Assembly (NCBI GenBank): GCA_963759805.1 | Contig: CAVXAT010000001.1 | Coordinates: 1-64,000 of the forward strand | Source: an uncultured bacterium | GTDB lineage: Bacteria; Babelota; Babeliae; Babelales; RVW-14 | Direction: 5' to 3' | Length of the DNA: 64,000 nucleotides | In this document: piece after piece, positions 1 to 64,000 of the stretch | How positions within the stretch are numbered: the first letter of the stretch is position 1 | Layout of the letters: each line of letters begins with the position of its first letter | Made by a program: the position numbers and the translations under genes | The notes under the pieces: generated by a model | Seen by the model: the letters and a program-made list of their open reading frames with translations, nothing else | What the model was told of the DNA's origin: nothing | Databases searched by the model: none

Positions 1-493
1 TAGTGTCATAAAAAATTATTGGCAGGCAATCTGCTGTTAAAACTCCGATGCCAATATTTTTTTGATTTGTGATTAAAAAGTCGCCAACAAGACTGAATAA
101 TGTTTTCTGAACTGCTTTTTCAAAAGTCTTTTGCTCGCATCCTTCGACAGGCTCCCAGCCTTCGCTTGGGATAGCTTCCGCCGTCGCATCTGAAATGCTA
201 TGGCGGACACGGTCGGCGGGCACGGCAGGACGATCCTTCGACAGGCTCAGGATGAGCGGATTAAGTAGGCGCGCTCGTGGTGAGCTTGTCGAACCATCAC
301 CCTTGGGTGACGCGCCAGGCTCCGGGAGAAGCCCAATATAAGTTCCGGCAGTACCGTGGACCTGTTCTGAGAAAATTATTTTTTTGAGCTCATGCTTTTG
401 AGCCAGTTTATTACAAAACCCCTCGAACTCTTTTGATTTATGACTGACGGTGCAATTACTTTTGTCCCCGAAAAATATTGTGAAATTAAACAT
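1..493 (-). CDS. pgeF: PgeF/YfiH (laccase-domain, purine nucleoside phosphorylase-like) protein, 5' part, running off the window; contains an in-frame palindromic-repeat insertion
   Basis: Hand translation from ATG 493 is stop-free to the window edge: MFNFTIFFGD...EQVHGTAG...GDFLITNQKNIGIGVLTADCLPIIFYDT. QVHG and TADCLP are YfiH family motifs. The start overlaps the tsaC stop. Confidence 0.85.
   Translation of the reverse strand, partial: MFNFTIFFGDKSNCTVSHKSKEFEGFCNKLAQKHELKKIIFSEQVHGTAGTYIGLLPEPGASPKGDGSTSSPRARLLNPLILSLSKDRPAVPADRVRHSISDATAEAIPSEGWEPVEGCEQKTFEKAVQKTLFSLVGDFLITNQKNIGIGVLTADCLPIIFYDT
140..300. repeat. Composite of nested palindromic repeats (families A and B) inside pgeF
   Basis: ccttcgacaggctc...caggacga, tccttcgacaggctcaggatgagcg, cgctcgtggtgagcttgtcgaaccatc and ccgccgtcgc...gctatggcgg all recur elsewhere (13286, 22829, 30893, 47599). 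Confidence 0.85.
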
Positions 494-1226
494 CTTTAAT
501 TTTCCCCAAAATTTTTTCTAAGTCTTGTATTGAGTATGCGCCTTCTCGTACGACGCGAACTTGATCTGTTTGCGAAGCATCTAGATGCGAAGCATCCAAA
601 ATTGTTGATGGTTTACCATCCATAGCTATGAGCCCATAGGGCGAAAGCGAAGGATGGCTTTCGGTGCTCTTCTGTTCTTTGTCATCTACCAGATATGCCA
701 CTTGTGATGCGACTTGTTGATCAACAGAATCAATTGTAATTGGGGCAACTTCAAAACTTGTGTTGGCACTTGTTGAGTACAGTCCATTGAAATGTTTTAA
801 TACTGCCAGCAACGGAGTGTAATTTGGGCAACGGATTGCCATCGTTCCTTGCTCTGATTTTAAAAAATTAGGGAGTTCTTTTTTTGCTTTAAAAATAATA
901 GTCAGTGGCCCGGGCCAAAGTTTAGTAACCAATTTTTGGATTTGCGGGTTAGGCTGTTGGGTTTGTTGCTGGATAAGTTTGGTGTTAAATTGTTGCGTGT
1001 CAACGAAGTAATCCAATTTACTTACATCAGAGATCAGGATGATATATGGCTTGTTTTGCCGGCCGCCCTTGATCTTGTTTAGTGACTCAAAGCTTTGTTC
1101 AGTTGTGTTGGCAAGAAATCCCGGAATTGTGTCTGTGGTTGTTATCAAGACTTTGTTGTCTTGCAGGGCTTTTATTATTTTATTTTCTGTGTCCGGATCT
1201 TGCCAGTAAATAACCGGTTTAATCAT
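486..1226 (-). CDS. tsaC: Threonylcarbamoyl-AMP synthase (Sua5/YrdC/TsaC)
   Basis: TDTIPG, KGGRQNKP, LWPGPLT, AIRCP, STSAN, PSTILD and VVREGA motifs. Confidence 0.9.
   Translation of the reverse strand: MIKPVIYWQDPDTENKIIKALQDNKVLITTTDTIPGFLANTTEQSFESLNKIKGGRQNKPYIILISDVSKLDYFVDTQQFNTKLIQQQTQQPNPQIQKLVTKLWPGPLTIIFKAKKELPNFLKSEQGTMAIRCPNYTPLLAVLKHFNGLYSTSANTSFEVAPITIDSVDQQVASQVAYLVDDKEQKSTESHPSLSPYGLIAMDGKPSTILDASHLDASQTDQVRVVREGAYSIQDLEKILGKIKDV
616..657. repeat. 42-bp family A palindrome inserted in frame in tsaC
   Basis: 40/42 identical to 13335-13376. Confidence 0.9.
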
Positions 1227-1414
1227 TTTTTTCTTTCGGGGGTAATACCATTCAAAGTAAGTCTTATGCCCGCATGGTTCGAGCTGTTCTGGTCAAGTAA
1301 AAATGTACAAAAAAAATTAGGCGCGGTTTTTACATTCATTTCATAATCGCAATATTTAAAATTGTAACCAATTGCCTCTATCGCCGGCAGGGCGACTTCA
1401 CCCTACTCTCTTAA

Positions 1415-2251
1415 TTAAACTGGCACAGCACTAACGCTCATTTCATAACGTGCCTCATAATCAACGGGGCTCATGTAATTCAAAGTTGAATGCAGCCGTT
1501 GAGTATTGTAAAACATTTCAATAAAGTCGATTACATCGGACTTAGCCTCAGCTCGAGTTGCATAATTTTTGCCATCGGTTCGCTCTGATTTTAAGGTTCC
1601 AAAAAATCTCTCCATCACAGCATTGTCCCAGCAATTACCTTTTCTGCTCATACTAACAACAGCTTCAGCTCGTTGTAATATTTGTTGATACTGTTGCGAA
1701 GCATACTGAATCCCACGATCAGAATGGTGTAGAATTCCGTTATCTGGCTGGCGACGTATCGTTGCCATGACAAAAGCATTTTCCACAAGGTCTGCACGCA
1801 TGTTATCTGACATTGCCCACCCAACAACACGACGCGAAAAAAGGTCAAGGACAGCGGCAATATACAACCATCCTTCAGCTGTCCATAAATAAGTAATGTC
1901 AGCAACCCATTTGAGGTTAGGGTGTTCAATGTAAAAATTACGATTGAGTAAATTATCTGCAACCATCAATGCATGATCACTTTGGGTTGTCACAGTATAC
2001 CGACGACGTTGTTTGCATGAAATTCCGTTTTGACGCATTAACCGTCGTGCCTTGTATCTTCCAATTTTGTGACCCTGTGCTGATAAAGCCTTTGCCATAC
2101 GTCTGCTTCCGTAACTTCCTCTACTGTTTTTATGTAGCACTTTTAATTCAAACGTCAGTTTTATCTCTCGATCAGTAGTGGATTTATTTTTATTCTGCAA
2201 ATATTGATAATATCCACTTCGTGCCACTTCCATTACCTTACACAGTACCAT
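1415..2251 (-). CDS. IS3 OrfB DDE transposase/integrase core
   Basis: WVADITY, HHSDRGIQY and WDNAVMERFFGTLKSE motifs. The frame stays open upstream to the A7 slippery site at 2326-2332. Confidence 0.95.
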   Translation of the reverse strand: MVLCKVMEVARSGYYQYLQNKNKSTTDREIKLTFELKVLHKNSRGSYGSRRMAKALSAQGHKIGRYKARRLMRQNGISCKQRRRYTVTTQSDHALMVADNLLNRNFYIEHPNLKWVADITYLWTAEGWLYIAAVLDLFSRRVVGWAMSDNMRADLVENAFVMATIRRQPDNGILHHSDRGIQYASQQYQQILQRAEAVVSMSRKGNCWDNAVMERFFGTLKSERTDGKNYATRAEAKSDVIDFIEMFYNTQRLHSTLNYMSPVDYEARYEMSVSAVPV

Positions 2252-2292
2252 TATCGGATAGACCTTCTCTTGCTCATGAATAAATTTGTATC

Positions 2293-2583
2293 TTAAAACT
2301 TTTCGTTGGCAAAGAAGGTCGCCGCTTTTTTTAATATTTCACGCTCCATCTTTAGGCGCTCATTTTCCTTACGTAGGAGCCTAATCTCTTCCTGCTCGGG
2401 CGTTATCGTCGTTATCGTTTTACTAGCTGTTCCATTACCCGCACCTGTTGATTCAGTTATCCATCGATTAACATTTTTACTATTTATCCCAAGCACGGTG
2501 GCAGCCTTGTTTTGACTATATCCTTGCTCTGTGACAAGTTTTACAGCCTCCCTTTTAAATTCCAATGTGTATTTTCTTTTCAT
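2293..2583 (-). CDS. IS3 OrfA (HTH plus leucine zipper)
   Basis: YTLEFKREAV...EIRLLRKENERLKMEREILKKAATFF. Confidence 0.95.
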   Translation of the reverse strand: MKRKYTLEFKREAVKLVTEQGYSQNKAATVLGINSKNVNRWITESTGAGNGTASKTITTITPEQEEIRLLRKENERLKMEREILKKAATFFANEKF

Positions 2584-2831
2584 AGGACACTTTCGTTAAT
2601 GGTTGTTTATCTATCTTACCCCGCCTAACTTTAGTGTCCACTTCTATTAAACCACATCAAGCCGCCTTCGCCAAGGCTTCGACGCCCACGTACGTTTTTT
2701 TTGGCCGCTCGCCCTGAGTGCGCACGCAGTGCGCGTATCGAAGGGTGCGGCCTGCAAAAAACACTCACCACAGCCTGCCCGCCATAGTGATTGTGTTAAA
2801 AGTCAAAACTTTTTTTAAAAATTTTCGAAAA

Positions 2832-3766
2832 TTAAACTTTACATAACTCGCCTCTTTTTAACAGCGAATTGGCAAGAATAATTAGTTTGCGCATAACGGC
2901 AACTATGGCCACTTTGAACGGTTTTTGATTTTTTATCAAGCGATCATAAAAGGCTTTAAGAATTAGGTTATGTTTAATGGTTGTTAATGCGCACATGTAA
3001 ATCTGATTTCTCGGGGTCATCCGTCCTCCCGAATTCTTCTCTTACCCTTGAATTTACCGCTTTCATTGTCATATGGACACACACCAACAAGAGCCGATAT
3101 TTTATTGTTACTTATTGTTCCAAGCTCTGGAACATGTGATAAAAGAAGAGCTGCAGAGGCAATTCCAATTCCAGGTATAGATTCTAAAATCTCAGCTTTT
3201 TGACCAAGTTCGCTATCGTTTTTGAGTAAGCCAGATATTTGCGTATCTACCGTCTTGATTTCTGCGGTAAAAATTTTAATCAAACGTTTAATGCTCGGTA
3301 AACTCATTGCATGTGAAGGTTGCTTTAATCTTGTTTTTTCCGCAGCCAAAAACTTGGTAAGATCGTTTTTACGATTAACGAGAGCTTGCAATTTGGCTTG
3401 ATTCTCAGTTTTTTCAACCGTCGAATAGCCACGCGTATTTTTAGAACAAAATTCAGCAATTTTTCGTGCATCAATTTTATCGTTTTTGCTTTTGCATCCA
3501 GTTGAAACAATAAAACCCCTTATTCGCCTCGGATCAATAATCCAAAGGTTGTAGCCATTCTTTTTTAGCAGCGTTGCAAGCAGCTTTTCATATCCTCCTG
3601 TTGCTTCACATGCTATTTGTGCAATATCTTGCTGGGCTATTTTTTTAATGAAACCCTGTATCGCAGCTTCTGTGTTGTCTATTTTTAAGAGTGTTTTTTC
3701 AGGATAAATGCAAATATCTAAGCTGTTTTTAGAAATATCGACGCCTACATATATATTTGATACCAT
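2832..3766 (-). CDS. IS110 DEDD recombinase, frameshifted near 3025 (ORFs 3017-3808 and 2832-3020)
   Basis: GVDISK, ACEATG, KNDKID, SIPGIG, NESG and AIVAVMRKL motifs. One extra G in cgggagga restores RIRGGRMTPR. Likely start is ATG 3766. Confidence 0.9.
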
Positions 3767-3771
3767 AACGA

Positions 3772-3915
3772 TTACCTCTGGCTTGTAAACATGCGAGATC
3801 GTACCCAATACGTCTCAAGTGATTGTTCGAGGTTGTTTAATGTAAGTTGATAGTCTCAAACTATGGCACGATCCCTTATGATCAGCTCGAGCACGAGATC
3901 TATCAACTTCCTTGA
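3772..3915 (-). ncRNA. Putative IS110 bridge RNA with target- and donor-binding loops
   Basis: Two stem-enclosed internal loops. Guides acaatcact and tacaag match the circle junction, and gccatag matches the right half of the target. Ends are approximate. Confidence 0.8.
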
Positions 3916-4103
3916 ACAATCGATATTAAAAAAAATAACTCTGGAATAAAGTTAATAAAATTCTTATTTATTTAATAGATTTCTAACATACAAGCCATGA
4001 GCGAAGCGAAGGCGACGGCTGGGAGCGGGCAAGTTTGGGTACTTTAATTACGCAGAATGGTATAAAACATATACAACTCAATTTACCAGAAAAATTAGAA
4101 ATA

Positions 4104-4136
4104 AAAAACGGAGCCGTTTGTTTCGGCCCCGTTTCT
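4104..4136 (-). terminator. Probable intrinsic terminator
   Basis: aaacggagccg/cggccccgttt hairpin followed by a T-run on the minus strand, downstream of the 4173 ORF. Confidence 0.55.
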
Positions 4137-4172
4137 ATTGATATCTATTGCTATTTTTGAATACTTGGTTGT

Positions 4173-5849
4173 TTAATCAGCAGTTGCTGCAACTGCTGCA
4201 GATGTTGTGGCGTCCGAAGTTGTTGCACTGATTGTAGAGCCTGTGCTACCTTTAACAAGCGATTTCACTTTACCTATAACAGTGCCAACGGCTTTGTCCA
4301 CGCCCGTGACTTGAGTGCTGCCCAAAAGGTTTTCCACCGAAAGTCCCAACTCCTTGCTGAATGGGGCATAAACTTTGGAGATAAGGTTCTTAATATTAGA
4401 TGGGTCTGCAGCGTTAAGATCTTTTATATTGGCAACCAAAAACTCAGCAGGGGTGAGTGATGTTCCGTCGTCCCAGGTTAATGGATAGAATGGTGCAAAC
4501 GTCTTACGGAATTTAAGAAGAGCGTCGGCTGCAGCGCCGCTAGCTGTTTTTACGCCACTAATGGCCTTTTCGTATGCATCTTTAGCACTTCCCATATCTT
4601 TTGATACCACAACCTCTTTTGCAGCCTTTGCTGCATCTATTATTTTTTTAATCCCTAGTATTGCATCTTTTAAGCTACCTGATGCAGCCTCAATTGCTGA
4701 GGATGGTTTTTCAATTAAAGCATTAAGATCTATCTTAGGGCTAACTGTATATGAAGTTCCATCCAAACGGCGCAATGTTACTTGCCCATCAGCATTTTGC
4801 AGCTCTTGCGCAGCGCGTACTGTATCTTGTAAACCTCTGTAAAAAATGGCTTGCAACATATTTTTGGTAGCTCTGGTTCCGGGTGTGAGCGGTGATTCAA
4901 CATACTTACCATCGTTTTTGAATTTTTTGTAATAGATCTGATAAAAGTTATTGTAAAATATTTTAATTGCGTCAAGAAGTGGCCCTTCCATCATCTCTGA
5001 TTGCTGCATGTCCATAAAGGCTGTTTTTTGTTGATCAAGTGCCGTATCGCTATCATCTGTCAAAGCTTTATACACCTTAACGTTTTTATCATTTAAAACT
5101 TCGACAATTGTCTGATACTGTTGAAGGTACGAATTCAATGCATCCGGTGTTACATCTTCATTTTTTGAAAGAACAAAACGAGAGTACAGTTTTGTTGCCT
5201 CATCAAGCATATACTCAATTCTTGCAAAATCATCATTTGGATACTCTTTGGATGCAGTGTTGTACAACTGTATGAGTTTGACTGTAAATATCAACGAGGC
5301 CGTTGGGTTTAACACCAAAGTGAGTGCATCTTTCGCAGGCCCCTCATCCATTTTTCCTAAAATGTCGGCAGGGGTTAATGCAAAACCGCGCAGATCTTCA
5401 GGCGAGAGAGTGATTATAACCGGTATAAGTGGTAGGCCTAAATCGTTCTGCTCCATGTCCCATCTGATGCTTACTGCGACTTCATTCCCGTCGATTTCTA
5501 CCGTTCCTGCTTCGAATTGAACGGACTTGGCTGTGTAATCAGCATTTTCTTCCAACATCTTTTTTAGATCTTGATCAAAATTTGTGAATAGAGCTACAAC
5601 ATCTCCCAATGTTTTGGCATAATCCGGATCATCCGGATCAGCTTTTGGAGCTGGCGTATTACCTGATGAGTTATCGCCGTCCGGATTATCTCCACCGATT
5701 CCCCAATCCTTTTTGAAATCATTTACAAATTCTGCTGCGGCTTTGCTTACTTGTGATACACTCAATCCGATAAGGCTTGCGAGGACGAGCCCTCCTCCTG
5801 AAAATACTCCAGGGAGACCGACATCCAATCTTTTCTTTTCAAACTCCAT
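4173..5849 (-). CDS. Hypothetical helical protein, possibly the C-terminal part of one frameshifted gene with 5762-6574
   Basis: 558-aa ORF with a hydrophobic segment near the N-terminus. It overlaps the upstream ORF at A-runs. Confidence 0.6.
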   Translation of the reverse strand: MEFEKKRLDVGLPGVFSGGGLVLASLIGLSVSQVSKAAAEFVNDFKKDWGIGGDNPDGDNSSGNTPAPKADPDDPDYAKTLGDVVALFTNFDQDLKKMLEENADYTAKSVQFEAGTVEIDGNEVAVSIRWDMEQNDLGLPLIPVIITLSPEDLRGFALTPADILGKMDEGPAKDALTLVLNPTASLIFTVKLIQLYNTASKEYPNDDFARIEYMLDEATKLYSRFVLSKNEDVTPDALNSYLQQYQTIVEVLNDKNVKVYKALTDDSDTALDQQKTAFMDMQQSEMMEGPLLDAIKIFYNNFYQIYYKKFKNDGKYVESPLTPGTRATKNMLQAIFYRGLQDTVRAAQELQNADGQVTLRRLDGTSYTVSPKIDLNALIEKPSSAIEAASGSLKDAILGIKKIIDAAKAAKEVVVSKDMGSAKDAYEKAISGVKTASGAAADALLKFRKTFAPFYPLTWDDGTSLTPAEFLVANIKDLNAADPSNIKNLISKVYAPFSKELGLSVENLLGSTQVTGVDKAVGTVIGKVKSLVKGSTGSTISATTSDATTSAAVAATAD

Positions 5850-6574
5850 TCTTTTTTGGTTTTTCCTGCTTTTCCATTATCTGCTTCCGTACCTTCGGCT
5901 ACGGGCTTTTCTTCTTCGCCAGGTTTTGCTGTCTTTGCGGCTAGTTTTTCTGAAGTTTTTTCTTTGGTTGGGGTGGCCGCTTTTTCTTCGGTTAGAGATT
6001 CTCCAGCTTGTAATTTCTTGAGCTTAGCGTTCCCTTCTTCTATTGCTGCATTTTTCTCCTCTATTGTTTTTTGTTGTTTGCCCACTTCTTCTTGATGCTC
6101 GGCTATGCTTTTTTTTGCATCCTCTGCCGCGGTTTTAAGCTCTATAGCCTTCGTTAGAGCCTCTTTTTCTGGGGTGCCTTCTCTGTACCCTTTGGATAAC
6201 TCTTTTAGTTTATCGACTGATTCTGCCTTATCTATTTGTGTGTGGAGTTCCTCCTTTATAGTACCTTTTGTCTTTACTTCTTCTAGATGTTTTTTTAGGC
6301 CTTCCTCAGCAGCTGTTTGCTTCGTTGCAGCCTCCCCAAGTTTTTTAGCTGCTTCTGTTTGTTTTGCTGTTGCTTCTTGCTTAACTGCTTCATGCATTGC
6401 AATTTCTTCATGTATTGCAGGTTCATGTATTGCAGGTTCTCGTACAATATGCTCTTTTATTACAGGTTCTCGTACAATATGCTCTTTCATGCCCCAGAGC
6501 TTTCCCATTCCGCCGGCTAATAACATTGCTAGCAGTATGGGCATTGCGATTTTGTGCAAATAAGTTTTTTCCAT
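5762..6574 (-). CDS. Secreted coiled-coil hypothetical protein with short tandem repeats
   Basis: Signal-like N-terminus, KEHIVREP x2, PAIHE repeats, E/K/A-rich. Confidence 0.65.
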   Translation of the reverse strand: MEKTYLHKIAMPILLAMLLAGGMGKLWGMKEHIVREPVIKEHIVREPAIHEPAIHEEIAMHEAVKQEATAKQTEAAKKLGEAATKQTAAEEGLKKHLEEVKTKGTIKEELHTQIDKAESVDKLKELSKGYREGTPEKEALTKAIELKTAAEDAKKSIAEHQEEVGKQQKTIEEKNAAIEEGNAKLKKLQAGESLTEEKAATPTKEKTSEKLAAKTAKPGEEEKPVAEGTEADNGKAGKTKKEWSLKRKDWMSVSLEYFQEEGSSSQALSD

Positions 6575-6837
6575 TGATTTCGTTCCTTTCCTTACTAGTT
6601 ATCGAGTTACCAAACTACTTAGTAACGTTTGTATCAGGCTTGGGGGGTGCCGGTCAATAGAGTAAATAAAATTTTTGGGAAACGGGTGAAATTCCCCGAT
6701 CCTTGTTTGCTATTTTAGTTAAATCGGTCTTATGAAAATTGCTTTTTTCTGCATTGACAAAATCGCAAAGGTAAGTGATCATTATTCTTCCATTTTTATT
6801 ATGTGTTATTTATGTTAAAGCATCAAGAAAGGATGTT

Positions 6838-8898
6838 ATGGCAAGGTACGGGTTGCGCACGGTGATTGCGCTTGTTGCAGTGGGGAGTTGCTTGAGTTTA
6901 TTTGCGGATAAAGTTGTAGATCCGTCTTTGAAAGATTCGCCTTTGAAGGCTGACTTACAGAAACAGACTGAGTTAGCAAGTGCTATGGCAGGTACGAAGC
7001 CTAAGATCTCTATAAAAAAGGGGGATTATGAGCTAACTCTTGATGGTTCGATCAAAATAGAAAATTACTTTGATGCCAATTCATACATGCTTAATAATAA
7101 AATTCCGGATCAGAACGAATATTTTAAAGAGACGATAGATCTGAATTTTGATTTTGCATATGGTGAAGAAAAGTTTGGGTATGACGCAGTAGAAGCGTAT
7201 CTTGGGCTTAGACACAAAGGTATTTGGGGCAGGGGCTTGTCATTTGCCGACAGAGATTCAGGATCATCCTCACCTGCAAGAATTAAGCTGGATGAAACCC
7301 TGTTCGGTGGGCACAGTCACTACACGTCAAGAGCTGTTTTATGGTTTAGAGAAGCATGGATTAAATTTGCATTAAATCCTGTGTTTGGGGCAAAAGGACA
7401 TAATTATCTACAGAATTTGGAACTTGGTTGGTTTCCATTTCAGTTGGGACGAGGAATTGCGCTTGGCAGTGGATTTGGATATAACGAATTCTTTTTAGGA
7501 ATTTATTCATATCCAGCTGAAGATAAAGCAGCCCCTGGTATTGATCTTTTTGGTGAGGTGGTCAAGGATACCCTGTGGTACGATTTGTACTATGCAAGAT
7601 TTGAAGAGAGAGGCAAGACTCTTTCTGATACAACTAATCCTATTAAGTATAATTACATGGGTAGAAAAGATTCTCCATGGAGAGGTATTGCAAAAAATAA
7701 TGATCTTATTGCTGCAAGATTAAAGTGGGTGGCTTTGAGCAATGACAAGTTTGGCAAGTTAGAAATTGAACCGTACGTTTCATGTGATTTTGCATCAGAC
7801 CAGTGGGTTGAAGTTTATCCTGACACAAATACGACATTGGGTGCTTATGGATTGGGTTTTGAACATACATATCAAGATCTTGAGTGGGGCAGCGAGGTAG
7901 CATTTAACTTTGGCTCAGAAAGGTTGCAATCTATTGACAGAAACGTGTCTAAGATTACACGGGATTCTGGTGGCTATTTGTACGAATACTACACAAATAT
8001 AATTGATGTGAATGCGGGAGCTGCAGGAGAACCTGCTAGGGTAAATGATATTAGTAAAAAAGCATACTCTGTCGATTTTGGACCGGGAACCGGAAATAAA
8101 AATGGTGGTTATATTCCAGGTTATGAGCCAAAACCGACGCCGGGGTCTGTGTACAGAAATACAGGGGGAAAAGAACATCCACTTGAGAAAGATCGCTTTC
8201 GATATGCTTACAGAAATGAGTTCCGTGGCTTTATGGCTGTGTTGGATGGGGCATACAATTTTAGAAAATTGAATCTCAAGGTGGCTCTTTCTATGGGCTA
8301 TGCTTCCGGTGATGTTGATCCACACAGAGAACAGCAGAACAAGAAATATCACGGGTTTGTTGGCTTGCATGAAGGTTATTATGGAAAACGTGTTCCAAGC
8401 ATATTTATTTTAGATCAACGGTTTCTGCTACGTCCTCTTGCGCTATCTTATCCACAAACGTTAATTGATGCCGAGACGGATTTATCTTTTACAAATATCC
8501 AGATGTATGGAGCTGGTTTAACATGGGAACCATCATATGGTGAAAATAAAAAGGTTTCTATCAATCCTAATGTTATTGGATTTTTGACGACAAAAAGTTC
8601 CCATAAGATTGATTATAAAAACAACGAGGCTTTTGTGTCTCCTAACAGGGCTCGAGATTACATGGGTACGGAATTGAATCTTGTTATTAAGAGTGAGATT
8701 TTAAAAGATCTGACGTTGTTTGGGAAGTTTGCGGCGTTTTTCCCAGGCGGATATTTTGAAGATATAAAAGGTATTCCACTCGATGAGGATTATTTTAGAA
8801 GTCTTGCACTCCCTGTTGAACATTATAATCCAAGAGAGTATCGATTGGGTTCAGACACTGCTTATCACATGAATATTGGATTCGAATTTAAGTTCTAA
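6838..8898 (+). CDS. Outer-membrane beta-barrel protein (porin/alginate-export-like)
   Basis: Signal peptide after MARYG, aromatic alternating strands, C-terminal IGFEFKF barrel signature. Confidence 0.65.
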   Translation: MARYGLRTVIALVAVGSCLSLFADKVVDPSLKDSPLKADLQKQTELASAMAGTKPKISIKKGDYELTLDGSIKIENYFDANSYMLNNKIPDQNEYFKETIDLNFDFAYGEEKFGYDAVEAYLGLRHKGIWGRGLSFADRDSGSSSPARIKLDETLFGGHSHYTSRAVLWFREAWIKFALNPVFGAKGHNYLQNLELGWFPFQLGRGIALGSGFGYNEFFLGIYSYPAEDKAAPGIDLFGEVVKDTLWYDLYYARFEERGKTLSDTTNPIKYNYMGRKDSPWRGIAKNNDLIAARLKWVALSNDKFGKLEIEPYVSCDFASDQWVEVYPDTNTTLGAYGLGFEHTYQDLEWGSEVAFNFGSERLQSIDRNVSKITRDSGGYLYEYYTNIIDVNAGAAGEPARVNDISKKAYSVDFGPGTGNKNGGYIPGYEPKPTPGSVYRNTGGKEHPLEKDRFRYAYRNEFRGFMAVLDGAYNFRKLNLKVALSMGYASGDVDPHREQQNKKYHGFVGLHEGYYGKRVPSIFILDQRFLLRPLALSYPQTLIDAETDLSFTNIQMYGAGLTWEPSYGENKKVSINPNVIGFLTTKSSHKIDYKNNEAFVSPNRARDYMGTELNLVIKSEILKDLTLFGKFAAFFPGGYFEDIKGIPLDEDYFRSLALPVEHYNPREYRLGSDTAYHMNIGFEFKF

Positions 8899-8908
8899 GA
8901 AATTTAAT

Positions 8909-8964
8909 ACAAGAAACAATAGCGGGTGTAGCTGCAAACGGCTACATCCGCTATTGTTTCTTGT
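8909..8964. terminator. Bidirectional terminator-like hairpin with a 24-bp stem
   Basis: acaagaaacaatagcgggtgtagc / gctacatccgctattgtttcttgt between convergent genes. Confidence 0.7.
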
Positions 8965-8970
8965 TATGTG

Positions 8971-10431
8971 CTAGGAGATGTCTAATAAACTTCCAAAATC
9001 AATGATTGCGGCAAAAAAATCAGATATTTCAACGTCGTCATCCACCCCATTAACATGTATCAGCACCGGCCGTATCGAGTAAGCTCGGGGAATTTTTAAT
9101 CGATTGATCTTTTGATTTACCTCATTGATAACTTTGGAATCGATGGGATTTTTCGAAAACTTAATTTCACAAAGATACAGAGTATTAAATTTGGTTTGTA
9201 TCATGTAGTCGATTTGACAGCCCTCCAGTCTTTTGGTTGCTCTCTGAAAATATGGATTCTGGGATACAATATCTTCGGCGCGCAGCCCAAGCTTGTTATG
9301 AATCTCTTTGCGATTGTTGAGGACTAGATTTTCGAATTGCAGTCCAATAATCGTTTGCAACTCAGGCAGACTGCTGATTGATTTTATCGCAAAGCTATCT
9401 CTTGCAATCTTTGTTTTGTATTTATCAATGTATTTTAAATAAAAACGTAGATAGTTATCGCTGAGACGATATTTGCTCAACTTTGAGTCATGCCCGCTTT
9501 CAATGTGCCATGTATAATCTCGTTTAATAAATCCGGCTAACTCTAACTCTCCAATATATTCACTAAATCTTCCGGTTTGTTCAATGTCTAAATCTTTACA
9601 AATCTCCAGGGACTCTTTTGATCCTGAAACCAGGGTTTGAACAATATCTCGGTACAGAACGCTATCGCGCAAAAACAGATCTGAGAAAATGTTATTAAAT
9701 TCGTTTACCAGAAAGCCGCCCTTTTTAAAGCATAAATTTTTGATGTTTTCTTCAGCACTCAGTTTGAAATCAATCTCTTCAAGGTACTTTGGGATGCCGC
9801 CTGTAACTGAAAGAATTTTTAGTTTTTCGTAGGCGGAGACGCGTTTTGAGCCTGTTCCCCAAAAAAGTGTGCATTCATGCAATGAAATTTCTTCAAGCGT
9901 TAATGTGTATGAGATGCGTCCCAAAAATCCGGTACTGCTTAATATGTTTTTTTCGATCCATGAAGATGCTGAGCCGCATATTATGAATATTAGCTGATCA
10001 TTTTTTTTAAGATGTTGATCCCAAAAGTTTTTAATTTTCCCAAGAAATGTTGGGTCCTGCGATCCCATCCAGGAGATTTCATCAAATAACAGTAAAATCC
10101 TTCCTGCCTGTACTCGTTCACCAACGGCCCATAATGCATCGCTCCAGTCATCATAACGTGCCCTTGGTGTTTTAAACTGTTGTGCAATCTGGAGGGAAAA
10201 GGTTTCTAGTTGATGCTGCGGCGTTACATTTTTTTCAGGCGGTAGGCCTATAAAACTATAAAATTTATCAAAATTATTCCCGAACTCCTCAATTAATCGG
10301 CTTTTTCCAATACGCCTTCTGCCTCGTACTACAATAAACGAAGCCGATGTTTTTTTTGTAAACCGTTCAAGCTCTGCAAGTTCTTCTTTGCGTCCGATAA
10401 ACTTATTGGTTCGTTGCTTTGGCATATCCAA
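8971..10431 (-). CDS. AAA-family ATPase (ATPase_2-type) with a C-terminal PD-(D/E)XK-like domain
   Basis: FIGRKEEL, Walker A GRRRIGKS, Walker B LLFDE, TGGIPKY and QIDY...LCEIK. Confidence 0.85.
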   Translation of the reverse strand: MDMPKQRTNKFIGRKEELAELERFTKKTSASFIVVRGRRRIGKSRLIEEFGNNFDKFYSFIGLPPEKNVTPQHQLETFSLQIAQQFKTPRARYDDWSDALWAVGERVQAGRILLLFDEISWMGSQDPTFLGKIKNFWDQHLKKNDQLIFIICGSASSWIEKNILSSTGFLGRISYTLTLEEISLHECTLFWGTGSKRVSAYEKLKILSVTGGIPKYLEEIDFKLSAEENIKNLCFKKGGFLVNEFNNIFSDLFLRDSVLYRDIVQTLVSGSKESLEICKDLDIEQTGRFSEYIGELELAGFIKRDYTWHIESGHDSKLSKYRLSDNYLRFYLKYIDKYKTKIARDSFAIKSISSLPELQTIIGLQFENLVLNNRKEIHNKLGLRAEDIVSQNPYFQRATKRLEGCQIDYMIQTKFNTLYLCEIKFSKNPIDSKVINEVNQKINRLKIPRAYSIRPVLIHVNGVDDDVEISDFFAAIIDFGSLLDIS

Positions 10432-10433
10432 CC

Positions 10434-10510
10434 CTTTGGTACTGCAAATTGAAAAATCTTAATTTACAGTACCAAAGTAACAGTTAATTTTGGTACTGTA
10501 AATTAAGATT
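10434..10510. promoter_or_regulatory. Triple operator-like motif upstream of the ATPase gene
   Basis: Three copies of tttggtactgYaaatt. 10455-10476 and 10489-10510 form a perfect 22-bp inverted repeat. Confidence 0.55.
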
Positions 10511-10532
10511 AGTTTAAATGCATGATTGGGTG

Positions 10533-11951
10533 CTATTTGATTAAAGCCAGAGCCTCGGAAATTTTGTTTACCTTACCCGCTCCAATTGTTAAGACCAGAT
10601 CGCCATCTTCGATTTCAGGCTGGATTGCCTGGGTAATTTGGTCATAAGTGGGCATGCAAACAACTTTTAGCCGAGGATTTTTTTCTTTGATGGCAGCCAC
10701 AAGATTTTCACTTGTGATTCCGGGAATCGGCTGCTCGCTTGCGGGATAAATTTCGGTGATATATAAAGAATCAATTTTGTATTGGGAATTCAGACTTGAG
10801 AGAACCTCAACAAATTCGTTCCAGCACTTTTGTGTTCTGGTGAAACGGTGTGGCTGGAAAATAACATGTAAACGTTTATTCTTACGTTTATGCGCTACTA
10901 TTAATGTGTTTTTGATCTCTGTTGGATGATGGCCATAATCATCAAAAAGATCTGCGCCCTTAAATGTGCCTTTGAATTCAAAACGGCGTTCAACGCCCTT
11001 AAAGCTTTGCAGAGCTGCTGCAATAGTGGAGAACGGAATATCAAATTCCAAGCACATTGCCGTTGCAGCCAGTGAATTCAGGACATTGTGTTGTCCTGCA
11101 ATGTTTAGGGTCACATTTCCCAGTAACTCTTTTTGCAGTAATCCGGTTGCAAGATCGACTCTGTTTTTGTAAATATTAAAGTTGGTTTGGGTTCTACCAA
11201 GATCGACTATCTCCCCCATCAAATCCGCACTTTCGGACAGACCATATTTTACGACGTTAATGTGCTGCAATGGCAGAATTGATTGAATGTTCGGATCGTC
11301 GATGCACAGAAAGGCTTTGCCATAAAATGGCAGACGTGCCAGAAAATCTTTAAAGGTGTTTTTGATATCGTTAATATCGCGATAAGTATCAAGATGGTCG
11401 CTGTCGATGTTTGTCACAACAGCCATTGTCGGATGAAGATAAAGCAAAGATCTGTCGCTCTCGTCAGCCTCGGCAATCAGAACATTGCCGCCACCCAATT
11501 GAGCGTTATTATCAATACTTTTTAGTACGCCACCGATAATAACGGTTGGTTGAAGTTTGGCTTCAATCATGATATGCGAAATAAGTGATGTGGTAGTAGT
11601 TTTGCCGTGAGTTCCTGAGACTGCAATGCTAAACTTGGTACGCATGAGTTCTGCTAGCATGATTGCACGAGGAATAACCGGAATGCCCTTTTCAAGCGCT
11701 GCAATAACTTCCGGGTTTTGTCTGTCTACCGCTGAAGAGTAGACAAGCACATCGGCGTCTTGGATGTGATCTTTGTTGTGACCACATGAAATTTTACAAC
11801 CTATTTTTGCAAGATAATCTACTGTCTTACCGGAAGTTGCCAGGTCGCACCCGCTTACAGCATACCCTTGCAGCCGCAATATTTCGGCTATACCACTCAT
11901 CCCTATGCCGCCAATACCCATGAAGTGAATATGTTCTCTTTTTTTATACAT
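10533..11951 (-). CDS. murC: UDP-N-acetylmuramate--L-alanine ligase
   Basis: GIGGIGMSG, GTHGKTTTT, EADESD, DDYGHHPTE and FQPHRFTR motifs. Confidence 0.97.
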   Translation of the reverse strand: MYKKREHIHFMGIGGIGMSGIAEILRLQGYAVSGCDLATSGKTVDYLAKIGCKISCGHNKDHIQDADVLVYSSAVDRQNPEVIAALEKGIPVIPRAIMLAELMRTKFSIAVSGTHGKTTTTSLISHIMIEAKLQPTVIIGGVLKSIDNNAQLGGGNVLIAEADESDRSLLYLHPTMAVVTNIDSDHLDTYRDINDIKNTFKDFLARLPFYGKAFLCIDDPNIQSILPLQHINVVKYGLSESADLMGEIVDLGRTQTNFNIYKNRVDLATGLLQKELLGNVTLNIAGQHNVLNSLAATAMCLEFDIPFSTIAAALQSFKGVERRFEFKGTFKGADLFDDYGHHPTEIKNTLIVAHKRKNKRLHVIFQPHRFTRTQKCWNEFVEVLSSLNSQYKIDSLYITEIYPASEQPIPGITSENLVAAIKEKNPRLKVVCMPTYDQITQAIQPEIEDGDLVLTIGAGKVNKISEALALIK

Positions 11952-11967
11952 ATCAAATCCTGTTTTT

Positions 11968-13134
11968 TTATAAAAAAAACTTTTTCAATCTATCTATGCC
12001 CTCTTGAATGACTTGAACATCACGAGCAAAACAGAGTCGTATAAACGGTTTGCCGCTTACTCCAAAACTGCTGCCCGGGACCATTCCTACTTTTGCCTTA
12101 TTCAAAATACTCATGCAAAGGTCGGTTGCATCCGATTGATCTGTTTGTAAGAATAAGAAAAAACCACCTTTGGGTTCTTCAAAGGAGAATATCCCTTTGT
12201 CCACAAGCGGTTGAAGGCATTTGACTGCGGCATCTTTTCCTGCCGTCACTTTTTTTGCAAGTTCTTGCACCAAATCGGGTCTGGTCATTGCATACATGGC
12301 TGCGTACTGGGCAGTGTTGTTCAGACAGTTCAGCAGTACATCCTGCATGCGGGCTAAAGTAGGAATAAGTGTTTCATGTGCTACAAGATATCCAATTCGC
12401 CAGCCGCTCATTGCCATATTTTTTGAGAAACTGCTAATCGAGATTAATCTTTCGCTTTGTCCGATAATTGAAAGCATTGATTCAAATGATTCGTCGAAGA
12501 TGTAATCTCTGTACGCCTCGTCAACAATAAGGTAGATACCTTTTTGCTCGCACCAGTCTAAAAGTTCTAAAATGGTAGATTTTGGTACGACAAGTCCGGT
12601 TGGGTTTGTCGGACTTGAAAATACTATGATTTTTGTTTTTGAGGTTGTTGCGGCCTTAATTTTATCGACATTAATTTCCCACATAATTTTTGAGTTACCA
12701 GCAGCGTCGTCTTTAAGACAGGAGACAAAAACGGCCTTGGCTCGCGAGGCCTTGGTCAAAAGTGAGTATGCGGGATAAGCAGGTTCCGGGATGATGACCT
12801 CATCCCCTGCTTCAAGTTGCGTTAGGAATACCAGTGATAGTGCTCCGATTCCGCCATGTGTCGGCAGGACTTGGGATGATGTAATTTTATTGTTATATCT
12901 GGCTGACTGGATTTGGGCTACTGTTTCGCGTAAATCTTTTAATCCGAAACTGCTCCCATAACTGTCTGTTTTGGTTGTGTCCAAAATCGTTTTTACAAAC
13001 TGCTTGACTGGTGTCGGAATGCCACCAACTTTCAAGGCTCCCTGTGAAAGAGAAATGTACTCATTACTGCTGTTGACAACTTCCTCGATCCTTTTGATTC
13101 CAGAAAGTGGAATCTGAAGCATTTTATTCTCCAA
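11968..13134 (-). CDS. PLP-dependent aminotransferase class I/II
   Basis: SPTNPTG, VDEAY and SFSKNMAMSGWRIG motifs. Confidence 0.92.
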   Translation of the reverse strand: MENKMLQIPLSGIKRIEEVVNSSNEYISLSQGALKVGGIPTPVKQFVKTILDTTKTDSYGSSFGLKDLRETVAQIQSARYNNKITSSQVLPTHGGIGALSLVFLTQLEAGDEVIIPEPAYPAYSLLTKASRAKAVFVSCLKDDAAGNSKIMWEINVDKIKAATTSKTKIIVFSSPTNPTGLVVPKSTILELLDWCEQKGIYLIVDEAYRDYIFDESFESMLSIIGQSERLISISSFSKNMAMSGWRIGYLVAHETLIPTLARMQDVLLNCLNNTAQYAAMYAMTRPDLVQELAKKVTAGKDAAVKCLQPLVDKGIFSFEEPKGGFFLFLQTDQSDATDLCMSILNKAKVGMVPGSSFGVSGKPFIRLCFARDVQVIQEGIDRLKKFFL

Positions 13135-13264
13135 TCAGAATTATAAGATCACTAAAATTATAAAGTCCCCAAAAAACAATCAAAATCAGGTTGCGGATAC
13201 AACCTGCTTTATAAAAATAACGAAAACTTTGGTTTTTTGCAAATTTAAGATCAAATAATGTAAT

Positions 13265-13376
13265 GAAGACTGGCCTGCTTTTCGTCCTTCGACAAGCTCA
13301 GGATGAGCGAAGCGTAGCAGCGAAGACTGGCCTGCCATCCATAGCTATGAGCCCACCGGGCGAAAGCGAAGGATGG
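13265..13376. repeat. Palindromic repeat cluster (families A and B) abutting the tRNA-Ala 3' end
   Basis: tccttcgacaagctcaggatgagcg plus a 42-bp family A hairpin that shares the CCA. gaagactggcctgc is duplicated. Confidence 0.8.
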
Positions 13377-13449
13377 TGGAGCTAACCGGGTTCGAACCGG
13401 TGACCTCATGAATGCCATTCATGCGCTCTACCAACTGAGCTATAGCCCC
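13374..13449 (-). tRNA. tRNA-Ala (GGC)
   Basis: ggggctatagctcagttggtagagc...catga atGGCat tcatg...ggttcgaacccggttagctccacca. Confidence 0.97.
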
Positions 13450-13566
13450 ATACAAAAAAATTAATCACTACTACTCTTTCACTAAAGTTTAAGCAAAGCT
13501 TACAAAAACGCAAGATTTTTTGGTTATAATATAATAGAATGAATTTTTCTGAACTAGGAGTTTTAA

Positions 13567-14888
13567 GTCAACTACTCTCGACTAAAGTCGAAAGCTTGTA
13601 AATGAATTATAAAATTCTCTACAATAGGCCGATTGACTGCGGCCCGTGTGTAAAGCCATTGGCTATACACCACTTGCTTGAAATGTTTCTAGCAGCATTG
13701 AGATCTGCGTTTAAGATAAGACCACACGAACAGGAGTAAAGAGATTGGCTTTTTCTATTTGTTTTGAGCACAATATTACATTGAGAACATGTTTGAGACG
13801 TATAATGCGGTTCAACGTATTCAACGTAAATTCCATGCAACTCTGCACCGTAATTAATTGCGTTTTCAACGCGATTAAAACTCCACCTTCCCATATGAGC
13901 CCTATGCTTTTTACGGGCCCTTCCCTTTTCGCCACATCGCTTTCTTATGTTGGTCAATCGTTCCAAAACCACAGTATCTCCAGGCTGAAGCCTAGAAATC
14001 AATTCTTTTGCTACAATTCGATCGCAATTTTCCTTAAACCGTCTCAATCTGCCAGACAACTTTTTAAGATGTCTCTTTGCAGATGGTGTGCCTGCGGATT
14101 GCAATTCCGATTTGCACGAAAGAAGCCTTCTTTCGTGCTCTTTCCACTCTCGTTTCCCTATAAATCTATTATCAGAAGATACAACTGCTTGCTTTATCCC
14201 TCTGTCAACTCCAATTATTTTTTCACTTCTTGCCGGCTTAACAATCTCTTTTTCAAAAATCAACCTAAGAACCCACTTGCCTTTGTTATTAATTCCTATT
14301 TCACCAGCTTTACAATCCCAGTCTCTGTATATTTGAGCATGCTTGTGCCACACCAGAGGAATCTTGATTCTTCCATGTTGAGTTGCAACAGAAGCTGTTT
14401 CCCTAGGCTTGTCAAACGAAAGTGTTCTGGCATCCAAACGAATCGGAACATGCCTAAGCTCCGGCTTGCATGTCTTTATTCCTTTTTTCGAAAACATTCT
14501 TACTGCCTTAACATTTTCTACCGCCCTGTTTCTCGCAGAACACAGATATTGAGATTTAAGACCAAGCCTTGCCTTCAGCAATGCATAGACTTTTTTGTGA
14601 AGATTTATAGCAGACAGTTCTTCAGAATCCCATGCAACATCAATGCAATGCTGCCAGGCTTCTTTGTAAAGTCTTGCCGTTTCGCCGAGGGCTTCCGCTT
14701 GCGTTTTGTCGAGAACTATTGGAAAAACGACTGTTCTTTGAATCACTTAACCCCTACCATTAATATGCTGTGTATTCTCAATGTATTTACTGATTTTATC
14801 TATACTAGACTAAATATTTTGCTAAAAAACTCAATATTTTTCGTTTCCTCCCCTGAATTAATTCAGGGGTTTCCACGAAAGGGATTCT
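13567..14888 (-). mobile_element. IS200/IS605-family non-autonomous element (tnpB only, IS1341-like)
   Basis: Left-end hairpin cccctgaat/attcagggg near 14849-14868. Right-end hairpin tcgact/agtcga followed by gtagttgac ending at 13567. No tnpA. Confidence 0.85.
13619..14746 (-). CDS. tnpB: RNA-guided endonuclease TnpB
   Basis: RuvC motifs GVDRG, VLERL and NADLNAA are intact. Zn finger TSQTCSQC...CSCG. Confidence 0.93.
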   Translation of the reverse strand: MIQRTVVFPIVLDKTQAEALGETARLYKEAWQHCIDVAWDSEELSAINLHKKVYALLKARLGLKSQYLCSARNRAVENVKAVRMFSKKGIKTCKPELRHVPIRLDARTLSFDKPRETASVATQHGRIKIPLVWHKHAQIYRDWDCKAGEIGINNKGKWVLRLIFEKEIVKPARSEKIIGVDRGIKQAVVSSDNRFIGKREWKEHERRLLSCKSELQSAGTPSAKRHLKKLSGRLRRFKENCDRIVAKELISRLQPGDTVVLERLTNIRKRCGEKGRARKKHRAHMGRWSFNRVENAINYGAELHGIYVEYVEPHYTSQTCSQCNIVLKTNRKSQSLYSCSCGLILNADLNAARNISSKWCIANGFTHGPQSIGLL

Positions 14889-16379
14889 ATGAAAAGCGTT
14901 ATTACTTTTTTGGAAATTTGCGAAAACTTATGCCCAATCATTTCTGAGATTAAAAATGCCGGTGGCGTAGCCTACATGGTTGGCGGCAGTGTTCGTGATT
15001 TAGTTTTAAATCATCCAATTAAAGATTCAGATATCGAAGTTCATGGTGTCACTACGCAGGAGCTTGAGACCATTTTGTCAAAATTTGGCAAAGTTGCCAC
15101 TATCGGCAAACAGTTTGGGGTTTTAAGGTTGTTGCATCTGGATGTTGACTGGTCTTTGCCCAGGACTGACAGCAAGGGGCGTAAGCCAACTGTGAAAATT
15201 GATCCTGATATGGATATTAAAACAGCCTGTCGCAGGCGTGATCTGACAATGAATGCAATGGCAATCGACTTGAATTTTGTTTGTCAAAATTTAAACGATA
15301 TAAAAAAATTAGTAAAAAATAAAAACTTTGATCCTGTAAAAGATCTTAAAATTATTGATTCTTACGGCGGGCTGGATGACATCAAAAACAGACGATTGCG
15401 TGCAGTGGATGAGAAGCTTTTTCTTGAAGATCCACTAAGATTTTTCAGGGTTATGCAGTTTATCGGTCGATTTGAAATGCAGCCGGATTCCGGGTTAAAC
15501 AAATTGTGTAGTGAGATGGATTTGTCTGCGCGCAAGCTGCCTGATATTGGTATTGGGGTTGATCTCGGTGCTGGTAAAAACATGGCATTGGCCAAAGAGA
15601 GAGTTCATGAAGAGTTAAAAAAACTCTTCTTAAAATCAAGCCATCCGTCTCTTGGGTTTAGATGGCTTTTGAAAATTGGTCGATTAAAAGAGATATTTCC
15701 GGAGTTGTGGGCTTTGATAGATGTTCAGCAGAATCCAAAATATCATCCGGAAGGAGATGTCTTTGAACACACAATGCAAACACTGGATGCTGCAGCGACA
15801 ATTGAGTTTTATGACAAAGAAAATGTAGACTATGAAAAGTATTTAATAATACTTGCTGCGCTGTGCCATGATCTTGGCAAAATAAATAAAACGGATAAAG
15901 ATCTGCATTGCAAAGGGCATGAGATTGAAAGTGTAAAAATTTCTCCACATCTTTTAAAGCGTTTAACAAACAGTAAACTTTTGATCAAAACAGTTAAAAA
16001 GCTTGTCAAATTTCATTGTATGCCATTGCAGTTGACTGGGCAAAAATCGACTTTGAAGGCGTACAAAAAATTGGCTATAAAACTTGCGCCGGAGACAAAT
16101 TTAAGGCAACTTGCGCTACTTTGGCTTGCTGATAATCGTGGGCGTAACTGTAATTCTATTAATTTCTTTCGTGATGATTTTTTAGAATTTATAAAAAAAG
16201 CTGAACAGGCAAACGTTGCAATCCAACCGGAAGCGCCGATACTACTTGGTAGGCATCTGATTGATGTTGTAAAACCCGGGCCTGAGATGGGAAAGCTTTT
16301 GAAAAAGGCTTATCGTATTCAAATTGAACAGGGCATTACTGACGTGGCGGAGTTAAAAAAACGTGTTTTGGGGGGCTAA
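14889..16379 (+). CDS. cca: CCA-adding tRNA nucleotidyltransferase with HD domain
   Basis: VGGSVRD, DSDIE, RRDLTMNAMA, EDPLR, HPEGDVFEH and CHDLGK motifs. Confidence 0.88.
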   Translation: MKSVITFLEICENLCPIISEIKNAGGVAYMVGGSVRDLVLNHPIKDSDIEVHGVTTQELETILSKFGKVATIGKQFGVLRLLHLDVDWSLPRTDSKGRKPTVKIDPDMDIKTACRRRDLTMNAMAIDLNFVCQNLNDIKKLVKNKNFDPVKDLKIIDSYGGLDDIKNRRLRAVDEKLFLEDPLRFFRVMQFIGRFEMQPDSGLNKLCSEMDLSARKLPDIGIGVDLGAGKNMALAKERVHEELKKLFLKSSHPSLGFRWLLKIGRLKEIFPELWALIDVQQNPKYHPEGDVFEHTMQTLDAAATIEFYDKENVDYEKYLIILAALCHDLGKINKTDKDLHCKGHEIESVKISPHLLKRLTNSKLLIKTVKKLVKFHCMPLQLTGQKSTLKAYKKLAIKLAPETNLRQLALLWLADNRGRNCNSINFFRDDFLEFIKKAEQANVAIQPEAPILLGRHLIDVVKPGPEMGKLLKKAYRIQIEQGITDVAELKKRVLGG

Positions 16380-16461
16380 TTAACGCCAGTTTGCTTAAAC
16401 CACTAGTTAATTTATTTTATAACTACCCGAAGTGTTTAAATTGTTTCCATCGAAGTTCTGT

Positions 16462-16489
16462 GTCATCCTGAACTCGTTTCAGGATGACA
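16462..16489. repeat. Family C palindrome
   Basis: tgtcatcctgaactcgtttcaggatgaca, related to copies at 22807, 30770, 37892 and 41126. Confidence 0.8.
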
Positions 16490-16543
16490 AAACCACAATT
16501 CAAACGGCTCTTTATATTATCGAATTGGCTTTAATTGTGCTGA

Positions 16544-18973
16544 TCATCTTGCCCGTGCAGTTGTTGCCGGTTGCACCGGTTTGGTTTCATTAGTCAAAAT
16601 TTTTATCCACTGCACCATAACTGCTTTTTGTGCTGGTCCCAATAAATTTGTTCCATTGGAAAGTTTTTTCTGATTGATTATCTGGAAGAGATTTAAAACT
16701 TTCTTTTTATCATATGTGTCTCGAGCTTTAAAAATACTGTTTAATGCTCCTACAAATGCAGCCATAACCGGAACAGGGGTTTGAGGGGTAAATAAAGATG
16801 CAATTTTTTCGTATGCACTCAAATCTTTACCATTTGTCGCACTATCCAACAATGCAGAGATGTATATTTTTTGTCCAGTTGTTATTTTAGCAGCACTATC
16901 CAGCTCATTAATCCATGCCACAATCGTACTAATCTGATTTGATGCGAGCAATCCCGCCGTATTCTGGATGTTGGTGAACAGATCTTTCATGGACAAAAGA
17001 TCTTCCTGCATTAAATTACCACGAGAATTATATAGTCCGGGAATAGTTACGAGGACGAGCTGCTTTTTTTCATATTCGGCATTTGGTACTGTTACTTTAT
17101 CCAAAATAGTTTTGAGTAAAGCGATCTGTTCTTTTGCCGGTTTTAACTCTATTTGGGAGAATAAAATACTTGTGGCTTCAATAATTTTTATCCAAGTGCC
17201 AAGTGTTTTTTGCATTGTGCTGTCAAAAATATTTTTATCTTTAAATGGTGAAGAATTTAGGCTATTTAAAAGATTTTTTAAAGCATCAGCCTCAGCGCCA
17301 GTTATTGTTCTCTTGTCATCTTTATCCGGTTTTTTTCTTAAACTGAAAAGATTTGTAATTCCATCTATAAAACGGCCCTTTTCAAAATTATGAACACTTG
17401 GGTCTATTGAGTTTGCAATTTGTACGTAATCTGCAATTTTTTTTGAAAACACTTTCTCAACTGATGCAGCGCTAAGTTGAGAAATTAATCTAAGAGAATT
17501 TAGTCTTTCGGGAGTTATAGCGTTTGCCAGTTCACCGATGCTTTTTGCTTTCTCAAACATAGCCGTTAGAGTAGCCAAGTCATCATTCTTTAATATGCCT
17601 CTATTACTGTATAAAACAGTGAATTTATCAATAAGCAATGGGACAAGAGCTTTTTTATTATTAGGATCGGTAATTGTAGGAAATAAGTTAACAACGGTAG
17701 AGCAGATCTTAAGTAGTTCAGGGTAATTTTTCTGAGTAGCAGTGAATTTTTTGTTCAGAACATCAATACTTACAACTATCTTTTTTGCCTGTGCTATGGC
17801 TGGGGTTGGAGCTGGAGCAGAAGGGGTTGGCTGGGCAACACCGGGAGCAGTTGGCTTGGTGGGTAAAGCTGGCTGGCCCAAGACCGATAACCCTTTGGTT
17901 GGGGTTGGCGTAGGGGTGACTGCCGCTGTTTTAGCTTTTTCAAATCCAGCCAATGATGATTTTTCTGCTGCTGTAAAAAATTGGTTTGCTTGAATAAATT
18001 TGAAAAGAGTTAAAACACTCTGCCGTGTTGACTCATCACCTACAAGTCCTATTAGACGTCCAATTTCGGTGATCAGATCATTTCGACTTGTAATAGTTAT
18101 TGATTTATTTACATTGGAAATGAGGCGCTTGTAAGCATCAATTTTATTTGCTATCCGGTCTAAATCGATTGCTCTAACGGCATCAAGCTCGTTGGAAAAA
18201 TCGGTCTGTTTTTTAATTTGTGATTCCATCTTACTTCTGCCGGCAAGTAAATTCGTATAAATTTTGTTAAACATTTGTGTATATTTGGAGACAGAAGGAG
18301 AGGTCGATTTGCGTAGCTCATTTTGGACCTGGTTAAGTAAAAAAAAGCTTGTACACTTATCATCACTGGCGCCCGTTTTTGAAGGATTGCCCAAGATTTT
18401 TGTATATATTTCATCCAGCGCTGAATTTGATACTAGATATGTTGTTGTATCTGCGGCTGAGTTTAGCACATCAGTGTAAAAACCGTCCAAAATTTTATAT
18501 TTTGTATCAAGAGTTATATTTGGGAATAAGGCGCTTAAAGATTTGAGAATCACTTTATAAACTACGATTTTGCTTTTTGCTCCCTGATTTTCATTGAAAA
18601 GTGGGGTGCCGGGTGAGGCTGCGTCTGTTAAAGCCTTAAGAATATCAGCCTCTGATCCGTACTGCGTTGGTGCGGCGGCAATTGGAGCAGCAAAAGCTAT
18701 TTGTCCGGGAACTCCCATTACCTGCGGTCTAGCTCCACCTACTGCCGGGCCTGCCACTCGTCCTGCTAGCGGGACTGGCGCTTGGGGAGTAGGTGCAGCC
18801 GGTTGGGGAACGGATACCTGTTGGACAACAGGCACTTCCGGAACAACGGGTGCAGGTTGCGGGAACCCTGGAATACTACTCAGATCAACTCCGGGCATCA
18901 TGGCTATAATTAAACTATGCCAAAAACAGAGGATTAGCCCTGCTAGAAAAGTTATAAACTTTTTTGTACACAT
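16544..18973 (-). CDS. Large secreted hypothetical protein with Pro-rich linkers and repeated helical domains
   Basis: Signal peptide, Pro/Ala-rich segments and recurring LY(S/N)xRGxL...DL motifs. Confidence 0.7.
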   Translation of the reverse strand: MCTKKFITFLAGLILCFWHSLIIAMMPGVDLSSIPGFPQPAPVVPEVPVVQQVSVPQPAAPTPQAPVPLAGRVAGPAVGGARPQVMGVPGQIAFAAPIAAAPTQYGSEADILKALTDAASPGTPLFNENQGAKSKIVVYKVILKSLSALFPNITLDTKYKILDGFYTDVLNSAADTTTYLVSNSALDEIYTKILGNPSKTGASDDKCTSFFLLNQVQNELRKSTSPSVSKYTQMFNKIYTNLLAGRSKMESQIKKQTDFSNELDAVRAIDLDRIANKIDAYKRLISNVNKSITITSRNDLITEIGRLIGLVGDESTRQSVLTLFKFIQANQFFTAAEKSSLAGFEKAKTAAVTPTPTPTKGLSVLGQPALPTKPTAPGVAQPTPSAPAPTPAIAQAKKIVVSIDVLNKKFTATQKNYPELLKICSTVVNLFPTITDPNNKKALVPLLIDKFTVLYSNRGILKNDDLATLTAMFEKAKSIGELANAITPERLNSLRLISQLSAASVEKVFSKKIADYVQIANSIDPSVHNFEKGRFIDGITNLFSLRKKPDKDDKRTITGAEADALKNLLNSLNSSPFKDKNIFDSTMQKTLGTWIKIIEATSILFSQIELKPAKEQIALLKTILDKVTVPNAEYEKKQLVLVTIPGLYNSRGNLMQEDLLSMKDLFTNIQNTAGLLASNQISTIVAWINELDSAAKITTGQKIYISALLDSATNGKDLSAYEKIASLFTPQTPVPVMAAFVGALNSIFKARDTYDKKKVLNLFQIINQKKLSNGTNLLGPAQKAVMVQWIKILTNETKPVQPATTARAR

Positions 18974-19254
18974 ATCTATTCTCCAAAAGTTTAATCTCCA
19001 AAATTTTAAGAAATCACATCTTTAATAATAACATATTTAATATCTGGTTTTTAAAAAATAATGGCAACAAAAAGCAAGCAATCTTTTTTATTACTTTGAT
19101 TTTGTGGATAAAATCAAAAAAATCTGAGTAGGCAACTATAACTCACATCTTATACTAATAAGTTCACTTTTCACAACAATAATGGCATGATAAATAAAAG
19201 AGGCTTTTCAGTAATCAATTTGTATAAAAAATGTATAAGTAAAAAAGGATTAGC

Positions 19255-19971
19255 ATGCAGTTTAATATCTTTAAAAGTACCGCTTGGCAATTAATTATGC
19301 AATCAGATTGGGTTTGCAGATTTATTCTTCTGGGCCTGTTTGCCCTCTCTGTTTTTTGTGTTGCAATAATAATTTATAAAGTAATAATCTTCAGGCTACA
19401 GATGCGGCAGTTGAATGCCTTGTTAGACCGTATTAAACGAGCGAGTAAATTTCAGGATATTGTTGCTGCAAGCAAGGATCATCAAGAGGGTGTCGGTGGA
19501 GCCTTTTTGCAATCAACACTTAGCGAACTAAAAATAATTTTAGAAAAGCATGCCAAAAATAATTTAGTAAGTCCTTCCAAATCAATTACCGCCGAGGAAA
19601 TCGAACTGCTTGAGTCTTCGATTCAGCAAGAGATATCTAACATACTGGAGGAAGAGGAGTCTTATTTTACTGTTTTATTCTCAAGCGCATCAGCTTCTCC
19701 ATTGATTGGTCTTTTTGGAACAATTTGGGGGCTCATTCACTCATTTATCGATATTGCACAGGAAAAAAGTGCCGATATTGCAACCGTTGCACCTGGTCTG
19801 GCAGAGGCTTTGATAACAACATTGGCGGGATTAATTGTGGCCATACCTGCCTTGATGGCCTATCACTACCTGACTCGCCAAACCCACAAGATCGAATTTG
19901 CACTGGTTGAGCTGGGTGATAGATTTGTAAGAGTTTTGAAACAGACATTTAATAATCAGGATGTGCAATGA
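19255..19971 (+). CDS. tolQ: TolQ/ExbB proton channel
   Basis: SPLIGLFGTIWG and VAPGLAEALITTLAGLIVAIPA motifs. Confidence 0.9.
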   Translation: MQFNIFKSTAWQLIMQSDWVCRFILLGLFALSVFCVAIIIYKVIIFRLQMRQLNALLDRIKRASKFQDIVAASKDHQEGVGGAFLQSTLSELKIILEKHAKNNLVSPSKSITAEEIELLESSIQQEISNILEEEESYFTVLFSSASASPLIGLFGTIWGLIHSFIDIAQEKSADIATVAPGLAEALITTLAGLIVAIPALMAYHYLTRQTHKIEFALVELGDRFVRVLKQTFNNQDVQ

Positions 19972-20372
19972 AATTAAGAAGGAGAGTGTTAAGAAAACTT
20001 CCTGTGCCTGAATTAGTTTTGACGCCACTTATTGATACATTTGCAACACTTCTTGTAATGTTTATGATAACAGCTCCAATCGTTCAGAATAGCATAAAGG
20101 TTGATCTTCCATTCGGGAAAAGTAAAGAGGTTAGTACCGCTCAAGAACATATAATTACTCTTTCAAAAGATGGAAAAATTTTTTTTAATAACTATCCGAC
20201 TAGCAAAAAGGATCTTGTGGCCGTTGTTCAAAAAGCTTTGGGATATAGGGGAGATTCTCCCGTTTTTGTGAAAGCTGACAGGTCAATTTCTTATGGCAAA
20301 GTGATTGAAGTTGTTGATCAACTTAAGCAGGCCGGCGTTAGATATGTTGCGATGTCAACCCAACCAATATGA
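19968..20372 (+). CDS. tolR: TolR/ExbD
   Basis: LTPLIDT...FMITAP and KADRSISYGKVIEV motifs. Confidence 0.9.
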   Translation: MKLRRRVLRKLPVPELVLTPLIDTFATLLVMFMITAPIVQNSIKVDLPFGKSKEVSTAQEHIITLSKDGKIFFNNYPTSKKDLVAVVQKALGYRGDSPVFVKADRSISYGKVIEVVDQLKQAGVRYVAMSTQPI

Positions 20373-20389
20373 TATAAATGATGTAAAAA

Positions 20390-21406
20390 ATGATCAATTT
20401 GCTGAAAAAGTATCTTTATATTTCGCTTGGCGTACATGTGTTTATTTTTATAGCGGGGCTGATTATCTCTAGTGGGAACAGCATAAAACAGCCGTTTGTC
20501 GTTTTTGGGGCACATTCAAAAAAAGAGTATCATACTCTTTATAAAGCAAGAAATTCTATAATCCCATTTATGGGGCACGGTTCTGCCGGGTCAGGAACGG
20601 GTAAATCTGGTAATGGCAGTGGTAAAAGTGGGTCTGGAAAGAAAAGATCAGGCAAGTCTGCCCATTCGAATTCAAGTAAAAACAAAAAGTCAAAAATTTC
20701 AGAACAGTTAGAAGTTAAAAGTTCCAAGCAGGGCAAACTTGCTGGGAAAAAACCTAAAGCTTCTTCCAAAAAGCAACAGCTTACTGAACCATTGGAAAAA
20801 AGTAAAAAGCAGAAGCGCAAAGAGCTTGAAGAAGAAAAAAAGATTGAAGAGGAGTTGAAAAAAATTGAACTTGAGGCGCAAAAGGAGATGGATCAAGAAA
20901 TCGAAGCGGAAAAAAAACGTGAAGCTGAAAAACGCGAAGCTGAAAAACAAAAAGAGTTAGAAAAAGAGATCGAGAAAAAAGAACAGGAGGCTGCGCAGGT
21001 CAAAGCAGCAAAGCAAGAGCCTGAGGTAACTGAAGATACGAACGATGATCAAGATGACCAGCCCGACCAGGATGATCAAGGTGGCGAAGTAGTGGAAGAA
21101 CAGAATGGTGGGGCTCAAGAAGAGTTCGTGTTTACGCTTGGGAACATGGATGGATCGCAAGCGGCATATAGCAGACATATTCAGTCTGAAACTGGGCGAT
21201 TGTGGAAACCACCATTGGGAGTTCCAAAGGGAACATCCTGTAAAGTGAAGTTTATTATTGGTAAAGATGGCAAGGTGGAAGATTTTCAGACGATACAAAA
21301 ATCTGACGTAATAATTTACGATTTAAGTATACTGCGAGTCGCTCATCTATTTAAATTTGACAGGTGCTTATGGGGCAAGAGCTTTGTGATTGATTTTCGC
21401 CAATAA
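20390..21406 (+). CDS. tolA: TolA-like energy transducer
   Basis: N-terminal TM with SxxxH, charged linker, TonB/TolA C-terminal domain and operon position. Confidence 0.75.
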   Translation: MINLLKKYLYISLGVHVFIFIAGLIISSGNSIKQPFVVFGAHSKKEYHTLYKARNSIIPFMGHGSAGSGTGKSGNGSGKSGSGKKRSGKSAHSNSSKNKKSKISEQLEVKSSKQGKLAGKKPKASSKKQQLTEPLEKSKKQKRKELEEEKKIEEELKKIELEAQKEMDQEIEAEKKREAEKREAEKQKELEKEIEKKEQEAAQVKAAKQEPEVTEDTNDDQDDQPDQDDQGGEVVEEQNGGAQEEFVFTLGNMDGSQAAYSRHIQSETGRLWKPPLGVPKGTSCKVKFIIGKDGKVEDFQTIQKSDVIIYDLSILRVAHLFKFDRCLWGKSFVIDFRQ

Positions 21407-21438
21407 TCAAAAAAATTTATACTCGACGAAAGGCTTAT

Positions 21439-22800
21439 ATGCGCAATTTTTGTAAAAAAACGTTATTTTTTCTATTAATTTTAAGTTTCATACAAAATAT
21501 TTTTGGTATTGACGCTCAACTAGCTTCAACAACAACTACTACAGATGAGATCTCTGTTCAAGTTAGTGCCAATTCGTCAGGGCATTCAAAAATTAAAACA
21601 TTAATGCTTTGTATTGGAAAGGACGAGTCTCTACTAACCCTTGCCAAGATAGTCAAATTTGATCTTGAATTTACAGATCAGCTTGATGTTGAATTGAAAA
21701 AGACAGATGCCGAACCTGAAAAAAATGTCTTGGCTAAGCTTTTTAAAGATGGTATTTCACTTTTTGTATGCTTGAAAAATACCGATGCTCTAAATAAATC
21801 CAGAATCGAGGTTGTCTTAAAAGAGCCAAGCTCAGATACTGTTTTATTTAACAAAGCATTTGCGTACTCGCATGAAAATATAGTGCTTGATGCGCATACA
21901 ATTTCTGACAAACTTCTGCCTGCACTAACAGGGCAAAAAGGGCCAATGTTGAGTACGTTGGCGTACTGCAAGCAGATATCACGTTCATGCAAGGCAATTT
22001 GCATTGCGGATTATGCCTGTAAACAGGAGAGGGTTTTATACTCATCTAAAATGATGAACGTTGCCCCTCGTTGGCATACACAAGCTCCAATGATATTTTT
22101 CTCGCAGTTAACAAAAGAGAACAGTAGATTGATGTCTATGGATCTGAATTCAAAGAAAACAAAAGTTGTTTGCTCATATGAGGGTTTGAATATGCAGCCA
22201 TCGTTTTCTGAAGATGGCTCTAAATCTGTACTGTGCCTCTCCGGTCGTAAGAATTCAGAACTTTATCTTTATGATCAGGTTTTGTGCAACAAATATAAAA
22301 AGAAAGTTTTTGTGCAGCTTACCAAAAACGATGGAAATAATGCTTCACCATGCCTTCTTCCCAATGGGGATGTGGTTTTTTGCTCTGATTATGAAACCGG
22401 CGAGCCTCAAATTTATTATCTAAATTCGAAAATCAAACAGGTTAAGCGTCTTACAAACGGTAAGGGATACTGTGCAGCTCCATCGTACTGCAAAGCCAAT
22501 AACTCCATTGTTTATTGTCGATCAAAAAACGGACTGTTTCAACTTTACACAATAAATCTGAGTAATAAATTTTTTGCGGAAAGGGCTCTTACAACCGATC
22601 AATATAGTAAGCAAGAGCCTGTCTGGTCTGAATGCGGAAATTACATTGCATTTTCAACCTACTGTTTCAATCCTACGACTGGTAAAAATGTTTCCCAGAT
22701 TGCCGTTTTAAATGTTAGAAGCGGGAAAATAAGAGTGCTTACAAGCGATGATAAATTTAAGAATTTTCCGTGCTGGACGAATAAAACTTATTACTGCTGA
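21439..22800 (+). CDS. tolB: TolB-like beta-propeller protein
   Basis: Signal peptide, PD40-like repeats (PSFSEDG, EPVWS) and position after tolQRA. Confidence 0.85.
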   Translation: MRNFCKKTLFFLLILSFIQNIFGIDAQLASTTTTTDEISVQVSANSSGHSKIKTLMLCIGKDESLLTLAKIVKFDLEFTDQLDVELKKTDAEPEKNVLAKLFKDGISLFVCLKNTDALNKSRIEVVLKEPSSDTVLFNKAFAYSHENIVLDAHTISDKLLPALTGQKGPMLSTLAYCKQISRSCKAICIADYACKQERVLYSSKMMNVAPRWHTQAPMIFFSQLTKENSRLMSMDLNSKKTKVVCSYEGLNMQPSFSEDGSKSVLCLSGRKNSELYLYDQVLCNKYKKKVFVQLTKNDGNNASPCLLPNGDVVFCSDYETGEPQIYYLNSKIKQVKRLTNGKGYCAAPSYCKANNSIVYCRSKNGLFQLYTINLSNKFFAERALTTDQYSKQEPVWSECGNYIAFSTYCFNPTTGKNVSQIAVLNVRSGKIRVLTSDDKFKNFPCWTNKTYYC

Positions 22801-22806
22801 TTTTTT

Positions 22807-22870
22807 TGTCATCCTGAATTTATTTCAGGCCTGCCCGCCATAGCTTTAGCGACGGCTGGGATCCATGGAT
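22807..22870. repeat. Family C palindrome with a family A hairpin inserted
   Basis: gtcatcctgaatttatttcagg [cctgcccgccatagctttagcgacggctggg] atccatggatt. Confidence 0.8.
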
Positions 22871-23780
22871 TAGTAAGCTTCCCTGATTATATTCCTATAT
22901 TTTTCGCAACTGGCAACAGAGTGTGTGATGTCACCTATTCTTGCCCCTTCAAATTTGATTTCCGGAGCTATCTTGCCTACCTCTTTTTCAAGTATTTTAA
23001 TAAGATCCATTATGCTGACGCTCTTGCCTGAGGCAATGTTGAATACCTCGCCGCTCAAATTTTGAAGCATGCCAATTCTTAGGTTTGCATCTACAACTTC
23101 GCTAACCGGTACAAAATCACGTGTTTGGCTGCCATCCCCAAAAACGGTTAAAGGTAGGTTGTTTTCAAGATTGTACTTGAATTTTGCAATAACCGCGGCA
23201 TAATCGCCGTTAAAATTTTGGCGCTCGCCGTAGACATTAAAATACCGTAAACAGGCGGTTTTAATCGCAAAATCTTGTGAATATTTTTGGCATAAATTTT
23301 CAGCTATCAATTTACTCTGTGCGTATGGTGAAGAGGGGAGATGGGGAATCGTTTTCGAATGCAGGGGCCCTTTTTATTTCCATAAATGGCACATGAGGAA
23401 GAGAATATAAATGTGCCAACACGATTTTTAACGCAACCGCTAAGTAAATTTTTCGTTCCCTGGGTATTAATTTTTTCGCATAATTCAGGATATTTGATTG
23501 ATTGCGGAACCGAAACTAGTGCGGCAAGATGAAAGACCATATCCTGGTTTTGTGTTGCCTTAAGTCCCACATGATCAAAGCTTACGTCAGAATAAATTAT
23601 CGTTATGCGGGGCATTACATTTTTAAGATTGTGAATTTTACCTGATGAAAAATTATCAAGGACAGTGACACGTGCTCCAAGGTCAACAAGTTTTTCAACC
23701 AAATGAGAACCTATAAAGCCAGCGCCACCTGTCACTAGGATTCGTTTACCTTCATAAAATTTTTTTAACTGTTTTATCAC
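22870..23780 (-). pseudogene. NAD-dependent epimerase/dehydratase split by frameshift(s), possibly a sequencing error
   Basis: TGGAGFIGSH lies in ORF 23307-23780. The catalytic YAQSK and LRYFNVYG lie in the frame of 22870-23310. Confidence 0.8.
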
Positions 23781-23811
23781 GACTACTCCCTTTTTTGTTT
23801 CGCCTTTTGTC

Positions 23812-25181
23812 CTAAAAAATTTGGTTTTCCATCCGTTTTTTTATTGAATGTGAATTGTAAATTGGGACTTGAATATCTTGCAGAATTAGCTCCGCCGTAT
23901 TTTGTCCATCAAGAAAAGCCTCTTGCATACTTGAATAATTCCATCCTCCAAATCGTCCTACCGAATAAATCGATGATTGTATCAGTGATTCCAAAATTTT
24001 ATTTAAATTTTTCTCTCTCCAATAATCGTATATTACATAAGCAAATTTCATATGCAAATTTTTTTGTGTAACAATACTGTTTTTGGTTAGTCCCGAAAAT
24101 TCCCCCAAAAAATTAAGTGAATTCATTGATCGATATGTCTGCGATTTTACCGATCTGCTTCTGCGTTTTGCTTCCCTGCAAGCAAGATGTTTCACCATAA
24201 ATTCCTGTGTGCCCTGGTTTAACACAAGATTTTGAAATATTGTTCCAAAATCCCATTCTGTAAAATGGAAATTTATTTTCCGGAAAGTATAACCAATGCC
24301 ATAGGCCCAATATCTGGAGAATTAAACCCCAGATTAAAATTGATAACTGAGCTACACAAAAGTTTATCTGAAAGATGCTTATATGCGCAGGTGTTTTCTA
24401 GCAGGGTTTTTAAAGGCATTGTTGTGATTAATTTCTTATATTTTTCAACATGTCCATTTTCAAATGTTATCGTTTTATTTTTTAGATCAATAAAAACAGC
24501 CTTGTGATTTATCTTGATTTTTTTACTGAGCTTTGACGCAATCTGTTTTATCAAAAATTCAATGCCTCCTGTTTTGGGGTAGTAAAATGAATTGTTGTAG
24601 CCAATATCTTGCTCTTTAGCCTTCTCCAATGCTCCGTGTAACATAAGTTTTAAATTGGTTTGTGGCACAAAGCGACCAGTCCATGACGGTAAAATTTTTT
24701 TAACATCGTAATTTAATAATTTACCATTGTATGGAAAGAAAAAATGTTTTCCAAGCCCTGCTCCAAAATATTTGAGAACCCATTGATGAAAATTTGCGGG
24801 ATTTCTGATGCTGGTTTTGCGTTCAATAAATCCATTAATGCAATCGTAAATGATATCAGTTGGTAGGCCATATAAATTCATCTGAAACGGGTATAAAACA
24901 AATGAATTGTCATAAAAAATGGCACTCTGACGTTTACTAATAATTGAGTTTTGTTCCAGATCAAGAACAGTATCCAAAAATGTTTTGAATTTGGGATTAC
25001 TGATATGCAACAAATGACCCGTATAATCAAAATTAAAACCGTCAATCGATTCGGTTTTTAAAAGTCCACCGGGTCTGGAATCTTGTTCAAATATTTCATA
25101 GTCAAAATAATTATTTGCTTCAAGAGTGTATGCTGCACTCAATCCGGTTAATCCTGCTCCTATTATCACTATCTCTGCCAC
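23812..25181 (-). pseudogene. FAD-dependent oxidoreductase (protoporphyrinogen oxidase/UDP-galactopyranose mutase-like), frameshifted over several frames
   Basis: IIGAGLTG, GGLLKT and FDYTGH, then HWLYFPE..PFYR in 24113-24310, then GRFGGWNYSSM in 23812-24225. Confidence 0.8.
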
Positions 25182-25299
25182 TTAATTCCCTATCTATTCT
25201 CACAATTACTCCTATAGAACTTTATTTTTATAATACCAATATGAGAATAGAAAGCAATATATTAAGACGTGACAGCAATCAGCTAAATTTATTGAATAG

Positions 25300-25839
25300 C
25301 TATTCCAACTGAGACAGATTAATTGACCTTTTATTTGGGAGTGTAAATTTTCCGGATTTAAGAGACGCTTCTTCTCGTTTTGAAAAACTTAAAACAAGAT
25401 AATAGTTATTTATCGAAACAACTTTTTGATCCACATTGAATGTTAATTCTTGTTTGGTCGCGTTCCAGGTTCCATCGCAAACAAGGTTTTTCTGTATCGG
25501 AATTAACGTGGGCTCTTTCTCTCTTTTCTGATAAAGTGATGCTTCAAGTTCTTTGATTTTCCTCCCATACCATTTTAGGTTAAGAGTTTTGAGCTTTAAT
25601 GGAATTTTACTTTTCATGGTTATTAAACCAATCCAAGCCCATTTTTTTTGTTTAAATTCGGGTAAATCGCTGTTTAAAACAAATTCTTTCCATGTGCTTG
25701 TTGTGCAAAGTTGAAACAGAGGGCCAAGGTTGGTAAGATTATCATAAATTGAAGATGTTGTAGCATTTGGTGACAATTGGGCATAGATAATAATTAAGCC
25801 AAGCAACAGTAGGATATTTAAAAGTTTAAGCTCAAACAT
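25300..25839 (-). CDS. Hypothetical exported protein
   Basis: 179-aa ORF with a hydrophobic N-terminus and an upstream aggagg SD. Confidence 0.65.
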   Translation of the reverse strand: MFELKLLNILLLLGLIIIYAQLSPNATTSSIYDNLTNLGPLFQLCTTSTWKEFVLNSDLPEFKQKKWAWIGLITMKSKIPLKLKTLNLKWYGRKIKELEASLYQKREKEPTLIPIQKNLVCDGTWNATKQELTFNVDQKVVSINNYYLVLSFSKREEASLKSGKFTLPNKRSINLSQLE

Positions 25840-25966
25840 CGCACGCCTTTCCTCCTTTTAACTTTTTATTTCATTCTTTTTATTATTCTAATGCATTTAT
25901 TATGAAAAAATAAAGGATTCTTTTACGGCGACGATTTATACTTTATTAAAAGCCAAATTCACTTAG

Positions 25967-26764
25967 TTATTGAGATGCGGTACAACGTTCAATTCTAACA
26001 GATCTTCCATTAATGGGGTGTATTTTTGTTCCTGTGCTTTCAATTAATTTTAATTTTTTTAGTTGGGCATCTGAAAATTCAATCGGATTGGTCAAAATAA
26101 TCCACTTGACGCCTGGATCGAGAGTGCCGGATGTCTTGGCTCCAGGATATCTGTAAACGCACGAATGACTTAATGGTAACAATTTTGTTACATCAATTGC
26201 TTCTGTTAACTCAGTCTCCTCCCCCTCACCTTCTTGCTGAGGAAATGTTAATTTAGGAAACATATTTAATATTTCCTCATACTCTTTATTTAATTTTTCA
26301 TTATTTAATTTCCTGCCAATTAATTTATTATTGTGTGTTATAAAAGCACCAACTACGGCGACTTTTCCGGAATCACTTTTGTGAACGAAGTGAACCTCTC
26401 CCGCCTGGCGTTCTCCATTGAGCGTGTGTTCGGATGGAGCATGAAAATGAAAATTTATTAAATGATATATTTCGCCATCAACTTGAATATCGTTACTGTT
26501 TATGTATCCATTGTTTTTGATAGAGATCTGAACCATATACTCTTTGTTTAATCCCTGTTCTGGTAAACTTTCATATATTACTTTGATTATTCCCTCTTCA
26601 AAGGGTTTTGTGTACATAAATTTAACAGTTGCTGGAAATTTAAGGTCTATCGGTGATTTTAATTCAGTGTTAGATACGGATTTTTTATATACAGTTAAGA
26701 TGATTAACGAAAAGCCAAAAATTATTACAACTGCTATTTTCGCTAAATTTCTATTTAATTTCAT
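25967..26764 (-). CDS. Alpha-class carbonic anhydrase-like protein, membrane-anchored
   Basis: FHFHAPSEH and EVHFVH zinc ligands, YRYPG and VKWII. Confidence 0.85.
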   Translation of the reverse strand: MKLNRNLAKIAVVIIFGFSLIILTVYKKSVSNTELKSPIDLKFPATVKFMYTKPFEEGIIKVIYESLPEQGLNKEYMVQISIKNNGYINSNDIQVDGEIYHLINFHFHAPSEHTLNGERQAGEVHFVHKSDSGKVAVVGAFITHNNKLIGRKLNNEKLNKEYEEILNMFPKLTFPQQEGEGEETELTEAIDVTKLLPLSHSCVYRYPGAKTSGTLDPGVKWIILTNPIEFSDAQLKKLKLIESTGTKIHPINGRSVRIERCTASQ

Positions 26765-26790
26765 TTCTACTCCTTTTAAAAAAACGTTTT

Positions 26791-28047
26791 TTAAAAAACC
26801 ATTCTATTTATGCTTACTGTAATAACTCTACCTGTAGTATAAATATCCTTTTCAAAATGTTTTGGTAATGGGGGGAATGGTGCAGTGTTTTTAAGATTTT
26901 TGATTATTGCAGAATCAACTTCTTTGCACCCTGATGATTCGAGTATTTCTGAATTTACCAGATTTCCCTTGGCATCAATTGAAAATCCAATTACTGCTTG
27001 ATAATCCCGTGCAGCAACAGGAAGATTGTAAAAGTTGCTGTTTTGCTTCCATGTTGCCTGACAGCACCAGTTTAATTTTGCCTCGTAAGATATGTATTTC
27101 ATCTCTTCAAAGCTTGGTGTTTTGTTTGGATCTCCATCCCTATCAATTAAATCTGTTCCATTTTCACCTTTGATTTTTTCAATATAACCCTTTGTCAGGG
27201 CAATTATATTTGGGGATTGTTTTGATTTTAGGCTTGATGCACCCCAGGCAAAGGCAGTGCTTTTTTCTTGCTCATTCGTGGCAGATGCCATTTTTTTATC
27301 TTTTTTTAAAATACTACTTAAAAGTCCTTCTCGCTCTTGTTCTTTGGTCTTTGGATGTTTTTGATATTCGGTGACTGATTCTTGCATCTGTCGAATTTTT
27401 TTAATACGATCTTCTACCGGACTAGTTTGATCTACTATTTTTTTCATTTCATCAACAATCGCTGTATCTGCAAGTCTTTTGAGCTCTTTGGCAGAGGGTT
27501 GCGCAACCTTGGTTGCAGTTGCTAACGGTTTGGGTTTTATCTCTTGTTTTATTTTAGCAGGCGCCTGTTTTGTTTGTGTTGCGTTGTTACGTTCAATTTT
27601 AGGCGCAATATTTTGTGGTTTAGTTTCTGTGGCATTTGATGTTTTAACTTTCATTACATCGCCAGTTTTGTTTGTTGGAATTTCAAGTTTCTTTGGCTTT
27701 ACATAATTATCATCAAAAAGCACCCACCCAAAATTGGATTTAGGTGCAACAAGTTTTGCCGGACGACTGTTCCCAGGTTTTATAAATTTAATGGGTTCTT
27801 TCTTTGTATGTGCAGCTTGCAAGATTTTCTGCAAGGCTTCATTCTTACGTTCTCGTTTTTGTTCAATTATACGCTTATCTTCAGGCGAAAGATTTGTTAT
27901 GGAATTAGATAGCGCTTTAATAAATGATGTAAAACGTTTTTTAAATCCAAATTCTAAAAAAAAGAATGATATTACCAAGTGCAGCAGCAATGAAATCAGA
28001 AGCAGCAGAAGCAGTATTTTAGTTTTTTTATATCTCTGTGGGGCCAT
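26791..28047 (-). CDS. TonB/TolA C-terminal domain protein
   Basis: TM with SLLLH and C-terminal FSIDAKG...ESSG..EVD....APFPPLP. Confidence 0.75.
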   Translation of the reverse strand: MAPQRYKKTKILLLLLLISLLLHLVISFFFLEFGFKKRFTSFIKALSNSITNLSPEDKRIIEQKRERKNEALQKILQAAHTKKEPIKFIKPGNSRPAKLVAPKSNFGWVLFDDNYVKPKKLEIPTNKTGDVMKVKTSNATETKPQNIAPKIERNNATQTKQAPAKIKQEIKPKPLATATKVAQPSAKELKRLADTAIVDEMKKIVDQTSPVEDRIKKIRQMQESVTEYQKHPKTKEQEREGLLSSILKKDKKMASATNEQEKSTAFAWGASSLKSKQSPNIIALTKGYIEKIKGENGTDLIDRDGDPNKTPSFEEMKYISYEAKLNWCCQATWKQNSNFYNLPVAARDYQAVIGFSIDAKGNLVNSEILESSGCKEVDSAIIKNLKNTAPFPPLPKHFEKDIYTTGRVITVSINRMVF

Positions 28048-28334
28048 TACAACTCTTTTAATCTAATTTTTTTAAGCTAAATTTCAAAACGGGTAGAGTA
28101 ACGATAATCTTAAATCTCTGCTTTATTATGCCAAAGTAGTTTATATTAAGTAAATCAAAAATTAAGTTTATGCTAAACCATTTTTGAAAAGTGGATTAGC
28201 ACAAGGACTGAAACTACGTGCCGCCATCACGGCAATTCATGTGAAGGCTCAAATGGGTCATATTTTTAAGAATATTTGACTCATTTAACCCAATATGTTA
28301 ATTTGGATCATAAGACTTTATTGAAAGGGTTAAT

Positions 28335-29693
28335 ATGAGATATCCGGATAATGAGTCAGCAATTCTTGAATTTAAGCAAGAAATTCCCAAAAACGAGCAA
28401 ATAATTAAAACCGTTATTGCTTTTTGTAACCATCACGGAGGAAAACTTGTGATTGGTGTTAGCAATGATGGAACAGTTGTTGGGGTTGATCAATCAAGGA
28501 TTCAAAAAACAATGGAATACCTTGATAAATCAATTTTTGAGGCGACAGCTCCCCCAATCATTCCAAGCATCTACTCCCAACGACTTGGCGAAAAATTATT
28601 ACTAATTATTGAAGTTTCTGCTGGAATGAACAAACCTTATTATCTCAAATCTGAGGGGCTTGATAAAGGTACATACATACGACTTGGACGTACTTCCATG
28701 CGTGCAAATGCTGACATGATTGAAGAACTCAAATGGCAATCCCGTGGTAAATCTTTTGATACGCTTCCAGTTTATCATTCAACTTTGGATGATCTTGACA
28801 TTGCACAAGTTGAATCTTTTATTAAAGAAAAACTTGGAATACAAAAAATATCACTTTCCAATGATATCTTAAAATCATATAACATCATTGTCGAAGAACA
28901 TACTCATTTATATCCAACCGTTGCAGGGGTCTTATTATTCGGAAAAAGGCCGCAGGCATTTTTCCCTGAAGCGTTTATTATATGCTCCCAATTCAGCGGA
29001 GTGTCAGGACGCAATGCAGTAGCAAGTAAGGACAACACAGGAACGCTTATCAATCAGTATCAACAAGTATATATGTTTATAATGGATCATTTAACACGAT
29101 CTTTTGTTATTAAAGGTTCAAGAAGGCAAGAACTGTGCGAAGTACCAGAAGAGGCAATTCGAGAAATTCTGATGAATGCAATTGCTCATAGAAACTACAA
29201 TCTTAAAGCACCAACCAAGGTTGCAATCTATGAAAATCGTATAGAAATATTTACTCCAGGAAGTTTCCCCGGACCGCTCAATGTTGCAAACTTAATGCAA
29301 GGCATTACATACATTCGTAACATTGCCATTTGTAAAATACTGCGAGAAATGGGATACATTGAAAAAATGGGAACGGGATTTATCACTCTTTTTCAAAGTT
29401 ATGAAAAACGTGGATTGAGAAAACCGGAGGTTATAGAAGGTGAGAATTACATAAAATGCATTTTACCACGGCCAACACCAAACGAATTACGGCTGCCATT
29501 TCAAGATGAACACGATGACACATCCAGAATCATGAATCTTTTTCAAACAACAACAGAAATCTCGGTTTCTGATATCATAGAAAATTTAAAAATACCACGT
29601 TCTACCGCTGTTAGAAGACTTGGTGCGTTACAAAAGTACGGTGTTATAAAAAGAATCGGAACAGGAAAAGGCTCTCGTTATATAAAAAAATAA
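28335..29693 (+). CDS. Schlafen/AlbA_2 domain protein with HATPase-like (RecG-C-like) and HTH domains
   Basis: ESAILEFK, AFCNHHGG.LVIGV, REILMNAIAHRNY, IEKMGTG and a C-terminal wHTH (GKGSRY). Confidence 0.85.
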   Translation: MRYPDNESAILEFKQEIPKNEQIIKTVIAFCNHHGGKLVIGVSNDGTVVGVDQSRIQKTMEYLDKSIFEATAPPIIPSIYSQRLGEKLLLIIEVSAGMNKPYYLKSEGLDKGTYIRLGRTSMRANADMIEELKWQSRGKSFDTLPVYHSTLDDLDIAQVESFIKEKLGIQKISLSNDILKSYNIIVEEHTHLYPTVAGVLLFGKRPQAFFPEAFIICSQFSGVSGRNAVASKDNTGTLINQYQQVYMFIMDHLTRSFVIKGSRRQELCEVPEEAIREILMNAIAHRNYNLKAPTKVAIYENRIEIFTPGSFPGPLNVANLMQGITYIRNIAICKILREMGYIEKMGTGFITLFQSYEKRGLRKPEVIEGENYIKCILPRPTPNELRLPFQDEHDDTSRIMNLFQTTTEISVSDIIENLKIPRSTAVRRLGALQKYGVIKRIGTGKGSRYIKK

Positions 29694-29697
29694 AAAA

Positions 29698-30716
29698 TCA
29701 TTTTGTAATAATTTCAAGCCCAAACAAACTTGCTTTTTTGCATATTTTCCAATTTTGACCAACGGTGTGAGTTCCGCCGCGAGGTGAATTTAAGAATCTG
29801 ATGATCTCGTCGAGATAATTTGTGCTTAGATTAAATGCTAATTTTTCTTGAATTAACCAGTGCAAGACAACTCGTCTTGCAAGAACTGGATGTAAGAGTC
29901 TGAATTTTTTTAGATCACCTAGCCAGTGTTTTGAATTTTCAAGGCTTTGAAAGCTTGTTCAAAAATATCATTAAACGCTTGTGTCGTAAGCATTTTTAAA
30001 AATTCGTCTTCAAGATTTAACTGTTCAAGCGTACTTTGAAATTTGCTGTTAAACCGATCATCGCACTGTGCAAGCGCGGGAATAACATTGGACCTAATTC
30101 GATTTCGTAGGTAATTTTGTGAGACGTTTGTCGGATCAATTAAATATTTAATTTGATTTGTATCTAGATACTCAATAATATCTTTTTTATCTGTTCCAAG
30201 CAGTGGCCTGATGTAATTGCCATCAATCTCTTGCATGCAGCACAGGCCGCTTAGACTTGTCCCACGCAATAACCTAAGAAAAAATGTTTCTTGCTGATCC
30301 TGTAAATGATGTGCCAGTGCAATAAAATCTGCGTTTTTTTCTTTTAATATTTGTGCAAACAAAGCTCTGCGCATCTTTCGGCCAAGCTCTTCTTTTGATC
30401 CATTAAATTTAATTTCTAAATTAAGCTCGTCAGCTTTGCGTGCAATAAATTCTATATTCAAATTTTGGCATAACTGTGCACAAAATTCTACATCTCGCCA
30501 AGATTCGGCGCGCCACTGGTGATCAAGATGTGTTGCGATAATTTTGATTTGGGGATTTTGTTTTTGCAAATTATTTAGGATGTGTAAGAGAAAGACTGAG
30601 TCTGGGCCACCCGAAAGGCCCAAAATAATTGTGATATTTTCAGGAAAGAGTCTTTGTTTACAGGTTGTATAAATTAAAGTATAAGTTTTTTGCATGCAAG
30701 ATCTCAAAAATTTCAT
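29698..30716 (-). CDS. tilS: tRNA(Ile)-lysidine synthetase, frameshifted near 29950
   Basis: SGGPDS, AHHLQDQQET, IRPLL and RNRIR motifs. The C-terminal part HWLGDLKKF...GGTH continues in another frame to TGA at 29698. Confidence 0.9.
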
Positions 30717-30766
30717 GATGTTAGAGCTCGTGCATAAATAAACTTGGTATTTTAATAGAGGATTTA

Positions 30767-30970
30767 TTAATCCATGGATCCTGAAACAAGTTCAGGATGA
30801 CAAAAACACTCCTAAAATCACTTGCTACGATCTGCCCCCTCATGAAAAAACTGTAATAGACTTCTTCCGAAAACAAACAAGTCCCCCAAGCCCGCTCGTG
30901 GTGAGCTTGTCGAACCATCGCCCGTCTTGTCCGCCGTAGTTTTAACGAAGGCGGAAGGGCGGCGGGCAGA
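30767..30970. repeat. Intergenic cluster of family C, B and A palindromes
   Basis: ggatcctgaaacaagttcaggatgac, cgctcgtggtgagcttgtcgaaccatc and ccgccgtagttttaacgaaggcgg. Confidence 0.8.
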
Positions 30971-31034
30971 GTTTTCAGAAGAGATCCAATGATTATTTAT
31001 GTGTGGGTACTTAAAAATATTCATGCTAAAAATT

Positions 31035-32120
31035 TCATGTTTTTGATAAAGATAATAGATATTTTTGGATAAACGGCATTATTTCGCCATCCAGAACCTT
31101 TTCAGGCTGAGGCGATTCCAGATCGGTTCTGTGGTCTTTGACCATTTTATACGGGTGTAATACATAAGATCTGATTTGGGAGCCCCATTCAATTTTTTTC
31201 TTTTCAACGCTGTCTGCCTTTGCTCGTTTTTCTTCTTCCTGCTTTTCCACTAATTTTGCACGCAACATCTTCATTGCCGTTTGCCTATTTTGTACTTGTG
31301 ATCGTTCAATTTGGCATTGCACCACTATCCCGGAAGGCAGGTGTGTAATTCTGATTGCAGATTCTGTTTTATTAACATGCTGACCGCCCGCACCACCGGA
31401 ACGATACGTATCAACTCTTAGATCGTCATCTTTAATTTCGATTGCTGCGTCCTCAACTTCAGGGGTTACGCTGACGGCGGCAAAAGATGTGTGGCGACGC
31501 TTATTCGCATCAAATGGTGAAATTCTGACTAATCTGTGGACTCCGGCTTCGGCTTTTAAAAAACCGTAGGCATTTTTGCCTTTGACATAGAGAGTGCATG
31601 ATTTTATGCCGGCCTCTTCCCCTGGTTGATAATCAAGCGTTTCGACTTTGAACCCTTCACGTTCGCAAAAGCGTAAATACATGCGCACCAGCATGCTCGC
31701 CCAGTCTTGGGATTCTGTTCCGCCGGCTCCCGAATTGATACTCAGGTAACAGGGCTTTGCATCTTCAGGACTGTTTAACAAAAGTTCTATTTTAAATTTT
31801 GAAATTTTACGACACAGTGAGAAGACGTCTTCGCTCAAACTTGCCAACTGCTCTTCGTTATCGCTGAACATCTCAATTAGTTCGATGTTCTCTTGATAGC
31901 TTTTAAAAATATCTTCATACCCATCAACAAGTGGTTTTAACTTACGTTGCTCTTCTAATATTTTTTCTTTATCCGGATTTTGCCAAAAATTTTCTTCATT
32001 AATTTTTTCATTAAGTTCTTTGAATTTATCCTCGATTTTGGATTGAATCCAAAAAGACTTAATTGTATTGATATCCGGCTCGATACTTTTTAAAGTTTCT
32101 CGTAAATCGTCAATTAACAT
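31035..32120 (-). CDS. prfB: Peptide chain release factor 2
   Basis: SPF motif (RISPFD), GGQ and WGSQIRSY. Confidence 0.96.
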   Translation of the reverse strand: MLIDDLRETLKSIEPDINTIKSFWIQSKIEDKFKELNEKINEENFWQNPDKEKILEEQRKLKPLVDGYEDIFKSYQENIELIEMFSDNEEQLASLSEDVFSLCRKISKFKIELLLNSPEDAKPCYLSINSGAGGTESQDWASMLVRMYLRFCEREGFKVETLDYQPGEEAGIKSCTLYVKGKNAYGFLKAEAGVHRLVRISPFDANKRRHTSFAAVSVTPEVEDAAIEIKDDDLRVDTYRSGGAGGQHVNKTESAIRITHLPSGIVVQCQIERSQVQNRQTAMKMLRAKLVEKQEEEKRAKADSVEKKKIEWGSQIRSYVLHPYKMVKDHRTDLESPQPEKVLDGEIMPFIQKYLLSLSKT

Positions 32121-32179
32121 GGTTTTTTTACTCTATTTCTAAAAAATAATTAAAAAATAATTTACTCAGGCAAACCTGT

Positions 32180-33367
32180 TCAGGCAAGTCTTGCAATGCA
32201 CTGTTCAATGTTCGAACTACGTTCAAGTGGTGTCGGATGGGTAATATGATTGTAAAGCTGATTGGTATAATGTTCGATAAATTCATATTTTTGGCTTATC
32301 TCGCGTTCCTCTTCCTCCCCCATGTACTCTGCTAAATTTGAACAAGCCTTGTGCATTTTTTCATAAATGCGAAAGAACTCTTTTTCCGTCATACCCATTT
32401 TAGGATCTAATGAATATGTCAGAGCGTCTTGAAAGACTTTATTAACAACATGCCCAAATTTTTTATGTGTAGAGCAGACTCCCAGATCTCCCAGTTCGGG
32501 CATTTCATTTACCATAGAGTTTACGATAATTCTGATAACCTGGTGTGCATCCCCAAGATTTAATCTCAAAAGATCTGCATTTCCAGTTAAAATGTTATAC
32601 ATGTGACCTGCCAGAGTAACCATGTCAATTGCCTGAGTCAAATTTTTGGCATCCGTTTTGCCCAGAAATTCTACAGCTTTTGAATCTGCAAAATATTCAC
32701 ATTTTTTTGACTCCTGTTTATCTGTGTCGCACATGTGACCTATCTCATGTCCAATAATTGCGGCCAAAAGCTTATTTCCGTAGTTTTTCCACAAAAGAAG
32801 TTTTATTAGACCCTCGCCAAGAACAAGTTTATGTTTTTGCTCAATGTGTTTATCAACAATGGTTTCAACTTGACGCTTGTAAGTCCTGGTGGTGGTTTTA
32901 GTGTGAGTTATTGTTGCAGTGTTAGCACTTGCATTGTAAATGGTGCTATCGCTGCCAACGTACAAAACGAGTTTTGGCATTTCGATTTTTGCGTTTTGCA
33001 CAAATTTTTTAACAATATCTTTTACTGTTCTGTAAAGAGTTGGGCTACACGATTGATACTCATCAAGACTAATCTCATTAAGACTAGTTTGTGTTGCGGA
33101 TTTCTTAAGATTTGCGATTTCGCATTCGATTGTTTGATAGGAGTTGTTTGTTGGCTTTAATTCAATTGTGGCTTGAACCAAAGCGCTATAGGTCAAGCAG
33201 GCGGACTGATCTACAAGAATTTGATCTACAGTATGTTGTTGTGCAAATAAGTTGCCGCTCAGCAGGCAAAGGCTTGCCAAGCCTAGACCAAAACCGTGTG
33301 TAAAAACGAGTTTAAAAATCAGAGATTTAGAGTCAAAAATTACGTTTTTCATTTTTATATACCCCAT
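32180..33367 (-). CDS. Secreted M48-like zinc metalloprotease
   Basis: GHEIGH, EYFAD and THP...ER motifs plus a signal-like N-terminus. Confidence 0.7.
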   Translation of the reverse strand: MGYIKMKNVIFDSKSLIFKLVFTHGFGLGLASLCLLSGNLFAQQHTVDQILVDQSACLTYSALVQATIELKPTNNSYQTIECEIANLKKSATQTSLNEISLDEYQSCSPTLYRTVKDIVKKFVQNAKIEMPKLVLYVGSDSTIYNASANTATITHTKTTTRTYKRQVETIVDKHIEQKHKLVLGEGLIKLLLWKNYGNKLLAAIIGHEIGHMCDTDKQESKKCEYFADSKAVEFLGKTDAKNLTQAIDMVTLAGHMYNILTGNADLLRLNLGDAHQVIRIIVNSMVNEMPELGDLGVCSTHKKFGHVVNKVFQDALTYSLDPKMGMTEKEFFRIYEKMHKACSNLAEYMGEEEEREISQKYEFIEHYTNQLYNHITHPTPLERSSNIEQCIARLA

Positions 33368-33484
33368 TTTTTATAATTTTAACGATAAATCAAATTAAAA
33401 ACCAGTTAAGTATATTAAAACATATAAAATCCTAATTGTCAATTTGCAAGCTTATGTCTATTTTTTAATAATTATTAACTATGG

Positions 33485-33518
33485 AAAAGCCCTCTGTGTT
33501 AAATTCAGAGGGCTTTTA
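33485..33518. terminator. Terminator hairpin
   Basis: aaaagccctctg / cagagggctttt. Confidence 0.65.
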
Positions 33519-33553
33519 AATCTAAAAAATCAGTTTGTTAAAAGAACGCCTAA

Positions 33554-34402
33554 TCAATTAAGCTTTGGCCTTTGTCCTTTTCTACCCAATGCCCTAGATA
33601 AATCTTTTGCGACACGTTTTACAGAAAGATCTTCATTTTTAAAGCCATCAATTGCAGCTTTTTTGGCTTCTTCGAATCCTTGTCCTTTTTCAACCAATGC
33701 ATTAAATAAAATTAATGCATAGCATTTTCCATTACTATCTTCATTTTTCATACAATCAACGGCGGCTTTTATGGCTTTTTCAAATCCTTGTCCTTTTTTA
33801 ACCAATGCATTAAATAAAAATAATGCTATATATCTTACGGCACTATCTTCATTTTTCATACAATCAACGGCGGCTTTTATGGCTTCTTCGAATCCTTGTC
33901 CTTTTTCAACCAATTCCATAAATAAAATTAATGCGTCATGTTTTCCATTACTATCTTCATTTTTCATACAATCAACGGCGGCTTTTATGGCTTCTTCAAA
34001 TCCTTGTCCTTTTTCAACCAATTCACTAAATAAAAATAATGCTATATGTCTTACGGTACTATCTTCATTTTTCATACAATCAACGGCAGCTTTTATAGCT
34101 TCTTTAAATCCTTGTCCTTTTTCAACCAATTCCCTAAATAAATTTAATGTTTTTTGTTTTACATAAAGATCTTCATTTTTAATGCCATCAACAGCAACCT
34201 TTATGGCTTGTTCAAAGTCTTGTTCTGTTTCCAATTCATCTGTTTCCAATTCAACAGCTTTAACGGCAACTTTAATTCTTTTTTCCAAACTTTGTTTTTC
34301 TCCTACTGCATTGTCGCAACACAAAACAGCTGCAAAATTTTGTGATACAAAAAGAGCAGTAATAACAATTAAAGCTCTAACCTTATTTCTAAACATTTCC
34401 AT
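33554..34402 (-). CDS. Secreted HEAT-like repeat protein with 36-aa repeats
   Basis: About five to six 108-bp tandem repeats (LVEKGQGFEEAIKAAVDCMKNEDS). Signal peptide from MEMFRNK. Confidence 0.8.
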   Translation of the reverse strand: MEMFRNKVRALIVITALFVSQNFAAVLCCDNAVGEKQSLEKRIKVAVKAVELETDELETEQDFEQAIKVAVDGIKNEDLYVKQKTLNLFRELVEKGQGFKEAIKAAVDCMKNEDSTVRHIALFLFSELVEKGQGFEEAIKAAVDCMKNEDSNGKHDALILFMELVEKGQGFEEAIKAAVDCMKNEDSAVRYIALFLFNALVKKGQGFEKAIKAAVDCMKNEDSNGKCYALILFNALVEKGQGFEEAKKAAIDGFKNEDLSVKRVAKDLSRALGRKGQRPKLN

Positions 34403-34757
34403 GGTCTGCCTCCTAAATAAAATAATAAACAATAGACTTAACGCTTCCATTTCACTAATAATCTTACATGGCGACATATGAAATAGCAAACGGGTGGTAG
34501 GTCAAAACAGCTTGTTTGGTTCTTTATTTACTATCTGGCAAATTGAAAAAAACAAGTCAAATTTTTACGAATGTTATTAATTAAAAAATTTAATGCTATA
34601 AATAATGCTATGAATTAGGATGGTTTAACCACAAGAGTCAAAGAAAGCTGGAATTCTTTCGTTTTATTTATTAAAATATAATTATCGACGTATTTTGGGG
34701 TGTAGTTATAAAAACTTAATTTTTATTAAAAATTAACCATATTAAGGTGTGATAGAT

Positions 34758-36614
34758 ATGAAAAAAAATCTAAGAGGTGGTGGTTTTTCAAACCGTGGTC
34801 CTAATGCAATTTGGATCTTACTGTTTTTTATCGGAATGGGGGTATTGTACCTGTTTTATTATAACAACTCTAATCGAGATGTTGAGATTCTTACTTACAG
34901 TAAATTATTGAGCGCTGTTGAGCAACAAAAAGTGGCATCCGTTGCAGTTCAGGATCAGCTGGCTAGTGGAAAATTCAAAGATGGCAAACAATTTAAATCA
35001 TATGTTGCTCCAACTGAAAAATTTTGGGATGTACTCAAGTCCAATAATGTTGATGTTGAGGTTTATCCTGAGGAGAAGACCTCTTGGGGCATTTATATAT
35101 TTTTAATGCTTTTGCCTTTCTTAATATTGATATTCTTCTTCTATATGCGACAGAATCAAGGTGGCGGTGGTGGAGGAGCAGGTAAAATTTTTAATGTTGG
35201 AAAAAGCAAAGCTAAATTTTTCTCGCCCAATACAATTACCGTGACATTCAAAGATGTTGCGGGTGTAACCGAGGCAAAAGAGGATCTTTTAGATATAATT
35301 GATTTCTTAAAAAGTCCTGCAAAATTTGAAGCGATTGGAGCAAAGATTCCTCGTGGCATCCTGTTAACAGGAGCGCCTGGAAACGGAAAAACTTTGCTTG
35401 CAAAAGCTGTTGCCGGTGAGGCAAATTGTCCATTTTTCAGCATCAGTGGATCTGATTTTGTGGAGGTGTTTGTGGGCGTTGGAGCATCCAGAGTTCGAGA
35501 TTTATTCGCGCAAGCTCGTAAGCACAGCCCTTGTATCCTATTTATTGACGAAATAGATGCTGTAGGTCGTCAAAGAGGTATTGGACTTGGTGGTGGGAAT
35601 GACGAGCGCGAACAGACCCTTAACCAGTTATTATCCGAAATGGACGGTTTTGTAACAGAACCTGGGGCAATTATAGTGTTAGCCGCAACCAATCGGCCGG
35701 ATGTGCTGGATAAAGCATTGCTTCGTCCAGGCCGATTTGACAGAATAATTGAGGTTCCATATCCGGATTTAACGAGCAGAGAAGCTATTCTTAAGGTTCA
35801 CTCACGCAAGGTCAAGCTTGATCCGGAAGTTGATCTGAATAAGATTGCTCGTGGTACACCAGGTTTTAGTGGAGCCGATTTGGAAAATTTGATTAATGAG
35901 GGGGCTTTGTTAGCCTCTAAAAACGGTGAACTTTGTGTAAAAAATGAGCATTTTGAGATAGCAAGAGATAAAATTATGCTTGGATCGGAGCGTAAGACTC
36001 TTATTTTAACGGACAAAGATAAGCAGTTAACGGCTTACCATGAAGCCGGGCATACACTTCTGAATATACTATTGCCAAGTACCGATCCATTTCATAAGGT
36101 AACGATTATTCCTCGTGGTAGGTCGCTGGGCGTCTCTTGGTCTTTGCCTGAAAGGGACCAGCATTCCAGAAGTAGGAGTGAGATGCTGGCTAAGATAACA
36201 ATATGCATGGGCGGATTGATAGTTGAGAAGATGAAATTTGATGAACAAACGACGGGTGCATCAAATGATATTGAAAAGGCTACGGACATCGCCAGAGATA
36301 TGGTGTGCCGTTATGGAATGTCTGATTTAGGGCCAATTGATTATAACTATAATATTGAACATCCTTATCTTGGACGGGATATTCAAAATCACAGAGAATT
36401 CTCTGAAAAAACTGCTGAAAGAATTGATTCTGAAGTTGCAAAAATCATAGCTTCTTGCCATGAAAACGGCAAAAAGCTTTTAACTGAGAATATTGATAAA
36501 TTGGAGATTTTGGCTAGTAAGTTGATTGAGAAAGAGACGCTGCAGGCCAAAGAGATTTACGAACTTTTAAATATTGAACCAAGAGAGCTGTACTCATTTA
36601 AGCCAAACGAGTAA
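34758..36614 (+). CDS. ftsH: ATP-dependent zinc metalloprotease FtsH
   Basis: Two TM segments, GAPGNGKT, FIDEID, LLRPGRFDR and HEAGH. Confidence 0.97.
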   Translation: MKKNLRGGGFSNRGPNAIWILLFFIGMGVLYLFYYNNSNRDVEILTYSKLLSAVEQQKVASVAVQDQLASGKFKDGKQFKSYVAPTEKFWDVLKSNNVDVEVYPEEKTSWGIYIFLMLLPFLILIFFFYMRQNQGGGGGGAGKIFNVGKSKAKFFSPNTITVTFKDVAGVTEAKEDLLDIIDFLKSPAKFEAIGAKIPRGILLTGAPGNGKTLLAKAVAGEANCPFFSISGSDFVEVFVGVGASRVRDLFAQARKHSPCILFIDEIDAVGRQRGIGLGGGNDEREQTLNQLLSEMDGFVTEPGAIIVLAATNRPDVLDKALLRPGRFDRIIEVPYPDLTSREAILKVHSRKVKLDPEVDLNKIARGTPGFSGADLENLINEGALLASKNGELCVKNEHFEIARDKIMLGSERKTLILTDKDKQLTAYHEAGHTLLNILLPSTDPFHKVTIIPRGRSLGVSWSLPERDQHSRSRSEMLAKITICMGGLIVEKMKFDEQTTGASNDIEKATDIARDMVCRYGMSDLGPIDYNYNIEHPYLGRDIQNHREFSEKTAERIDSEVAKIIASCHENGKKLLTENIDKLEILASKLIEKETLQAKEIYELLNIEPRELYSFKPNE

Positions 36615-36742
36615 AAGTAAATTAGTGAAAGTGTTGCTCAAGTTATAAATATTAAGTCCATAATTTAAAAAACTTCAAAAAATATGGACTTATGCTAAAA
36701 TAGAATTACATTAAGATTTAGTTTTGCGAAAGGACTTTGTAA

Positions 36743-36940
36743 ATGGCAAATATATGTGCAATATGTGACAAACGACCACAGGTTGGGAATTTTGTAAGTA
36801 ACGCAAATAATAAGACAAAGCGTTGGATCTATCCAAACGTCCACGTGATCCGTTTCAGATTAAAAGGCCAAACTGGCGTGTACAGAGATGCTGTATGCAC
36901 AAAGTGCCTAAAAGCTGGTAAAATTGAAAAAGTTGTTTAA
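36743..36940 (+). CDS. rpmB: 50S ribosomal protein L28 (Zn-binding type)
   Basis: CAICDK...GNFVSNANNKTKR..PN...VCTKCLK. Confidence 0.93.
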   Translation: MANICAICDKRPQVGNFVSNANNKTKRWIYPNVHVIRFRLKGQTGVYRDAVCTKCLKAGKIEKVV

Positions 36941-36968
36941 TTGATTTAACATTCAGGGATTATTAGAA

Positions 36969-37238
36969 ATGGCAAATATTAAATCTGCAAAAAAGAGAGC
37001 AAGGCAGACTATTAAAAAAGAGAAAGTGAATCAAGCTAGGCTTTCTGAGATCAAAACATATGCAAAAAATATTTTGAAAGCACTTGAAGAGAAAGACGTT
37101 GAAACTGCAAAGCGTCTATTTAAAGTTGCTGAAACTAAGATTGCAAGAGCAAAGGGTAAGGGAACATTAAAGGCAAATACAGCGGCTCGAAAAATTAGCA
37201 GACTATCAAAAAAGGTTTTTGCCACAGCTGAAGTTTAG
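36969..37238 (+). CDS. rpsT: 30S ribosomal protein S20
   Basis: MANIKSAKKR...NTAARKISRL. Confidence 0.95.
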   Translation: MANIKSAKKRARQTIKKEKVNQARLSEIKTYAKNILKALEEKDVETAKRLFKVAETKIARAKGKGTLKANTAARKISRLSKKVFATAEV

Positions 37239-37289
37239 TGAATTCTTGTAAAAAGTATGTGTCACTTTCAGAAAAGTGAGGGATAGGGT

Positions 37290-37883
37290 ATGATGAAGTC
37301 GAGTGAGTTGGTTTTGATCGTTGAAACGGTTGAAGAAGGTGTAAAATTTTATACCGAGAAGCTAGGTTTCGATATTATTGATCTCCAGGAAAGTTCTGAG
37401 AATGGAAGGCATTTGGTCTCGGCGCGCCTTCACAAAGGAAAGTGTATAATTATACTGCGAGCGCCACTTGTCGAAGAACTTGCGGCTTTCAGTTTTATTA
37501 AACGCTGCGTAAATCGCTGTACCGGTCTTTATATTGAAATGAAAAAAGGGCTTGAAAAGTATTATCAACGTTGCATCAAAAGGGGTATTAAGGTTGTCGG
37601 AGAGTTAAAAAAATCAGAACATGGGAATCTAGAATTTTCAATTAGGGATCCATTCGGAACGATGCTTACTTTTGCTGAACCAGTTGCCAAAGATGCTGCT
37701 AAATCTTTTGATATTCTTGGTATGGCAGTTGATAAAAATGCATTGAAAGCTAAAAATGCTGCATACATCAAGACAACATCTGATCAGATTATCAGTAATT
37801 TAAAAGAACTTGGAATTCTACGTCGCGCAGCTAAGAAGTTTGCAAAAGCAAAGCTTAAAGAACTTTCAAAAACACTGAAGTAA
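37290..37883 (+). CDS. VOC/glyoxalase-family protein
   Basis: FYTEKLGF and EFSIRDPFG motifs. Confidence 0.75.
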   Translation: MMKSSELVLIVETVEEGVKFYTEKLGFDIIDLQESSENGRHLVSARLHKGKCIIILRAPLVEELAAFSFIKRCVNRCTGLYIEMKKGLEKYYQRCIKRGIKVVGELKKSEHGNLEFSIRDPFGTMLTFAEPVAKDAAKSFDILGMAVDKNALKAKNAAYIKTTSDQIISNLKELGILRRAAKKFAKAKLKELSKTLK

Positions 37884-37891
37884 TTCCGTTG

Positions 37892-37918
37892 TGTCATGCT
37901 GAATTTATTTCAGCATCC
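37892..37918. repeat. Family C palindrome
   Basis: tgtcatgctgaatttatttcagcatcc shows a compensatory stem change relative to other copies. Confidence 0.7.
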
Positions 37919-37944
37919 ATAATAGATTTATTCCGATCAAAATT

Positions 37945-37972
37945 GGGGCGAACATAGTTTCGCCCTTTTTTA
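37945..37972. terminator. Intrinsic terminator
   Basis: ggggcgaa / ttcgcccc-like hairpin followed by a T-run. Confidence 0.65.
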
Positions 37973-37978
37973 GTGTCT

Positions 37979-38491
37979 TTAAATTTTACTAAACCCATCA
38001 CGAAGCATTTTATAAACTTTTTTTATATCAGAGCTCAGAATCTTTACATTTCCAATTGTTTCACAAAAATTGGTGTCCCCTATCCAACGAGGAAGGATGT
38101 GAACATGAAGGTGTGATGGAATTCCACCGCCACCGGCAATTCCCATATTGATTCCAATGTTGAAACCCTTTGCTTTCAAAGCATTTTCAAGAACTGTTGT
38201 TGCAACAGATGTTACTTCAAAAATCTCAGATCTCGCTTTTTTGCTGACATTTCTGATGTTACCTTCATGCTCATTTGGTAAAACCATCAAATGCCCAACA
38301 TTGTATGGGAACATGTTCATCATTATAAAACAGTTATCAAAACGTTTCAAAATTAAATATTTTTCATCTTGATTTAATGTAAGTTGATGACAAAAAACGC
38401 AGTTGTTTGGGAATTTATTTTTATCTTTGTTTTCGCGATTGTCATTTATGTAATCATGCCGCCATGGGGCATACAAAAGATCTCTTTTCAC
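37979..38491 (-). CDS. HIT-family hydrolase (Ap4A phosphorylase-like)
   Basis: LYAPWR, CVFC, FPYNVGHLMV and HLHVHILPRW motifs. Confidence 0.9.
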   Translation of the reverse strand: MKRDLLYAPWRHDYINDNRENKDKNKFPNNCVFCHQLTLNQDEKYLILKRFDNCFIMMNMFPYNVGHLMVLPNEHEGNIRNVSKKARSEIFEVTSVATTVLENALKAKGFNIGINMGIAGGGGIPSHLHVHILPRWIGDTNFCETIGNVKILSSDIKKVYKMLRDGFSKI

Positions 38492-38678
38492 AATAATCTC
38501 CTAAAATATTTGATTTTCGATGGCTTAAGAATAAACAAATGAGCATCGAATTTCAATAAACAGCAAAACTCTATATTTTTAGATAATAACTGTTGGGAAT
38601 TCTTGCCAAAATTCTTGACGTTCTAGGTACATCTGGTAGCCTATTGCTAGATGTTTTCATTGAAATAATAAAATTTGT

Positions 38679-38762
38679 GCCGAAGTGGCGGAACTGGCAG
38701 ACGCACGGGACTCAAAATCCCGCGGTAGCAATATCGTGTCGGTTCGACTCCGACCTTCGGCA
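38679..38762 (+). tRNA. tRNA-Leu (CAA), CCA not encoded
   Basis: gccgaagtggcggaactggcagacgc...cggga ctCAAaa tcccg...ggttcgactccgaccttcggca with a long variable arm. Confidence 0.95.
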
Positions 38763-38832
38763 CTCTCCTACGCCCTTCCCCCTTCGCTCAGGTAGCTATG
38801 GGGGACAAGACGTGGCTACGAAGAGCAGGCCA
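38763..38832. repeat. Nested family A palindromes directly after tRNA-Leu
   Basis: ctctcctacgcc..[ccccttcgct..agctatggggg]..ggctacgaagagcaggcca. Confidence 0.7.
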
Positions 38833-38865
38833 TCCTTCTTAAATGGGTGTCAAAAGGGTTTTTCT

Positions 38866-39216
38866 ATGTTAGATTCTTCATGTATCTTCTGTAAAATTAT
38901 TCAAGGCTCTATTCCCAGTGTTGTTGTAAAAGAGAATGAGTATATCACGGTGATTAAGAATATTGCTCCAAAAGCGCCTGTGCACTACCTAATCATACCC
39001 AAAAAGCATCTTGCTGATGTTGCAGCGCTAACAGATTCAGATAAAGAATTTGGCTGGCAGATGTTAAAAATTGCAGCCGAGATTTCAAAAGACGAAAAGC
39101 TACAAGGTTTTAATCTTGTAGCAAACAACGGGCATGCAGCAGGTCAAAGCGTGTTTCACTTACATTTTCATTTTATTTCCGGTAAAAATCTTTATTCAGG
39201 TGGATTTACATTGTGA
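38866..39216 (+). CDS. HIT-family (HinT-like) protein
   Basis: CIFCKII, APKAPVHYLIIPKKH and GQSVFHLHFH. True start is ATG 38866. Confidence 0.9.
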   Translation: MLDSSCIFCKIIQGSIPSVVVKENEYITVIKNIAPKAPVHYLIIPKKHLADVAALTDSDKEFGWQMLKIAAEISKDEKLQGFNLVANNGHAAGQSVFHLHFHFISGKNLYSGGFTL

Positions 39217-40166
39217 AGAAATTTAGTTTTAAGAAAAAATTTTGGGTAACTGTTGCCATTTTAACCACAATATCTTTTATAATTGTTGGTCTTTCATACC
39301 ACATAATGCACATGCTTTTGTACACAAGTGATAGCATTTTCTATGGTAAAAAACAGTCTGTTCTTGCTCAAGAGGTTCGGGAAGAGCTTTACAAACTTAA
39401 TGAGATTCAAAACGTAAAATTCAAATCAGCTGATAATCTAACCCTTACCGGGATAATTATAAAAAGACCTAAAGCAAAGGCTAATTTGCTGCTATGCCAT
39501 GGTTACAGATCAAGCAAAGAGTTCATGTACGGTTTTATAGATTTATTTCCGGATTTTAACATGCTGTTGTTCGATTTTAGGGCGCATGGACAAAGCGAAG
39601 GCAAAATGATTTCTATTGGATGCCATGAATACAAAGATGTTTTTGCAGCTGCCGAATTTATGAAGAAATCCATGCTTGAACAGGATGGTGTTACATTGCC
39701 ATTTATAATTCTAGGCATTTCGATGGGAGCGGCTTCTGGCATTAAAGCAGCAAGCTTAGATCCTAACCTCTGTGATGCTTTGATCATTGATTCAACATTT
39801 TCGAATTTGCACAGTATCATGATTAAAGGTTTTGCGATTAAGTCAGGGCTCCCTTATTATCCATTTTTCCCAATTATTCGGTACTTCTTTGAAAGCGCAG
39901 CGGATTGCAAGATTTGCGAAATGAATCCCGTAAAATGCATTGAAAAAATTACAAAACCTATTCTTTTTATTCATTCATGTAACGATAATTTTATCTCGCC
40001 TAAACATGGTTTACGTCTTTACGAACATGCAGGACTTTCTCGGTATGCAAGGCTTTGGATTGGACCAAAGTGTCGGCATGGTTGGTTGCATTCTTATTAT
40101 TCAGATATTTATAAGAAAAAGGTTAACGGTTTCTTGCGCAAAGCAATTAATCTAGACGTTAAATAA
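39213..40166 (+). CDS. Alpha/beta hydrolase, membrane-anchored
   Basis: CHGY, DFRAHGQSEG, GISMG nucleophile elbow and PILFIH. Confidence 0.9.
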   Translation: MKKFSFKKKFWVTVAILTTISFIIVGLSYHIMHMLLYTSDSIFYGKKQSVLAQEVREELYKLNEIQNVKFKSADNLTLTGIIIKRPKAKANLLLCHGYRSSKEFMYGFIDLFPDFNMLLFDFRAHGQSEGKMISIGCHEYKDVFAAAEFMKKSMLEQDGVTLPFIILGISMGAASGIKAASLDPNLCDALIIDSTFSNLHSIMIKGFAIKSGLPYYPFFPIIRYFFESAADCKICEMNPVKCIEKITKPILFIHSCNDNFISPKHGLRLYEHAGLSRYARLWIGPKCRHGWLHSYYSDIYKKKVNGFLRKAINLDVK

Positions 40167-40178
40167 AGAGGCTTTCAA

Positions 40179-41099
40179 ATGGTGTACGATGTTGCTGTCA
40201 TAGGATCAGGTCCTGCTGGGCTTACTGCTGGAATTTACATGTCACGAGCAAAACTTAATACTATCATTTTTGAGGGCACACAGCCCGGTGGACAGCTGAC
40301 TACGACGACTATGGTTGAAAACTGGCCGGGCAATGTCTCAATCGATGGGCCAGATTTGATGATGCAGATGCGCAATCATGCGCAGCATTACGGTTGTAAG
40401 CTTGAAATGAATCAAATTATCAAAGTTGATTTTGAAAATAAGTCTTATGTGCTACATCTTGATAATGGGCAAACAGTTCAGGCAAATAGTGTGATTATTG
40501 CAACAGGAGCGGCTCACAGACAGCTTGGTTGTCCGGGAGAAAAGGAGTATTTTTCCAAAGGCGTGTCGGTTTGTGCAACATGTGATGCCCCATTTTTTAA
40601 AGATAAGCATGTGGTAGTTGTCGGTGGTGGGGACTCAGCCGTTACGGAAGCCGAACATCTGACGCATTTTACAAAAAAGCTCACGCTTGTTCATATTCTT
40701 GATCAATTAACGGCAAAAGATCCAATTAAATACAAAGTGATGGAAAATCCAAATGTTGATATAATCTACAGTTCTGCCGTAAAAGAGATTAAAGGCGATG
40801 GCCATAAGATGACATCTGTCATTATTGAAAATCAAAAAGATAAATCATTAAAAGAAATTAGTGCTGATGGGCTTTTTGTTGCAATTGGCATGAGCCCAAA
40901 TACTGCTATCTTTAAAGATCAGATAGAGTTAGATAAATATGGGTATGTAGTTGTAAAAGACAACACCAAAACAAGCAAAGAGGGTGTATTCGTTGCCGGA
41001 GATGCTGCTGATTACAGATACCGTCAGGCGATAACGGCTGCCGGGACCGGATGTATGGCGGCGCTTGATTGCCAGGCATACTTAAGTAGGCTAAAATAA
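40179..41099 (+). CDS. trxB: Thioredoxin-disulfide reductase
   Basis: GSGPAG, CATCD, GGGDSA and RQAITAAG motifs. Confidence 0.96.
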   Translation: MVYDVAVIGSGPAGLTAGIYMSRAKLNTIIFEGTQPGGQLTTTTMVENWPGNVSIDGPDLMMQMRNHAQHYGCKLEMNQIIKVDFENKSYVLHLDNGQTVQANSVIIATGAAHRQLGCPGEKEYFSKGVSVCATCDAPFFKDKHVVVVGGGDSAVTEAEHLTHFTKKLTLVHILDQLTAKDPIKYKVMENPNVDIIYSSAVKEIKGDGHKMTSVIIENQKDKSLKEISADGLFVAIGMSPNTAIFKDQIELDKYGYVVVKDNTKTSKEGVFVAGDAADYRYRQAITAAGTGCMAALDCQAYLSRLK

Positions 41100-41144
41100 G
41101 GACAAGGCTTATCACCTCCCCCCTTTGTCATCCTGAACTTGATT

Positions 41145-41399
41145 CACAACTGTCCGAAGTGCTTTAAAAGCCATCTGAACGCTTGTTGCGCTCACTCAAG
41201 GGCGCTCGCCCTGAGTGCCGAGCCTTGCGAGGCGTATCGAAGGGTGCGCCCTAAAAACTTATTCTATCCGCCGTTGCGCTCTATCCTTCGATACGATTTG
41301 CTAAGCAACAAGTTGCTTGCAAATCACTCAGGACGAGCGCGATGAAAACCATACGCATCCGACGATTCAAAGCTACGTTTAACACTTCGGACAGTTATG
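41145..41399. mobile_element. 255-bp MITE with 17-bp TIRs and a 9-bp target duplication
   Basis: TIRs cacaactgtccgaagtg / cacttcggacagttatg. aacttgatt is repeated at 41136-41144 and 41400-41408. Confidence 0.8.
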
Positions 41400-41440
41400 A
41401 ACTTGATTCAGGATCCATGGATTTATGGTTCCTTTAATTT

Positions 41441-42400
41441 CTAAAGTTTTGATGTAACCTCTTTAACCACTTGCTCGATTGGCTTATCGCACAAAATTCC
41501 GGCGGAATTAGCGTGACCTCCTCCTCCAAACTGTTTGGCAAATTCGTTTACGTCTGTAATTTTTGAACGAAGTGAGACTTTCGTTTGCCCCTGTGCCGTT
41601 TCATAAAAAAACAGTGTTACGTCAATGTCACAGATCTGTGACATTAGGTTATTAAAGCCGATTAAAGATGACATTTCAATCCCAAAATCTTTTAGCTCTT
41701 TTTGTGTTACAACTGCCCAGGCTGCGTTTTTATTGGGTGAGACCTTTATACTGCTCAGAAGCTTTCCCCACAACATCAGAACGTTACAACTTTTATTTGA
41801 AAGTAGCTCAGTTTTGAGTTGAAATAAGCTTGCTCCTTGGTCCATTAACGTGGCTGCGATTTTTAAAGTTTTTGAGTTGGTTGATTGGGTGTGAAATAAT
41901 TGGGTGTCATAAAGAATTCCGAATAGTAGGCACTCTGCCACATACTGGTCAATAACATTAGCATCCCAAACTGAAAGTAGTAGATAAAGCTCCTCGCATG
42001 CGCTCGATGACTCTCCATTTACAAAATTAAATTTTCCATTAAGTGTATTGCTGGTATGGTGATCTATATTTATAAGAGGGACTGATTTGAAGGAATCCGG
42101 AAAATAAAGTCGCTCATAGTTTGCCGTATCGCATGTTATTATCAAATCAGGGCTTTGCATATGTTTATTAATTAAAATCTTTTTTGGATGTCTTTTAAAG
42201 TCAAATTCCGGTTGGGTTGGATAAACCGTTTCAACCTTTTTTCCCATTCGTGACAGGATGTAATCTAGCGCTGCACAAGCTGAAACCCCATCTCCGTCCG
42301 GTTGGGAGTGGGTAAGTAGGGTGATTTTATTTGAAGAATTGATTAATTCCCATGCCTGTCCTACGGATTTTTTATCATAGATTTTCATCAAAAACTCCAA
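41441..42400 (-). CDS. nrnA: DHH-family phosphoesterase (NrnA-like)
   Basis: HSQPDGD, IDHH, SLRSK and FGGGGH motifs. Confidence 0.88.
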   Translation of the reverse strand: MEFLMKIYDKKSVGQAWELINSSNKITLLTHSQPDGDGVSACAALDYILSRMGKKVETVYPTQPEFDFKRHPKKILINKHMQSPDLIITCDTANYERLYFPDSFKSVPLINIDHHTSNTLNGKFNFVNGESSSACEELYLLLSVWDANVIDQYVAECLLFGILYDTQLFHTQSTNSKTLKIAATLMDQGASLFQLKTELLSNKSCNVLMLWGKLLSSIKVSPNKNAAWAVVTQKELKDFGIEMSSLIGFNNLMSQICDIDVTLFFYETAQGQTKVSLRSKITDVNEFAKQFGGGGHANSAGILCDKPIEQVVKEVTSKL

Positions 42401-42916
42401 ATTTAAAAGATTACTTTAAAATAGAGACCCATAAGGAGAAGATTGTTATAAAATCCACGAACTATGTCAACAGTTTGTTGTGAAGAAAGAAAGTCTACCA
42501 AGCTTGAGCTGTCGCAAGGGTAAGGCACATTGCGTCCAAAACCTGCAAAAAGCAGCAAAAAACAGTGTTTTTTGGCGTAATTTAATTACCTGGGGCCTGA
42601 ATATCCGATCAAAACAGAGGTTTAAAATATCAAAAAATTACAATGTGAAAACTTTTATTGCTTGAGTTTGCCATAAATAATTTCTATTCACACCTAACCA
42701 AAAGCCGCATGGATACGCGTTTGACAAATTATAAAATATCTTTTAAGATTAACATAATGATATAATTTAAAATTGCATCATACACATATTACACCTGGTT
42801 CAACAACTACAATTTGAATTTGCATGAAAGTGTTTGCTCAAATTAGAACAGGGAATTAAATATTGAATTAATTTTTAGAATATTTAAATACAATGAGTAT
42901 ATGAAAGGTAGGAACA

Positions 42917-44320
42917 ATGTTAGCGAATGTTAAACAATCACAAAAAAAGGTGGGGGCCGAGGTAGGCCGGATAAGAAACTACAACGAAGTTGTAGATTAT
43001 CTTAACGCACTCACTTATGCCGAGTATAATGAAAACGTTATTACTCGCATGCAATTGTTAGACAAGATTTTCGATAACGTATCAAAAAAAATTGATACAA
43101 TTCTTGTTTCCGGAACAAACGGAAAGAGTTTAACATTGCACTTTGCTGCCAAACTTTTAAAAGAAGAGGGCTTCAAGGTAGGCTTATCTTACTCAAATCA
43201 TATTTTGACTTACAATGAACAGATTGTTTCTGATGCACAGCTTATCCAAAATAAAGATTTTGCCGATGTTGTTAATGAGGTAATCAATGCTGCCGAAATG
43301 AATAACATTAAGGCCACTGCGCATGAAATTCTTACAATCGCATCATTACTGCAATTCGTTAAAGAAAAATCCGATGTAGCAATACTTGAAGTACGATATG
43401 GCGGTAAATTTGACGCAACAAACATATGTAATCCAAAAATTGCTGCACTGACTCGCGTTGCTCAAGATGGTTTAGGTCTTCTTGATACGGATCTTGATAA
43501 AGTTGCATTTGAAATGCTTGAAACGGCAAAAGAGGGAACTTGGTTCATCTCAGCCGAGCAAAGTAAAATCAGATTACAAAAAATGAAAAATTGGGCTGTA
43601 GCTCACAATATTAAGTGGGCAATGCCGATACGTAAGCTTGCGGCTCTCCCATACATATACGAACAGTTGTTTGGAAGAGTTGCATCATTAGGTGAAAGAA
43701 TTGCCCAGATTTATGTCGAAGATATAAAAGGCAAATTTTCTCCGTTCTTGCGTGGAAACTTATTGATTACTCAACGTGGTCAACGCGGTCGTCCAACAAT
43801 TGAGGCAAAGCGTCAAGCTGAGCTCAATCCAGCTAAGACATTAAAAGGCTTCTGGACAGAACAGTTTGATTTACTTCGTGGACGCTTTGAACTGTTGAAT
43901 AAAGAGAAACCATCAATCTTGCTTGATAATGCAAGTAATATTGATGCCCTTGCAAACTTATACTTGGGCGTAAGATTACTGCATTACCAGAAACCCCTAA
44001 AAGGTCTTGCACTTATTATTGGATTTAGCAAAGCAAATGATTCGCTTGAAGCTATCAAGTTGCTTAGATACTTACTCAAAAAAGTTAGCGGTTCGGTGTT
44101 CTTTGTTTCACTTCCAGGTCACGTGGAATCACATGATCCAAATGAGTTGGCAAACATGGCAAAGGAACTTAACGTTAAAGTTAAGGGTTGCGCTTGCTTG
44201 GCTGAGGCAATCGAACAGGCTAAAACAGTTATCGATGAACGTGATGGCTTGATTGCAATCACAGGTTCACATGATCTTATCAGAGAGTTCTGGAAGATTC
44301 GTGGAATAAAGAAGTTCTAA
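42917..44320 (+). CDS. FolC-like Mur-ligase superfamily protein, divergent
   Basis: SGTNGKS, ILEVRYGGKFDATN, GRFE, LLDNASN and ITGS motifs. Confidence 0.75.
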   Translation: MLANVKQSQKKVGAEVGRIRNYNEVVDYLNALTYAEYNENVITRMQLLDKIFDNVSKKIDTILVSGTNGKSLTLHFAAKLLKEEGFKVGLSYSNHILTYNEQIVSDAQLIQNKDFADVVNEVINAAEMNNIKATAHEILTIASLLQFVKEKSDVAILEVRYGGKFDATNICNPKIAALTRVAQDGLGLLDTDLDKVAFEMLETAKEGTWFISAEQSKIRLQKMKNWAVAHNIKWAMPIRKLAALPYIYEQLFGRVASLGERIAQIYVEDIKGKFSPFLRGNLLITQRGQRGRPTIEAKRQAELNPAKTLKGFWTEQFDLLRGRFELLNKEKPSILLDNASNIDALANLYLGVRLLHYQKPLKGLALIIGFSKANDSLEAIKLLRYLLKKVSGSVFFVSLPGHVESHDPNELANMAKELNVKVKGCACLAEAIEQAKTVIDERDGLIAITGSHDLIREFWKIRGIKKF

Positions 44321-44334
44321 TTAATTAAAAATAC

Positions 44335-44396
44335 TTAACTTAAAAACTAAAAGCGGGATGTGAAAATTTACATCCCGCTTTTAGTTTTTAAGTTAA
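44335..44396. terminator. Perfect 27-bp-stem hairpin, bidirectional terminator-like
   Basis: ttaacttaaaaactaaaagcgggatgt / acatcccgcttttagtttttaagttaa between convergent genes. Confidence 0.75.
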
Positions 44397-44404
44397 TACA
44401 AATT

Positions 44405-45337
44405 TTAAACCGTAGAGCTTTTAATCTTGTTGCTTTGTACAGTTGCTTGGCCTTGTAAAACAATATAGTCTTTTTCTAAATTTCTCAGATAATCAAGCAT
44501 CTTTGCAGAGTACTGTGGATCGCGCAGAGCAAAATCTAGATTCGCCTGCAGTAATCCCAATGGGTTTCCAACATCATATCGAGTCCCTTGAATTTTATAG
44601 GCAAAAACCTTCTCGCCTGCGTAAAGCAGCGCTTGAATAGCGTCTGTAAGTTGGATTTCTCCTCCCACCCCAACTTTAGATTCTCCCAGAACATCAAAAA
44701 TATTTGGAGAAAGGACATATCGACCGATAAGTGCAAGATTTGAAGGAGCGTCGGATATCTTTGGTTTTTCAACCAACTCTTTAACTTGAAAGAGATTGGG
44801 GGAAAACTGTCGTTTGATTCCAATGACTCCATAACGTGAGGCATGTTCGATAGGAATCTCTTGTACCCCAATGACATTGCATTTTTCCTGATGTGCTATC
44901 TGCATTAGTTGCAAAATAGCTGGAACTTGGCTCAAGATTATCTCATCAGGTAGCATGACAGCAACATACTCTTTGCTTACAACTGTTTTTGCAGTCCAAA
45001 CGGCATGTCCAAGTCCAAGCGGATTTTTTTGTCGGATGTAAATGAAGTTTGTTGAATCAATAATTTTGTTTAAACCTTCGACGTAACTTAATTTACCTTT
45101 TTCTTTTAAAAATGAATCTAATGTAGAATTTGTATCAAAGTGATCTTCAATGGTTTTTTCTGATTTTCCTGTGACAACAACAAAAGTTTCCATTCCTGAT
45201 TTTGCGCCTTCTTCAACAATGTATTGAATTGCCGGCTTGTCCAAGATGGGTAACATCCCCTTGGGCGTCGTTTTTGTTGCAGGAAGAAAGCGTGTGCCAA
45301 TACCTCCGGCAGGAATTATCGCTTTTGTTACTTTCAT
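44405..45337 (-). CDS. galU: UTP--glucose-1-phosphate uridylyltransferase
   Basis: KAIIPAGGIGTRFLPATK, LGLGHAV, VEKP and GEIQLTDA motifs. Confidence 0.95.
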   Translation of the reverse strand: MKVTKAIIPAGGIGTRFLPATKTTPKGMLPILDKPAIQYIVEEGAKSGMETFVVVTGKSEKTIEDHFDTNSTLDSFLKEKGKLSYVEGLNKIIDSTNFIYIRQKNPLGLGHAVWTAKTVVSKEYVAVMLPDEIILSQVPAILQLMQIAHQEKCNVIGVQEIPIEHASRYGVIGIKRQFSPNLFQVKELVEKPKISDAPSNLALIGRYVLSPNIFDVLGESKVGVGGEIQLTDAIQALLYAGEKVFAYKIQGTRYDVGNPLGLLQANLDFALRDPQYSAKMLDYLRNLEKDYIVLQGQATVQSNKIKSSTV

Positions 45338-45368
45338 TACTCATTCTCCTTTTTACTTCAATATGTAT

Positions 45369-46436
45369 TTAAAATTGATTTAAAAATTTAATGTTACCAC
45401 TGTAAAAAAGCCTTACATCATCAATGTTGTACTTAAGCATTGCTAGTCTGGTTAGCCCAAATCCAAAGGCAAAGCCCGAGTATTTTTCAGGATCAATGCC
45501 GTTCAATCTAAGTACGTTTGGATGAACCATGCCACACGGAAATATCTCTATCCAAGTTGATCTTTTGCATACCGAGCAACCCTTCTTGCAAAAAGGGCAA
45601 CGCATATCAATTTCAAAACCCGGCTCAACAAATGGGAAAAATCCTGGTCTGATGCGAATATCCAAATTATCCGTCTTAAATAAAGTTTTTAAAAATATCT
45701 GAGCTGTTGCAAATAGATGCGAAATATTTATATTTTCGCCAATTAACATTCCTTCGCATTGCATGAAGACATAATCATGTGATGCGTCGGTTGCTTCTTG
45801 TCTGAAAGCTTTCCCTGGGGATACCACTGCCAATGGAAGTGGTTTATTTCGCATTGCGTGTACCTGAACTGAAGATGTTTGAGTTCTAAGTACCATATTG
45901 GGTAAATTTAGCCAGAATGTATCTTGCATGTCGCGTGCGGGATGGTCTTTGGGAACATTGAGCGCTTCAAAATTATACTCCTCGCTCTCAACTTCCGGTC
46001 CATCAACAACCTCATATCCCATTGACACAAAAATATCTTCAACTTCACGCACAAATAGGGTAAGTGGATGGAGTGTGCCATTTTTTGCATTTGGTTGATA
46101 AGCGGTGACATCAAAATTCTGTTTTTTAAAGTTTTCGGTTTGAGTCTGCTTAAATATAATTTGTGCTTTTGTTTGTTCGATGCTACTGTCTGTGTCAATT
46201 TTGAATTGATTTATAAGTGGGCCAAACTCTTTCTTCTCTTCTGCGGAAAAATTTTTGATTTGGCTGAGCAGATCAGTTACCATGCTTTTTTTCCCAAGAT
46301 ATTTAACTCTCAGGTCATCCAATGCTCGAAGATTGGTAACATTTTTCAGGTCTGTTTCGAACCCATTTTTCAAATTTTGAATTTTATCTTTTAAATCTGA
46401 CATATCCACTCCAAGAAAAGCATTCTCTTCAAACAT
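45369..46436 (-). CDS. pheS: Phenylalanine--tRNA ligase alpha subunit
   Basis: HPARDMQDTF, LRTQTS, FPFVEP, GMVHPNV and FAFGFG motifs. The start may be ATG 46403. Confidence 0.96.
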   Translation of the reverse strand: MFEENAFLGVDMSDLKDKIQNLKNGFETDLKNVTNLRALDDLRVKYLGKKSMVTDLLSQIKNFSAEEKKEFGPLINQFKIDTDSSIEQTKAQIIFKQTQTENFKKQNFDVTAYQPNAKNGTLHPLTLFVREVEDIFVSMGYEVVDGPEVESEEYNFEALNVPKDHPARDMQDTFWLNLPNMVLRTQTSSVQVHAMRNKPLPLAVVSPGKAFRQEATDASHDYVFMQCEGMLIGENINISHLFATAQIFLKTLFKTDNLDIRIRPGFFPFVEPGFEIDMRCPFCKKGCSVCKRSTWIEIFPCGMVHPNVLRLNGIDPEKYSGFAFGFGLTRLAMLKYNIDDVRLFYSGNIKFLNQF

Positions 46437-46487
46437 TTAAGCTTCTAAAATCGTAACACTTTTTTGTTTTTTTGCCACAAAATGTTT

Positions 46488-47552
46488 CTATCTAATTTTT
46501 AGAGTAAGTAAAGCGGTCAAGCAAAGAATCATGGAGATTATCCAAAAACGTACTGTTACCTTGCTTTCCTTCCATCCCTTTAGTTCAAAATGATGGTGAA
46601 TGGGAGCCATAAGAAATATTCTTTTGCCTGTTAATTTAAAATATGCCACCTGTAAAATTACAGATACGGTCTCCATGACAAATATTCCGCCGCTGATCAG
46701 CAGTAAAAATTCTTGGCGAACAATCAATGCAAGAAATGCCAGCCCTGCTCCCATGGCCAGTGATCCTACGTCACCCATAAAAATCTGTGCAGGATAAGTG
46801 TTGTACCACAAAAATCCGACCAGTGCTCCAACAAGTGTACATGCCAGAACTGTCATCTCAGCACTGCCGGAATATGGAATGAAAAGATAAGTAGCAAATT
46901 TCACATGTCCGGCCAGATATGCAATAAATGCAAAGGTTGAAAAGTTAAAAATCAGCGGGCCGGCTGCAAGGCCATCAAGGCCATCCGTTAAATTGACCGC
47001 ATTGCTTGTGGCAACTATGATAAACGTTGCCCATGGAATTAATAGAATGCCAATCTCCGGCATAAAATTTTTAAAAAATGGAACGCAGATGCTTGTGTTG
47101 GGGGACAGCATTAAATACCATGCCAGTGATAGTAGTAAGCCAAATCCTATCTGAAGTCTAAATTTTAAAGAGGCAGAAATTCCCTTTTTGTATTTGAGCT
47201 TATAAACATCATCAAGAAATCCGATTAGACCATAACCCAGAACGCAGATCAGAAATAACCAAACATTAATTTTGGTTAAATTAGTCCAAAGCAATGCATT
47301 TATTAAAAACACTGATATAACAAAGAGGCCACCCATTGTCGGGGTGTCGTTTTTGGCCTGATGCGATTCGGGTGTCCACTCGCGAGCCTTGGAGCGGAAG
47401 TTTTTTTGGCAAAATCGTATGAACCTGTTTCCGAATGCAAATGAGATTAAAAGTGATGATAAAAGTGCGCATATTGAACGTACGCTGACGTAATGAAATA
47501 CGTTGAAAAAACTGTATTTTGTCTGCAATGCTTGGGCCATATGATATATCAT
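46488..47552 (-). CDS. mraY: Phospho-N-acetylmuramoyl-pentapeptide transferase
   Basis: TPTMGG, NAVNLTDGLDG, FMGDVGS and MAPIHHHFEL motifs. Confidence 0.97.
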   Translation of the reverse strand: MIYHMAQALQTKYSFFNVFHYVSVRSICALLSSLLISFAFGNRFIRFCQKNFRSKAREWTPESHQAKNDTPTMGGLFVISVFLINALLWTNLTKINVWLFLICVLGYGLIGFLDDVYKLKYKKGISASLKFRLQIGFGLLLSLAWYLMLSPNTSICVPFFKNFMPEIGILLIPWATFIIVATSNAVNLTDGLDGLAAGPLIFNFSTFAFIAYLAGHVKFATYLFIPYSGSAEMTVLACTLVGALVGFLWYNTYPAQIFMGDVGSLAMGAGLAFLALIVRQEFLLLISGGIFVMETVSVILQVAYFKLTGKRIFLMAPIHHHFELKGWKESKVTVRFWIISMILCLTALLTLKIR

Positions 47553-47568
47553 AAAAATTCCGTCCCTT

Positions 47569-47645
47569 TGTCATCCTGTCTGTCGGCCAGACCCAGCCCG
47601 CTCGTGGTGAGCCTGTCGAACCATCGCCCATCGGGCGGCGGGCAT
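47569..47645. repeat. Family B/C palindrome cluster
   Basis: gcccgctcgtggtgagcctgtcgaaccatcgccc...gggcggcgggca matches 30890-30968 without the nested family A hairpin. Confidence 0.8.
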
Positions 47646-47756
47646 CTAATAAGTTAATAAAGGCTAAGTATAGCAAAAGTATTCTAATATCCCAAGTCGT
47701 GTTTGGTGCTTTTCAGACGCCCGTAGTTTCCCAACCACGGGCGATGATTTGATTTT

Positions 47757-49679
47757 TTATGACTTTGCTTTAATAAGTCTACGTTCAACAGTGGCTGCAA
47801 GAGCATTAATAAGCTCCGGCTTTACCTCACACAGCTTATTAAAAATTTCTGGATTTCTAGAAACAAAATCAAAAATTTTGTTATCATCAGGCGTGCGATT
47901 GCCAGATGTGCCATTTCCAGCTGCAGCAGGTTCTGTTTGTTTTGGAGTAGCCGCACTGGATGCATCTTGTTCAGTCTCAGAAACCCCCGCTTTAGATTCG
48001 GTGAGTCCAGATTCGCCGATTACTTTGGAAGCCTTTTCTTGTAAGTCACCTGATAAATATGGCATTATTTTATAAATCAGTCCGGCGGCTAAAACAGGAC
48101 TTGTTCGAGCCAACAAGAAAAATGCAGCCTCTTTAAAATTTTCAAATTTTCGGTCGAACGCATACTCCAGAAAATCTACCATTGTCTGCGCGGTTCCGGC
48201 ACCCACGCCTTTGAATTTTCCGCTATCAATCCAATTTCCGGAAAAAATTGCATCTTTAATGCTCGCAAAAAATCCTTTTTCGCCTACTTTCAGATCTTTA
48301 TTGATAAGACCTCTTGCAGTTTCTAAAATTTTCCCCATGTCAACCAGAGCTGTAAGCGCAGGATCTTTTGCGTCAAGTTCTAGAACATATTTTATTATTA
48401 ACTGTTTTACTAACTCTATTTTTGAAGTCTCAACATTTTGCTTAAGCTTGCTTTTTGTCATAATTATTAAGTCTGCAAGCAGGCACTCAAGTTCAAAAAG
48501 TCTTCGATCTGCAACTTGCGGTTGAAGTTTATTAGCAAAAAAATCTTGTAAGAAGGTACAGTACAAGTTAAAAAATTCACAGAACTGCTTGTTTGAGTAA
48601 AGTAATTCATACTTCTTACTTTCAAGAAATAGTTTGTGTCGGATCAGGAGTTCAGCTTTTTCCTGATTATCTTTAAAATTTAAAGCAGGCTTATAAAATT
48701 TAACAACATCGTTTTTTATTTTTATTAATTTTGTGAGCAAGAGTTCCAAAATTAAGTTAGAGCTGCTATTTTTACCTGACGTTTGCATAGAAGCCCTATC
48801 TGTTGCAAATGCGTTAATTGCTTCTTCGATTTTGTTTAGAAAAGAATCAACGTCAAGTTGTCCCCCAAGTTTTTGTGCTTTATAAAAAGTTGAAATTATC
48901 TCGAAGTACTCTTCAGATAAGACTACTTTTTCAGCATAAAAATTCTGGCTCAAAATTTTACTTAAATAATAAGCTTGTGCTGATGATTGGGTAATCCCAC
49001 ACAAAACATATTGAATAAGAGAGCTTTGTAATCTTGAGGGTAAACTTTTGAAGATAATTGATCTAACTGATTTTTCTGGATATGCCATCGGATGGATGCG
49101 CCCGGTGTCGATCAGAGAACCAAAAATTTTAAGCTTTGCTTTCTGCATCTCGGCAAAATCAAGGGGTTCTTGCAATACTGAGACTTTTGAGTCCTCAGAC
49201 GAAACAGAGAGAGCTTCCAAATTCAAGCAAGCGAACTTAAACCAGTAGATTACTTCACTTAATCTTTGGGCGTACCACGGTGCGTAGTCTAATCTGCTGG
49301 TTGTTCCGAAATCTGCAAGACTTTTGATATTGGCAATCTTGTGGTCAACCAAAAGCTTAAGATTGCTTAACTCTGTCTGATTCAATGAAGTCGTTTTGCC
49401 TAAAAACAGATAAGTATCAAAAATTGAATTAAACTCTTCTGTGATGGCCTGAATTTTTGCTTTTTCACGTTCAGGTGATGTATCTTCAGGAGTTTTAGCA
49501 GGAGTCGTGGGCTCGAGAGTAAGTTGTTTATCTTTTGCATTTGTTGGCTTTGCACCCAAAATATCTGGATTATCTGCTAAAAGCTGTTCAAGTTCGGGCT
49601 CAACTTTTTGAGCTAATATTGGTGCTGAAGTAATAACCAACCCTAAACTTATCACAGATATATATTTTAATATTTTCAT
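47757..49679 (-). CDS. Secreted hypothetical protein
   Basis: 640-aa ORF with a signal peptide and a ggagg SD. Confidence 0.7.
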   Translation of the reverse strand: MKILKYISVISLGLVITSAPILAQKVEPELEQLLADNPDILGAKPTNAKDKQLTLEPTTPAKTPEDTSPEREKAKIQAITEEFNSIFDTYLFLGKTTSLNQTELSNLKLLVDHKIANIKSLADFGTTSRLDYAPWYAQRLSEVIYWFKFACLNLEALSVSSEDSKVSVLQEPLDFAEMQKAKLKIFGSLIDTGRIHPMAYPEKSVRSIIFKSLPSRLQSSLIQYVLCGITQSSAQAYYLSKILSQNFYAEKVVLSEEYFEIISTFYKAQKLGGQLDVDSFLNKIEEAINAFATDRASMQTSGKNSSSNLILELLLTKLIKIKNDVVKFYKPALNFKDNQEKAELLIRHKLFLESKKYELLYSNKQFCEFFNLYCTFLQDFFANKLQPQVADRRLFELECLLADLIIMTKSKLKQNVETSKIELVKQLIIKYVLELDAKDPALTALVDMGKILETARGLINKDLKVGEKGFFASIKDAIFSGNWIDSGKFKGVGAGTAQTMVDFLEYAFDRKFENFKEAAFFLLARTSPVLAAGLIYKIMPYLSGDLQEKASKVIGESGLTESKAGVSETEQDASSAATPKQTEPAAAGNGTSGNRTPDDNKIFDFVSRNPEIFNKLCEVKPELINALAATVERRLIKAKS

Positions 49680-49705
49680 GTAAATTTACCTCCAAGCCAA
49701 ACAGG

Positions 49706-52210
49706 TTAGCTTAAGCTTTGTTCAGTTATTCCAACACAACCCAAAAATGTTTTATAATGGCTTGGTATAGTTTTCCACAGGTACCTGTACAAATTTGCAT
49801 TATTTTTGAAGTGAGTAGAATGAGACAGAATTTGTGCCAGTGAGTTTTGTAAACGTTGCTTGACGTACATAAATTTGTCAGAATTTTCAGTTATATCTTT
49901 TACAAACTCGCCCAAAAATGACTCTCTGAGCATGATATTTGCCACAAAATCTTCATGCTTATCGCTATCAATTATATGTCCAACTTCGAGCTCTAATTTT
50001 GCGATCTGGTCAAATTTATCTTTAGAAATTTTATCTGAACGTACAGATGAAAACGCTTTTCTGTACGCTTCGAGTGTTTTGGTCTTGTCATTATCTTGAC
50101 GAATTTGTTTTGCTGTTGCCTCAAGTTGTTTTGCAAATGATTTTTGTAAACAGAGCGTTTCATCTAACAAAAGCTCTTGAATTGCTCTGTCTTCGATGTC
50201 TTTAATTAGATTAAGTTCGCTCAGCTTGGAATCAATTTGAAAATTCAATTCATTCGCTTTGTTATCAAGAAGGGTTGCTACAGTTTTACGTACTGCCAAC
50301 TTACCGTCAATCGATTTTTCTACAACAGGTTGAGCAGATGCCTGAGCGATGCGATCTTCAAGTGTTTTAATCGAGCTTAAAAGTTTATCGGATGGAACTC
50401 CGCCGGCTTGTTGCTTGACTTCCAGCATTTTATAAAGCTTAGCAAGATTTTGCTTATCTTTTTCAATCGTGTCACCATCTTGTTTTTTTGTTACACCTAA
50501 TTTTTCATTCACATTGACAGTAATGTCCTTTTGGACTGCCAAAATTTGAGCGTCAATTTTTGATAGATCAGATTTTAGTGTCTCAATTTTGGCTTGAACA
50601 TCGGGAGTATTTTTGCTGGCTTGTAAAATTAAAACCTTTTGCCATTTTGCCAGTTGCTCAGCTTTTTCAGCCTTTTGTTTTTCAAGCTTTTCAAGTTCAG
50701 ATTTGAGTTGTGTTATCTGTTCCTGGCGATTTTGTTCAAGTGATTTTTTAGATGTAGATTCGTCTTCGTCTGAAATAATTGTTTCGATTTCACTTTTAAT
50801 TTGGCTGAAGAACCGGCTTCCCTCTGGAGATCTAACAAATTTTTCTAATTCAATACGGCTCTTTTCTTTTGCGGCAAATTCAGTTTTATATTTGAATGAG
50901 GTTGCATCATTTTTTGTAAATAGGGCCTTTTTTGTCTGGAGATACTCTTTGAATGAGCTGCACAAAGTAATCAAAACACTTTTTAATGCATTGATTAATG
51001 AAATGTCTTGGGTTACATATGCTACCAAATATTCATCGTGTATCTGGTCATGTGCCAAAATGAATTTTGGCAATTTTGATTGCCCCGCATTTATCTGATT
51101 TATCAAATCTGCGGGCTTATCAGACGTACTCGAAAATAGGAACTCTTCATAGCCAACCATGGTTAGTGCAAATTTGTTGTTTGGAGCCGATATATCAGAT
51201 CTAAAATTTACAAAATCTTTCATATCAACTATTCCATAGTCATTAGGTTTTATAAAGCTATTAATTTGGGCTTGTAAACTTGTGGTTCCCAACAAGCTTT
51301 GTGATAAAGATGTGGCTTGAGAAGATAAATCTTGTGTAGATGCGTCTTGGGTTGAGCCATTTGTGCCAGTATAGTTTTTGAATTTCTCAAAAACTAATTT
51401 TGCCATTTTTTCATCTCTGAAGACAAAGCTTTTAACTTGAAGTGGTGCTTCTATTGTTTGGCTAGCGTCTGAGTTATCATTAATAAGTACAGACCACAAG
51501 TTATCAATAAATTCGATTAATTCAAACTTATTATCTTTCAAAATAGTTTTAAGAGATTCAGGGAGATAAGTGGATAAATGTTTGTTTTTATCAATGAATT
51601 GAAGGTCATCAACTTGGCTTAATCTGAACAGTAAGCAGAAGGTTTCTTCTACTACTCTGGACCATTGCCCATCGGTTCTGGCGGTATTTAGCAAAATTAA
51701 AAATTTAAAGGTAAAAAGCTGAACCGGATTTAACTTAAAATCCATCAACCATTTTAAGATTTCTATATCTTTTACGTTTTTGTAAAGTTCATTTTCGATT
51801 ACAACTCTTGCAAAATCGGCGAGAGAGGCTCTATCTGAATCTTCCGTGTTGTTGCCCCCAAATTTTACCGGATTAATTTGGGCTGCGACCGATTGAAGTG
51901 GTGTAAAAATATTTCCATGTCCGGCTTGAATATCAAATGAGACTTCTTGTCCTGCAATTACAAAAACAACTTTGTCGTTTGTGTAATAATTTAGATTTTT
52001 AACCGTTCTTAGAGATGAGTAAAATGCATCAATAAGATTACTAAAATCAAAACCTTGATTTTGTTGAGTCTTGACTCGTTGCGTCTTGACTTCTTGAGTC
52101 TCGACTTGTTGCGCACCAAGCTTTTGTGCAGTAACATTTTTTGTTGCAACAGATAACAGTGAAAACACAAAGAAAGAAAACACTAAAACTTTTCTGGATA
52201 CCTTGTTCAT
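49706..52210 (-). CDS. Secreted coiled-coil hypothetical protein
   Basis: 834-aa ORF with a signal peptide and a heptad-rich C-terminal half. Confidence 0.7.
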   Translation of the reverse strand: MNKVSRKVLVFSFFVFSLLSVATKNVTAQKLGAQQVETQEVKTQRVKTQQNQGFDFSNLIDAFYSSLRTVKNLNYYTNDKVVFVIAGQEVSFDIQAGHGNIFTPLQSVAAQINPVKFGGNNTEDSDRASLADFARVVIENELYKNVKDIEILKWLMDFKLNPVQLFTFKFLILLNTARTDGQWSRVVEETFCLLFRLSQVDDLQFIDKNKHLSTYLPESLKTILKDNKFELIEFIDNLWSVLINDNSDASQTIEAPLQVKSFVFRDEKMAKLVFEKFKNYTGTNGSTQDASTQDLSSQATSLSQSLLGTTSLQAQINSFIKPNDYGIVDMKDFVNFRSDISAPNNKFALTMVGYEEFLFSSTSDKPADLINQINAGQSKLPKFILAHDQIHDEYLVAYVTQDISLINALKSVLITLCSSFKEYLQTKKALFTKNDATSFKYKTEFAAKEKSRIELEKFVRSPEGSRFFSQIKSEIETIISDEDESTSKKSLEQNRQEQITQLKSELEKLEKQKAEKAEQLAKWQKVLILQASKNTPDVQAKIETLKSDLSKIDAQILAVQKDITVNVNEKLGVTKKQDGDTIEKDKQNLAKLYKMLEVKQQAGGVPSDKLLSSIKTLEDRIAQASAQPVVEKSIDGKLAVRKTVATLLDNKANELNFQIDSKLSELNLIKDIEDRAIQELLLDETLCLQKSFAKQLEATAKQIRQDNDKTKTLEAYRKAFSSVRSDKISKDKFDQIAKLELEVGHIIDSDKHEDFVANIMLRESFLGEFVKDITENSDKFMYVKQRLQNSLAQILSHSTHFKNNANLYRYLWKTIPSHYKTFLGCVGITEQSLS

Positions 52211-52526
52211 AAATCCCCCGAATTAGTCCTCTAGGACAATAATATAAAAACCACCATTACAGTACGGGCAGTATAGCAGGCATAATTGGGAATTGCAAAC
52301 GCAAAGAGTCCCTTGCAACGCGGGCTTGCGGTATTATTTCAGTTATAATTTAAGACGTATTTCGACTTTGATTTTTAAGACAGCTTTACAATCCCTATTT
52401 TGGGGAAAATGCCATTTTTTTAGTACTTTTATACCATCATTTTTTGATAAATTCAGCCTAAAGTTTTGTTGACGAAAGAACTTTTTTTCTTTACTATCTA
52501 CCTAGCAATTGAAATTAATACACCAG

Positions 52527-52603
52527 GGGCGAATAGCTCAGTTGGTTAGAGCACCTGCCTTACAAGCAGGGGGTCACAGGTTCGAATCCTGTTTCGCCCA
52601 CCA
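52527..52603 (+). tRNA. tRNA-Val (TAC)
   Basis: gggcgaatagctcagttggttagagc..cctgc ctTACaa gcagg..ggttcgaatcctgtttcgcccacca. Confidence 0.97.
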
Positions 52604-52680
52604 TACTTCGCCCTCGCCCTGTGCACCGTAGCTATAAAAAGCGAAGGTGCATACGCTCGTGGCTTCGTATGGCAGGCCAG
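52601..52680. repeat. Nested family A palindromes sharing the tRNA-Val CCA
   Basis: ccatacttcgcc..[gcaccgtagc..gcgaaggtgc]..ggcttcgtatggcaggcca. Confidence 0.75.
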
Positions 52681-52723
52681 TTTTCGTATAATTCAAATTG
52701 AATTCTTGAAATATAAAATTTGT

Positions 52724-52799
52724 TCCCCGATAGCTCAGTTGGTAGAGCACACGACTGTTAATCGTTAGGTCGCAGGTTCGAGTCCTGCTCGGGGAGCCA
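52724..52799 (+). tRNA. tRNA-Asn (GTT), island integration site
   Basis: tccccgatagctcagttggtagagc..ctGTTaa..ggttcgagtcctgctcggggagcca. Confidence 0.97.
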
Positions 52800-52939
52800 T
52801 CTCTTACCATCTACGGAATCTAGTATCAAATTAAACGGTTTTTTGGCTTCAAAGCGCACTTTTTTACCTTCTACCCTAAGGTTCTGAAGTACCAAGCATA
52901 AAAGTTGCCTTCTTTTCTCAACTTCAGAACTTATAAATA

Positions 52940-53941
52940 ACGCCAGTTCGATAATTAAAAAAGTTCTTTAAAAAAAGCCTTTCTCGTTTAAATTGAGAAA
53001 AATGAAACCCTCAAAAAAAAAGAGAAAGGCTAAACATGTTCTTAACAACTATTTTTTGCGAAATTGATGATTTTTGCAAGCAATATGAAAAATATGTTAA
53101 AGAAAAGAGAGTAAAGAATAACACGTTAAATGCTGCAGGACGCCCACGAGGCATGACTCTAAGCGATATTCTTACGATTTGCGTATATTTTCATTATTCT
53201 GGATATCACACATTCAAAAGATATTACAAAGACCATGTTTGCAAAGAATTGAAAACAGCCTTTGGGGCTTTGGTTAGCTACACTCGCTTTACTGAGTTAA
53301 TGCATGAGGCTGCAGAGCCATTGGCATTATTTGCTGCAAGTCGCAACAGTAAAAATATGCGCGGTATTGCCTTTATTGATTCCACAAAATTGGTTGTGTG
53401 CCACAATCTTCGAATTTACTCACACAAAGTTTTTAAGGGTATTGCTCAGCGCGGAAAATCATCAATGGGCTGGTTTTATGGGTTCAAACTCCATCTTGTG
53501 ATTAATCATTTCGGTGAAATTTTGTCATTTTGGATTACCCCAGGAAATACTGATGACCGTAACGAATCAGTTATTTCTAAAGTTACAAAAAATCTTTGGG
53601 GTTGGCTTTTTGGCGATCGTGGTTATATATCACAACCTCTTTTTGAAAAACTTTTTAGGCGTGGTCTCAAGCTTATAACAAAGCTTAAAAAGGGTATGAA
53701 AAACAAGCTCATGATCTTTTTTGAAAAACTTTTTCTAAAAAAACGAAACATCATTGAATCTGTTAACAATATCCTGAAAAATACCTTTAAAATCGAACAT
53801 ACTAGACATAGATGTGTTAAAAATTTTTTCACGAATGTTTTTGCTGCAATTTCAGCCTATTCTTTTCATCAACACAAACCTGCGATAGGTGTGGGGTTTT
53901 TTGCTGAAATTCCAAGCCTTAACTAATTATCGAACTGGCGT
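52940..53941 (+). mobile_element. IS982-family insertion sequence
   Basis: Perfect 18-bp IRs acgccagttcgataatta and a 6-bp duplication taaata. Confidence 0.92.
53036..53926 (+). CDS. IS982-family DDE transposase
   Basis: FCEIDDF, FIDST, GWFYGFKLHL, LFGDRGYIS and KRNIIESV motifs. Confidence 0.95.
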   Translation: MFLTTIFCEIDDFCKQYEKYVKEKRVKNNTLNAAGRPRGMTLSDILTICVYFHYSGYHTFKRYYKDHVCKELKTAFGALVSYTRFTELMHEAAEPLALFAASRNSKNMRGIAFIDSTKLVVCHNLRIYSHKVFKGIAQRGKSSMGWFYGFKLHLVINHFGEILSFWITPGNTDDRNESVISKVTKNLWGWLFGDRGYISQPLFEKLFRRGLKLITKLKKGMKNKLMIFFEKLFLKKRNIIESVNNILKNTFKIEHTRHRCVKNFFTNVFAAISAYSFHQHKPAIGVGFFAEIPSLN

Positions 53942-55459
53942 TAAATAAGTCATAAGCGCGGTTTGTTAGATCCAGTACATATTTTGACGTAATATAGTAG
54001 TTGTCGTCTGTCTCTTGCAACATCCCTAGTTGGGACTCCAAATCTGCTATTTCTTCACGGAACCCCTGGTCATATTTGTCATACTCGTTCTCAGTAATTC
54101 TCCCTTTGAGTTTATCCAAATATAGGTTGCTTCTCATTTTTGTTATGGTTTTATGCTTCTGAGTTAGCTCTTCGAAGCTTTTGGCCTGGAAATCTGCTTT
54201 GTCATTTTGTGCAGTGTTAATGGCGTTTATTGTTTGGAGTAATATCTCCTCAGGGATTTGCATCTGCTTAAAAATCTGTCCCAGCTGCTCAGTAATTGCC
54301 TCTTCTCGCAGCCATTGTGCGTCATGCTTGCCGTTATATTGCGTGCAGTGGTAATAAACCAAGCCCTTCTGTTTTTCAGGCGTCATTGACAGACCACAGT
54401 GCCCGCAACGAAATATTCCCCGATAAATGTATGGCTTGCCCGCGTACTTAAATCTTTTTTTATTAAAGCCTGATATGACTTGTTGGACCTGGTCAAAAAG
54501 CGTTTTGGTAATAATTGGGGCGTAGCGATGAGGATACAGTTTGTTTTTACAGACCATAAAACCGTAATAAAATGGATCGTTTAGAATTTTACCAAGAAAG
54601 CCTTTGCGCCATTTAATTCCGTACTCTTCATTCAATTTTTCGCATAGTAAGCCCATCGAAAATCCGCCTGTGGCATACAGCTCAAATGCCTTTTGAACAA
54701 TCTGCGAAGCATTCTCATCGACAACAATATCTTTTTTGCCATCCAGCTTAGTAATGTTCTTATAACCAAATGGAGCTCTACTTGGCCACTCGCCGCTGCG
54801 TAATTTTTGTTCTATGGCTCTTTTCACATTATCACTGATAGCATCTGAGTAATATTTTGATAGCCCAAGGCTCATGCTGAACTGAAATTTTTCAGCAGCA
54901 GAAATTTGGCTGTTTATTCTTTGCCCATCAGAGGCAAAGTGTAATTCGATTTCATCACATAAAGCCTTTTCGTAGAGTAAATGAACTCTTTTGTCAAAAA
55001 TGCTTCTGGATAAGCGATCTACTTTGTCAAAACAGACGAAAACTTTTTCATTTTGCTTGATAACAAAATCTATGATGCTATCAAATTCATCTCTCTGGGT
55101 TTTATAAGCGCTTTCATCAAAACTAAATTCTTTAACTATTTCAAAGTTTTTGTTCTGGCAATATCTTTTTAACCGCTCGATTTGGGCTGGAAGCGAGTTG
55201 CCAGCCTCTCTTTGCTCTTCTGTGCTAACGCGCGCAATGATTATGGCTTTCATTTGTTTTTTGCTCCTTTAAAGATTTTGAAAATTAGTTTCTAAATTAT
55301 TTAATATTTATGGTTTTTAAGCAACATTTTTTGTGGATAGGGCCTCAAGTGTGAAATAAAACACGTAAAAACGGTGCCCCTTGACAAAGTATATTTTTTA
55401 TAATAAATTTCAAATAGATATATTTAATTTATATTTGATTCAAAAAATAGGAGGTTATT

Positions 55460-56884
55460 ATGAAAAGAATAGTTCATATTTTTTTGATTTTGCCATTCTT
55501 GTTAGTGTTGTTACAGTTTAATCTTTGTGCAATGGAAGTTCCAAAAGAGGAACAAAAATATGAACACACAAGTGGGCATATTAATTCAACGTTAGATGCA
55601 TGCATTGATTCTTTTGTAAAAAAAGGAATATTTAATGGCATTGTCATGGTTATTAAAGATGACAACATCTTGATTCATAAGGGTTATGGATTTTTGGATT
55701 GTAACTCAAAAAAATTGATCAGTCTTGATACGAAATTTCGGCTGGGATCTGTTTCAAAACAGTTTACAGCGCTGGCGATAATTCAGCTTTTTGAACAAAA
55801 TAAGTTGAATATACAAGATGATATCAAATTGTATATACCTGAATTTCCAGTAGATGGAGTTAAAATTCATAACTTATTAACCCATACAAGTGGTTTGCCA
55901 TTATATTGGAAAATTTCCGGTGAGGACAGAAGTCGAGTTTATAGTAGAGATGAGGCTGTAAAAATTATTTGTAATGGGGTTGGTGAGATTGGATTATTTT
56001 TTAACCCAGGTACTCAGTTTAGGTATTCAGCATCAAATTATGTTTTGTTAGCCGCTATTGTTGAGAGAATTTCAGGAATTTCGTTTGAAAATTACATTAA
56101 ACAAAATATTTTTGATCGAATAAAAACTACTGGAATTGGATGTTGTTGCAAGTGTTGCAAGCCTGTTGATGGTTTGGCTACTGGGCACATATTAAAGGAT
56201 GAAAATCTATTGACTGTTATTCCTCTTGATGCCCTTGCTGTCCCTGGTACTGGAAGTTTATATGCAACTGCAGGAGATCTTTACAAATGGGCTAACGCGT
56301 TAAAAACACCAGGCATTTTGCTTGGCCCTAAAGGGCTTTCCCTGATGTTTGAGCCGTATGTTAAAACTACCCCAGATTTTATAAAAGATAGTGAATATGC
56401 TTATGGTTGGTTCATAACACTTATCCATGGGCATAAGTGTATAGGTCATTTTGGTAAAGTTATGGGCTTTCGGTCTGGCATTTTTAGATATGTTGATGAT
56501 AATACTGTTATAATTATTTTGAGCAATTTTGAACATGCACAGGTAGAACCTCTCAATACATCTTTGGCTGCGATTATATTTGGTTTTAAACCAGAATTAC
56601 CTCAAGTCATCAAACCAGTCGAAATAGATAGCTCAATGTTTTCTTTGTATGAAGGATTGTATGGTTGCAATGGGGAACAACTGTCTATATTCATGGATAG
56701 ATTAACTGGGGATATATATACTCAAATTATTGGACACTCCAGGCAAAAATTACTTTCTCAATCGAGTTCTGCATTTGTCCTTGAGCGATATCCGATAAAG
56801 TTTGATTTTATGAAAAATCATGAAGGTTGTTACTATATAAATATTGAAAAAAATGGCAAAATAAGTACCTGGACTAAAATTTAG
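55460..56884 (+). CDS. Serine hydrolase, beta-lactamase/AmpC-like family, secreted
   Basis: GSVSKQF (SxxK), LLTHTSGL, FRYS and GHFG motifs plus a signal peptide. Confidence 0.88.
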   Translation: MKRIVHIFLILPFLLVLLQFNLCAMEVPKEEQKYEHTSGHINSTLDACIDSFVKKGIFNGIVMVIKDDNILIHKGYGFLDCNSKKLISLDTKFRLGSVSKQFTALAIIQLFEQNKLNIQDDIKLYIPEFPVDGVKIHNLLTHTSGLPLYWKISGEDRSRVYSRDEAVKIICNGVGEIGLFFNPGTQFRYSASNYVLLAAIVERISGISFENYIKQNIFDRIKTTGIGCCCKCCKPVDGLATGHILKDENLLTVIPLDALAVPGTGSLYATAGDLYKWANALKTPGILLGPKGLSLMFEPYVKTTPDFIKDSEYAYGWFITLIHGHKCIGHFGKVMGFRSGIFRYVDDNTVIIILSNFEHAQVEPLNTSLAAIIFGFKPELPQVIKPVEIDSSMFSLYEGLYGCNGEQLSIFMDRLTGDIYTQIIGHSRQKLLSQSSSAFVLERYPIKFDFMKNHEGCYYINIEKNGKISTWTKI

Positions 56885-56991
56885 TTAGTAAATTTTGGTT
56901 ACCAATTTGATGTAGTTTGCAGTGGCATAAGTTGTCTGAATTTTGTATTTTTGATTTAATTATTTTTCATAAGTTTAAGAAAGTTTGACAT

Positions 56992-58056
56992 ATGATTTTT
57001 TTTGATCCACAAGTAATTCAGCATATTGAACGTCGTGTTGATGAGTACGTTCAGCCATTGGTAGCACAAAAATTATTTTCAGGAGTCTTATTTTTTGCTA
57101 ATAAGAACAGCATATTATTACGCAAGGGATACGGGAAGGCTAATTATACTAATGATTTGTCAACAATGCCTGGTACCAAATATCGATTATGTTCTGTTTC
57201 TAAGCAATTCATTGCTTTAGTGATTTTGCAATTAAATAAGCATGAAAAATTACGGCTTCAAGATCCTGTGGCGCATTATTTGCCTGAATATGTTAAGGAC
57301 AATCGAATTACTATTGAACATCTCTTAATCCATACCTCGGGAATTCAAAACTATACTAAACTTGATGCCTTTAGAACAAAGATTATGTCAGGGCCACTTC
57401 GCTTACCAGAGTTAGTTGATTTATTTAAAAATAAACCATTGGACTTTGAGCCGGGCAAAAAATTTGCCTATGGAAGTTCTGGATATGTTTTGTTGGCGGC
57501 ACTAATTGAAAAAATATCTAACCAATCATATGCTGATTACCTAAAATCAAATATTCTTAATCATTTGCACATGAATGATAGTGGAAGAAACTTTCAAGAT
57601 GTCTTGAACAAAGATAATGCTGTAGGCTACCAGATGAGTGCTGGAGTCCTCGAAGCCACATCTAAGTGGGCATCAGAAACGGCTATAGGTGTTGGTGATT
57701 TTTATTCTACTGTTGATGATTTATATAAATGGAATAAAGCCATATTTAGTGAAAAAAGTTTCGAAGCTGATTTAGTCAGAACAATGTCTACACCCTACAT
57801 ACAAGCGTCTAATTTTTTTGATAATCCAAAATATGGTTATGGGCTTTTTATATCCTCAATTCTTGGTCGAAAATGCATTGGGCATTTTGGACGGTTAGGT
57901 GGTTTTCATACGCTTTTTTTACATTTTGTTCAAGAAGATGCTTGTTTAATTATGTTGAGTAATTTTGAACACAGCCCCTTGGAAGAAATGGCAACACAGC
58001 TTTTGCCTATTTTACTAAAGCCGGTTAATGGAATGATACGCACAAAAGACGTATAA
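56992..58056 (+). CDS. Serine hydrolase, beta-lactamase/AmpC-like family
   Basis: CSVSKQF, LLIHTSGI, FEPG.KFAY and GHFG motifs. Paralog of the upstream gene. Confidence 0.88.
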   Translation: MIFFDPQVIQHIERRVDEYVQPLVAQKLFSGVLFFANKNSILLRKGYGKANYTNDLSTMPGTKYRLCSVSKQFIALVILQLNKHEKLRLQDPVAHYLPEYVKDNRITIEHLLIHTSGIQNYTKLDAFRTKIMSGPLRLPELVDLFKNKPLDFEPGKKFAYGSSGYVLLAALIEKISNQSYADYLKSNILNHLHMNDSGRNFQDVLNKDNAVGYQMSAGVLEATSKWASETAIGVGDFYSTVDDLYKWNKAIFSEKSFEADLVRTMSTPYIQASNFFDNPKYGYGLFISSILGRKCIGHFGRLGGFHTLFLHFVQEDACLIMLSNFEHSPLEEMATQLLPILLKPVNGMIRTKDV

Positions 58057-58462
58057 CTATTGAATTGAATCCATGGTTAATAACTTTATTTATCTTGATG
58101 ACTGCGAATTCAAAACGAAGTTTAAGTAAAAATTACATCTTTTAAATAAACTTTTTCTTGCCTTTAATTCCAGATTGCCTATATTTAAACGTTGAATGTA
58201 GTAAATTGAAGTAATGATTCAACAGGAGAGTACAAATGAAAAAATTTAATCTTATCGGTTGCCGGCATGGGCTAGGGTGCTTACCTAGCGGCTGGCTCAC
58301 TTACAATCGAAGGCAATTGCATTTCTGCGACAGCAGAATATCGCAATCACTCAGTAAGTAACCGTCACACAATTCTAATTTAGGTTCAGAAAATAATTTT
58401 TAATTTACATGCTGACGTTAGTCAGCATCAGGTGATACAAAAAGTATTGCCCAAGAGGTTTA

Positions 58463-58792
58463 ATGGTTTTCAAGAAAATCCCGCCAAGAGCGGTCGTGGT
58501 TTTGCCTTTTGAAGAACATCATCGTGTTGTAAAAGTCGTTGAGTTGCTGGCAGCAGTTGCTCGACGTGTTGACGCACGAAGCGTCAAGGTTCGATGTGTC
58601 AGTGCCGGCAAACGAAAATCTTCAGAAGAAAAAGGCACAGGGTTAAAACAAAAACAAGAAAATAGGGTTCGTACATTTTACGGACCTTGTTTTTTTGAGC
58701 AAACTCTTTATCCTGAAACGGAAAATTTAGCATTTATTTGCATATTTAAGAACACGTTGCCGCAGCCCTCGATACGATTTATTTTGCAGTAA
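58463..58792 (+). CDS. Small hypothetical protein upstream of the Rep-like gene
   Basis: 109-aa ORF with a gagg SD. Its 3' end runs into a family B repeat. Confidence 0.35.
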   Translation: MVFKKIPPRAVVVLPFEEHHRVVKVVELLAAVARRVDARSVKVRCVSAGKRKSSEEKGTGLKQKQENRVRTFYGPCFFEQTLYPETENLAFICIFKNTLPQPSIRFILQ

Positions 58793-58821
58793 ACTGCTGC
58801 ATAAATCACTCGGGACGAGCG
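58764..58821. repeat. Family B palindrome
   Basis: ccctcgatacgattt...aaatcactcgggacgagcg matches 41284-41339. Confidence 0.75.
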
Positions 58822-58858
58822 GCGGAGATTTACGGCCTTTGCATGAATCGAGATTTCC

Positions 58859-60016
58859 ATGATAGACACCATAGTTTTAACATTCACTAGCAACATGTAT
58901 CGCATAACAGACCCTGACAAATTTAGGCCATCTGCTCGTTGGATAGAAAATCCGTCGTTGATTAATTGCGATATTCGGTCAAAGCAAAATACAACAAAAA
59001 AAGAGCTGAGTCGTGGAATTTACAAGCCATCTCTTACGTTGTCCAATTGCATCGGCTCTAGCGGGCTGCGCGATATTATGCTCAAAGTTGAATTGTCATT
59101 GCCCAAGCTATTGTTTGGGAATAATTTTCAAGAATTGCAGTATAAAGATTTTTCGCTAATCACAAAAAAGTTGGTGGGAAAATTAGAGGCAATGGGGGTT
59201 GAGATTGACGAAGATGTACTTGCTCATGCGAATGTTTCTGCCATTCATTATGCAAAAAATATTATTCTTAAAGATGGCTCAACGCCATTTCATTACATTC
59301 AAAAGATTAAAGAATCAAATATTTCTGCAGTTCTTGATACCAATCAGACGAATTACCGCAACGACGGGCTTAGTTATAAGTGGCATTGCAATTCATATGA
59401 AGTTGTTTTCTACGATAAAATCAAAGAGCTTGAAAAGACAAAACAGAGCAGCAAAAGGACAATCGAAAAGGATGGGGCTTTGCAAATCAAGCTTTTGGAT
59501 CGGTTAACTCGCAGAAAAAAGTTGGAGATCTTGCGCATGGAGGTGAGGCTTAATAAACGGCAAAAAATCAGACAGCTGTTTGCCAAACTTGGTATTAAAT
59601 CAGATTTAACATTTCATAGCTTATTTAAGCCTGCCACGGCTAAAAAAGTTTTATTGCATTATCTTGACGAGCTTGAAAGCAAACGGCCAGCCTTACTTGA
59701 TTATAAAGACAAAGACGATGGAGCTTTGCTGGCGGCTTTGTGTTTTAATAATCCGGAACTTAGGCCCAAACAAATTTTACAGATGTTTGGTTTGAAAAAG
59801 GCACTTGAATTTATAACGCCACGAGAGTTAAGTGTTTTATTTTCACGCATTCATTCTAGGCGGTTTCAGAGGTTTATGACAGAGGTCAAGAAAGTAAAAT
59901 TGCCAAACGAGAACAATTCGTTTGGCATTATACGAGAACAGGTTGTGAAATTTAAGCCGTGCAAGATTCGTGAAGCGTCGCAATCATTTCGCAATCGTGA
60001 CGTAATCTTGTCGTAA
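58859..60016 (+). CDS. Putative rolling-circle replication initiator (gene II/X, Rep_trans-like)
   Basis: MIDT, SLPKLLFGNN, FYDK..E and LRMEVR motifs appear in the expected order. Confidence 0.55.
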   Translation: MIDTIVLTFTSNMYRITDPDKFRPSARWIENPSLINCDIRSKQNTTKKELSRGIYKPSLTLSNCIGSSGLRDIMLKVELSLPKLLFGNNFQELQYKDFSLITKKLVGKLEAMGVEIDEDVLAHANVSAIHYAKNIILKDGSTPFHYIQKIKESNISAVLDTNQTNYRNDGLSYKWHCNSYEVVFYDKIKELEKTKQSSKRTIEKDGALQIKLLDRLTRRKKLEILRMEVRLNKRQKIRQLFAKLGIKSDLTFHSLFKPATAKKVLLHYLDELESKRPALLDYKDKDDGALLAALCFNNPELRPKQILQMFGLKKALEFITPRELSVLFSRIHSRRFQRFMTEVKKVKLPNENNSFGIIREQVVKFKPCKIREASQSFRNRDVILS

Positions 60017-60048
60017 TCCTATCAATACGCTTTAACCCTTTGTAATAA

Positions 60049-60402
60049 TTATTTCTTATTAAAGACCAGATGCGGTTCTTGTCCCAATAGTGCAAAAAGA
60101 CGTGCGATGCTGGCAATTGTCAAATTGGCAGCGCCATTTTTTATTTTGGCAATATGTGCGGGACTAACATCCAATCGTTTGACGAGCTCATTAAAACCAA
60201 TATTTTTTTCTTTCATGTAATTATTCATGGCATTTGTAATATCATTTTGTAACGACTTAAGAGCCCTTGCTTCCAACATTGCTTGTTGTTCAATTTCGGT
60301 GATTTCTGATTTAGTTAATCTTTTTTCCATTAACTTTTGAAAGCTTTTCGTTGAAAATTTCTTCGTTGTTACTATCTTCTTCTCTTTTCCTGCCTTATTC
60401 AT
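60049..60402 (-). CDS. XRE/HTH antitoxin (HigA-like)
   Basis: ELVKRLDVSPAHIAKIKNGAANLTIASIARL, directly downstream of the toxin. Confidence 0.8.
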   Translation of the reverse strand: MNKAGKEKKIVTTKKFSTKSFQKLMEKRLTKSEITEIEQQAMLEARALKSLQNDITNAMNNYMKEKNIGFNELVKRLDVSPAHIAKIKNGAANLTIASIARLFALLGQEPHLVFNKK

Positions 60403-60436
60403 GGTAACTACTCCTTATCATTGTTCTGCGTTATTT

Positions 60437-60775
60437 TTACTGAGTTTGTGTTAACCTTGTACGTGCAATTTTAATATCATTTTGTTGGTTACTTTTATCA
60501 CCTGCATGCAGCAAAATTATGATCTTATTCTTATAAAAGCAGTAATAAATTCTAAAACCATAGTTTCTTTCGCGTAACTCAAATAGGCCTTTGCCTAGTG
60601 TTCTGCTATGTGGAAGTTTTAAATCATTACCACAAACTTCAAGCAGTTTTAGTTCTTTGGATACGGCTTTGAATTGTTCCCGCGTTAATTTTAGTAACCA
60701 ACGCTCAACCGAGCGTTTGCCTGAGTTATCAACCCAATAGTCTATAGTCCATTTTATCATAATTTTACAACTCAC
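60437..60775 (-). CDS. RelE/HigB (Gp49-like) toxin
   Basis: LPHSRTLGKGLFELR...RIYY...ILLHAGDK...DIKIAR. Confidence 0.88.
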   Translation of the reverse strand: MSCKIMIKWTIDYWVDNSGKRSVERWLLKLTREQFKAVSKELKLLEVCGNDLKLPHSRTLGKGLFELRERNYGFRIYYCFYKNKIIILLHAGDKSNQQNDIKIARTRLTQTQ

Positions 60776-60958
60776 TTTCTCATGAAAATATAAATTGAAC
60801 TTTTAATAAATAATCTTCAAAAACTACTATATTTTAGTATAGTATATTTTAATATACTGGCAAGATCTTTTTGTAATAAAAAAGTTTCTTTTTACTTTGC
60901 CCAAATATGATACAATTGCTGCATCATAAAAATACACTTAAATCAGAAAGATATTGTA

Positions 60959-62404
60959 ATGAAAGCCATTCTTATTGCTCGTGTGAGTACTGAAGAGCAG
61001 CGAGATGCAGGCAACTCATTGCCCGCGCAAATTGCACGTCTTGAAAGATATTGCCAGAATAAAAACTTTGATATTTTGCAGATCTATAGTTTTGATGAAA
61101 GTGCATACAAAAACGATCGCGTTGAATTTGATCGAATTATTGATCTTATTTTAAATCAGCAAGAAAAGATTGTAGTATGTTGCGACAAAGTCGATCGACT
61201 CTCACGCAATGTATTTGATAAACGGGTTTCGATACTTTATGAAAAAGCATTGTTTGACCAGATAGAATTACATTTTATATCTGATGGACAGATCATCAAT
61301 AGTAATATATCTGCGGTAGAAAAATTTCAATTCAGCATCAGTTTGGGATTGGCCAAATATTATTCAGATGCGATCAGTGATAATGTAAAACGAGCTATGG
61401 AACAGAAATTACGAAAAGGCGAGTGGCCTTCAAAAGCTCCATTTGGTTATAAAAACATCACCAAGCCGGATGGGAAAAAAGATATTGTTGTTGATGAATA
61501 TAATTCACGCATTGTTCAAAAGACATTTGAATTGTACGCAACTGGTGGCTTCTCAATGAGTTTGTTATGTGAAAAATTAAACAAAGAGCATGGTCTTAAG
61601 TGGCGAAAAGGTTTTCTTGATAAGATTTTAAATGAGTCATTTTATTACGGTGTTATGGTATGCAAATGTAGGATGTACCCTCATCGATACCCTCCAATAA
61701 TAACCCAATCACTTTTTGATCAAGTACAACAGATTATAGATGGATTTAAAAAGAAGCGATTCAAATATGCAGGCAAACAACCATATGCTTACCGCGGGTT
61801 AATACGTTGTGCTCATTGTGGATTGTCAGTAACGCCTGAAAAGCAGAAGGGCTTGGTCTATTATCATTGCACTCAGTACAATGGTAAGCATGGGGCCAAA
61901 TGGATAAGAGAGGAAGCGATCACTGAGCAACTTGGCGCAGTATTTAGAAATTTACAGATGCCTGCAGAAATTGTACACCAAATTACCCAGACTCTGAACG
62001 AAGTTCATGAAAATAAAATTGAATTTCATAATAACGAGTTCGACAAGCTCGCTAGGGAGCAAAAAAATCTGACTACCATGCTTGATAATTTATATCTTGA
62101 TAGACTTCAAAGAAAAATTTCTGAGCGTGACTATGACAAGTTTTATCAATCAATGCATGATCGAATAACTGATATTGCGATACGCCTTGACCAGTTACAG
62201 GAAGCGGAAGATGTTTATCATTTTACTGCAACGTTTGTACTTGAGGTCATAAAACGTGCGTATGAGTTATTTGTAAGTGCTGAAATTGAAGAAAAACGCC
62301 AACTAATTAAATTGATGCTATTGAATTTGAGAATAGAGGGCGAAAATCTTGTGTGGGACGTACAAAAACCGTTTGATTTGTTTTTGAATGCCACCGAAAA
62401 TTAA
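60959..62404 (+). CDS. Large serine recombinase (int2), inverted paralog of int1
   Basis: ARVSTEEQ, DRLSR, APFGY and CAHCG/YYHC motifs. Confidence 0.93.
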   Translation: MKAILIARVSTEEQRDAGNSLPAQIARLERYCQNKNFDILQIYSFDESAYKNDRVEFDRIIDLILNQQEKIVVCCDKVDRLSRNVFDKRVSILYEKALFDQIELHFISDGQIINSNISAVEKFQFSISLGLAKYYSDAISDNVKRAMEQKLRKGEWPSKAPFGYKNITKPDGKKDIVVDEYNSRIVQKTFELYATGGFSMSLLCEKLNKEHGLKWRKGFLDKILNESFYYGVMVCKCRMYPHRYPPIITQSLFDQVQQIIDGFKKKRFKYAGKQPYAYRGLIRCAHCGLSVTPEKQKGLVYYHCTQYNGKHGAKWIREEAITEQLGAVFRNLQMPAEIVHQITQTLNEVHENKIEFHNNEFDKLAREQKNLTTMLDNLYLDRLQRKISERDYDKFYQSMHDRITDIAIRLDQLQEAEDVYHFTATFVLEVIKRAYELFVSAEIEEKRQLIKLMLLNLRIEGENLVWDVQKPFDLFLNATEN

Positions 62405-62471
62405 ATATCGTTAATGGGTTCTTTAACCAGTTTTCAATAGTCCTTAGATTTATTGGGAGTGCTACATTTAT

Positions 62472-63098
62472 TTATAGCAAATTGTCTTCCGTTGATTTGT
62501 AACTATATTTTCTCTTTATAGTCCATCCGGATGTTTTTTTATTGTTTCTTTGCCAGTGGGATTCATAAACATTTGATTGGCCTATTCCAATTAAAACAGT
62601 AATAAAATCATCTAAGTCAATCCAATAAAGTCCATTGTTTTTTTCCCAGCCGCTTGTTACAAAAAATCCGTCTGTATAATCTTTATCTTCTTGAGATAAA
62701 CAAAAAACATATGAATGTATGATTAAATTGCATAAAATGGGTAACTCGATTTTGTTATTTTTACCAGACTCTTCAATGTTATAAAATCTGTCGATTTGAT
62801 GCCAATTTAGCAAGTCAGGTTGCTTTGTGTTATCTTTTATGGAAAATTTCTTATTTTTTATATACCAGTATTCAGTTTTAATATCGGAGCCAATTTTTTC
62901 AGCTTCTATAAGTTTACGAATAGCATAGGCAGATATCATTATTTTTTTCTCAAATAATATTGCTTGTTTTGAAGAAGGTCTTTTTTTTGACCATCGCTGT
63001 AAAATATCAGCATCTTTGATTAACTCATATTTCCAATCTGAAGATTCCCAGATCATATATTCCTTGTAATTTTTTGATGGCTTTAATCTTGTAAACAA
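62472..63098 (-). CDS. Hypothetical protein (island cargo)
   Basis: 208-aa ORF with AYAIRKLIE and LCNLIIHS segments. No family recognised. Confidence 0.65.
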   Translation of the reverse strand: MFTRLKPSKNYKEYMIWESSDWKYELIKDADILQRWSKKRPSSKQAILFEKKIMISAYAIRKLIEAEKIGSDIKTEYWYIKNKKFSIKDNTKQPDLLNWHQIDRFYNIEESGKNNKIELPILCNLIIHSYVFCLSQEDKDYTDGFFVTSGWEKNNGLYWIDLDDFITVLIGIGQSNVYESHWQRNNKKTSGWTIKRKYSYKSTEDNLL

Positions 63099-63109
63099 TT
63101 TTAAACAGT

Positions 63110-64000
63110 CTAACGTAATTTAAGGTCAATTTCAAAGCTTGAATAAACCGTTTTTATGTTTTGTAGCCTAAAATCAAACCCGATTTTGCGATTTATAAAT
63201 GAGTCTCGCATGTGGAGCCATTCTGGTTGATCACTCATTTTTGCGAAGATAGAGAAGGGCTCTTTAAGCTCCAGGTCGAGCTTGTCACCATTTAATTTAA
63301 AGTTCGAAACCATAAAATTCAAAAGTTGCTGTTTTTCATTCATTTTCGAACCCAGAAAAAGCTCTTTAGATTGCTGAGCCAAGCTCAAGACTGTTTGGGC
63401 GGTGATTAGGCATGATTCATCCGCATTAACATGGGCCTTCATTTCTAGAGTGATATTTCGCTGTCGTGTTTTATATTCATATAGCTTCAGACGGTATGTT
63501 TCAGCATCAATTCTTCCATCTAGATACATGTCTATCAATTTTGAGATTCTATCTTGGATATGGTCCAATTCTTTGCGTAAGGCTTCTTGAGAATGCTGGT
63601 AAAAGTCTTGTTCAGTTGCGTAAGAATGTTTTAGATGCGCAATTATGTCGCTAATCTGCTTGTCTGATAGCTTAATTTTATCGAAATACTTTAACACTTC
63701 AGCCAGGATTGCTTCCTCTTTAACCCATACCTTGGTGCAAACTCGTTTTGCATTGCTGCAGCAGTAATAAACATACTTCCCTTTCTTGATATCCCCTGTA
63801 ATTGTACAGCCACAATTTGCACATTTAATTAGCCCACGGAAAAGAAGTTCTTTTCCAGCATAATGAGCGGGTGCTTTATGGTGTCCGGCAATTATATCCT
63901 GCACTTTATCGAAAAGCTCCTCAGATATAATTGGCGTATATTTGTGAGGATACAGCTCACCATTCATACGCATAACCCCTGAATAAAAAGGGTTTTTGAG
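63110..64000 (-). CDS. Large serine recombinase (int3), 3' part; the 5' end is beyond the window
   Basis: The frame is open to the edge (LKNPFYSGVMR). PIISEELFDKVQ, CANCG, YYCC and EPF...WL motifs. Confidence 0.9.
   Translation of the reverse strand, partial: LKNPFYSGVMRMNGELYPHKYTPIISEELFDKVQDIIAGHHKAPAHYAGKELLFRGLIKCANCGCTITGDIKKGKYVYYCCSNAKRVCTKVWVKEEAILAEVLKYFDKIKLSDKQISDIIAHLKHSYATEQDFYQHSQEALRKELDHIQDRISKLIDMYLDGRIDAETYRLKLYEYKTRQRNITLEMKAHVNADESCLITAQTVLSLAQQSKELFLGSKMNEKQQLLNFMVSNFKLNGDKLDLELKEPFSIFAKMSDQPEWLHMRDSFINRKIGFDFRLQNIKTVYSSFEIDLKLR

Follow-up and report, generated by a model that had tools for sequence, protein, structure and literature searches.

The pgeF locus and its coding repeat block

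The window, a stretch of 64,000 nucleotides, comprises the first 64 kb of contig C1 of assembly G000 (1.50 Mb in 21 contigs, 89% complete). The tsaC gene (486–1226, minus strand) is followed on the same strand by an ORF that runs from 493 to 2, encodes 164 aa and is still open at the window edge. It represents the 5' two-thirds of the cell-wall editing gene pgeF (yfiH), whose family is characterised by UDP-MurNAc-monopeptide amidase activity. Position 1 of the window is also the first base of the contig; pgeF is truncated by the assembly, and breakage of the gene is not shown. An earlier note had described an unlisted ORF from 493 to the edge with YfiH motifs and an unbroken frame, a description with which the ORF itself, the frame of the peptide and the family matches all agree: PF02578 matches residues 136–164 with 32.5 bits against a cut-off of 22.9, and the fragment also matches TIGR00726 (PgeF). 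In YfiH the active site is described as lined by His71, Asp89, Cys107 and His124 (PMC8844914). The window allele retains the equivalents of the first three as H46, D138 and C156; that of His124 falls past the contig end and is present in the second copy of the gene, on contig C16.

Several further features surround this locus. A frameshifted, near-identical 3' half of the same PgeF (P0076) is located on a separate 4.5-kb contig, and its frameshift may be a sequencing error. The tsaC gene (minus strand) also has two additions at 616–657 and 564–593, an A-type hairpin in frame and a tandem duplication of 15 bp, both of which are present in C16 and absent from a contig of sequencing run X1. Upstream of tsaC, an IS3-family and an IS110-family element (1285–2659 and 2786–3995) are both situated inside a repeat cluster, which in C16 is uninterrupted at the IS3 site.

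Between the motifs QVHG and GDFLIT the pgeF frame passes stop-free through a GC-rich block (61% G+C as opposed to 32–36% in the flanks). The open frame alone is weak evidence because 11% of shuffled versions of the block stay open as well, and it is the genome-wide pattern that carries the argument. The block greatly extends the protein. The spacing between the QxH and ADC motifs amounts to 110 residues in the window allele compared to 48 in C16, and it is 39–48 residues in 110 of the 114 measurable PgeF homologues (120 sequences were surveyed, of which 6 were not measurable, and two outliers of 30 and 56 residues are mis-picks of the pattern). None of these orthologues thus has an equally long loop.

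The block corresponds to a composite element at 334–122 on the minus strand, which is 213 bp long and provides 71 stop-free codons (residues 54–124). The limits of 136–320 that had been proposed for it fell short, as the composite extends on both sides to worn terminal inverted repeats, but the block itself is real. Its left terminal repeat (318–334, minus strand) matches an insertion sequence (IS) end, discussed below, at 9 of 17 bases and is offset from the core by the same distance as in better-kept copies. The element starts at 334, right after the ATT codon of Ile53 (335–337, minus strand), which is the likely target triplet and left target-site duplication and at which the identity with C16 ends; the right target copy is missing. 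The worn right end (122–135, minus strand) agrees with the IS end at 5 of 17 bases without gaps, or at about 10 of 14 by eye if one codon was lost. Its origin is ambiguous, since the stretch 119–136 is also identical at 17 of 18 bases to sequence next to a different repeat cluster, at C1:304144. Host codons resume at 99–121 (minus strand); they are shorter than, and diverged from, the loop of C16 and have the length of a 42-residue loop type found in some relatives, not that of the 48-residue loop of C16.

The core between these ends begins with a small terminal hairpin (about 296–316, without assigned strand) that is recognisable from sequence, folding and the alignment of copies. The remaining units are annotated on the plus strand. 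They include a B-type hairpin unit identified by comparison with other copies and inverted with respect to B1 and B2 (269–298), an extra intact B unit termed B2 (234–259) that accounts for a net gain of 21 nt over the common form, and the B1 unit spanning 134–233. B1 is split into 134–154 and 227–233 by an A-type hairpin (155–226; 36 bp without its passenger), which in turn is split into 155–177 and 214–226 by an inner hairpin of 36 bp, A' (178–213), that is found only in this copy among the 18 aligned. Unit-by-unit comparison with the other copies bears out the claim of five or more repeat units, and the three levels of nesting described earlier were correct to within 1–2 bases, but a fourth, outermost level had been missed. 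The 183 bp at 134–316 are the sum of a 90-bp base core, the 36-bp A module, the net 21 bp of the extra B unit and the 36-bp A' module. In most copies the lengths of the A module and of the base core are divisible by three, which makes it probable that much of the composite was already assembled on arrival. Successive insertions filtered for frame in place, as the earlier note envisaged, are therefore only part of the story.

The empty allele and the insertion site

Contig C16 of the same assembly ends with a second tsaC–pgeF pair that is free of the repeat and encodes a complete PgeF of 241 aa (146.9 bits on PF02578; 137.1 on TIGR00726, just below the cut-off of 141.15). C16 shares 97% identity with the window over 334–1284 and 99% over 1–98, and between these two regions the 235 nt at 99–333 of the window stand in place of 49 nt. 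The net result is a gain of 62 codons, close to the 60 or so that had been reported as inserted in frame, yet it reflects the replacement of 49 nt and not a clean insertion. The empty form is also found in two sequencing runs from other studies, X1 and X4, the contigs of which connect 98 to 334 via 49 letters. The filled form was not seen in other assemblies or runs, where no contig bridges the insert junctions and uncovered parts are uninformative; the four DNA runs compared shared only 0.05 of words. An interpretation of C16 as the excision scar of the insert was rejected, as the C16 loop matches that of uninserted relatives.

The end of C16 and the start of C1 form a dovetail overlap, similar near-identical overlaps occur at other contig ends of the assembly, and relatives have one tsaC–pgeF locus located beside the gene that follows on C1. 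This suggests that the two copies represent two strains at one locus, a duplication being the less favoured alternative. Upstream of the insert C1 and C16 differ at only 13 positions in 860 bp, whereas the worn ends of the element are far more diverged. Together with the host codons that fit the 42-residue loop type, this leads us to infer that the insertion is old and was carried on a small recombined patch, with local hypermutation as the alternative; the insert would probably be older than the 1.5% flank divergence from C16 and would have travelled or persisted on that patch. The host codons beside the insert also differ more than a simple insertion model predicts, which speaks against such a model. 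A separate cluster of 15 differences in 47 bp distinguishes window 379–425 from C16:22433–22479 within DNA that is otherwise 98.5% identical, and it is probably a recombined patch in C16. The idea that these differences compensate for the insert was discarded because X1 has an empty loop, yet only 3 differences from the window there.

In a profile alignment, counted from the His motif, Ile53 aligns with Leu78 of enteric YfiH, and the insertion site corresponds to residues 79–85. This segment is described as a loop exposed to solvent, and in the E. coli YfiH crystals two chains show it disordered (PMC8844914). The tolerant loop that had been postulated for the insert can thus be equated with the 79–85 loop, which in the orthologues is not extended. 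In the AlphaFold2 model the block means of pLDDT lie between 41 and 65 for residues 61–130 and between 81 and 92 for the strands and helix of the host fold, low values being expected for unaligned sequence and no proof of disorder, while the empty PgeF of C16 models at 95. The insert is likely to be translated as a floppy surface loop, and it is probably neutral. A repeat of this kind is found in frame at one of three loops in 9 of 43 pgeF loci (one of the nine being the window and two sharing one sequence), and the relatives L025 and L079 carry independent B-type inserts in the same loop as the window.

It is unlikely that the window allele, although the insert is real, has lost its function or become redundant, be it as a second copy or as a strain variant on which selection is relaxed while C16 does the work. 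Such a scenario would account for the two copies within one assembly and the heavy change in the codons beside the insert, and it is compatible with the two IS elements just upstream on C1 and with a 3' third of the gene that lies past the contig end. In addition, pgeF is dispensable in E. coli, and a search of 41 genomes failed to find it in 2, so that a dead allele could persist. However, the dovetail overlap and the single tsaC–pgeF locus of relatives favour alleles of one locus, neither the frame nor the visible catalytic motifs have been damaged by the several layers, and normally essential genes such as alaS and prs contain the same composite. A start of C1 that is an assembly chimera, with a repeat copy joined into pgeF, is highly improbable: a contig edge in a repeat-rich MAG is where such a join might be expected, but neither of the junctions nor the inner A' layer occurs elsewhere in the genome, the reading frame is kept, and independent in-frame inserts occupy the same loop in other assemblies.

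Frame conservation and the outer shell

G000 contains 18 two-anchor copies of the composite, 14 in open frames and 4 between genes. The 14 coding copies all share one frame and are all multiples of three (12 lie in genes with a named family and 2 were assigned by ORF length only, and 2 of the 14 are C-terminal extensions), whereas two of the four intergenic copies are not multiples of three, and in three of the four different Pfam families are found on either side. This genome-wide count is in support of the earlier proposal of in-frame insertion with frame retention, reminiscent of the Rickettsia palindromic elements (RPEs). The frame in use is stop-free in 15 of the 18 full shells, the exceptions being intergenic, and one reverse frame is open in 7 of the 18 and never used. 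All 18 copies, the intergenic ones included, have the same orientation as their host or flanking genes. When all repeat types are considered, 51 of 130 clusters are flanked on either side by 25 or more codons of a frame that runs through them without a stop, some of those near N-termini possibly preceding the true start, and 30 of 36 long host frames have a named family, including alaS, proS, dnaE, murD, uvrC, mnmA, prs, tkt and gpmI. No disrupted genes were seen among the five intergenic cases checked. The insert peptide matches only 1 of 34 family relatives at E ≤ 0.001, and this exact composite is therefore narrow in range.

Among individual host genes, one frame of 501 codons in G000 (L134, C5:100126–101628) joins a histidine-phosphatase domain to LptC with a copy of the composite in between. 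An in-frame copy is also found in a TrmD-like gene of G002 (L216, C2:61700–63800; named from its sequence, without a family scan). The LigD, DprA and ComEC genes of G000 (L116, L122, L150) each contain an in-frame repeat; end joining and competence could be the cause of worn ends and of patchy alleles.

A 17-bp inverted repeat marks the ends of many composite copies. This end motif is present in 32 of 151 genomes of the order, against at most one match per strand for a reversed control. The relative G081 has 10 inverted pairs of the motif spaced 913–914 bp apart, and the element that they delimit measures 914 bp between the outer motif bases, has terminal repeats of about 18 bp and encodes a split transposase (HTH_Tnp_4 and DDE_Tnp_4/DDE_Tnp_1) in two frames that overlap at an A-run. 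It is a putative member of the ISL2 group of the IS5 family, the comparison with ISCaa2 and ISCaa3 of Amoebophilus asiaticus being one of size and layout. Like the G081 element these ISL2-group elements are approximately 0.9 kb in length (916 and 914 bp) and contain two ORFs, with a −1 shift; no direct repeats are listed for them, in contrast to the 3-bp duplication found here (PMC3196728). Identical ANT triplets flank all 21 IS and miniature copies examined (11 long and 10 short) and represent a 3-bp target duplication, and this comparison of flanking triplets replaced an initial reading of the target as an IS630-like TA duplication. Two of the 18 copies in G000 keep AAT on both sides. Matches to the ends of the G081 IS reach 15–16 of 17 bases within the subfamily, and in several coding copies the left end retains only 5–6 of 17.

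The composite fits the description of a miniature inverted-repeat element (MITE) in that it is short (213 bp), contains no transposase and is dispersed in 18 two-anchor copies across G000. Unlike complete IS5/ISL2 elements, the window element thus has no transposase of its own, and its ends are worn. The block is likely to be a non-autonomous miniature transposon with IS5-type ends. The query used to look for the matching transposase gave no match in G000, a genome that is 89% complete. Frame-keeping appears to be a property of this subfamily and not of the shell, because the 10 short shells examined in relatives, which have different contents, include a single one of frame-keeping length and none inside a long open frame. 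A search for a second shell family that could account for the right end gave only single matches in 6 of 34 relatives and no repeated family. Y1/RAYT transposases were also considered as movers and dismissed, as none of the five Y1 matches in G000 is bracketed by these units on inspection.

An origin without any transposon shell, in which recombination or a repair event triggered by a nuclease brought in a copy of the hairpins and overwrote host codons, and in which the IS likeness is residual or due to chance, is quite improbable. It would explain the replacement observed in place of a clean insertion, the weak end matches, the 17 of 18 bases that the right end shares with another repeat-adjacent stretch and the cores that in some copies are far better kept than the ends (in prs, 89/90 for the core and 13/32 for the ends). 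However, the point at which identity with the empty allele breaks off lies exactly 18 bases from the core anchor and right after the ATT triplet, and the same junction geometry is seen in copies with 13–15 of 17 matching end bases. Splicing, bypassing or any other way of disregarding the block at the RNA level, which the earlier note had offered as an alternative, has next to no likelihood. The RNA of the block can fold into stacked hairpins (folding of the whole block only modestly beats that of shuffled sequences, with z −2.16 and 6 of 200 shuffles folding equally well), and the common orientation of all 18 copies would suit an RNA element. However, comparison with Rfam gave no family, the one match being at chance level (E 0.59). 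Furthermore, module sizes vary freely in steps of three, and the single frame kept in 14 of 14 coding copies would be superfluous if the block were removed.

Coding palindromes and the turnover of their modules

Taken as a full mechanism, a MITE-like in-frame insert in pgeF that carries nested hairpins, resembles the RPEs and is accommodated in an exposed loop is the explanation we regard as probable. It is proposed that a transposase acting in trans would place a shell of 3n bases at an ATT codon; the frame would be kept because the shell length is combined with a 3-base duplication, and only the reliably stop-free frame would survive in genes. Insertions would persist where the protein has an exposed loop. 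The ends of the shell would subsequently wear away, while inner hairpin modules would be gained or exchanged. The probable route for this is recombination among copies, for which small GIY-YIG nucleases with the same hairpin on their flanks may have provided the trigger.

The pattern is likely to reflect the habit, known from Rickettsia, of selfish DNA residing within proteins, in this case accompanied by a candidate transposase. RPE-1 to RPE-10 are described as palindromic repeats that are found in frame in many unrelated Rickettsia housekeeping genes, and like the present composite they are 100–200 bp long, occupy a small genome, add a conserved peptide and are found at surface-loop sites (Ogata et al. 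2000, 2002, as summarised in PMC10969869, PMC3767692 and PMC3733652). Repeat clusters encoding 43–82 residues have also been reported (PMC3733652). RPEs nevertheless belong to a different phylum and differ in sequence from the Babeliales composite: the RPE1 model TIGR01045 gave no match in G000 at E ≤ 1 (in a search without a positive-control genome), and the RPE models in NCBIfam gave none on the pgeF insert. In contrast to RPEs, the composite consists of several layers (shell, B, A, A'), can be matched to an autonomous IS, is associated with a target duplication the size of a codon and varies in its inner modules between species at one site. The ends of RPE-1 may resemble this shell.

The CGTC- and GTAG-tagged REPs and BIMEs are likewise hairpins that form dimers or clusters, some of them intragenic and in frame, but they are characterised by tags that the B and A units do not carry as such (Di Nocera et al. 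2013, PMC3733652). The CGTC-type repeats are stated there to lack a dedicated transposase, and six strings from the repeat family studied here had no match in the four text supplements of that paper (PMC3733652). A literature search, mostly outside supplements and subscription papers, found no description of this repeat family in Dependentiae.

On the question of how coding palindromes such as RPEs move and keep the frame, this analysis contributes several parts that can be put to the test: a seemingly intact IS that shares the ends, a target duplication of codon size that accounts for the retained frame, one gene in both a filled and an empty allele, and a nuclease that is a candidate mover of the inner hairpins. 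In-frame palindromic repeats as such were already known from Rickettsia and other bacteria; what this analysis adds is the matching autonomous IS, the ANT target equal in size to a codon and the filled/empty pair. A 1.5-Mb genome with such peptides in about thirty named genes also matters for the annotation and the protein phylogenies of the phylum.

Inserts were compared in four genes across three genomes. In fcl, the shell and its site are the same in G002 but the inner modules differ; in mvk one insert is shared; in mnmA an unrelated repeat occupies the same loop in G002; and the gpmI inserts are not shared. The cores of the coding copies average 88% identity to the consensus, module differences included, and reach 99–100% in three copies, compared to 66% for the ends.

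In G000, inverted B-type hairpins enclose two small GIY-YIG genes, and CGTC-type hairpins enclose a third. Homologues of the gene at C1:266297 (27, found in 35 family genomes) have a B hairpin on both sides in 15 cases, on one side in 5 and on neither in 7, and the density of B hairpins is 3.3 hits per kb near these homologues as opposed to 0.27 per kb far from them; the link is one of co-location only, between kin that are not independent. The small GIY-YIG nuclease is therefore put forward only as a candidate second mover, responsible for the inner hairpins. The arrangement is comparable to that of the Ssn nucleases with their NTS/SRM hairpins, single-domain GIY-YIG proteins of approximately 95 aa that are bracketed by inverted dispersed hairpins (Chenal et al. 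2025, PMC11893778). The published SRM pattern has 0 matches in window 111–345, and the typed pattern has 2 in the genome as a whole, so it may be too strict. It is possible, though doubtful, that old shells kept in frame in essential proteins serve as permanent landing pads in which a branch of small GIY-YIG nucleases other than Ssn adds and swaps hairpins, the loops evolving by module exchange. If this were true, two cooperating selfish systems would drive the evolution of loops in Babeliales, which may also explain the coding palindromes of Rickettsia.

The small GIY-YIG genes themselves are diverse. The B-bracketed nuclease and the CGTC-bracketed small GIY-YIG protein of the same genome share only 31% identity over 81 aa. 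In the relative L079 (2300–2750) a small GIY-YIG gene with CGTC-type hairpins on both sides is positioned between tsaC and pgeF. At C18:49169 and C5:3782 of G000, two more small GIY-YIG genes directly follow tRNA genes that have A-type hairpins after them, and a third nuclease branch may thus be associated with the A family.

Follow-up and report, generated by a model that had tools for sequence, protein, structure and literature searches.

The window, i.e., the whole 64,000-nucleotide stretch of DNA analyzed here, carries on its minus strand an insertion that the first-pass annotation described as an IS110 element with a readable bridge RNA apparently aimed at a palindromic repeat family of the host. 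The locus raises the question of how such an element entered a site that its right target guide matches in full and its left target guide hardly matches. Related elements occur in Babeliales/Dependentiae sequences, and the genomes belong to the order of the window; Babeliales are parasites of protists.

Element, copies, and recombinase

The CT cores were located on the minus strand at 3994-3993 (left) and 2787-2786 (right), and the element therefore spans 3994-2786, or 1209 bp including both cores. It has a non-coding left end of 226 nt, a right end of 44 nt, and subterminal inverted repeat halves at 2798-2794 and 3988-3984 (minus strand). The insertion took place at a CT core without terminal inverted repeats, and deleting the element restores the empty site. 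A long left end, a short right end, and a short subterminal repeat form the layout of the IS110 group as opposed to the IS1111 group. Judged by its sequence, the stretch 3994-2786 is an IS110-group element with an IS621-type bridge system, and all motifs named in the first-pass annotation were found where it had placed them on the minus strand. The coordinates of the features are listed in Table 1.

Table 1. Positions of the IS110-group element, its predicted bridge RNA, and the target repeat in the window.
Feature	Position	Strand	Remark
Left CT core (left junction)	3993..3994	-	Sequence; identical junction in 3/3 copies
Right-donor half, short subterminal inverted repeat half, and -10 hexamer (3990-3985)	3984..3992	-	Promoter would arise on end joining
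Right end: -35 hexamer (2806-2801), inverted repeat half, left donor, right CT core (2787-2786)	2786..2831	-	
IS110 recombinase gene	2832..3766	-	Pfam PF01548 and PF02371
Predicted bridge RNA	3775..3980	-	Structured core 3925-3775; 5' end placed from the putative junction promoter
Target-binding loop, closing stem, internal hairpin (3883-3870)	3843..3910	-	
Left target guide, 9 nt	3884..3892	-	Ends in core; homologous to target-matching guides in relatives
Right target guide, 7 nt	3861..3867	-	Full complement of core and right target; 7/7 at 2/2 complete sites
Donor-binding loop	3775..3832	-	Helix 3 (closing stem) with 93.6% of cells paired
Left donor guide	3818..3826	-	Matches the element's right end at 9/9 positions
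Right donor guide (3787-3782) and handshake base C (3781) for target position 7	3781..3787	-	
Target repeat, left half: 5' stem arm and loop, left target 4001-3995	3995..4030	-	
Target repeat, right half: 3' stem arm (right target), then tail	2774..2785	-	
Empty repeat of the same family	22829..22865	-	Among the best guide matches of the genome

Two further copies were found in the window's own genome (G000), at C1:253221-254430 and at C2:1210-1, the latter at a contig end. Both equal the window copy except for one extra G, and the three near-identical copies sit at three separate repeat loci. The right flank of the C2 copy is missing at the contig end, leaving G000 with two complete sites. 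A search of the three congeneric genomes did not recover the element, and a scan of viral sequences returned distant IS110s only (at most 35% identity), which were left out of the analysis. A single-copy IS3-family element (1331-2660, minus strand; orfA 2583-2293, orfB 2251-1415) lies about 130 bp from the IS110 element and adjoins another GC-rich palindrome. An ORF of 558 aa (4173-5849, minus strand) with no Pfam match adjoins the insertion.

The recombinase, whose start is at 3766, carries the DEDD residues D10, E54, D96, and D99 and the catalytic Ser236. These residues align onto IS621, the fold of which has already been solved, and are invariant across 62 aligned homologues (the query and 61 of the 120 homologues among the matches listed, all of them with at least 59% identity). 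The best solved relatives were ISCro4 (E 1.5e-34) and IS621 (E 6.7e-34). The intact gene encodes 311 aa in the C1 and C2 copies; the window copy is truncated at 249 aa, its G-run at 3030-3028 being one base short relative to the other two copies and the stop lying at 3019-3017. The frameshift noted earlier is thus present in the assembly, and the repair suggested for it is unnecessary since two intact natural copies exist. The missing G may reflect a true frameshift or a homopolymer sequencing error: a contig from four DNA sequencing runs spans the frameshift, 358 of its letters covering 357 of the window with a single gap and zero substitutions, yet it is not assignable to the window copy. 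These runs yielded fragments only, and the joined-end form was not found in them. The window copy would probably be non-autonomous, and the two intact copies could move it in trans.

Bridge RNA and guide-target matching across the clade

In IS621, each loop is laid out as a stem, a 9-nt left guide, an inner hairpin, a right guide, and a handshake base (PMC11208158, partial text). The order in the RNA predicted from the window follows the IS621 numbering in both loops, with stems at 3909-3900/3853-3844 and 3816-3809/3803-3795 (minus strand), and the U at 3860, directly following the right target guide, takes the handshake role for donor position 7. The left guides carry the sense of the sequence that they read, and the right guides its complement. 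The 171-nt region 3930-3760 folds better than 200/200 shuffles (z -3.84). Among 20 aligned relatives, whose kinship inflates these measures, two-sided changes were present in 18/30 named pairs, and 85.7% of cells were paired vs. 32-42% with slid partners. One of the five measures, "further pair types", failed against the shuffles (471/500), and the other four are inflated by kinship. The RNA model R1, built from these same sequences, matched 3925-3775 in the window; a search with it for solo bridge RNAs found none, giving three matches in the own genome and, across 151 genomes, matches only beside known elements. A scan of the locus against Rfam returned zero families at the gathering score.

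On the joined ends, a -35 and a -10 hexamer are separated by 17 nt, and this consensus pattern was detected in 15/16 elements; the junction is best read as a putative sigma-70 promoter for the bridge RNA. Scanned for promoters in its linear form, the locus gave 7 sites vs. 4.3 +/- 2.6 expected, an uninformative result; the relevant promoter would form only on joined ends. Bases 3832-3829 pair with 3778-3775, by which the donor-loop stem takes in GAGG just 5' of the recombinase start; this pairing is kept in relatives. The GAGG is a likely ribosome-binding site of the recombinase, and the stem may couple bridge-RNA folding with recombinase translation.

For the comparison of guides and targets, 37 loci were collected. 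Loci L061, L021, L027, and L035 were removed (fragment, no left end, incomplete or unparsable), as were L003, L004, and L010 with a missing flank and L020 with a rearranged one, leaving 29 sites of 16 elements. The partial matches L005, L009, L028, and L029 and the distant database and viral IS110s are outside this set. Guides were located via the core, and the right guide was taken to have AG as its last two bases. With the core excluded, left guides matched their own sites at 5.08/7 positions vs. 1.97 at the sites of other elements, and right guides at 3.83/5 vs. 1.42; none of 100,000 permutations reached the observed match on either side, the kin among the elements not being independent. 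Donor position 7 is complemented by the base that follows the right target guide in 15/16 elements; for target position 7, the base that follows the right donor guide is complementary at 26/29 sites, and the three misses belong to a single element whose core is TT. Across the sites, no trade-off emerged between mismatches on the left and on the right (Spearman -0.18, p 0.34). At this level of comparison, guides track targets across the clade, and this tracking, together with the handshake bases, implies that the four guides had been correctly read in the first-pass annotation.

Several of the collected loci have peculiar structures. In L007 (G017), a GC-rich repeat resembling its target family lies inside the element's own right end. 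At the left junction of L015 (G120), the left tip of the element is directly duplicated (18 nt). L020 (G088) carries the same ~200 bp of flank, duplicated, on either side (~1083-1284 and 2497-2700, element orientation); its right junction lies at an unrelated CT in a ~130-bp tandem repeat, and an intact target is present downstream. In L021 (G085), the right end runs into a donor-like right half (~2593-2606, element orientation) with no left end upstream; its gene contains one stop, and the locus is possibly a permuted or tandem remnant.

Target repeat and the weak left match

The target is a hairpin repeat composed of the 5' arm GCCGTCGC, a variable loop, the 3' arm GCTATGGC, and the tail GGRCARG. 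In G000, the family pattern has 108 matches vs. 23 expected, and all three copies of the element are inserted in this repeat. The two reconstructed targets fold at -10.3 and -10.1 kcal/mol. The cut falls at the upper end of the 3' arm, so that the stem takes in position 7, the core, and the right target, and the loop holds the left target. Unfilled twins of the window target are present at C13:6492 (identical over 71 nt on the left and 126 nt on the right), C16:5493 (39/91 nt), and C16:8731 (38/23 nt), and the repeat of the same family at window position 22843 has the same sequence as the third copy's left flank; the proposal that the empty target is a host palindrome like that at 22829 is borne out. 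A tandem array of 69-bp units of the target repeat family occupies C19:8494-9099 of the same genome.

Collection of the other copies with their flanks, as had been advised, gave the two in G000, and the long right guide had rightly been placed against the conserved stem. Within G000, with its three sites, subtype selection is weak when taken singly: the arm subtype ATGGC occurs in 19/73 empty repeats vs. 2/2 known right flanks (p 0.076; p 0.022 for 3/3 if the missing flank of the C2 copy is inferred). In G155, the left target TGGCAAG followed by the ATGGC arm is filled in 4/4 cases and the same left target with another arm in 0/5 (1/126 by hand, the tail of one filled copy falling outside the search pattern for empties). 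In G219, the subtype shared by the right guide and the filled site is found in 1/52 empties. From these filled-versus-empty patterns it follows, as far as sequence comparison goes, that the 7-nt right guide selects the stem subtype. The best guide match in G000 (C8:122118, 11/12) and three good repeat copies are empty and poorer sites are filled, which counts against a pure best-match rule.

The left half of the window target matches its guide only at position 7 and the core, plus one wobble (1/7 Watson-Crick). In register, the second copy matches at 3/7 and the third at 5/7 plus a wobble; left matches at the filled sites of G000 resemble those of empty ones, and only position 7 is constant. 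The near-complete left pairing of most natural bridge-system sites (0-2 mismatches) is thus seen at the third copy and in most relatives, and it is lacking at the window copy and the second copy; 13/16 elements average at least 5/7 on their left targets. At least four left mismatches occur at the window copy, L015, and L019 (same repeat family) and at L038. Left mismatches average 1-4 in the five elements on this repeat family vs. 0-2 in 12 others (Mann-Whitney p 0.009, kin not independent), yet the elements of G155 and G088 are on the same family and their left sides match well. Tolerance of the variable loop side, which the first-pass annotation took for a property of the system, is therefore not a design feature of the clade. 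The partial left match that it described amounts to 1/7 in register and reaches 5/7 only when a 1-nt bulge is allowed. L038 (G155:C6, ~254000-255200) interrupts an integrase-like reading frame, which removal of the element restores; it matches only at position 7, the core, and the right target and is a second natural right-half-only site. The window copy, too, looks like a natural right-half-only insertion.

A repeat variant matching guide positions 3-14 was found in 18/261 Dependentiae genomes (reversed control, 0), and in 10/10 inspected contexts it belonged to this repeat. G000 lacks this variant and is among the 56/261 genomes with the TAAAG loop form. The left guide thus appears to be set for a loop variant that is common elsewhere in the Dependentiae and that G000 does not have, and it was probably tuned in another host or in an earlier state of the present one.

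The poor left match could be only apparent if the guide anchored the GC atop the 5' arm and the G beside the core, with a base looped out in between, so that the sites would be full two-sided matches with an indel. All three filled left targets then reach 5/7, compared with 1, 3, and 5 in register, and several left guides on this repeat family start with GC and end with GCT. The same 5/7 is reached in 8/19 empty sites of the same subtype, and the enrichment is therefore not significant (~0.11 by hand) and does not separate bulged pairing from absent left pairing; G120 and G219 would, moreover, require 2-nt bulges. Bulged pairing is rather unlikely. About equally doubtful is that the weak left match is offset by the hairpin itself, read by the protein or melted locally, as in ISPpu10, which supplies the precedent (10.64898/2026.03.19.712850, partial text). 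All three sites lie in hairpin repeats, the best non-repeat match is empty, and the mismatch excess given above concerns elements on this same repeat, with the same reservation about kin. Nevertheless, the right target lies in the stem here, where the hairpin would compete with the right guide, whereas the ISPpu10 stem involves the left target; selection against insertions in coding DNA alone explains empty non-repeat sites, and L038 is inserted at a non-repeat coding site.

It is considerably less probable that a well-matched insertion lost its left match afterwards through a nested repeat, recombination, or drift in flank or guide. A nested repeat unit within the loop of the window target, the flank rearrangement at L020, and the divergence of left guides between the close relatives L003 and L004, in spite of their shared right guide, agree with such a course. 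However, the twins match both window flanks (71 and 126 nt), and the site hence pre-existed in that form, and the copies differ by one base, being therefore recent and sharing the guide. A right-half insertion, with the left guide fitted to a loop variant that G000 lacks, is the reading preferred here.

Relation to known systems and proposed mechanism

The CT core and REP targets ascribed earlier to IS621 agree with PMC11208160 (partial text), which also describes the junction promoter; the donor sequence quoted with them was not found in the main text of that source. Like IS621 and IS622/ISCro4, the element combines a DEDD RuvC and Ser Tnp protein with a CT core (PMC11208160, PMC11208158, 10.1101/2025.05.14.653916; partial texts), and it shares with IS621/ISCro4 the long left end, the two-loop bridge RNA, 9-nt left guides, handshakes, a junction promoter, a short subterminal repeat, and a REP-type target. 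It differs from IS621 in a distant protein (E 7e-34), another donor and target, the host phylum Dependentiae, and a predicted RNA that is more compact and in which a 5' stem-loop is at most putative. Its native right target guide pairs over 7 nt, that of IS621 over 4, and natural sites here include some with just 1-3 of 7 left matches. The "new specificity" attributed to the element holds insofar as its own targets differ; in a programmable family, each member would be expected to have one.

Orthologues with naturally long right guides are known, insertions within the target have been described as tolerated, and IS621 itself tolerates mismatches poorly in screens (PMC11208160, partial text). 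In ISPpu10 of Pseudomonas putida, likewise an IS110 element aimed at a REP hairpin, the left guide is distally tolerant, the right guide is strict, and the hairpin helps (10.64898/2026.03.19.712850, partial text). The ISPpu10 stem uses the left target; in the present repeat, the 3' stem arm consists of the core and right target, and the left target makes up the variable loop. Tolerance appears to extend to position 6 here, a position at which ISPpu10 is intolerant. For IS621, one half-site, including the right target only, suffices in vitro, and right-target-only events could not be scored in vivo because its right guide is 4 nt long (10.64898/2026.08.31.748434, partial text). With the 7-nt right guide, natural right-half-only events become readable, as in the window copy and L038. 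REP targeting, 7-nt right guides, left tolerance, and half-match insertion are all already in print (Durrant 2024 and two preprints of 2026). The searched parts of the PMC11208160 supplements contained no Dependentiae name and no match to the scaffold or target, and a literature search, with subscription papers mostly outside its scope, found no IS110 bridge study in Babeliales.

Other REP-targeting IS elements, such as ISPpu9, reportedly share the insertion of IS110-family elements in dispersed palindromes. Compared with REP-targeting IS elements in general, the repeat family and the phylum are different here.

Taken as a whole, the element is very probably of the IS621 type, with a junction-driven bridge RNA, targeting of the stem arm, and right-half insertion at this locus. 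Joining of the ends at the CT core would create the donor and a sigma-70 promoter driving the bridge RNA of the left end, as in IS621. The donor loop would read the element's own junction; the target loop would read the upper end of the 3' stem arm in a hairpin repeat widespread among Dependentiae. Strands would be swapped at CT by a tetramer of the recombinase, assisted by the handshake pairs at position 7, again by analogy with IS621. Because the loop variant of the left guide is absent from G000, the element would enter any loop variant that has the right stem. Insertion in the window would then have relied on right-half and position-7 pairing, a half-match possibly with a 1-nt left bulge. 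The three coexisting copies are consistent with copy-out, which has been argued for IS110 elements (10.1101/2025.10.25.684509; 10.64898/2026.08.31.748434; partial texts).

The mechanism being known, the element itself is ordinary. What the clade offers is a natural series of 16 flanked elements with one scaffold, a nearly fixed donor, and many targets, which allows a simple test of how much left pairing a 7-nt right guide can spare. It also provides readable natural right-half-only insertions, a class unscorable for IS621 in the half-match preprint, and intact orthologues for genome-editing screens. A more tentative and rather less likely suggestion is that guides are retargeted among phylum-wide repeat subtypes, the 7-nt right guide and the position-7 handshake being enough in vivo to let members aimed at the stem-loop junction colonize hosts whose repeats lack the loop that suits their left guide. 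If true, right-half-only insertion would count as a natural host-range strategy and would begin the reprogramming of guides, rather than being a mere off-target error.

Follow-up and report, generated by a model that had tools for sequence, protein, structure and literature searches.

The insertion upstream of the cca-like gene in this stretch is a transposon whose nuclease gene, tnpB, avoids the codons TTA, CTA and TCA, and this avoidance is the strongest feature of the locus. Our comparisons show that selection keeps the frame on the host strand open, without detectable constraint on its peptide. They also confirm that the element is a tnpB-only transposon of the IS605 type inserted at the word ATGA, here the start codon of cca. 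Judged from sequence comparison, the antisense frame is likely an anti-polarity translational bridge. Coordinates (Table 1) refer to the window, the whole stretch of 64,000 nucleotides analyzed here.

Table 1. Features of the cca insertion locus, in window coordinates
Feature	Position	Strand	Details
IS200/IS605-family element, non-autonomous, tnpB only	13567..14888	minus	1,322 bp, without target duplication
Left end	14838..14888	minus	guide GAAA 14870-14873, perfect 20-nt hairpin 14850-14869, lower stem
Right end	13567..13598	minus	guide CAAG 13595-13598, hairpin 13575-13594, terminal TGAC
tnpB	13619..14746	minus	375 aa; RuvC D181/E262/D348 and zinc-finger cysteines present
tnpA 3' end remnant	14747..14808	minus	~15-20 codons, ...KYIENTQHINGRG then stop, in frame with tnpB
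Predicted omegaRNA scaffold region	13567..13760	minus	overlaps tnpB 3' end
Predicted omegaRNA guide TTAAAACTCCTAGTTCAGAA	13547..13566	minus	flank beyond right end; after TTCAT in empty allele
Target motif and predicted TAM, TTCAT	14889..14893	minus	= ATGAA, cca start
Antisense ORF (candidate bridge)	13745..14947	plus	400 codons from TTG; frame stop-free 13715-14944
AGGAG, candidate RBS of antisense ORF	13732..13736	plus	8 nt before TTG; tnpB codons TAC TCC TGT
cca-like tRNA nucleotidyltransferase with HD domain	14889..16379	plus	496 aa, uninterrupted
Likely native cca -10 box(es), TATAAT twice	13525..13535	plus	13525-13530 and 13530-13535; outside element, pointing into it
Native Shine-Dalgarno AGGAG	13556..13560	plus	1,322 nt further from cca ATG than in empty allele
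AAAGGGA, weak substitute Shine-Dalgarno	14878..14884	plus	then TTCT, 4 nt before cca ATG at 14889; partly in left-end stem

A tnpB-only transposon occupies the cca start codon

The element separates AGGAG-ttttaa from the cca ATG. An earlier note had placed the insertion exactly between the Shine-Dalgarno (SD) sequence and this codon, and the empty allele, sought in relatives and reads, was recovered with precisely those boundaries. A 219-nt contig from run X2 joins 13566 directly to 14889, leaving out the 1,322 nt of the element and containing 0 ambiguous letters; it is one contig, at depth 4.6, from a related organism, and differs from the window at 2 positions in 120 nt on the left and 10 in 99 nt on the right. 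Coverage in run X1 was confined to the tRNA and bits of cca. In the same-genus genome G003, the region upstream of cca is nearly identical and lacks the element, GAACTAGGAGTTTAA being followed immediately by ATGAAAATT, and the cca locus of G001 is likewise free of it.

On the minus strand, TTTTCAT stands immediately before the left end and TTAAAACTCCTAG after the right end. As in IS605B/IS1341 elements, there are subterminal hairpins at both ends and no terminal inverted repeats, and the insertion lies 3' of a fixed word of 4-5 nt without target duplication. In IS608, four-base guides at the hairpin foot are complementary to the cleavage motifs; here GAAA fits TCAT and CAAG fits TGAC. The two ends, the tnpA remnant and tnpB account for all 1,322 nt, and an Rfam search of 13200-15000 at E ≤ 1 returned none of the intron families that would mark an IStron. 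A second copy, with the same right end as this one and its relatives, is located on contig C9; no matching empty site for it was found in G001-G003.

TnpB matches NF040570 at 141 bits (cut-off 100). D181, E262, D348 and C320/C323/C339/C341 are conserved in the alignment to relatives, and the C-terminal tail is ~13 aa shorter than in close relatives. With the RuvC triad and both transposon ends intact, we rejected an identity as TldR, a nuclease-dead repressor. Alignment to a tnpA-bearing relative (L066) reveals that the rest of tnpA is deleted, showing that the element arose through tnpA deletion. Five PF01797 matches are present in the genome, 25-38% identical to the element family's own tnpA; an element on contig C8 has the same CAAG/TGAC right end, and the left end is shared by none of the PF01797-matching elements.

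The predicted omegaRNA scaffold region folds at a z of -3.15 relative to shuffled sequences, and Rfam contained no match for it. We infer that the right flank would serve as the omegaRNA guide; TCAT followed by the 10-nt seed of this predicted guide was matched nowhere else in a genome scan. The predicted guide matches the empty site, as the earlier note had proposed for the restored junction, and in passages of 10.1101/2023.03.14.532601 such targeting is ordinary TnpB behavior in elements of this kind.

The target is a word that often opens genes

TCAT lies directly before 77 of 80 related left ends, which were defined without using the motif, versus 1 in a control region 60-80 nt upstream. 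T is found at -5 in 61 of the 77, indicating a preference for TTCAT and in keeping with the predicted TAM. TCAC replaces TCAT at 2 ends with a G-ending guide; in L074 and L276, GAAG/GGTG guides go with TCAC. The corresponding N/ATGA is a published target of IS605B/ISC elements, as described in parts of PMC4810608.

That the target is a start codon holds for cca itself but not for the family, whose target is the word TCAT: just 4.0% of ATGA sites in the window's genome are gene starts. ATGA opens 578 of 1,294 called genes, and 39% of the ATGAA sites outside coding sequence are starts. The earlier note had asked whether other copies also abut ATG codons; some do. The C9 copy lies away from any gene start, and start placement in the phylum set (25/49) is not clearly higher than that 39% (P 0.06; because the relatives are kin, this and all other P values overstate). 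In the broad set, start-like placement (14 of the 60 decidable sites) shows no excess over the 19.7% of ATGAA sites that precede an ORF of at least 80 codons in the window's genome. Landing on start codons thus largely follows from the ATGA motif plus survival. Under the fixed rule of the start-placement analysis, the G171 count was 7/8.

The cca gene and its expression signals

The cca product contains PF01743, PF12627 and HD domains, and its PolyA_pol head domain displays the DxD, RRD and EDxxR motifs of class II CCA-adding enzymes. It lies nearer to CCA than to PcnB models: its best NCBIfam match is PRK10885 (E 1e-44, below that model's cut-off), with PcnB at 7e-17. As the sole PF01743 gene of an 88.7% complete assembly, it would fit a full CCA enzyme. 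A need for this activity had been argued from a tRNA-Leu without encoded CCA; tRNA-Leu(CAA) at 38679 is indeed such a gene, one of 14-16 among 42 by a rough acceptor-stem rule, under which 2 of the 16 calls (tRNA-Ser, tail CCAC) are perhaps one base off. The absence of a further PF01743 gene from the assembly is in line with that argument.

The upstream TATAAT of the earlier note is present and is followed by a second one. This region is identical in G003 and reads TATACT in G001; it has no canonical -35 and was not flagged by our promoter scan. In the empty allele, the native AGGAG lies 6 nt from the ATG, ttttaa running to 13566. The proposed replacement by a ribosome-binding site (RBS) in the element end survives in that AAAGGGA is present, but the site is weak, at -4.4 kcal/mol versus -6.8 for the native one, and folding predicts pairing of its AAAGG within the lower stem of the left end. 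These energies use the canonical anti-SD, since the assembly has no 16S 3' end, and the distribution of SD sequences over the genome's genes is circular in assuming the same anti-SD. An outward promoter, also suggested, found no support: the scan flagged 4 sites versus 3.2 expected and none between tnpB and cca. No intrinsic terminator was flagged on the host strand across the element. The genome encodes rho.

Selection keeps a frame antisense to tnpB open

The antisense ORF, missed in the earlier note, is in register with tnpB, starts at AGGAG-TTG 178 nt inside the right end and crosses the left end. It terminates 56 nt downstream of the cca ATG, out of frame with that gene. TTA, CTA and TCA are absent from tnpB codons 1-344 (P ~1e-8 on two codon models), which leaves the host-strand frame stop-free; among the genome's other long ORFs (659 examined), the longest run without these codons is 210. 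Blanket avoidance of the triplets was rejected as a cause, as their out-of-frame densities (0.087 and 0.039 vs 0.069 and 0.042) are not reduced, and so was low use of A-ending codons, as other NNA codons are used.

The same pattern recurs in relatives. Single-protein scans of genome and metagenome contigs gave none, and an alignment-based search was needed; a viral contig scan with the L082 protein yielded one locus, already known. Among 108 distinct AT-rich tnpB genes of similar GC, 40 have open antisense frames (at least 250 codons), 67 closed ones (<150) and 1 lies between. TTA/CTA/TCA make up 2.6/0.9/0.9% of the codons for their amino acid in open genes versus 24/14/19% in closed genes, with other NNA codons similar or modestly lower. 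In open genes, 39 of the 48 remaining antisense stops fall after tnpB codon 300, near the frame start or upstream of it. By comparison, 0/25 AT-rich genes are open in a TnpB clade from the same phylum that is NF038281-like, a control consisting of that one clade irrespective of its target motifs. On a quick tree, the open or closed state changes at least 6-8 times. Four open genes come from archaea, which are not known to have Rho. A candidate dead tnpB with a surviving bridge, L352, was rejected, being a short remnant of an element end with a host gene behind it.

Many open frames extend beyond tnpB: 26 of 45 also cross the UTR/tnpA and the left end (13.5 expected), while 19 end short of the target. 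Of the frames that reach it, 17 end on ATGA or 3 nt short of it and 9 overshoot; since any frame in the -1 register automatically meets its stop at ATGA, the 17 exact stops and the frame count are not independent observations. No in-frame fusion to a host ATG was found among these frames, and the frame that would produce one reaches the ATG in 0/8 cases versus 26/37 otherwise.

A candidate ribosome bridge and its alternatives

We consider it fairly probable that the antisense frame lets ribosomes cross the insertion on the host transcript, which would keep cca expressed. To judge from the family, a Y1 transposase acting in trans would have placed the element, which would then be retained through cleavage of the empty junction by TnpB and its flank-derived guide. 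The likely native -10 box and the native SD lie upstream of the element and point into it. An upstream frame that ends at A-TGA passes ribosomes to the overlapping ATG, and untranslated mRNA is exposed to Rho; translation of the junk frame would shield 1.2 kb of otherwise naked mRNA, and its ribosomes would melt the hairpin of the left end. Many relatives have frames that end on the TGA of the target ATGA, in a classical stop-start overlap. The tnpA deletion appears to have put the frame of the cca copy one frame off, with its stop at +56 rather than overlapping or abutting the start, so that initiation at cca would be de novo, at the weak AAAGGGA, or through backward re-initiation. Relative to known stop-start coupling, the upstream frame would encode a peptide that is not conserved and would lie antisense to a nuclease gene, and the overlap would be formed by the transposon's own target word.

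Some observations speak against a bridge, among them the open frames in archaea, the 19 frames that end short of the target and the overshoot in the cca copy. The ~200 nt from the promoter to the start of the bridge would go untranslated, and open frames show no association with placement at start codons: a downstream ORF of at least 80 codons follows 12/38 open and 8/31 closed elements, start-or-stop sites hold 12/27 and 4/15, and flank orientation is no different. Elements with closed frames also lie at gene starts, for example those of murD, DNA ligase and FKBP, so the antisense frame is not required. This lack of association also suits an explanation that we regard as possible yet rather unlikely, in which TCAT simply mirrors the most frequent gene start, surviving insertions are enriched where they disrupt nothing, cca stays on through AAAGGGA combined with read-through or a cryptic promoter, and the antisense frame serves the element, for example by stabilizing an antisense RNA that damps tnpB/tnpA. 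The share of genes opened by ATGA, the 39% of non-coding ATGAA sites that are starts and the phylum placement not clearly above it all agree with such a by-product. In favor of a substitute RBS, start placement in the phylum set is associated with SD-like left ends (22/33 vs 3/16, P 0.002, at -3.5 kcal/mol; P 0.012 for a family-level rho of -0.63). However, this link is weaker at -5 kcal/mol (P 0.09), does not appear in the broad set (8/26 vs 6/34, P 0.36), fails in G070b (0/6 despite AGAGGT) and is confounded by cargo (11/15 IscB-bearing ends vs 10/26 TnpB-family ends), and the SD of the cca copy is itself weak and partly paired. A by-product would also leave unexplained why frames extend across the UTR, tnpA and left end, and why in-frame fusion with the host ATG is absent.

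It is very improbable that the antisense ORF encodes a functional protein, such as a regulator of TnpB or TnpA. Counting the window copy, 6 of 7 close open-frame relatives share the AGGAG-8-TTG start, and frame lengths among relatives reach 340-500+ codons; yet fourfold-site divergence of tnpB is alike in open and closed pairs, with no extra constraint in the open ones, antisense identity drops faster than sense identity (66% at 83%, 42-48% at 65-69%), and the C-terminus varies with the landing site. The product matched no Pfam model at E ≤ 1, and a set of 567 candidates of 220-700 aa contained no homologue, a search limited by gene callers, which usually drop such shadow ORFs. We think it very improbable that the insertion silences or strongly reduces cca, with the cell coping through leaky expression or an unassembled second enzyme. 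The incomplete assembly could be missing a second cca, the RBS is weak and no outward promoter was found, but the cca ORF is intact, stop-free and 72-80% identical to same-genus orthologues, and the occupied state is what the consensus of the 360-kb contig assembled to. Moreover, 36 of 38 relatives with a match have one locus among the matches listed, the exceptions being G001, with a second, distant paralogue, and G021, whose match lies on two contigs. Co-option by the host as an excision-controlled or TnpB-controlled cca switch is extremely unlikely: if the element were excised precisely, the strong native spacing of SD and ATG would return, but the element is absent from the cca locus of both same-genus genomes with that locus assembled, intact catalytic residues argue against a TldR-type repressor, and sister elements sit at unrelated genes.

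If the ribosome bridge works, it would explain how a self-retaining nuclease element can be parked before an apparently essential gene, give a reason for the ATGA target and add a second layer of constraint on tnpB codons. Whether TCAT-targeting IS605 elements evolved such a bridge several times, so that transposase target, TnpB TAM, bridge stop and host start are the same four bases, we judge to be evenly balanced. If so, they would be a splicing-free counterpart of IStrons, able to precede essential genes at little cost. IStrons are IS200/IS605 or IS607 elements fused to a group I intron and are spliced out of RNA; the cca element resembles them as a TnpB element lowering the cost to the interrupted host gene, but has no intron and would be translated across instead.

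Relation to known elements

The element class and the ATGA target are already known; for a selected, peptide-indifferent antisense frame, present here in more than a third of the AT-rich members of this TnpB clade, our literature searches found no counterpart. Nor did they turn up an account of IS1341 raising the expression of the gene downstream. IS605B-1_MA, ISC1-1_MA and IS605B-1_HM, which are IS605B (IS1341-type, tnpB-only) or ISC elements with N/ATGA targets, are described in passages of PMC4810608 as inserting precisely upstream of ATGA without duplication; like the cca element, they have tnpB only, antisense to the ATGA-reading strand, and terminal hairpins, and ISC1-1_MA shares its 5'-GT terminus. 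The terms 'start codon' and 'initiation' do not occur in the main text of that paper, and the passages concerned mention neither a substitute RBS nor an open antisense frame.

Passages of a preprint on Geobacillus stearothermophilus ISGst elements (10.1101/2023.03.14.532601) report that TnpB and IscB cut the empty donor joint, retaining the element. As in the cca element, the TAM is the transposon target, and most ISGst copies lack tnpA. A TTCAT TAM was shown there for IscB and TTTAT for TnpB2, whereas a predicted TTCAT TAM goes with TnpB in the cca element. An orientation bias to host genes, seen for IscB only, was attributed to omegaRNA promoters, and an antisense frame does not appear in those passages or the Discussion. 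In our set, as a parallel to the proposed bridge, IscB elements with the same left end carry iscB on the host strand; iscB stops at ATGA in 3 of 15, and its stop lies 14-63 nt before ATGA in the other 12.

Insertion site and empty allele

The boundaries of the element are set by an empty allele: one contig from a sequencing run of a related organism (X2) joins position 13566 to 14889 with 0 ambiguous letters, exactly where the earlier note had predicted the joint, and the motifs listed there were all found at their positions. The same-genus genome G003 has a near-identical cca upstream region, ending AGGAGTTTAA/ATGAAAATT, and the element is likewise absent from G001; in G002 the contig stops short of the insertion site. 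These empty alleles therefore bear out that the element landed between the native Shine-Dalgarno (SD) sequence and the cca start codon, without duplication. The start region of cca is labile within the genus, since the G003 protein (L002, contig C18) has an N-terminus 15 residues longer behind the same SD and G001 uses GTG. Parts of the REP-like hairpins that follow tRNA-Ala turn up repeatedly in G001-G003. The TnpB sequences closest to this one include named TM6 records.

Features of the cca locus and of the element ends
Feature	Position	Strand	Remarks
REP-like hairpins	13262-13376		nested, GC-rich, downstream of tRNA-Ala; 14-nt direct repeat GAAGACTGGCCTGC
tRNA-Ala	13374-13449	minus	followed by a short intergenic region, then tnpB
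Element	13567-14888	minus	1,322 bp, tnpB-only
tnpB ORF	13619-14746	minus	NF040570 above cut-off
tnpB 3' tail	13619-13650	minus	ends about 13 codons before tnpB of close relatives
Antisense open frame	13715-14944	plus	exact register with tnpB
Candidate start, AGGAG-8 nt-TTG	13732-13747	plus	common to 6/7 close open genes, not to distant ones
cca	14889-16379	plus	CCA-type nucleotidyltransferase with HD domain
Pro/Ala-rich protein	16544-18973	minus	809 aa, secreted-looking, convergent with cca; no match in Pfam or NCBIfam
Left end			TCAT, then AGAATCCCTTTCGTG GAAA, 20-nt hairpin, AGGAAACGAAA
Right end			CAAG, hairpin, then TAGTTGAC

Element ends and target motif

Under the IS608 guide rule, which pairs end guides with cleavage motifs, the expected motifs are TCAT for GAAA and TGAC for CAAG; TCAC is found in two relatives with a G at the end of the guide. 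With ends defined independently of the target motif, 242 loci yielded 80 distinct left ends. In 77 of them TCAT stands 12-20 nt ahead of the guide, versus 1 in the control region, and 61 of these 77 have TTCAT, the motif that the earlier note saw beside the left end. Between the left end and tnpB, the last 15-20 tnpA codons persist in frame with tnpB, so the element derives by deletion from a tnpA-tnpB element like L066. Its TnpB retains the catalytic triad, and its gene apparently ends early because 1 nt has been lost from the tail, where tnpB and the omegaRNA overlap.

Both the kind of element and its target are already known: N/ATGA has been described as the target of tnpB-only IS605B and ISC elements (PMC4810608), and the TAM of one IscB as TTCAT (Meers preprint, bioRxiv 10.1101/2023.03.14.532601). 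The predicted guide does match the restored SD-ATG junction, but retention by cutting of the empty joint is described in the same preprint as the general mechanism, so this match requires no special explanation.

An open frame antisense to tnpB

Overlooked earlier was a stop-free frame on the host strand opposite tnpB. It is open because tnpB codons 1-344 contain zero TTA, CTA or TCA despite encoding 30 Leu and 23 Ser, for which chance gives P about 1e-8 under genome usage or related-tnpB usage. Among 108 distinct full-length tnpB genes of relatives under 45% GC (out of 163 in total), the longest antisense stop-free run is bimodal, with 40 open (at least 250 codons), 67 closed (fewer than 150) and 1 between. 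Strong depletion is limited to the three antisense-stop codons and to their in-frame occurrences. In open genes, 39/48 residual antisense stops lie beyond tnpB codon 300, and all four in the window copy lie upstream of the AGGAG-8 nt-TTG start. Within the same phylum, none of 25 genes from a different TnpB clade is open, a count made without 3 loci lacking an intact ORF and 2 duplicates. A quick tree of 107 proteins requires 8 changes for the open state, and well-supported branches force 6 or more of these.

Fourfold-site divergence is similar between open pairs and closed pairs, and neither a homologue nor a Pfam match was found for the antisense peptide; thus the openness of the frame is kept, while its peptide appears free. 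The frame is real and strongly selected. It is apparently unpublished: the literature on TnpB/IscB elements that the searches covered contained the ATGA/TTCAT target and not the frame.

Both left end and tnpB are present in 79 elements, 45 of them open, GC-rich ones included. The frame also crosses the UTR and left end in 26 of the 45, versus 13.5 expected, and in five of these runs through a complete tnpA (about 500 nt). Fifteen of the 26 have the TGA within the target ATGA as their stop and two end 3 nt earlier, while nine overrun the target by 11-548 nt in the other frame; none enters the host frame (0/8 versus 26/37), and the AT-rich subset splits 6 and 5. In L146, the closest relative (83%), the frame ends at ATGA before a gene start; in the window copy it ends at +56 because the tnpA deletion shifted the register. 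IscB elements with the same end have a real gene on the host strand, which ends at ATGA in 3/15. In L320, L327 and L335 (genomes G050, G070 and G074), iscB terminates at the TGA of the target, where its stop codon overlaps the start codon of the host gene. AGGAG/GGAGG occurs on the host strand in many of the phylum's IscB left ends.

Gene starts and ribosome-binding sites

By crude gene calls, gene starts account for 4.0% of all ATGA sites in this genome and for 6.9% of its ATGAA sites, or 27% and 39% with coding sites excluded. A target-free search for the left-end pattern across 261 genomes from the phylum produced 68 and 9 matches; keeping those with hairpin and TCAT plus further copies, and dropping chance matches and L334 (no TCAT), left 49 sites, the one in the window not counted. 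At 25 of the 49 an ORF of 80 or more codons follows (one more, L041, is mid-gene), and Pfam confirms several as true starts (murD, DNA ligase, HIT, transaldolase-type). This share is far higher than the 19.7% of ATGAA sites overall that satisfy this ORF rule (P 2e-7), but it does not clearly exceed the 39% of the survivor null (P 0.06).

The proposal that the element supplies a substitute ribosome-binding site holds for some relatives. SD-like left ends on the host strand are more frequent at starts in the phylum set (22/33 versus 3/16), a link that varies with threshold, is confounded by the IscB carried by 15/49 ends, is absent from the broad set (8/26 versus 6/34) and fails in G070b (0/6). 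The clearest case is genome G171, with TAAGGAG or ATAGGAAG in its left ends and 7/8 copies at gene starts. Its eight related left ends (L033, L343-L349) have TAAGGAG 4 nt before ATG in six, and its start sites include murD, DNA ligase, HIT and a DivIC/FtsL-like gene; the antisense frame of its tnpB is closed. In the window, AAAGGGA is weak as an SD (-4.4 versus -6.8 kcal/mol) and predicted to be partly paired, and the promoter scan flagged no outward promoter, so the mechanism, real for some relatives, is marginal in this copy.

Possible function of the open frame

The probable cca promoter stays upstream, pointing into the element, and rho is present in the genome; cca is the sole PF01743 gene found there, and 14-16 of 42 tRNA genes lack an encoded CCA. 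The simplest account, and from sequence the likely function of the open frame, is a bridge of native transcript and ribosomes across the element. The cca transcript would read through the whole element; ribosomes would load at TTG 13745 and cover the insert, and could open the left-end stem, permitting initiation at the cca ATG. Several observations stand against this bridge: 19/45 open frames end before the target, closed-frame elements too precede housekeeping genes, open frames also occur in archaeal members, and the window copy lacks the exact ATGA overlap. Moreover, open frames are no more frequent at gene starts than closed ones (12/38 versus 8/31). Selection for the bridge would work on the element lineage across many insertions, so the missing per-site link does not refute it, but the frame may instead serve the element itself.

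Other copies and transposases in the genome

A second copy (G000:C9:19977-20894; L043, L049) is 95% identical, with an internal deletion and the left hairpin lost. It is likewise preceded by TTTTCAT, with the dnaE start 97 nt further downstream, and the ATG at its target opens just a short frame. Its omegaRNA region carries an inserted hairpin that is GC-rich and about 35 bp long, and its antisense frame is stop-free in both remaining halves. The left end of the window element is absent from all five Y1 transposase matches in the genome. Two IS200 tnpA copies (G000:C4:113564-113923 and C11:76599-76958) are probably recently mobile, being identical and intact, with TTTAG in front and TTCAC at the end; two more distinct tnpA elements lie on C8 and C14.

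Follow-up and report, generated by a model that had tools for sequence, protein, structure and literature searches.

Stacked elements at a tRNA-Asn gene with serine integrases that span their own attachment site and may lose a conserved C-terminal tail upon integration

In the window, the first 64,000 nucleotides of contig C1 of an uncultured Babelota bacterium, the gene for tRNA-Asn(gtt) (52724..52799, + strand) is the target of an element whose integrase gene, int1, reads into it from the opposite strand. int1 lies on the - strand in two pieces. The 5' piece (53942..55253) encodes a large serine integrase of the class A clade, and the 3' piece (52758..52933; 57 codons) has a C-terminus made of a tryptophan (W) plus 12 residues from the antisense tRNA. 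Within int1 sits an IS982-family element (52940..53941, + strand) with a 6-bp target duplication, whose transposase (53036-53926) matches NF033520 with a score above cut-off. When IS982 and one duplication copy are discounted, the frame is intact from the start at 55253 (- strand) to the stop codon at 52758-52760 and ends in ...DGKRWLPEQDSNLRPND. A 6-bp duplication keeps this frame, whereas assumed duplications of 5, 7 or 8 bp disrupt it, and an IS-free allele is present in a contig from a public run that joins 52933 to 53942 (skipping 1008 positions, 1002+6). Frame and allele thus bear out the original prediction that int1 without IS982 ends in antisense tRNA-Asn at 52758. Because int1 is interrupted, excision at this locus alone would not restore a whole enzyme. 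The attL core of this element (element 1) lies at 52793..52800 (+ strand), with the crossover dinucleotide probably at 52794-52795 or, alternatively, at 52795-52796; the last bases of the tRNA-Asn would be supplied by the element upon integration.

The right end of element 1 coincides with the 3' end of a second integrase gene, int3 (522 aa, C1 64678-63110), which belongs to the class B clade and shares 34% identity with int1. The int3 body (63214..64000, - strand, continuing to C1 64678) meets the element at an internal junction core (63214..63221, + strand; crossover probably at 63215-63216). Beyond it, int3 is completed by a class A tail (63110..63213, - strand; 35 codons past W and a stop codon) that doubles as element 1's right attP arm, resulting in the C-terminus ...DQPEWLHMRDSF...LKLR. 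As predicted, GGAGCCAT is located at both 52793 and 63214 with an identical W-L frame. The 8-mer has 28 copies across the 1.5-Mb genome and is not significant by itself; we take the match as real because the copies at C1 76290 and C1 79686 are each accompanied by a family tail and because of the family-wide tRNA pattern described below. These two copies are also the further GGAGCCA repeats that had been expected past 64000. Two other occurrences were rejected, one at 62886 (out of frame, within a 208-aa ORF) and one at 46603 (unrelated). The proposed match of 63201-63220 to the tRNA 3' end recounts at 15/20 positions, but consists mostly of a 7-bp core and a GA(C/T) motif rather than a duplicated piece of tRNA. 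A sister of int3 (71.5%) is located at a tRNA-Asn and wears a tRNA-derived tail.

Between its ends, element 1 carries two cargo serine hydrolases with a beta-lactamase fold (55460..58056, + strand), which score far under all named-family cut-offs, and an inverted relic of a second element (58148..62397, + strand) with rep, a toxin-antitoxin pair and a further integrase gene, int2. The relic, whose homologue is a tRNA-Asp element of genome G041, lacks both att ends. Its rep-like gene (58859..60016, + strand), present in most class A elements, has solely a Phage_CRI-like lead (25-30% of Atlas cluster members), and the 109-aa ORF preceding rep has no lead in Atlas. The toxin-antitoxin pair (60049..60775, - strand) is a RelE/Gp49-like toxin with an HTH antitoxin. 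No family was found for the 208-aa ORF (62472..63098, - strand). int2 itself (60959..62404, + strand; 66% to int1) ends ~5 codons short of the family W and has no tail, and a profile scan of its strand within the window found neither a class A nor a class B tail. int1, int2 and int3 all contain Resolvase, Recombinase and zinc-ribbon domains with a coiled coil (Pfam above cut-off). The 10.4-kb element 1 is a composite in which the 58148-62397 block derives from another element.

The copies of the core beyond the window mark two further junctions and thus a stack of three elements over 27 kb, with element 2 reaching C1 76290 and the relic element 3 reaching C1 79686. To the right of 79693 lies a repeat that elsewhere comes immediately after tRNA CCA ends, including that of the empty tRNA-Asn of genome G017. 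The original prediction had placed attL and attR around a ~10.4-kb element in front of an older relative. The repeats, the tRNA overlap and the tail classes agree with this, but the element is composite, 63214 is an internal junction and the outer attR lies at C1 79686. Arrays in relatives are organized similarly. In G014 the order is mirrored: tRNA-Asn is followed by an int3-like gene, then by an int1-like gene that wears tail B, and lastly by tail A and the flank. G008 carries an array of three, in which tail B follows the int3-like element. In the family, which comprises at least 2203 proteins, a convergent tRNA or tmRNA adjoins the integrase 3' end in 100 of 152 loci and a same-strand one in none, which upholds the expected overlap of the WL motif with tRNA 3' ends across homologues. 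Eleven kinds of tRNA/tmRNA are targeted with near-identical layout; six relatives of the int3 clade use the 3' end of tmRNA.

Comparison of attL and attR (n=30) reveals a short crossover core on a dinucleotide, as in large serine integrases. Counted from W, identity is 30/30 at bases 4-5 and 29/30 at base 6 and drops on either side. A GA(C/T) motif 11-13 bp from the centre is common to all arms, and T.GAc is found at 9-13 bp in both arms. The symmetry of attP is weak (0.35 vs 0.18-0.31 at other centres). The host-side arm is not conserved, and a shared core of 5-10 bp suffices across the family. Very probably, crossover takes place in the acceptor stem one codon past W, the elements arrived in the order relic 3, element 2, element 1, and the change would be reversed upon excision.

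The severed tails fall into two classes, each tied to an integrase clade. Scored with profiles built exclusively from other genomes, the tail at 63110-63220 is class A (37.7 vs 0.4 bits for class B), whereas the tails at 76290 and 79686 are class B (25.1 vs 1.3 and 31.9 vs 1.9 bits for class A). Among cores at least 50% identical to int1 (n=59), the nearest distal tail is class A in 30, class B in none and not found in 29; among those at least 45% identical to int3 (n=29), it is class B in 7 (6 distinct), class A in none and not found in 22, with the profile seeds themselves coming from 6 of the 30 class A loci and 3 of the 6 distinct class B loci. Co-inheritance and DNA-arm recognition also account for this linkage. 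The conserved 35-residue tail of int3 likely came from the newer element 1, and a foreign-class tail on int3 is likely a by-product of stacking rather than matched to int3. The predicted exchange of tails upon excision is supported by the int3 tail being of int1's class and by the tRNA-derived tail of the int3 sister, although int1 itself would stay broken by the IS.

Selection acts on the orphan tail at the protein level. Its frame is open in 40 of 42 DNA-profile matches (the other two frames in 5/42 and 0/42), and its pN/pS is 0.28 compared with 1.1-1.9, a difference that holds in codons 12-31, past the attP arm. Tails for this test were chosen by DNA profile; choice by protein profile had given a pN/pS of 0.33. 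About 25 internal residues are conserved in an amphipathic pattern. A separately translated tail peptide was considered and rejected: ATG/GTG/TTG occurs at codon 7 in 14 of 40 orphan tails, and no start is constant. The tail has no convincing Pfam family, no match among solved chains and no matching part in the integrase core. In a fold model of a natural class A core with its tail, the tail forms a helix-loop-helix (pLDDT about 71-84). Solved integrases align solely to model residues 1-479/483, short of W488, and the model of the relative P0060 matches the SPbeta, LI and Bxb1 integrases. As the modeled integrase is complete before W, the tail is an add-on.

We propose that the integrase gene spans its own attachment site at tRNA-Asn, so that integration would cut the conserved 30-40-residue tail from the enzyme and leave it at the far end of the element, where it is read as the end of the integrase of a likely older neighbour, as in int3 with its likely int1 tail. 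The tail would probably pack onto the C-terminal domain of the integrase, with the circle-made form favouring integration. This model as a whole, from stacked tRNA-Asn elements to a docking tail that biases direction, is held tentatively, at slightly below an even chance. Its directional part, in which the tailed circle enzyme would be biased to attP x attB and resist a directionality factor (RDF) while the tail-less chromosomal enzyme, a complete ordinary integrase, would excise with an element-borne factor, is a reasonable but doubtful proposition. RDFs act at the zinc-ribbon/coiled-coil hinge of integrases, and an RDF fused to the C-terminus turns integrases excisive, the opposite of what the circle needs (PMC11722253). 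Candidate RDFs are found in class A elements (HTH_17 in 16/30, SpoVG-like in 19/30). The original prediction saw no obvious RDF gene; an excisionase-like HTH_17/MerR gene lies upstream of int3, just past the window end. Element 1 itself has no RDF candidate and a broken int1, and both count against the model. Circular or free forms were absent from viral contigs, where the top two "phage" records proved to be linear scaffolds with ends at tRNAs. No circle joint was found in three public runs that hold 0.06 of the words, none of them the source strain, a coverage at which a missing joint carries no weight. Matches in a metagenome scan for free forms were mostly antisense tRNA and were set aside. 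In an extension that we consider unlikely, the tail would serve the integrase as an inbuilt directionality module by which the circle form would only integrate and the chromosomal form excise, and newcomers' tails would lock or retune resident integrases.

A rather unlikely alternative to the docking tail is a degradation tag: the circle-made enzyme would be short-lived, excision one-way and re-integration limited, the chromosomal form would be stable, and the foreign tail on int3 would damp the integrase of the older element. There is a precedent in the BPs repressor, whose gene is reported to contain attP and whose viral form carries an ssrA-like tag (PMC4557955). The core appears complete without the tail in the model, and the tRNA-derived ends are unconstrained (2 to 194 residues). 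A charged last residue occurs in 2/50 class A and 1/25 class B tails, compared with 29-33% in background frames, and 9/50 class A tails end in Ala (5-7% in background), counts that are overstated because the tails are related to one another. Such uncharged ends fit a degron and count against docking; the window's class A tail, however, ends in LKLR. A ClpX-type degron end needs fewer than ~25 residues, a requirement exceeded by the ~25 conserved amphipathic internal residues.

Alternatively, the tail might be needed for any activity, so that the integrated enzyme would be crippled and the circle or a neighbour-completed gene alone functional; stacking would then reactivate older integrases. 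McMurdie suggested this for DsiB (PMC3146451), most recorded family proteins end at a tRNA, and excision was never seen. Yet in the model every domain of solved integrases lies before W, tails are often worn by cores 22-30% alike to the tail's own clade, which would make poor structural completion, and excision has to begin from the tail-less form, making this reading improbable.

The assignment of the window tail to int1 over int2 relies on strand, the Asn-type core and the nearest tails. Class A elements are usually ordered tail, rep, cargo and int on one strand, rep and int2 agree mutually and int2 breaks close to its att position, as would be expected if 63110-63213 belonged to int2's element and had been separated from it by inversion of 58148-62397. 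Against this, the sister element of int2 is directed to tRNA-Asp and its tail differs, while the window tail has an Asn-type core and most resembles the tails of Asn-type elements (58-64/93 bases); ownership by int2 is thus doubtful, and with either owner the class A tail of int3 is foreign to it. Least probable by far, and already largely refuted, is a tail without a protein role, in which conserved DNA of an attP arm or accessory site would happen to be read through and the local match would be an 8-bp coincidence of WL codons. In favour of this reading, the attP arm and GA(C/T) motif overlap the first 6-8 tail codons and the 8-mer is common in the genome. Against it stand the single open frame and the pN/pS of 0.28 in codons 12-31, beyond the arm, obtained with DNA-based match selection.

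The layout has a precedent among large serine recombinases, where the original prediction knew of none. McMurdie et al. (2011; PMC3146451) described the same gene-end layout and neighbour-completion for the serine recombinase DsiB at the tmRNA gene in ssrA islands of Dehalococcoides; the likeness is one of layout. As described there, DsiB targets tmRNA with a T-loop crossover and a 20-bp repeat, whereas the present elements use tRNA-Asn, the acceptor stem and an 8-bp repeat. DsiB islands carry a module of six genes that includes the small recombinase DsiA, ParB and Mom; a scan of ORFs in elements 1-3 found none of these. DsiB C-termini are termed divergent in that text, without a conserved tail, whereas the tails here are clade-typed, under selection and spread over many tRNAs. 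The Mx8 integrase also carries attP within int and reportedly acquires a new 3' end and altered activity upon integration (PMC6070905), and SSV-type integrases combine attP inside int with a tRNA target (PMC4383910). Both are tyrosine recombinases, in contrast to the serine integrase with a complete core before the crossover described here. Integration of BPs likewise removes a C-terminal piece of the attP-spanning gene; that gene is the repressor and its tag a proven degron (PMC4557955), whereas here it is the integrase. The SPbeta, LI/A118, Bxb1 and phiC31 integrases share domain order, fold and short crossover core with the present family, but these canonical chains end where the present core ends and have no attP-in-gene, tRNA targets or extra tail. 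Serine integrases were not known to target tRNA genes in 2015 (Islander; PMC4383910), and a 2026 survey reports that they prefer coding genes. In literature mostly outside subscription journals, no work was found on serine integrases with a conserved tail that depends on integration state. The clade-typed chimeras, the reciprocal arrays and the selection on the tail are new here.

For this family, the C-terminus given in databases is frequently antisense tRNA or the tail of a neighbour, which calls for caution in annotation, and tRNA-island finders restricted to tyrosine integrases overlook such elements. Serine integrases are core tools of genome engineering, and for most of them it is a question what sets the direction when no RDF is known. 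A selected tail that is present in one recombination state only bears on self-encoded control of direction or stability. If the tail did act as a directionality module, its hand-over would amount to genetic first-in-last-out control of stacked elements.

The tRNA-Asn(gtt) gene (52724-52799) of this 1.5-Mb genome is overlapped by the end of int1, a large serine integrase gene on the minus strand. The int1 frame is kept only if an IS982-family element (52940-53941, 6-bp duplication) is discounted with 0 or 6 extra bases; the stop then falls at 52758. A public contig represents an IS-free allele, skipping exactly 1008 bases at this position. Since int1 is broken by the IS, its element (element 1, 52793-63214) would need an integrase in trans. 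IS982 is present in three near-identical copies (99.8-100%; 6-8-bp target duplications) in the source genome, namely the one in int1 and those near 85720-86720 on the same contig (C1) and near 123180-124190 on contig C2, suggesting a recent spread. The related minus-strand gene int3 (522 aa) reads through an 8-mer identical to that of int1 in the identical frame. All facts behind the original prediction, which took the two 8-mers for attL and attR of an element that swaps C-terminal tails between int1 and int3, hold. With 28 copies of the 8-mer genome-wide, the match by itself proves nothing. Just upstream of tRNA-Val, two long ORFs (47757-49679, 640 aa; 49706-52210, 834 aa), both beginning with a signal-like sequence, gave no match in Pfam.

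A look beyond position 64000 for further repeats had been suggested, and two more copies of the 8-mer are found at C1 76290 and 79686; on the integrase strand, both lead into a tail frame that starts with W-L and carries the motif PLRTFNW. The repeat right of 79693 recurs elsewhere in the genome directly after tRNA-Lys and tRNA-Glu and also follows the empty tRNA-Asn of another genome (G017); it marks the displaced end of the tRNA. Three elements are thus stacked at tRNA-Asn: element 1, element 2 (63214-76290; int3, a 63-aa MerR/HTH_17 gene, primase, D5-like helicase and hydrolases) and element 3 (76290-79686), which lacks an integrase and contains IS3-type pieces. Remains of an even older integrase are located at 79835-79940. 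The arrangement is real and more solidly supported than from the window alone. The excisionase-like MerR/HTH_17 gene, primase and D5-like helicase of element 2 form a satellite-like module (C1 64695-67913) that also occurs in G014, a genome of the same family, and in G008. A GC-rich hairpin repeat is found after several tRNA ends of the source genome (window 52604-52680; C1 79693-79775 and 209035-209118; C8 129058-129139; C19 8658-9110), and on C19 a portion of it makes a 69-bp tandem array ahead of tRNA-Val.

Profiles seeded with 11 and 8 tails, all from other genomes, resolve two tail classes, A and B. We paired 145 intact integrase cores with their nearest upstream tail. The 59 cores that are ≥50% alike to int1 have a class A tail in 30 cases (6 of them profile seeds), class B in 0 and none found in 29, many of these on short contigs; the 29 that are ≥45% alike to int3 have class B in 7 (6 distinct, 3 of them seeds), class A in 0 and none in 22. 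The remaining 57 cores comprise 7 A, 5 B and 45 none, and at four loci class A tails are fused to cores merely 22-30% alike to int1. The tails are typed by clade. The tail worn by int3 scores 37.7 bits as A vs 0.4 as B; for the tails at 76290 and 79686 the values are 25.1 and 31.9 bits as B and <2 as A. int3 thus carries a foreign tail, with one of its own class at the far end of its element. In G014 the order is mirrored: after tRNA-Asn come an int3-like gene, an int1-like gene that wears a class B tail, a class A tail and the flank. G008 has three stacked elements. Behind tRNA-Gln(ctg) on contig C5 (25144-30421), three cassettes without integrase, each with one cargo gene and a closing class B tail (27559, 28759, 30421), make up an integron-like pile of relics.

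Element 1 is composite. Its 58148-62397 block (rep-like gene, TA pair and the plus-strand integrase gene int2) has its homolog in a tRNA-Asp element of another genome, G041 (rep 83%, int 75%). The block sits in inverted orientation and both its ends are lost; int2 stops about 5 codons before the conserved W. The window tail on int3 has an Asn-type core and is closest to tails of Asn-type elements, which makes int1 its likelier owner. The rep-like protein (58859-60016) occurs in most class A elements; it has no match in Pfam or NCBIfam, and Atlas gave a lead to Phage_CRI.

Family scans with int2 and int3 yielded 79 and 80 loci, respectively, mostly in Babeliales/Dependentiae, Patescibacteria and Chlamydiae. 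Overlap of the WL motif with tRNA 3' ends had been proposed as a test: of the 152 loci in which the integrase end was reached, 100 face a convergent tRNA or tmRNA at that end and 0 carry one on the same strand. The conserved W codon is read from the strand opposite the tRNA CCA. Targets are tRNA Asn, Asp, Gln, Glu, Tyr, Arg, Ser, His, Leu and Met, plus tmRNA. The state foreseen for int3 after excision is matched by a sister (71.5%) directly at tRNA-Asn, which ends in ...DQPEWLPGQDSNLRPND. Chlamydial int3-clade members (L153-L155, L157, L158, L161) target the tmRNA 3' end in the identical W-codon register. The source genome holds three further family integrases (C9 11162-12565; C10 48707-50803; C3 18889-21230), one at tRNA-Arg(cct) and two that are frameshifted and lie close to class A tails.

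Fifty junctions could be paired; 33 are tRNA-adjacent, and 30 with a well-placed tail start were used. Counted from the W codon, attL equals attR at bases 4, 5 and 6 in 30/30, 30/30 and 29/30, at base 3 in 28/30, at bases 1-2 in 19-22/30 and at base 7 in 20/30. The symmetry of attP is weak and peaks between bases 5 and 6. Both observations point to a crossover in the acceptor stem, within the codon that follows W: at 52794-52795, or shifted by one base to the right. The two attP arms have GA(C/T) at 11-13 bp out in common with the tRNA arm; the D-S seen at both the int1 and int3 ends corresponds to this motif. The host-side arm has no consensus among the paired junctions, which explains how an occupied site can be used again.

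Selection on the tail was assessed on hits chosen by DNA profile with the 9 seeds excluded (47 hits, 42 after dropping 5 with indels). The integrase frame is open in 40/42, the other two frames in 5/42 and 0/42, and pN/pS of the tail is 0.28 vs 1.1-1.9, unchanged beyond the attP arm, showing that the tail is selected as protein. In an AlphaFold2 model of P0060, a relative's natural class A core and tail, the tail is a helix-loop-helix (pLDDT ~71-84) with the last 8 residues disordered. The solved structures of the SPbeta, LI and Bxb1 integrases align with model residues 1-479/483 and reach their own ends there, ahead of W488. The chromosomal enzyme without the tail thus has every canonical domain, and the tail is an addition. 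The last residue is charged in 2/50 class A and 1/25 class B tails vs ~30% of background frames; contrary to this trend, the window's own class A tail ends LKLR.

The original prediction knew of no such arrangement for large serine recombinases, but the layout had been published for the serine recombinase gene dsiB (McMurdie 2011, PMC3146451). In tandem tmRNA islands, every dsiB is reported to overlap attL, and the gene was suggested to be functional solely in the circular form or when completed by the 3' fragment of a neighbor. The idea is in print there as a suggestion, with no conserved tail. The int1/int3 family belongs to the large serine integrases and resembles Mx8 and DsiB in its att-in-gene mode of working; by target, crossover or module it is not a DsiB island. 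Serine integrases are described as not known to target tRNAs (Islander, PMC4383910), PMC4557955 offers a comparison for att-in-gene switching, and passages of PMC12884075, PMC13626063 and PMC9580842 contain nothing on the layout described here.

Layout, tail classes and selection on the tail are direct observations. Very probably, attP would sit within the 3' end of the integrase gene and integration would exchange the tail for antisense tRNA sequence, leaving the tail at attR; a later element would integrate likewise, its tail landing on the resident integrase. No circle form was found in viral contigs or public reads, the latter not of the source strain. The absence of an obvious RDF gene holds for element 1, among whose ORFs there is no candidate, but not for element 2, where the 63-aa excisionase-like MerR/HTH_17 gene beyond the window is one. 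RDF candidates in class A elements are HTH_17 genes (16/30) and SpoVG-like genes (19/30); these putative RDFs are the commonest small genes of such elements (e.g., L017:1841-2137, L024:7042-7233 and relatives). As for its function, the tail could be a docking switch, a tentative reading; that it is a degron is only slightly less likely. The docking switch is preferred because the conserved part of the tail is long and amphipathic, the end of the core belongs to the domain that RDFs act on (PMC11722253) and Mx8 offers a precedent (PMC6070905). Such a switch might favor integration from the circle.
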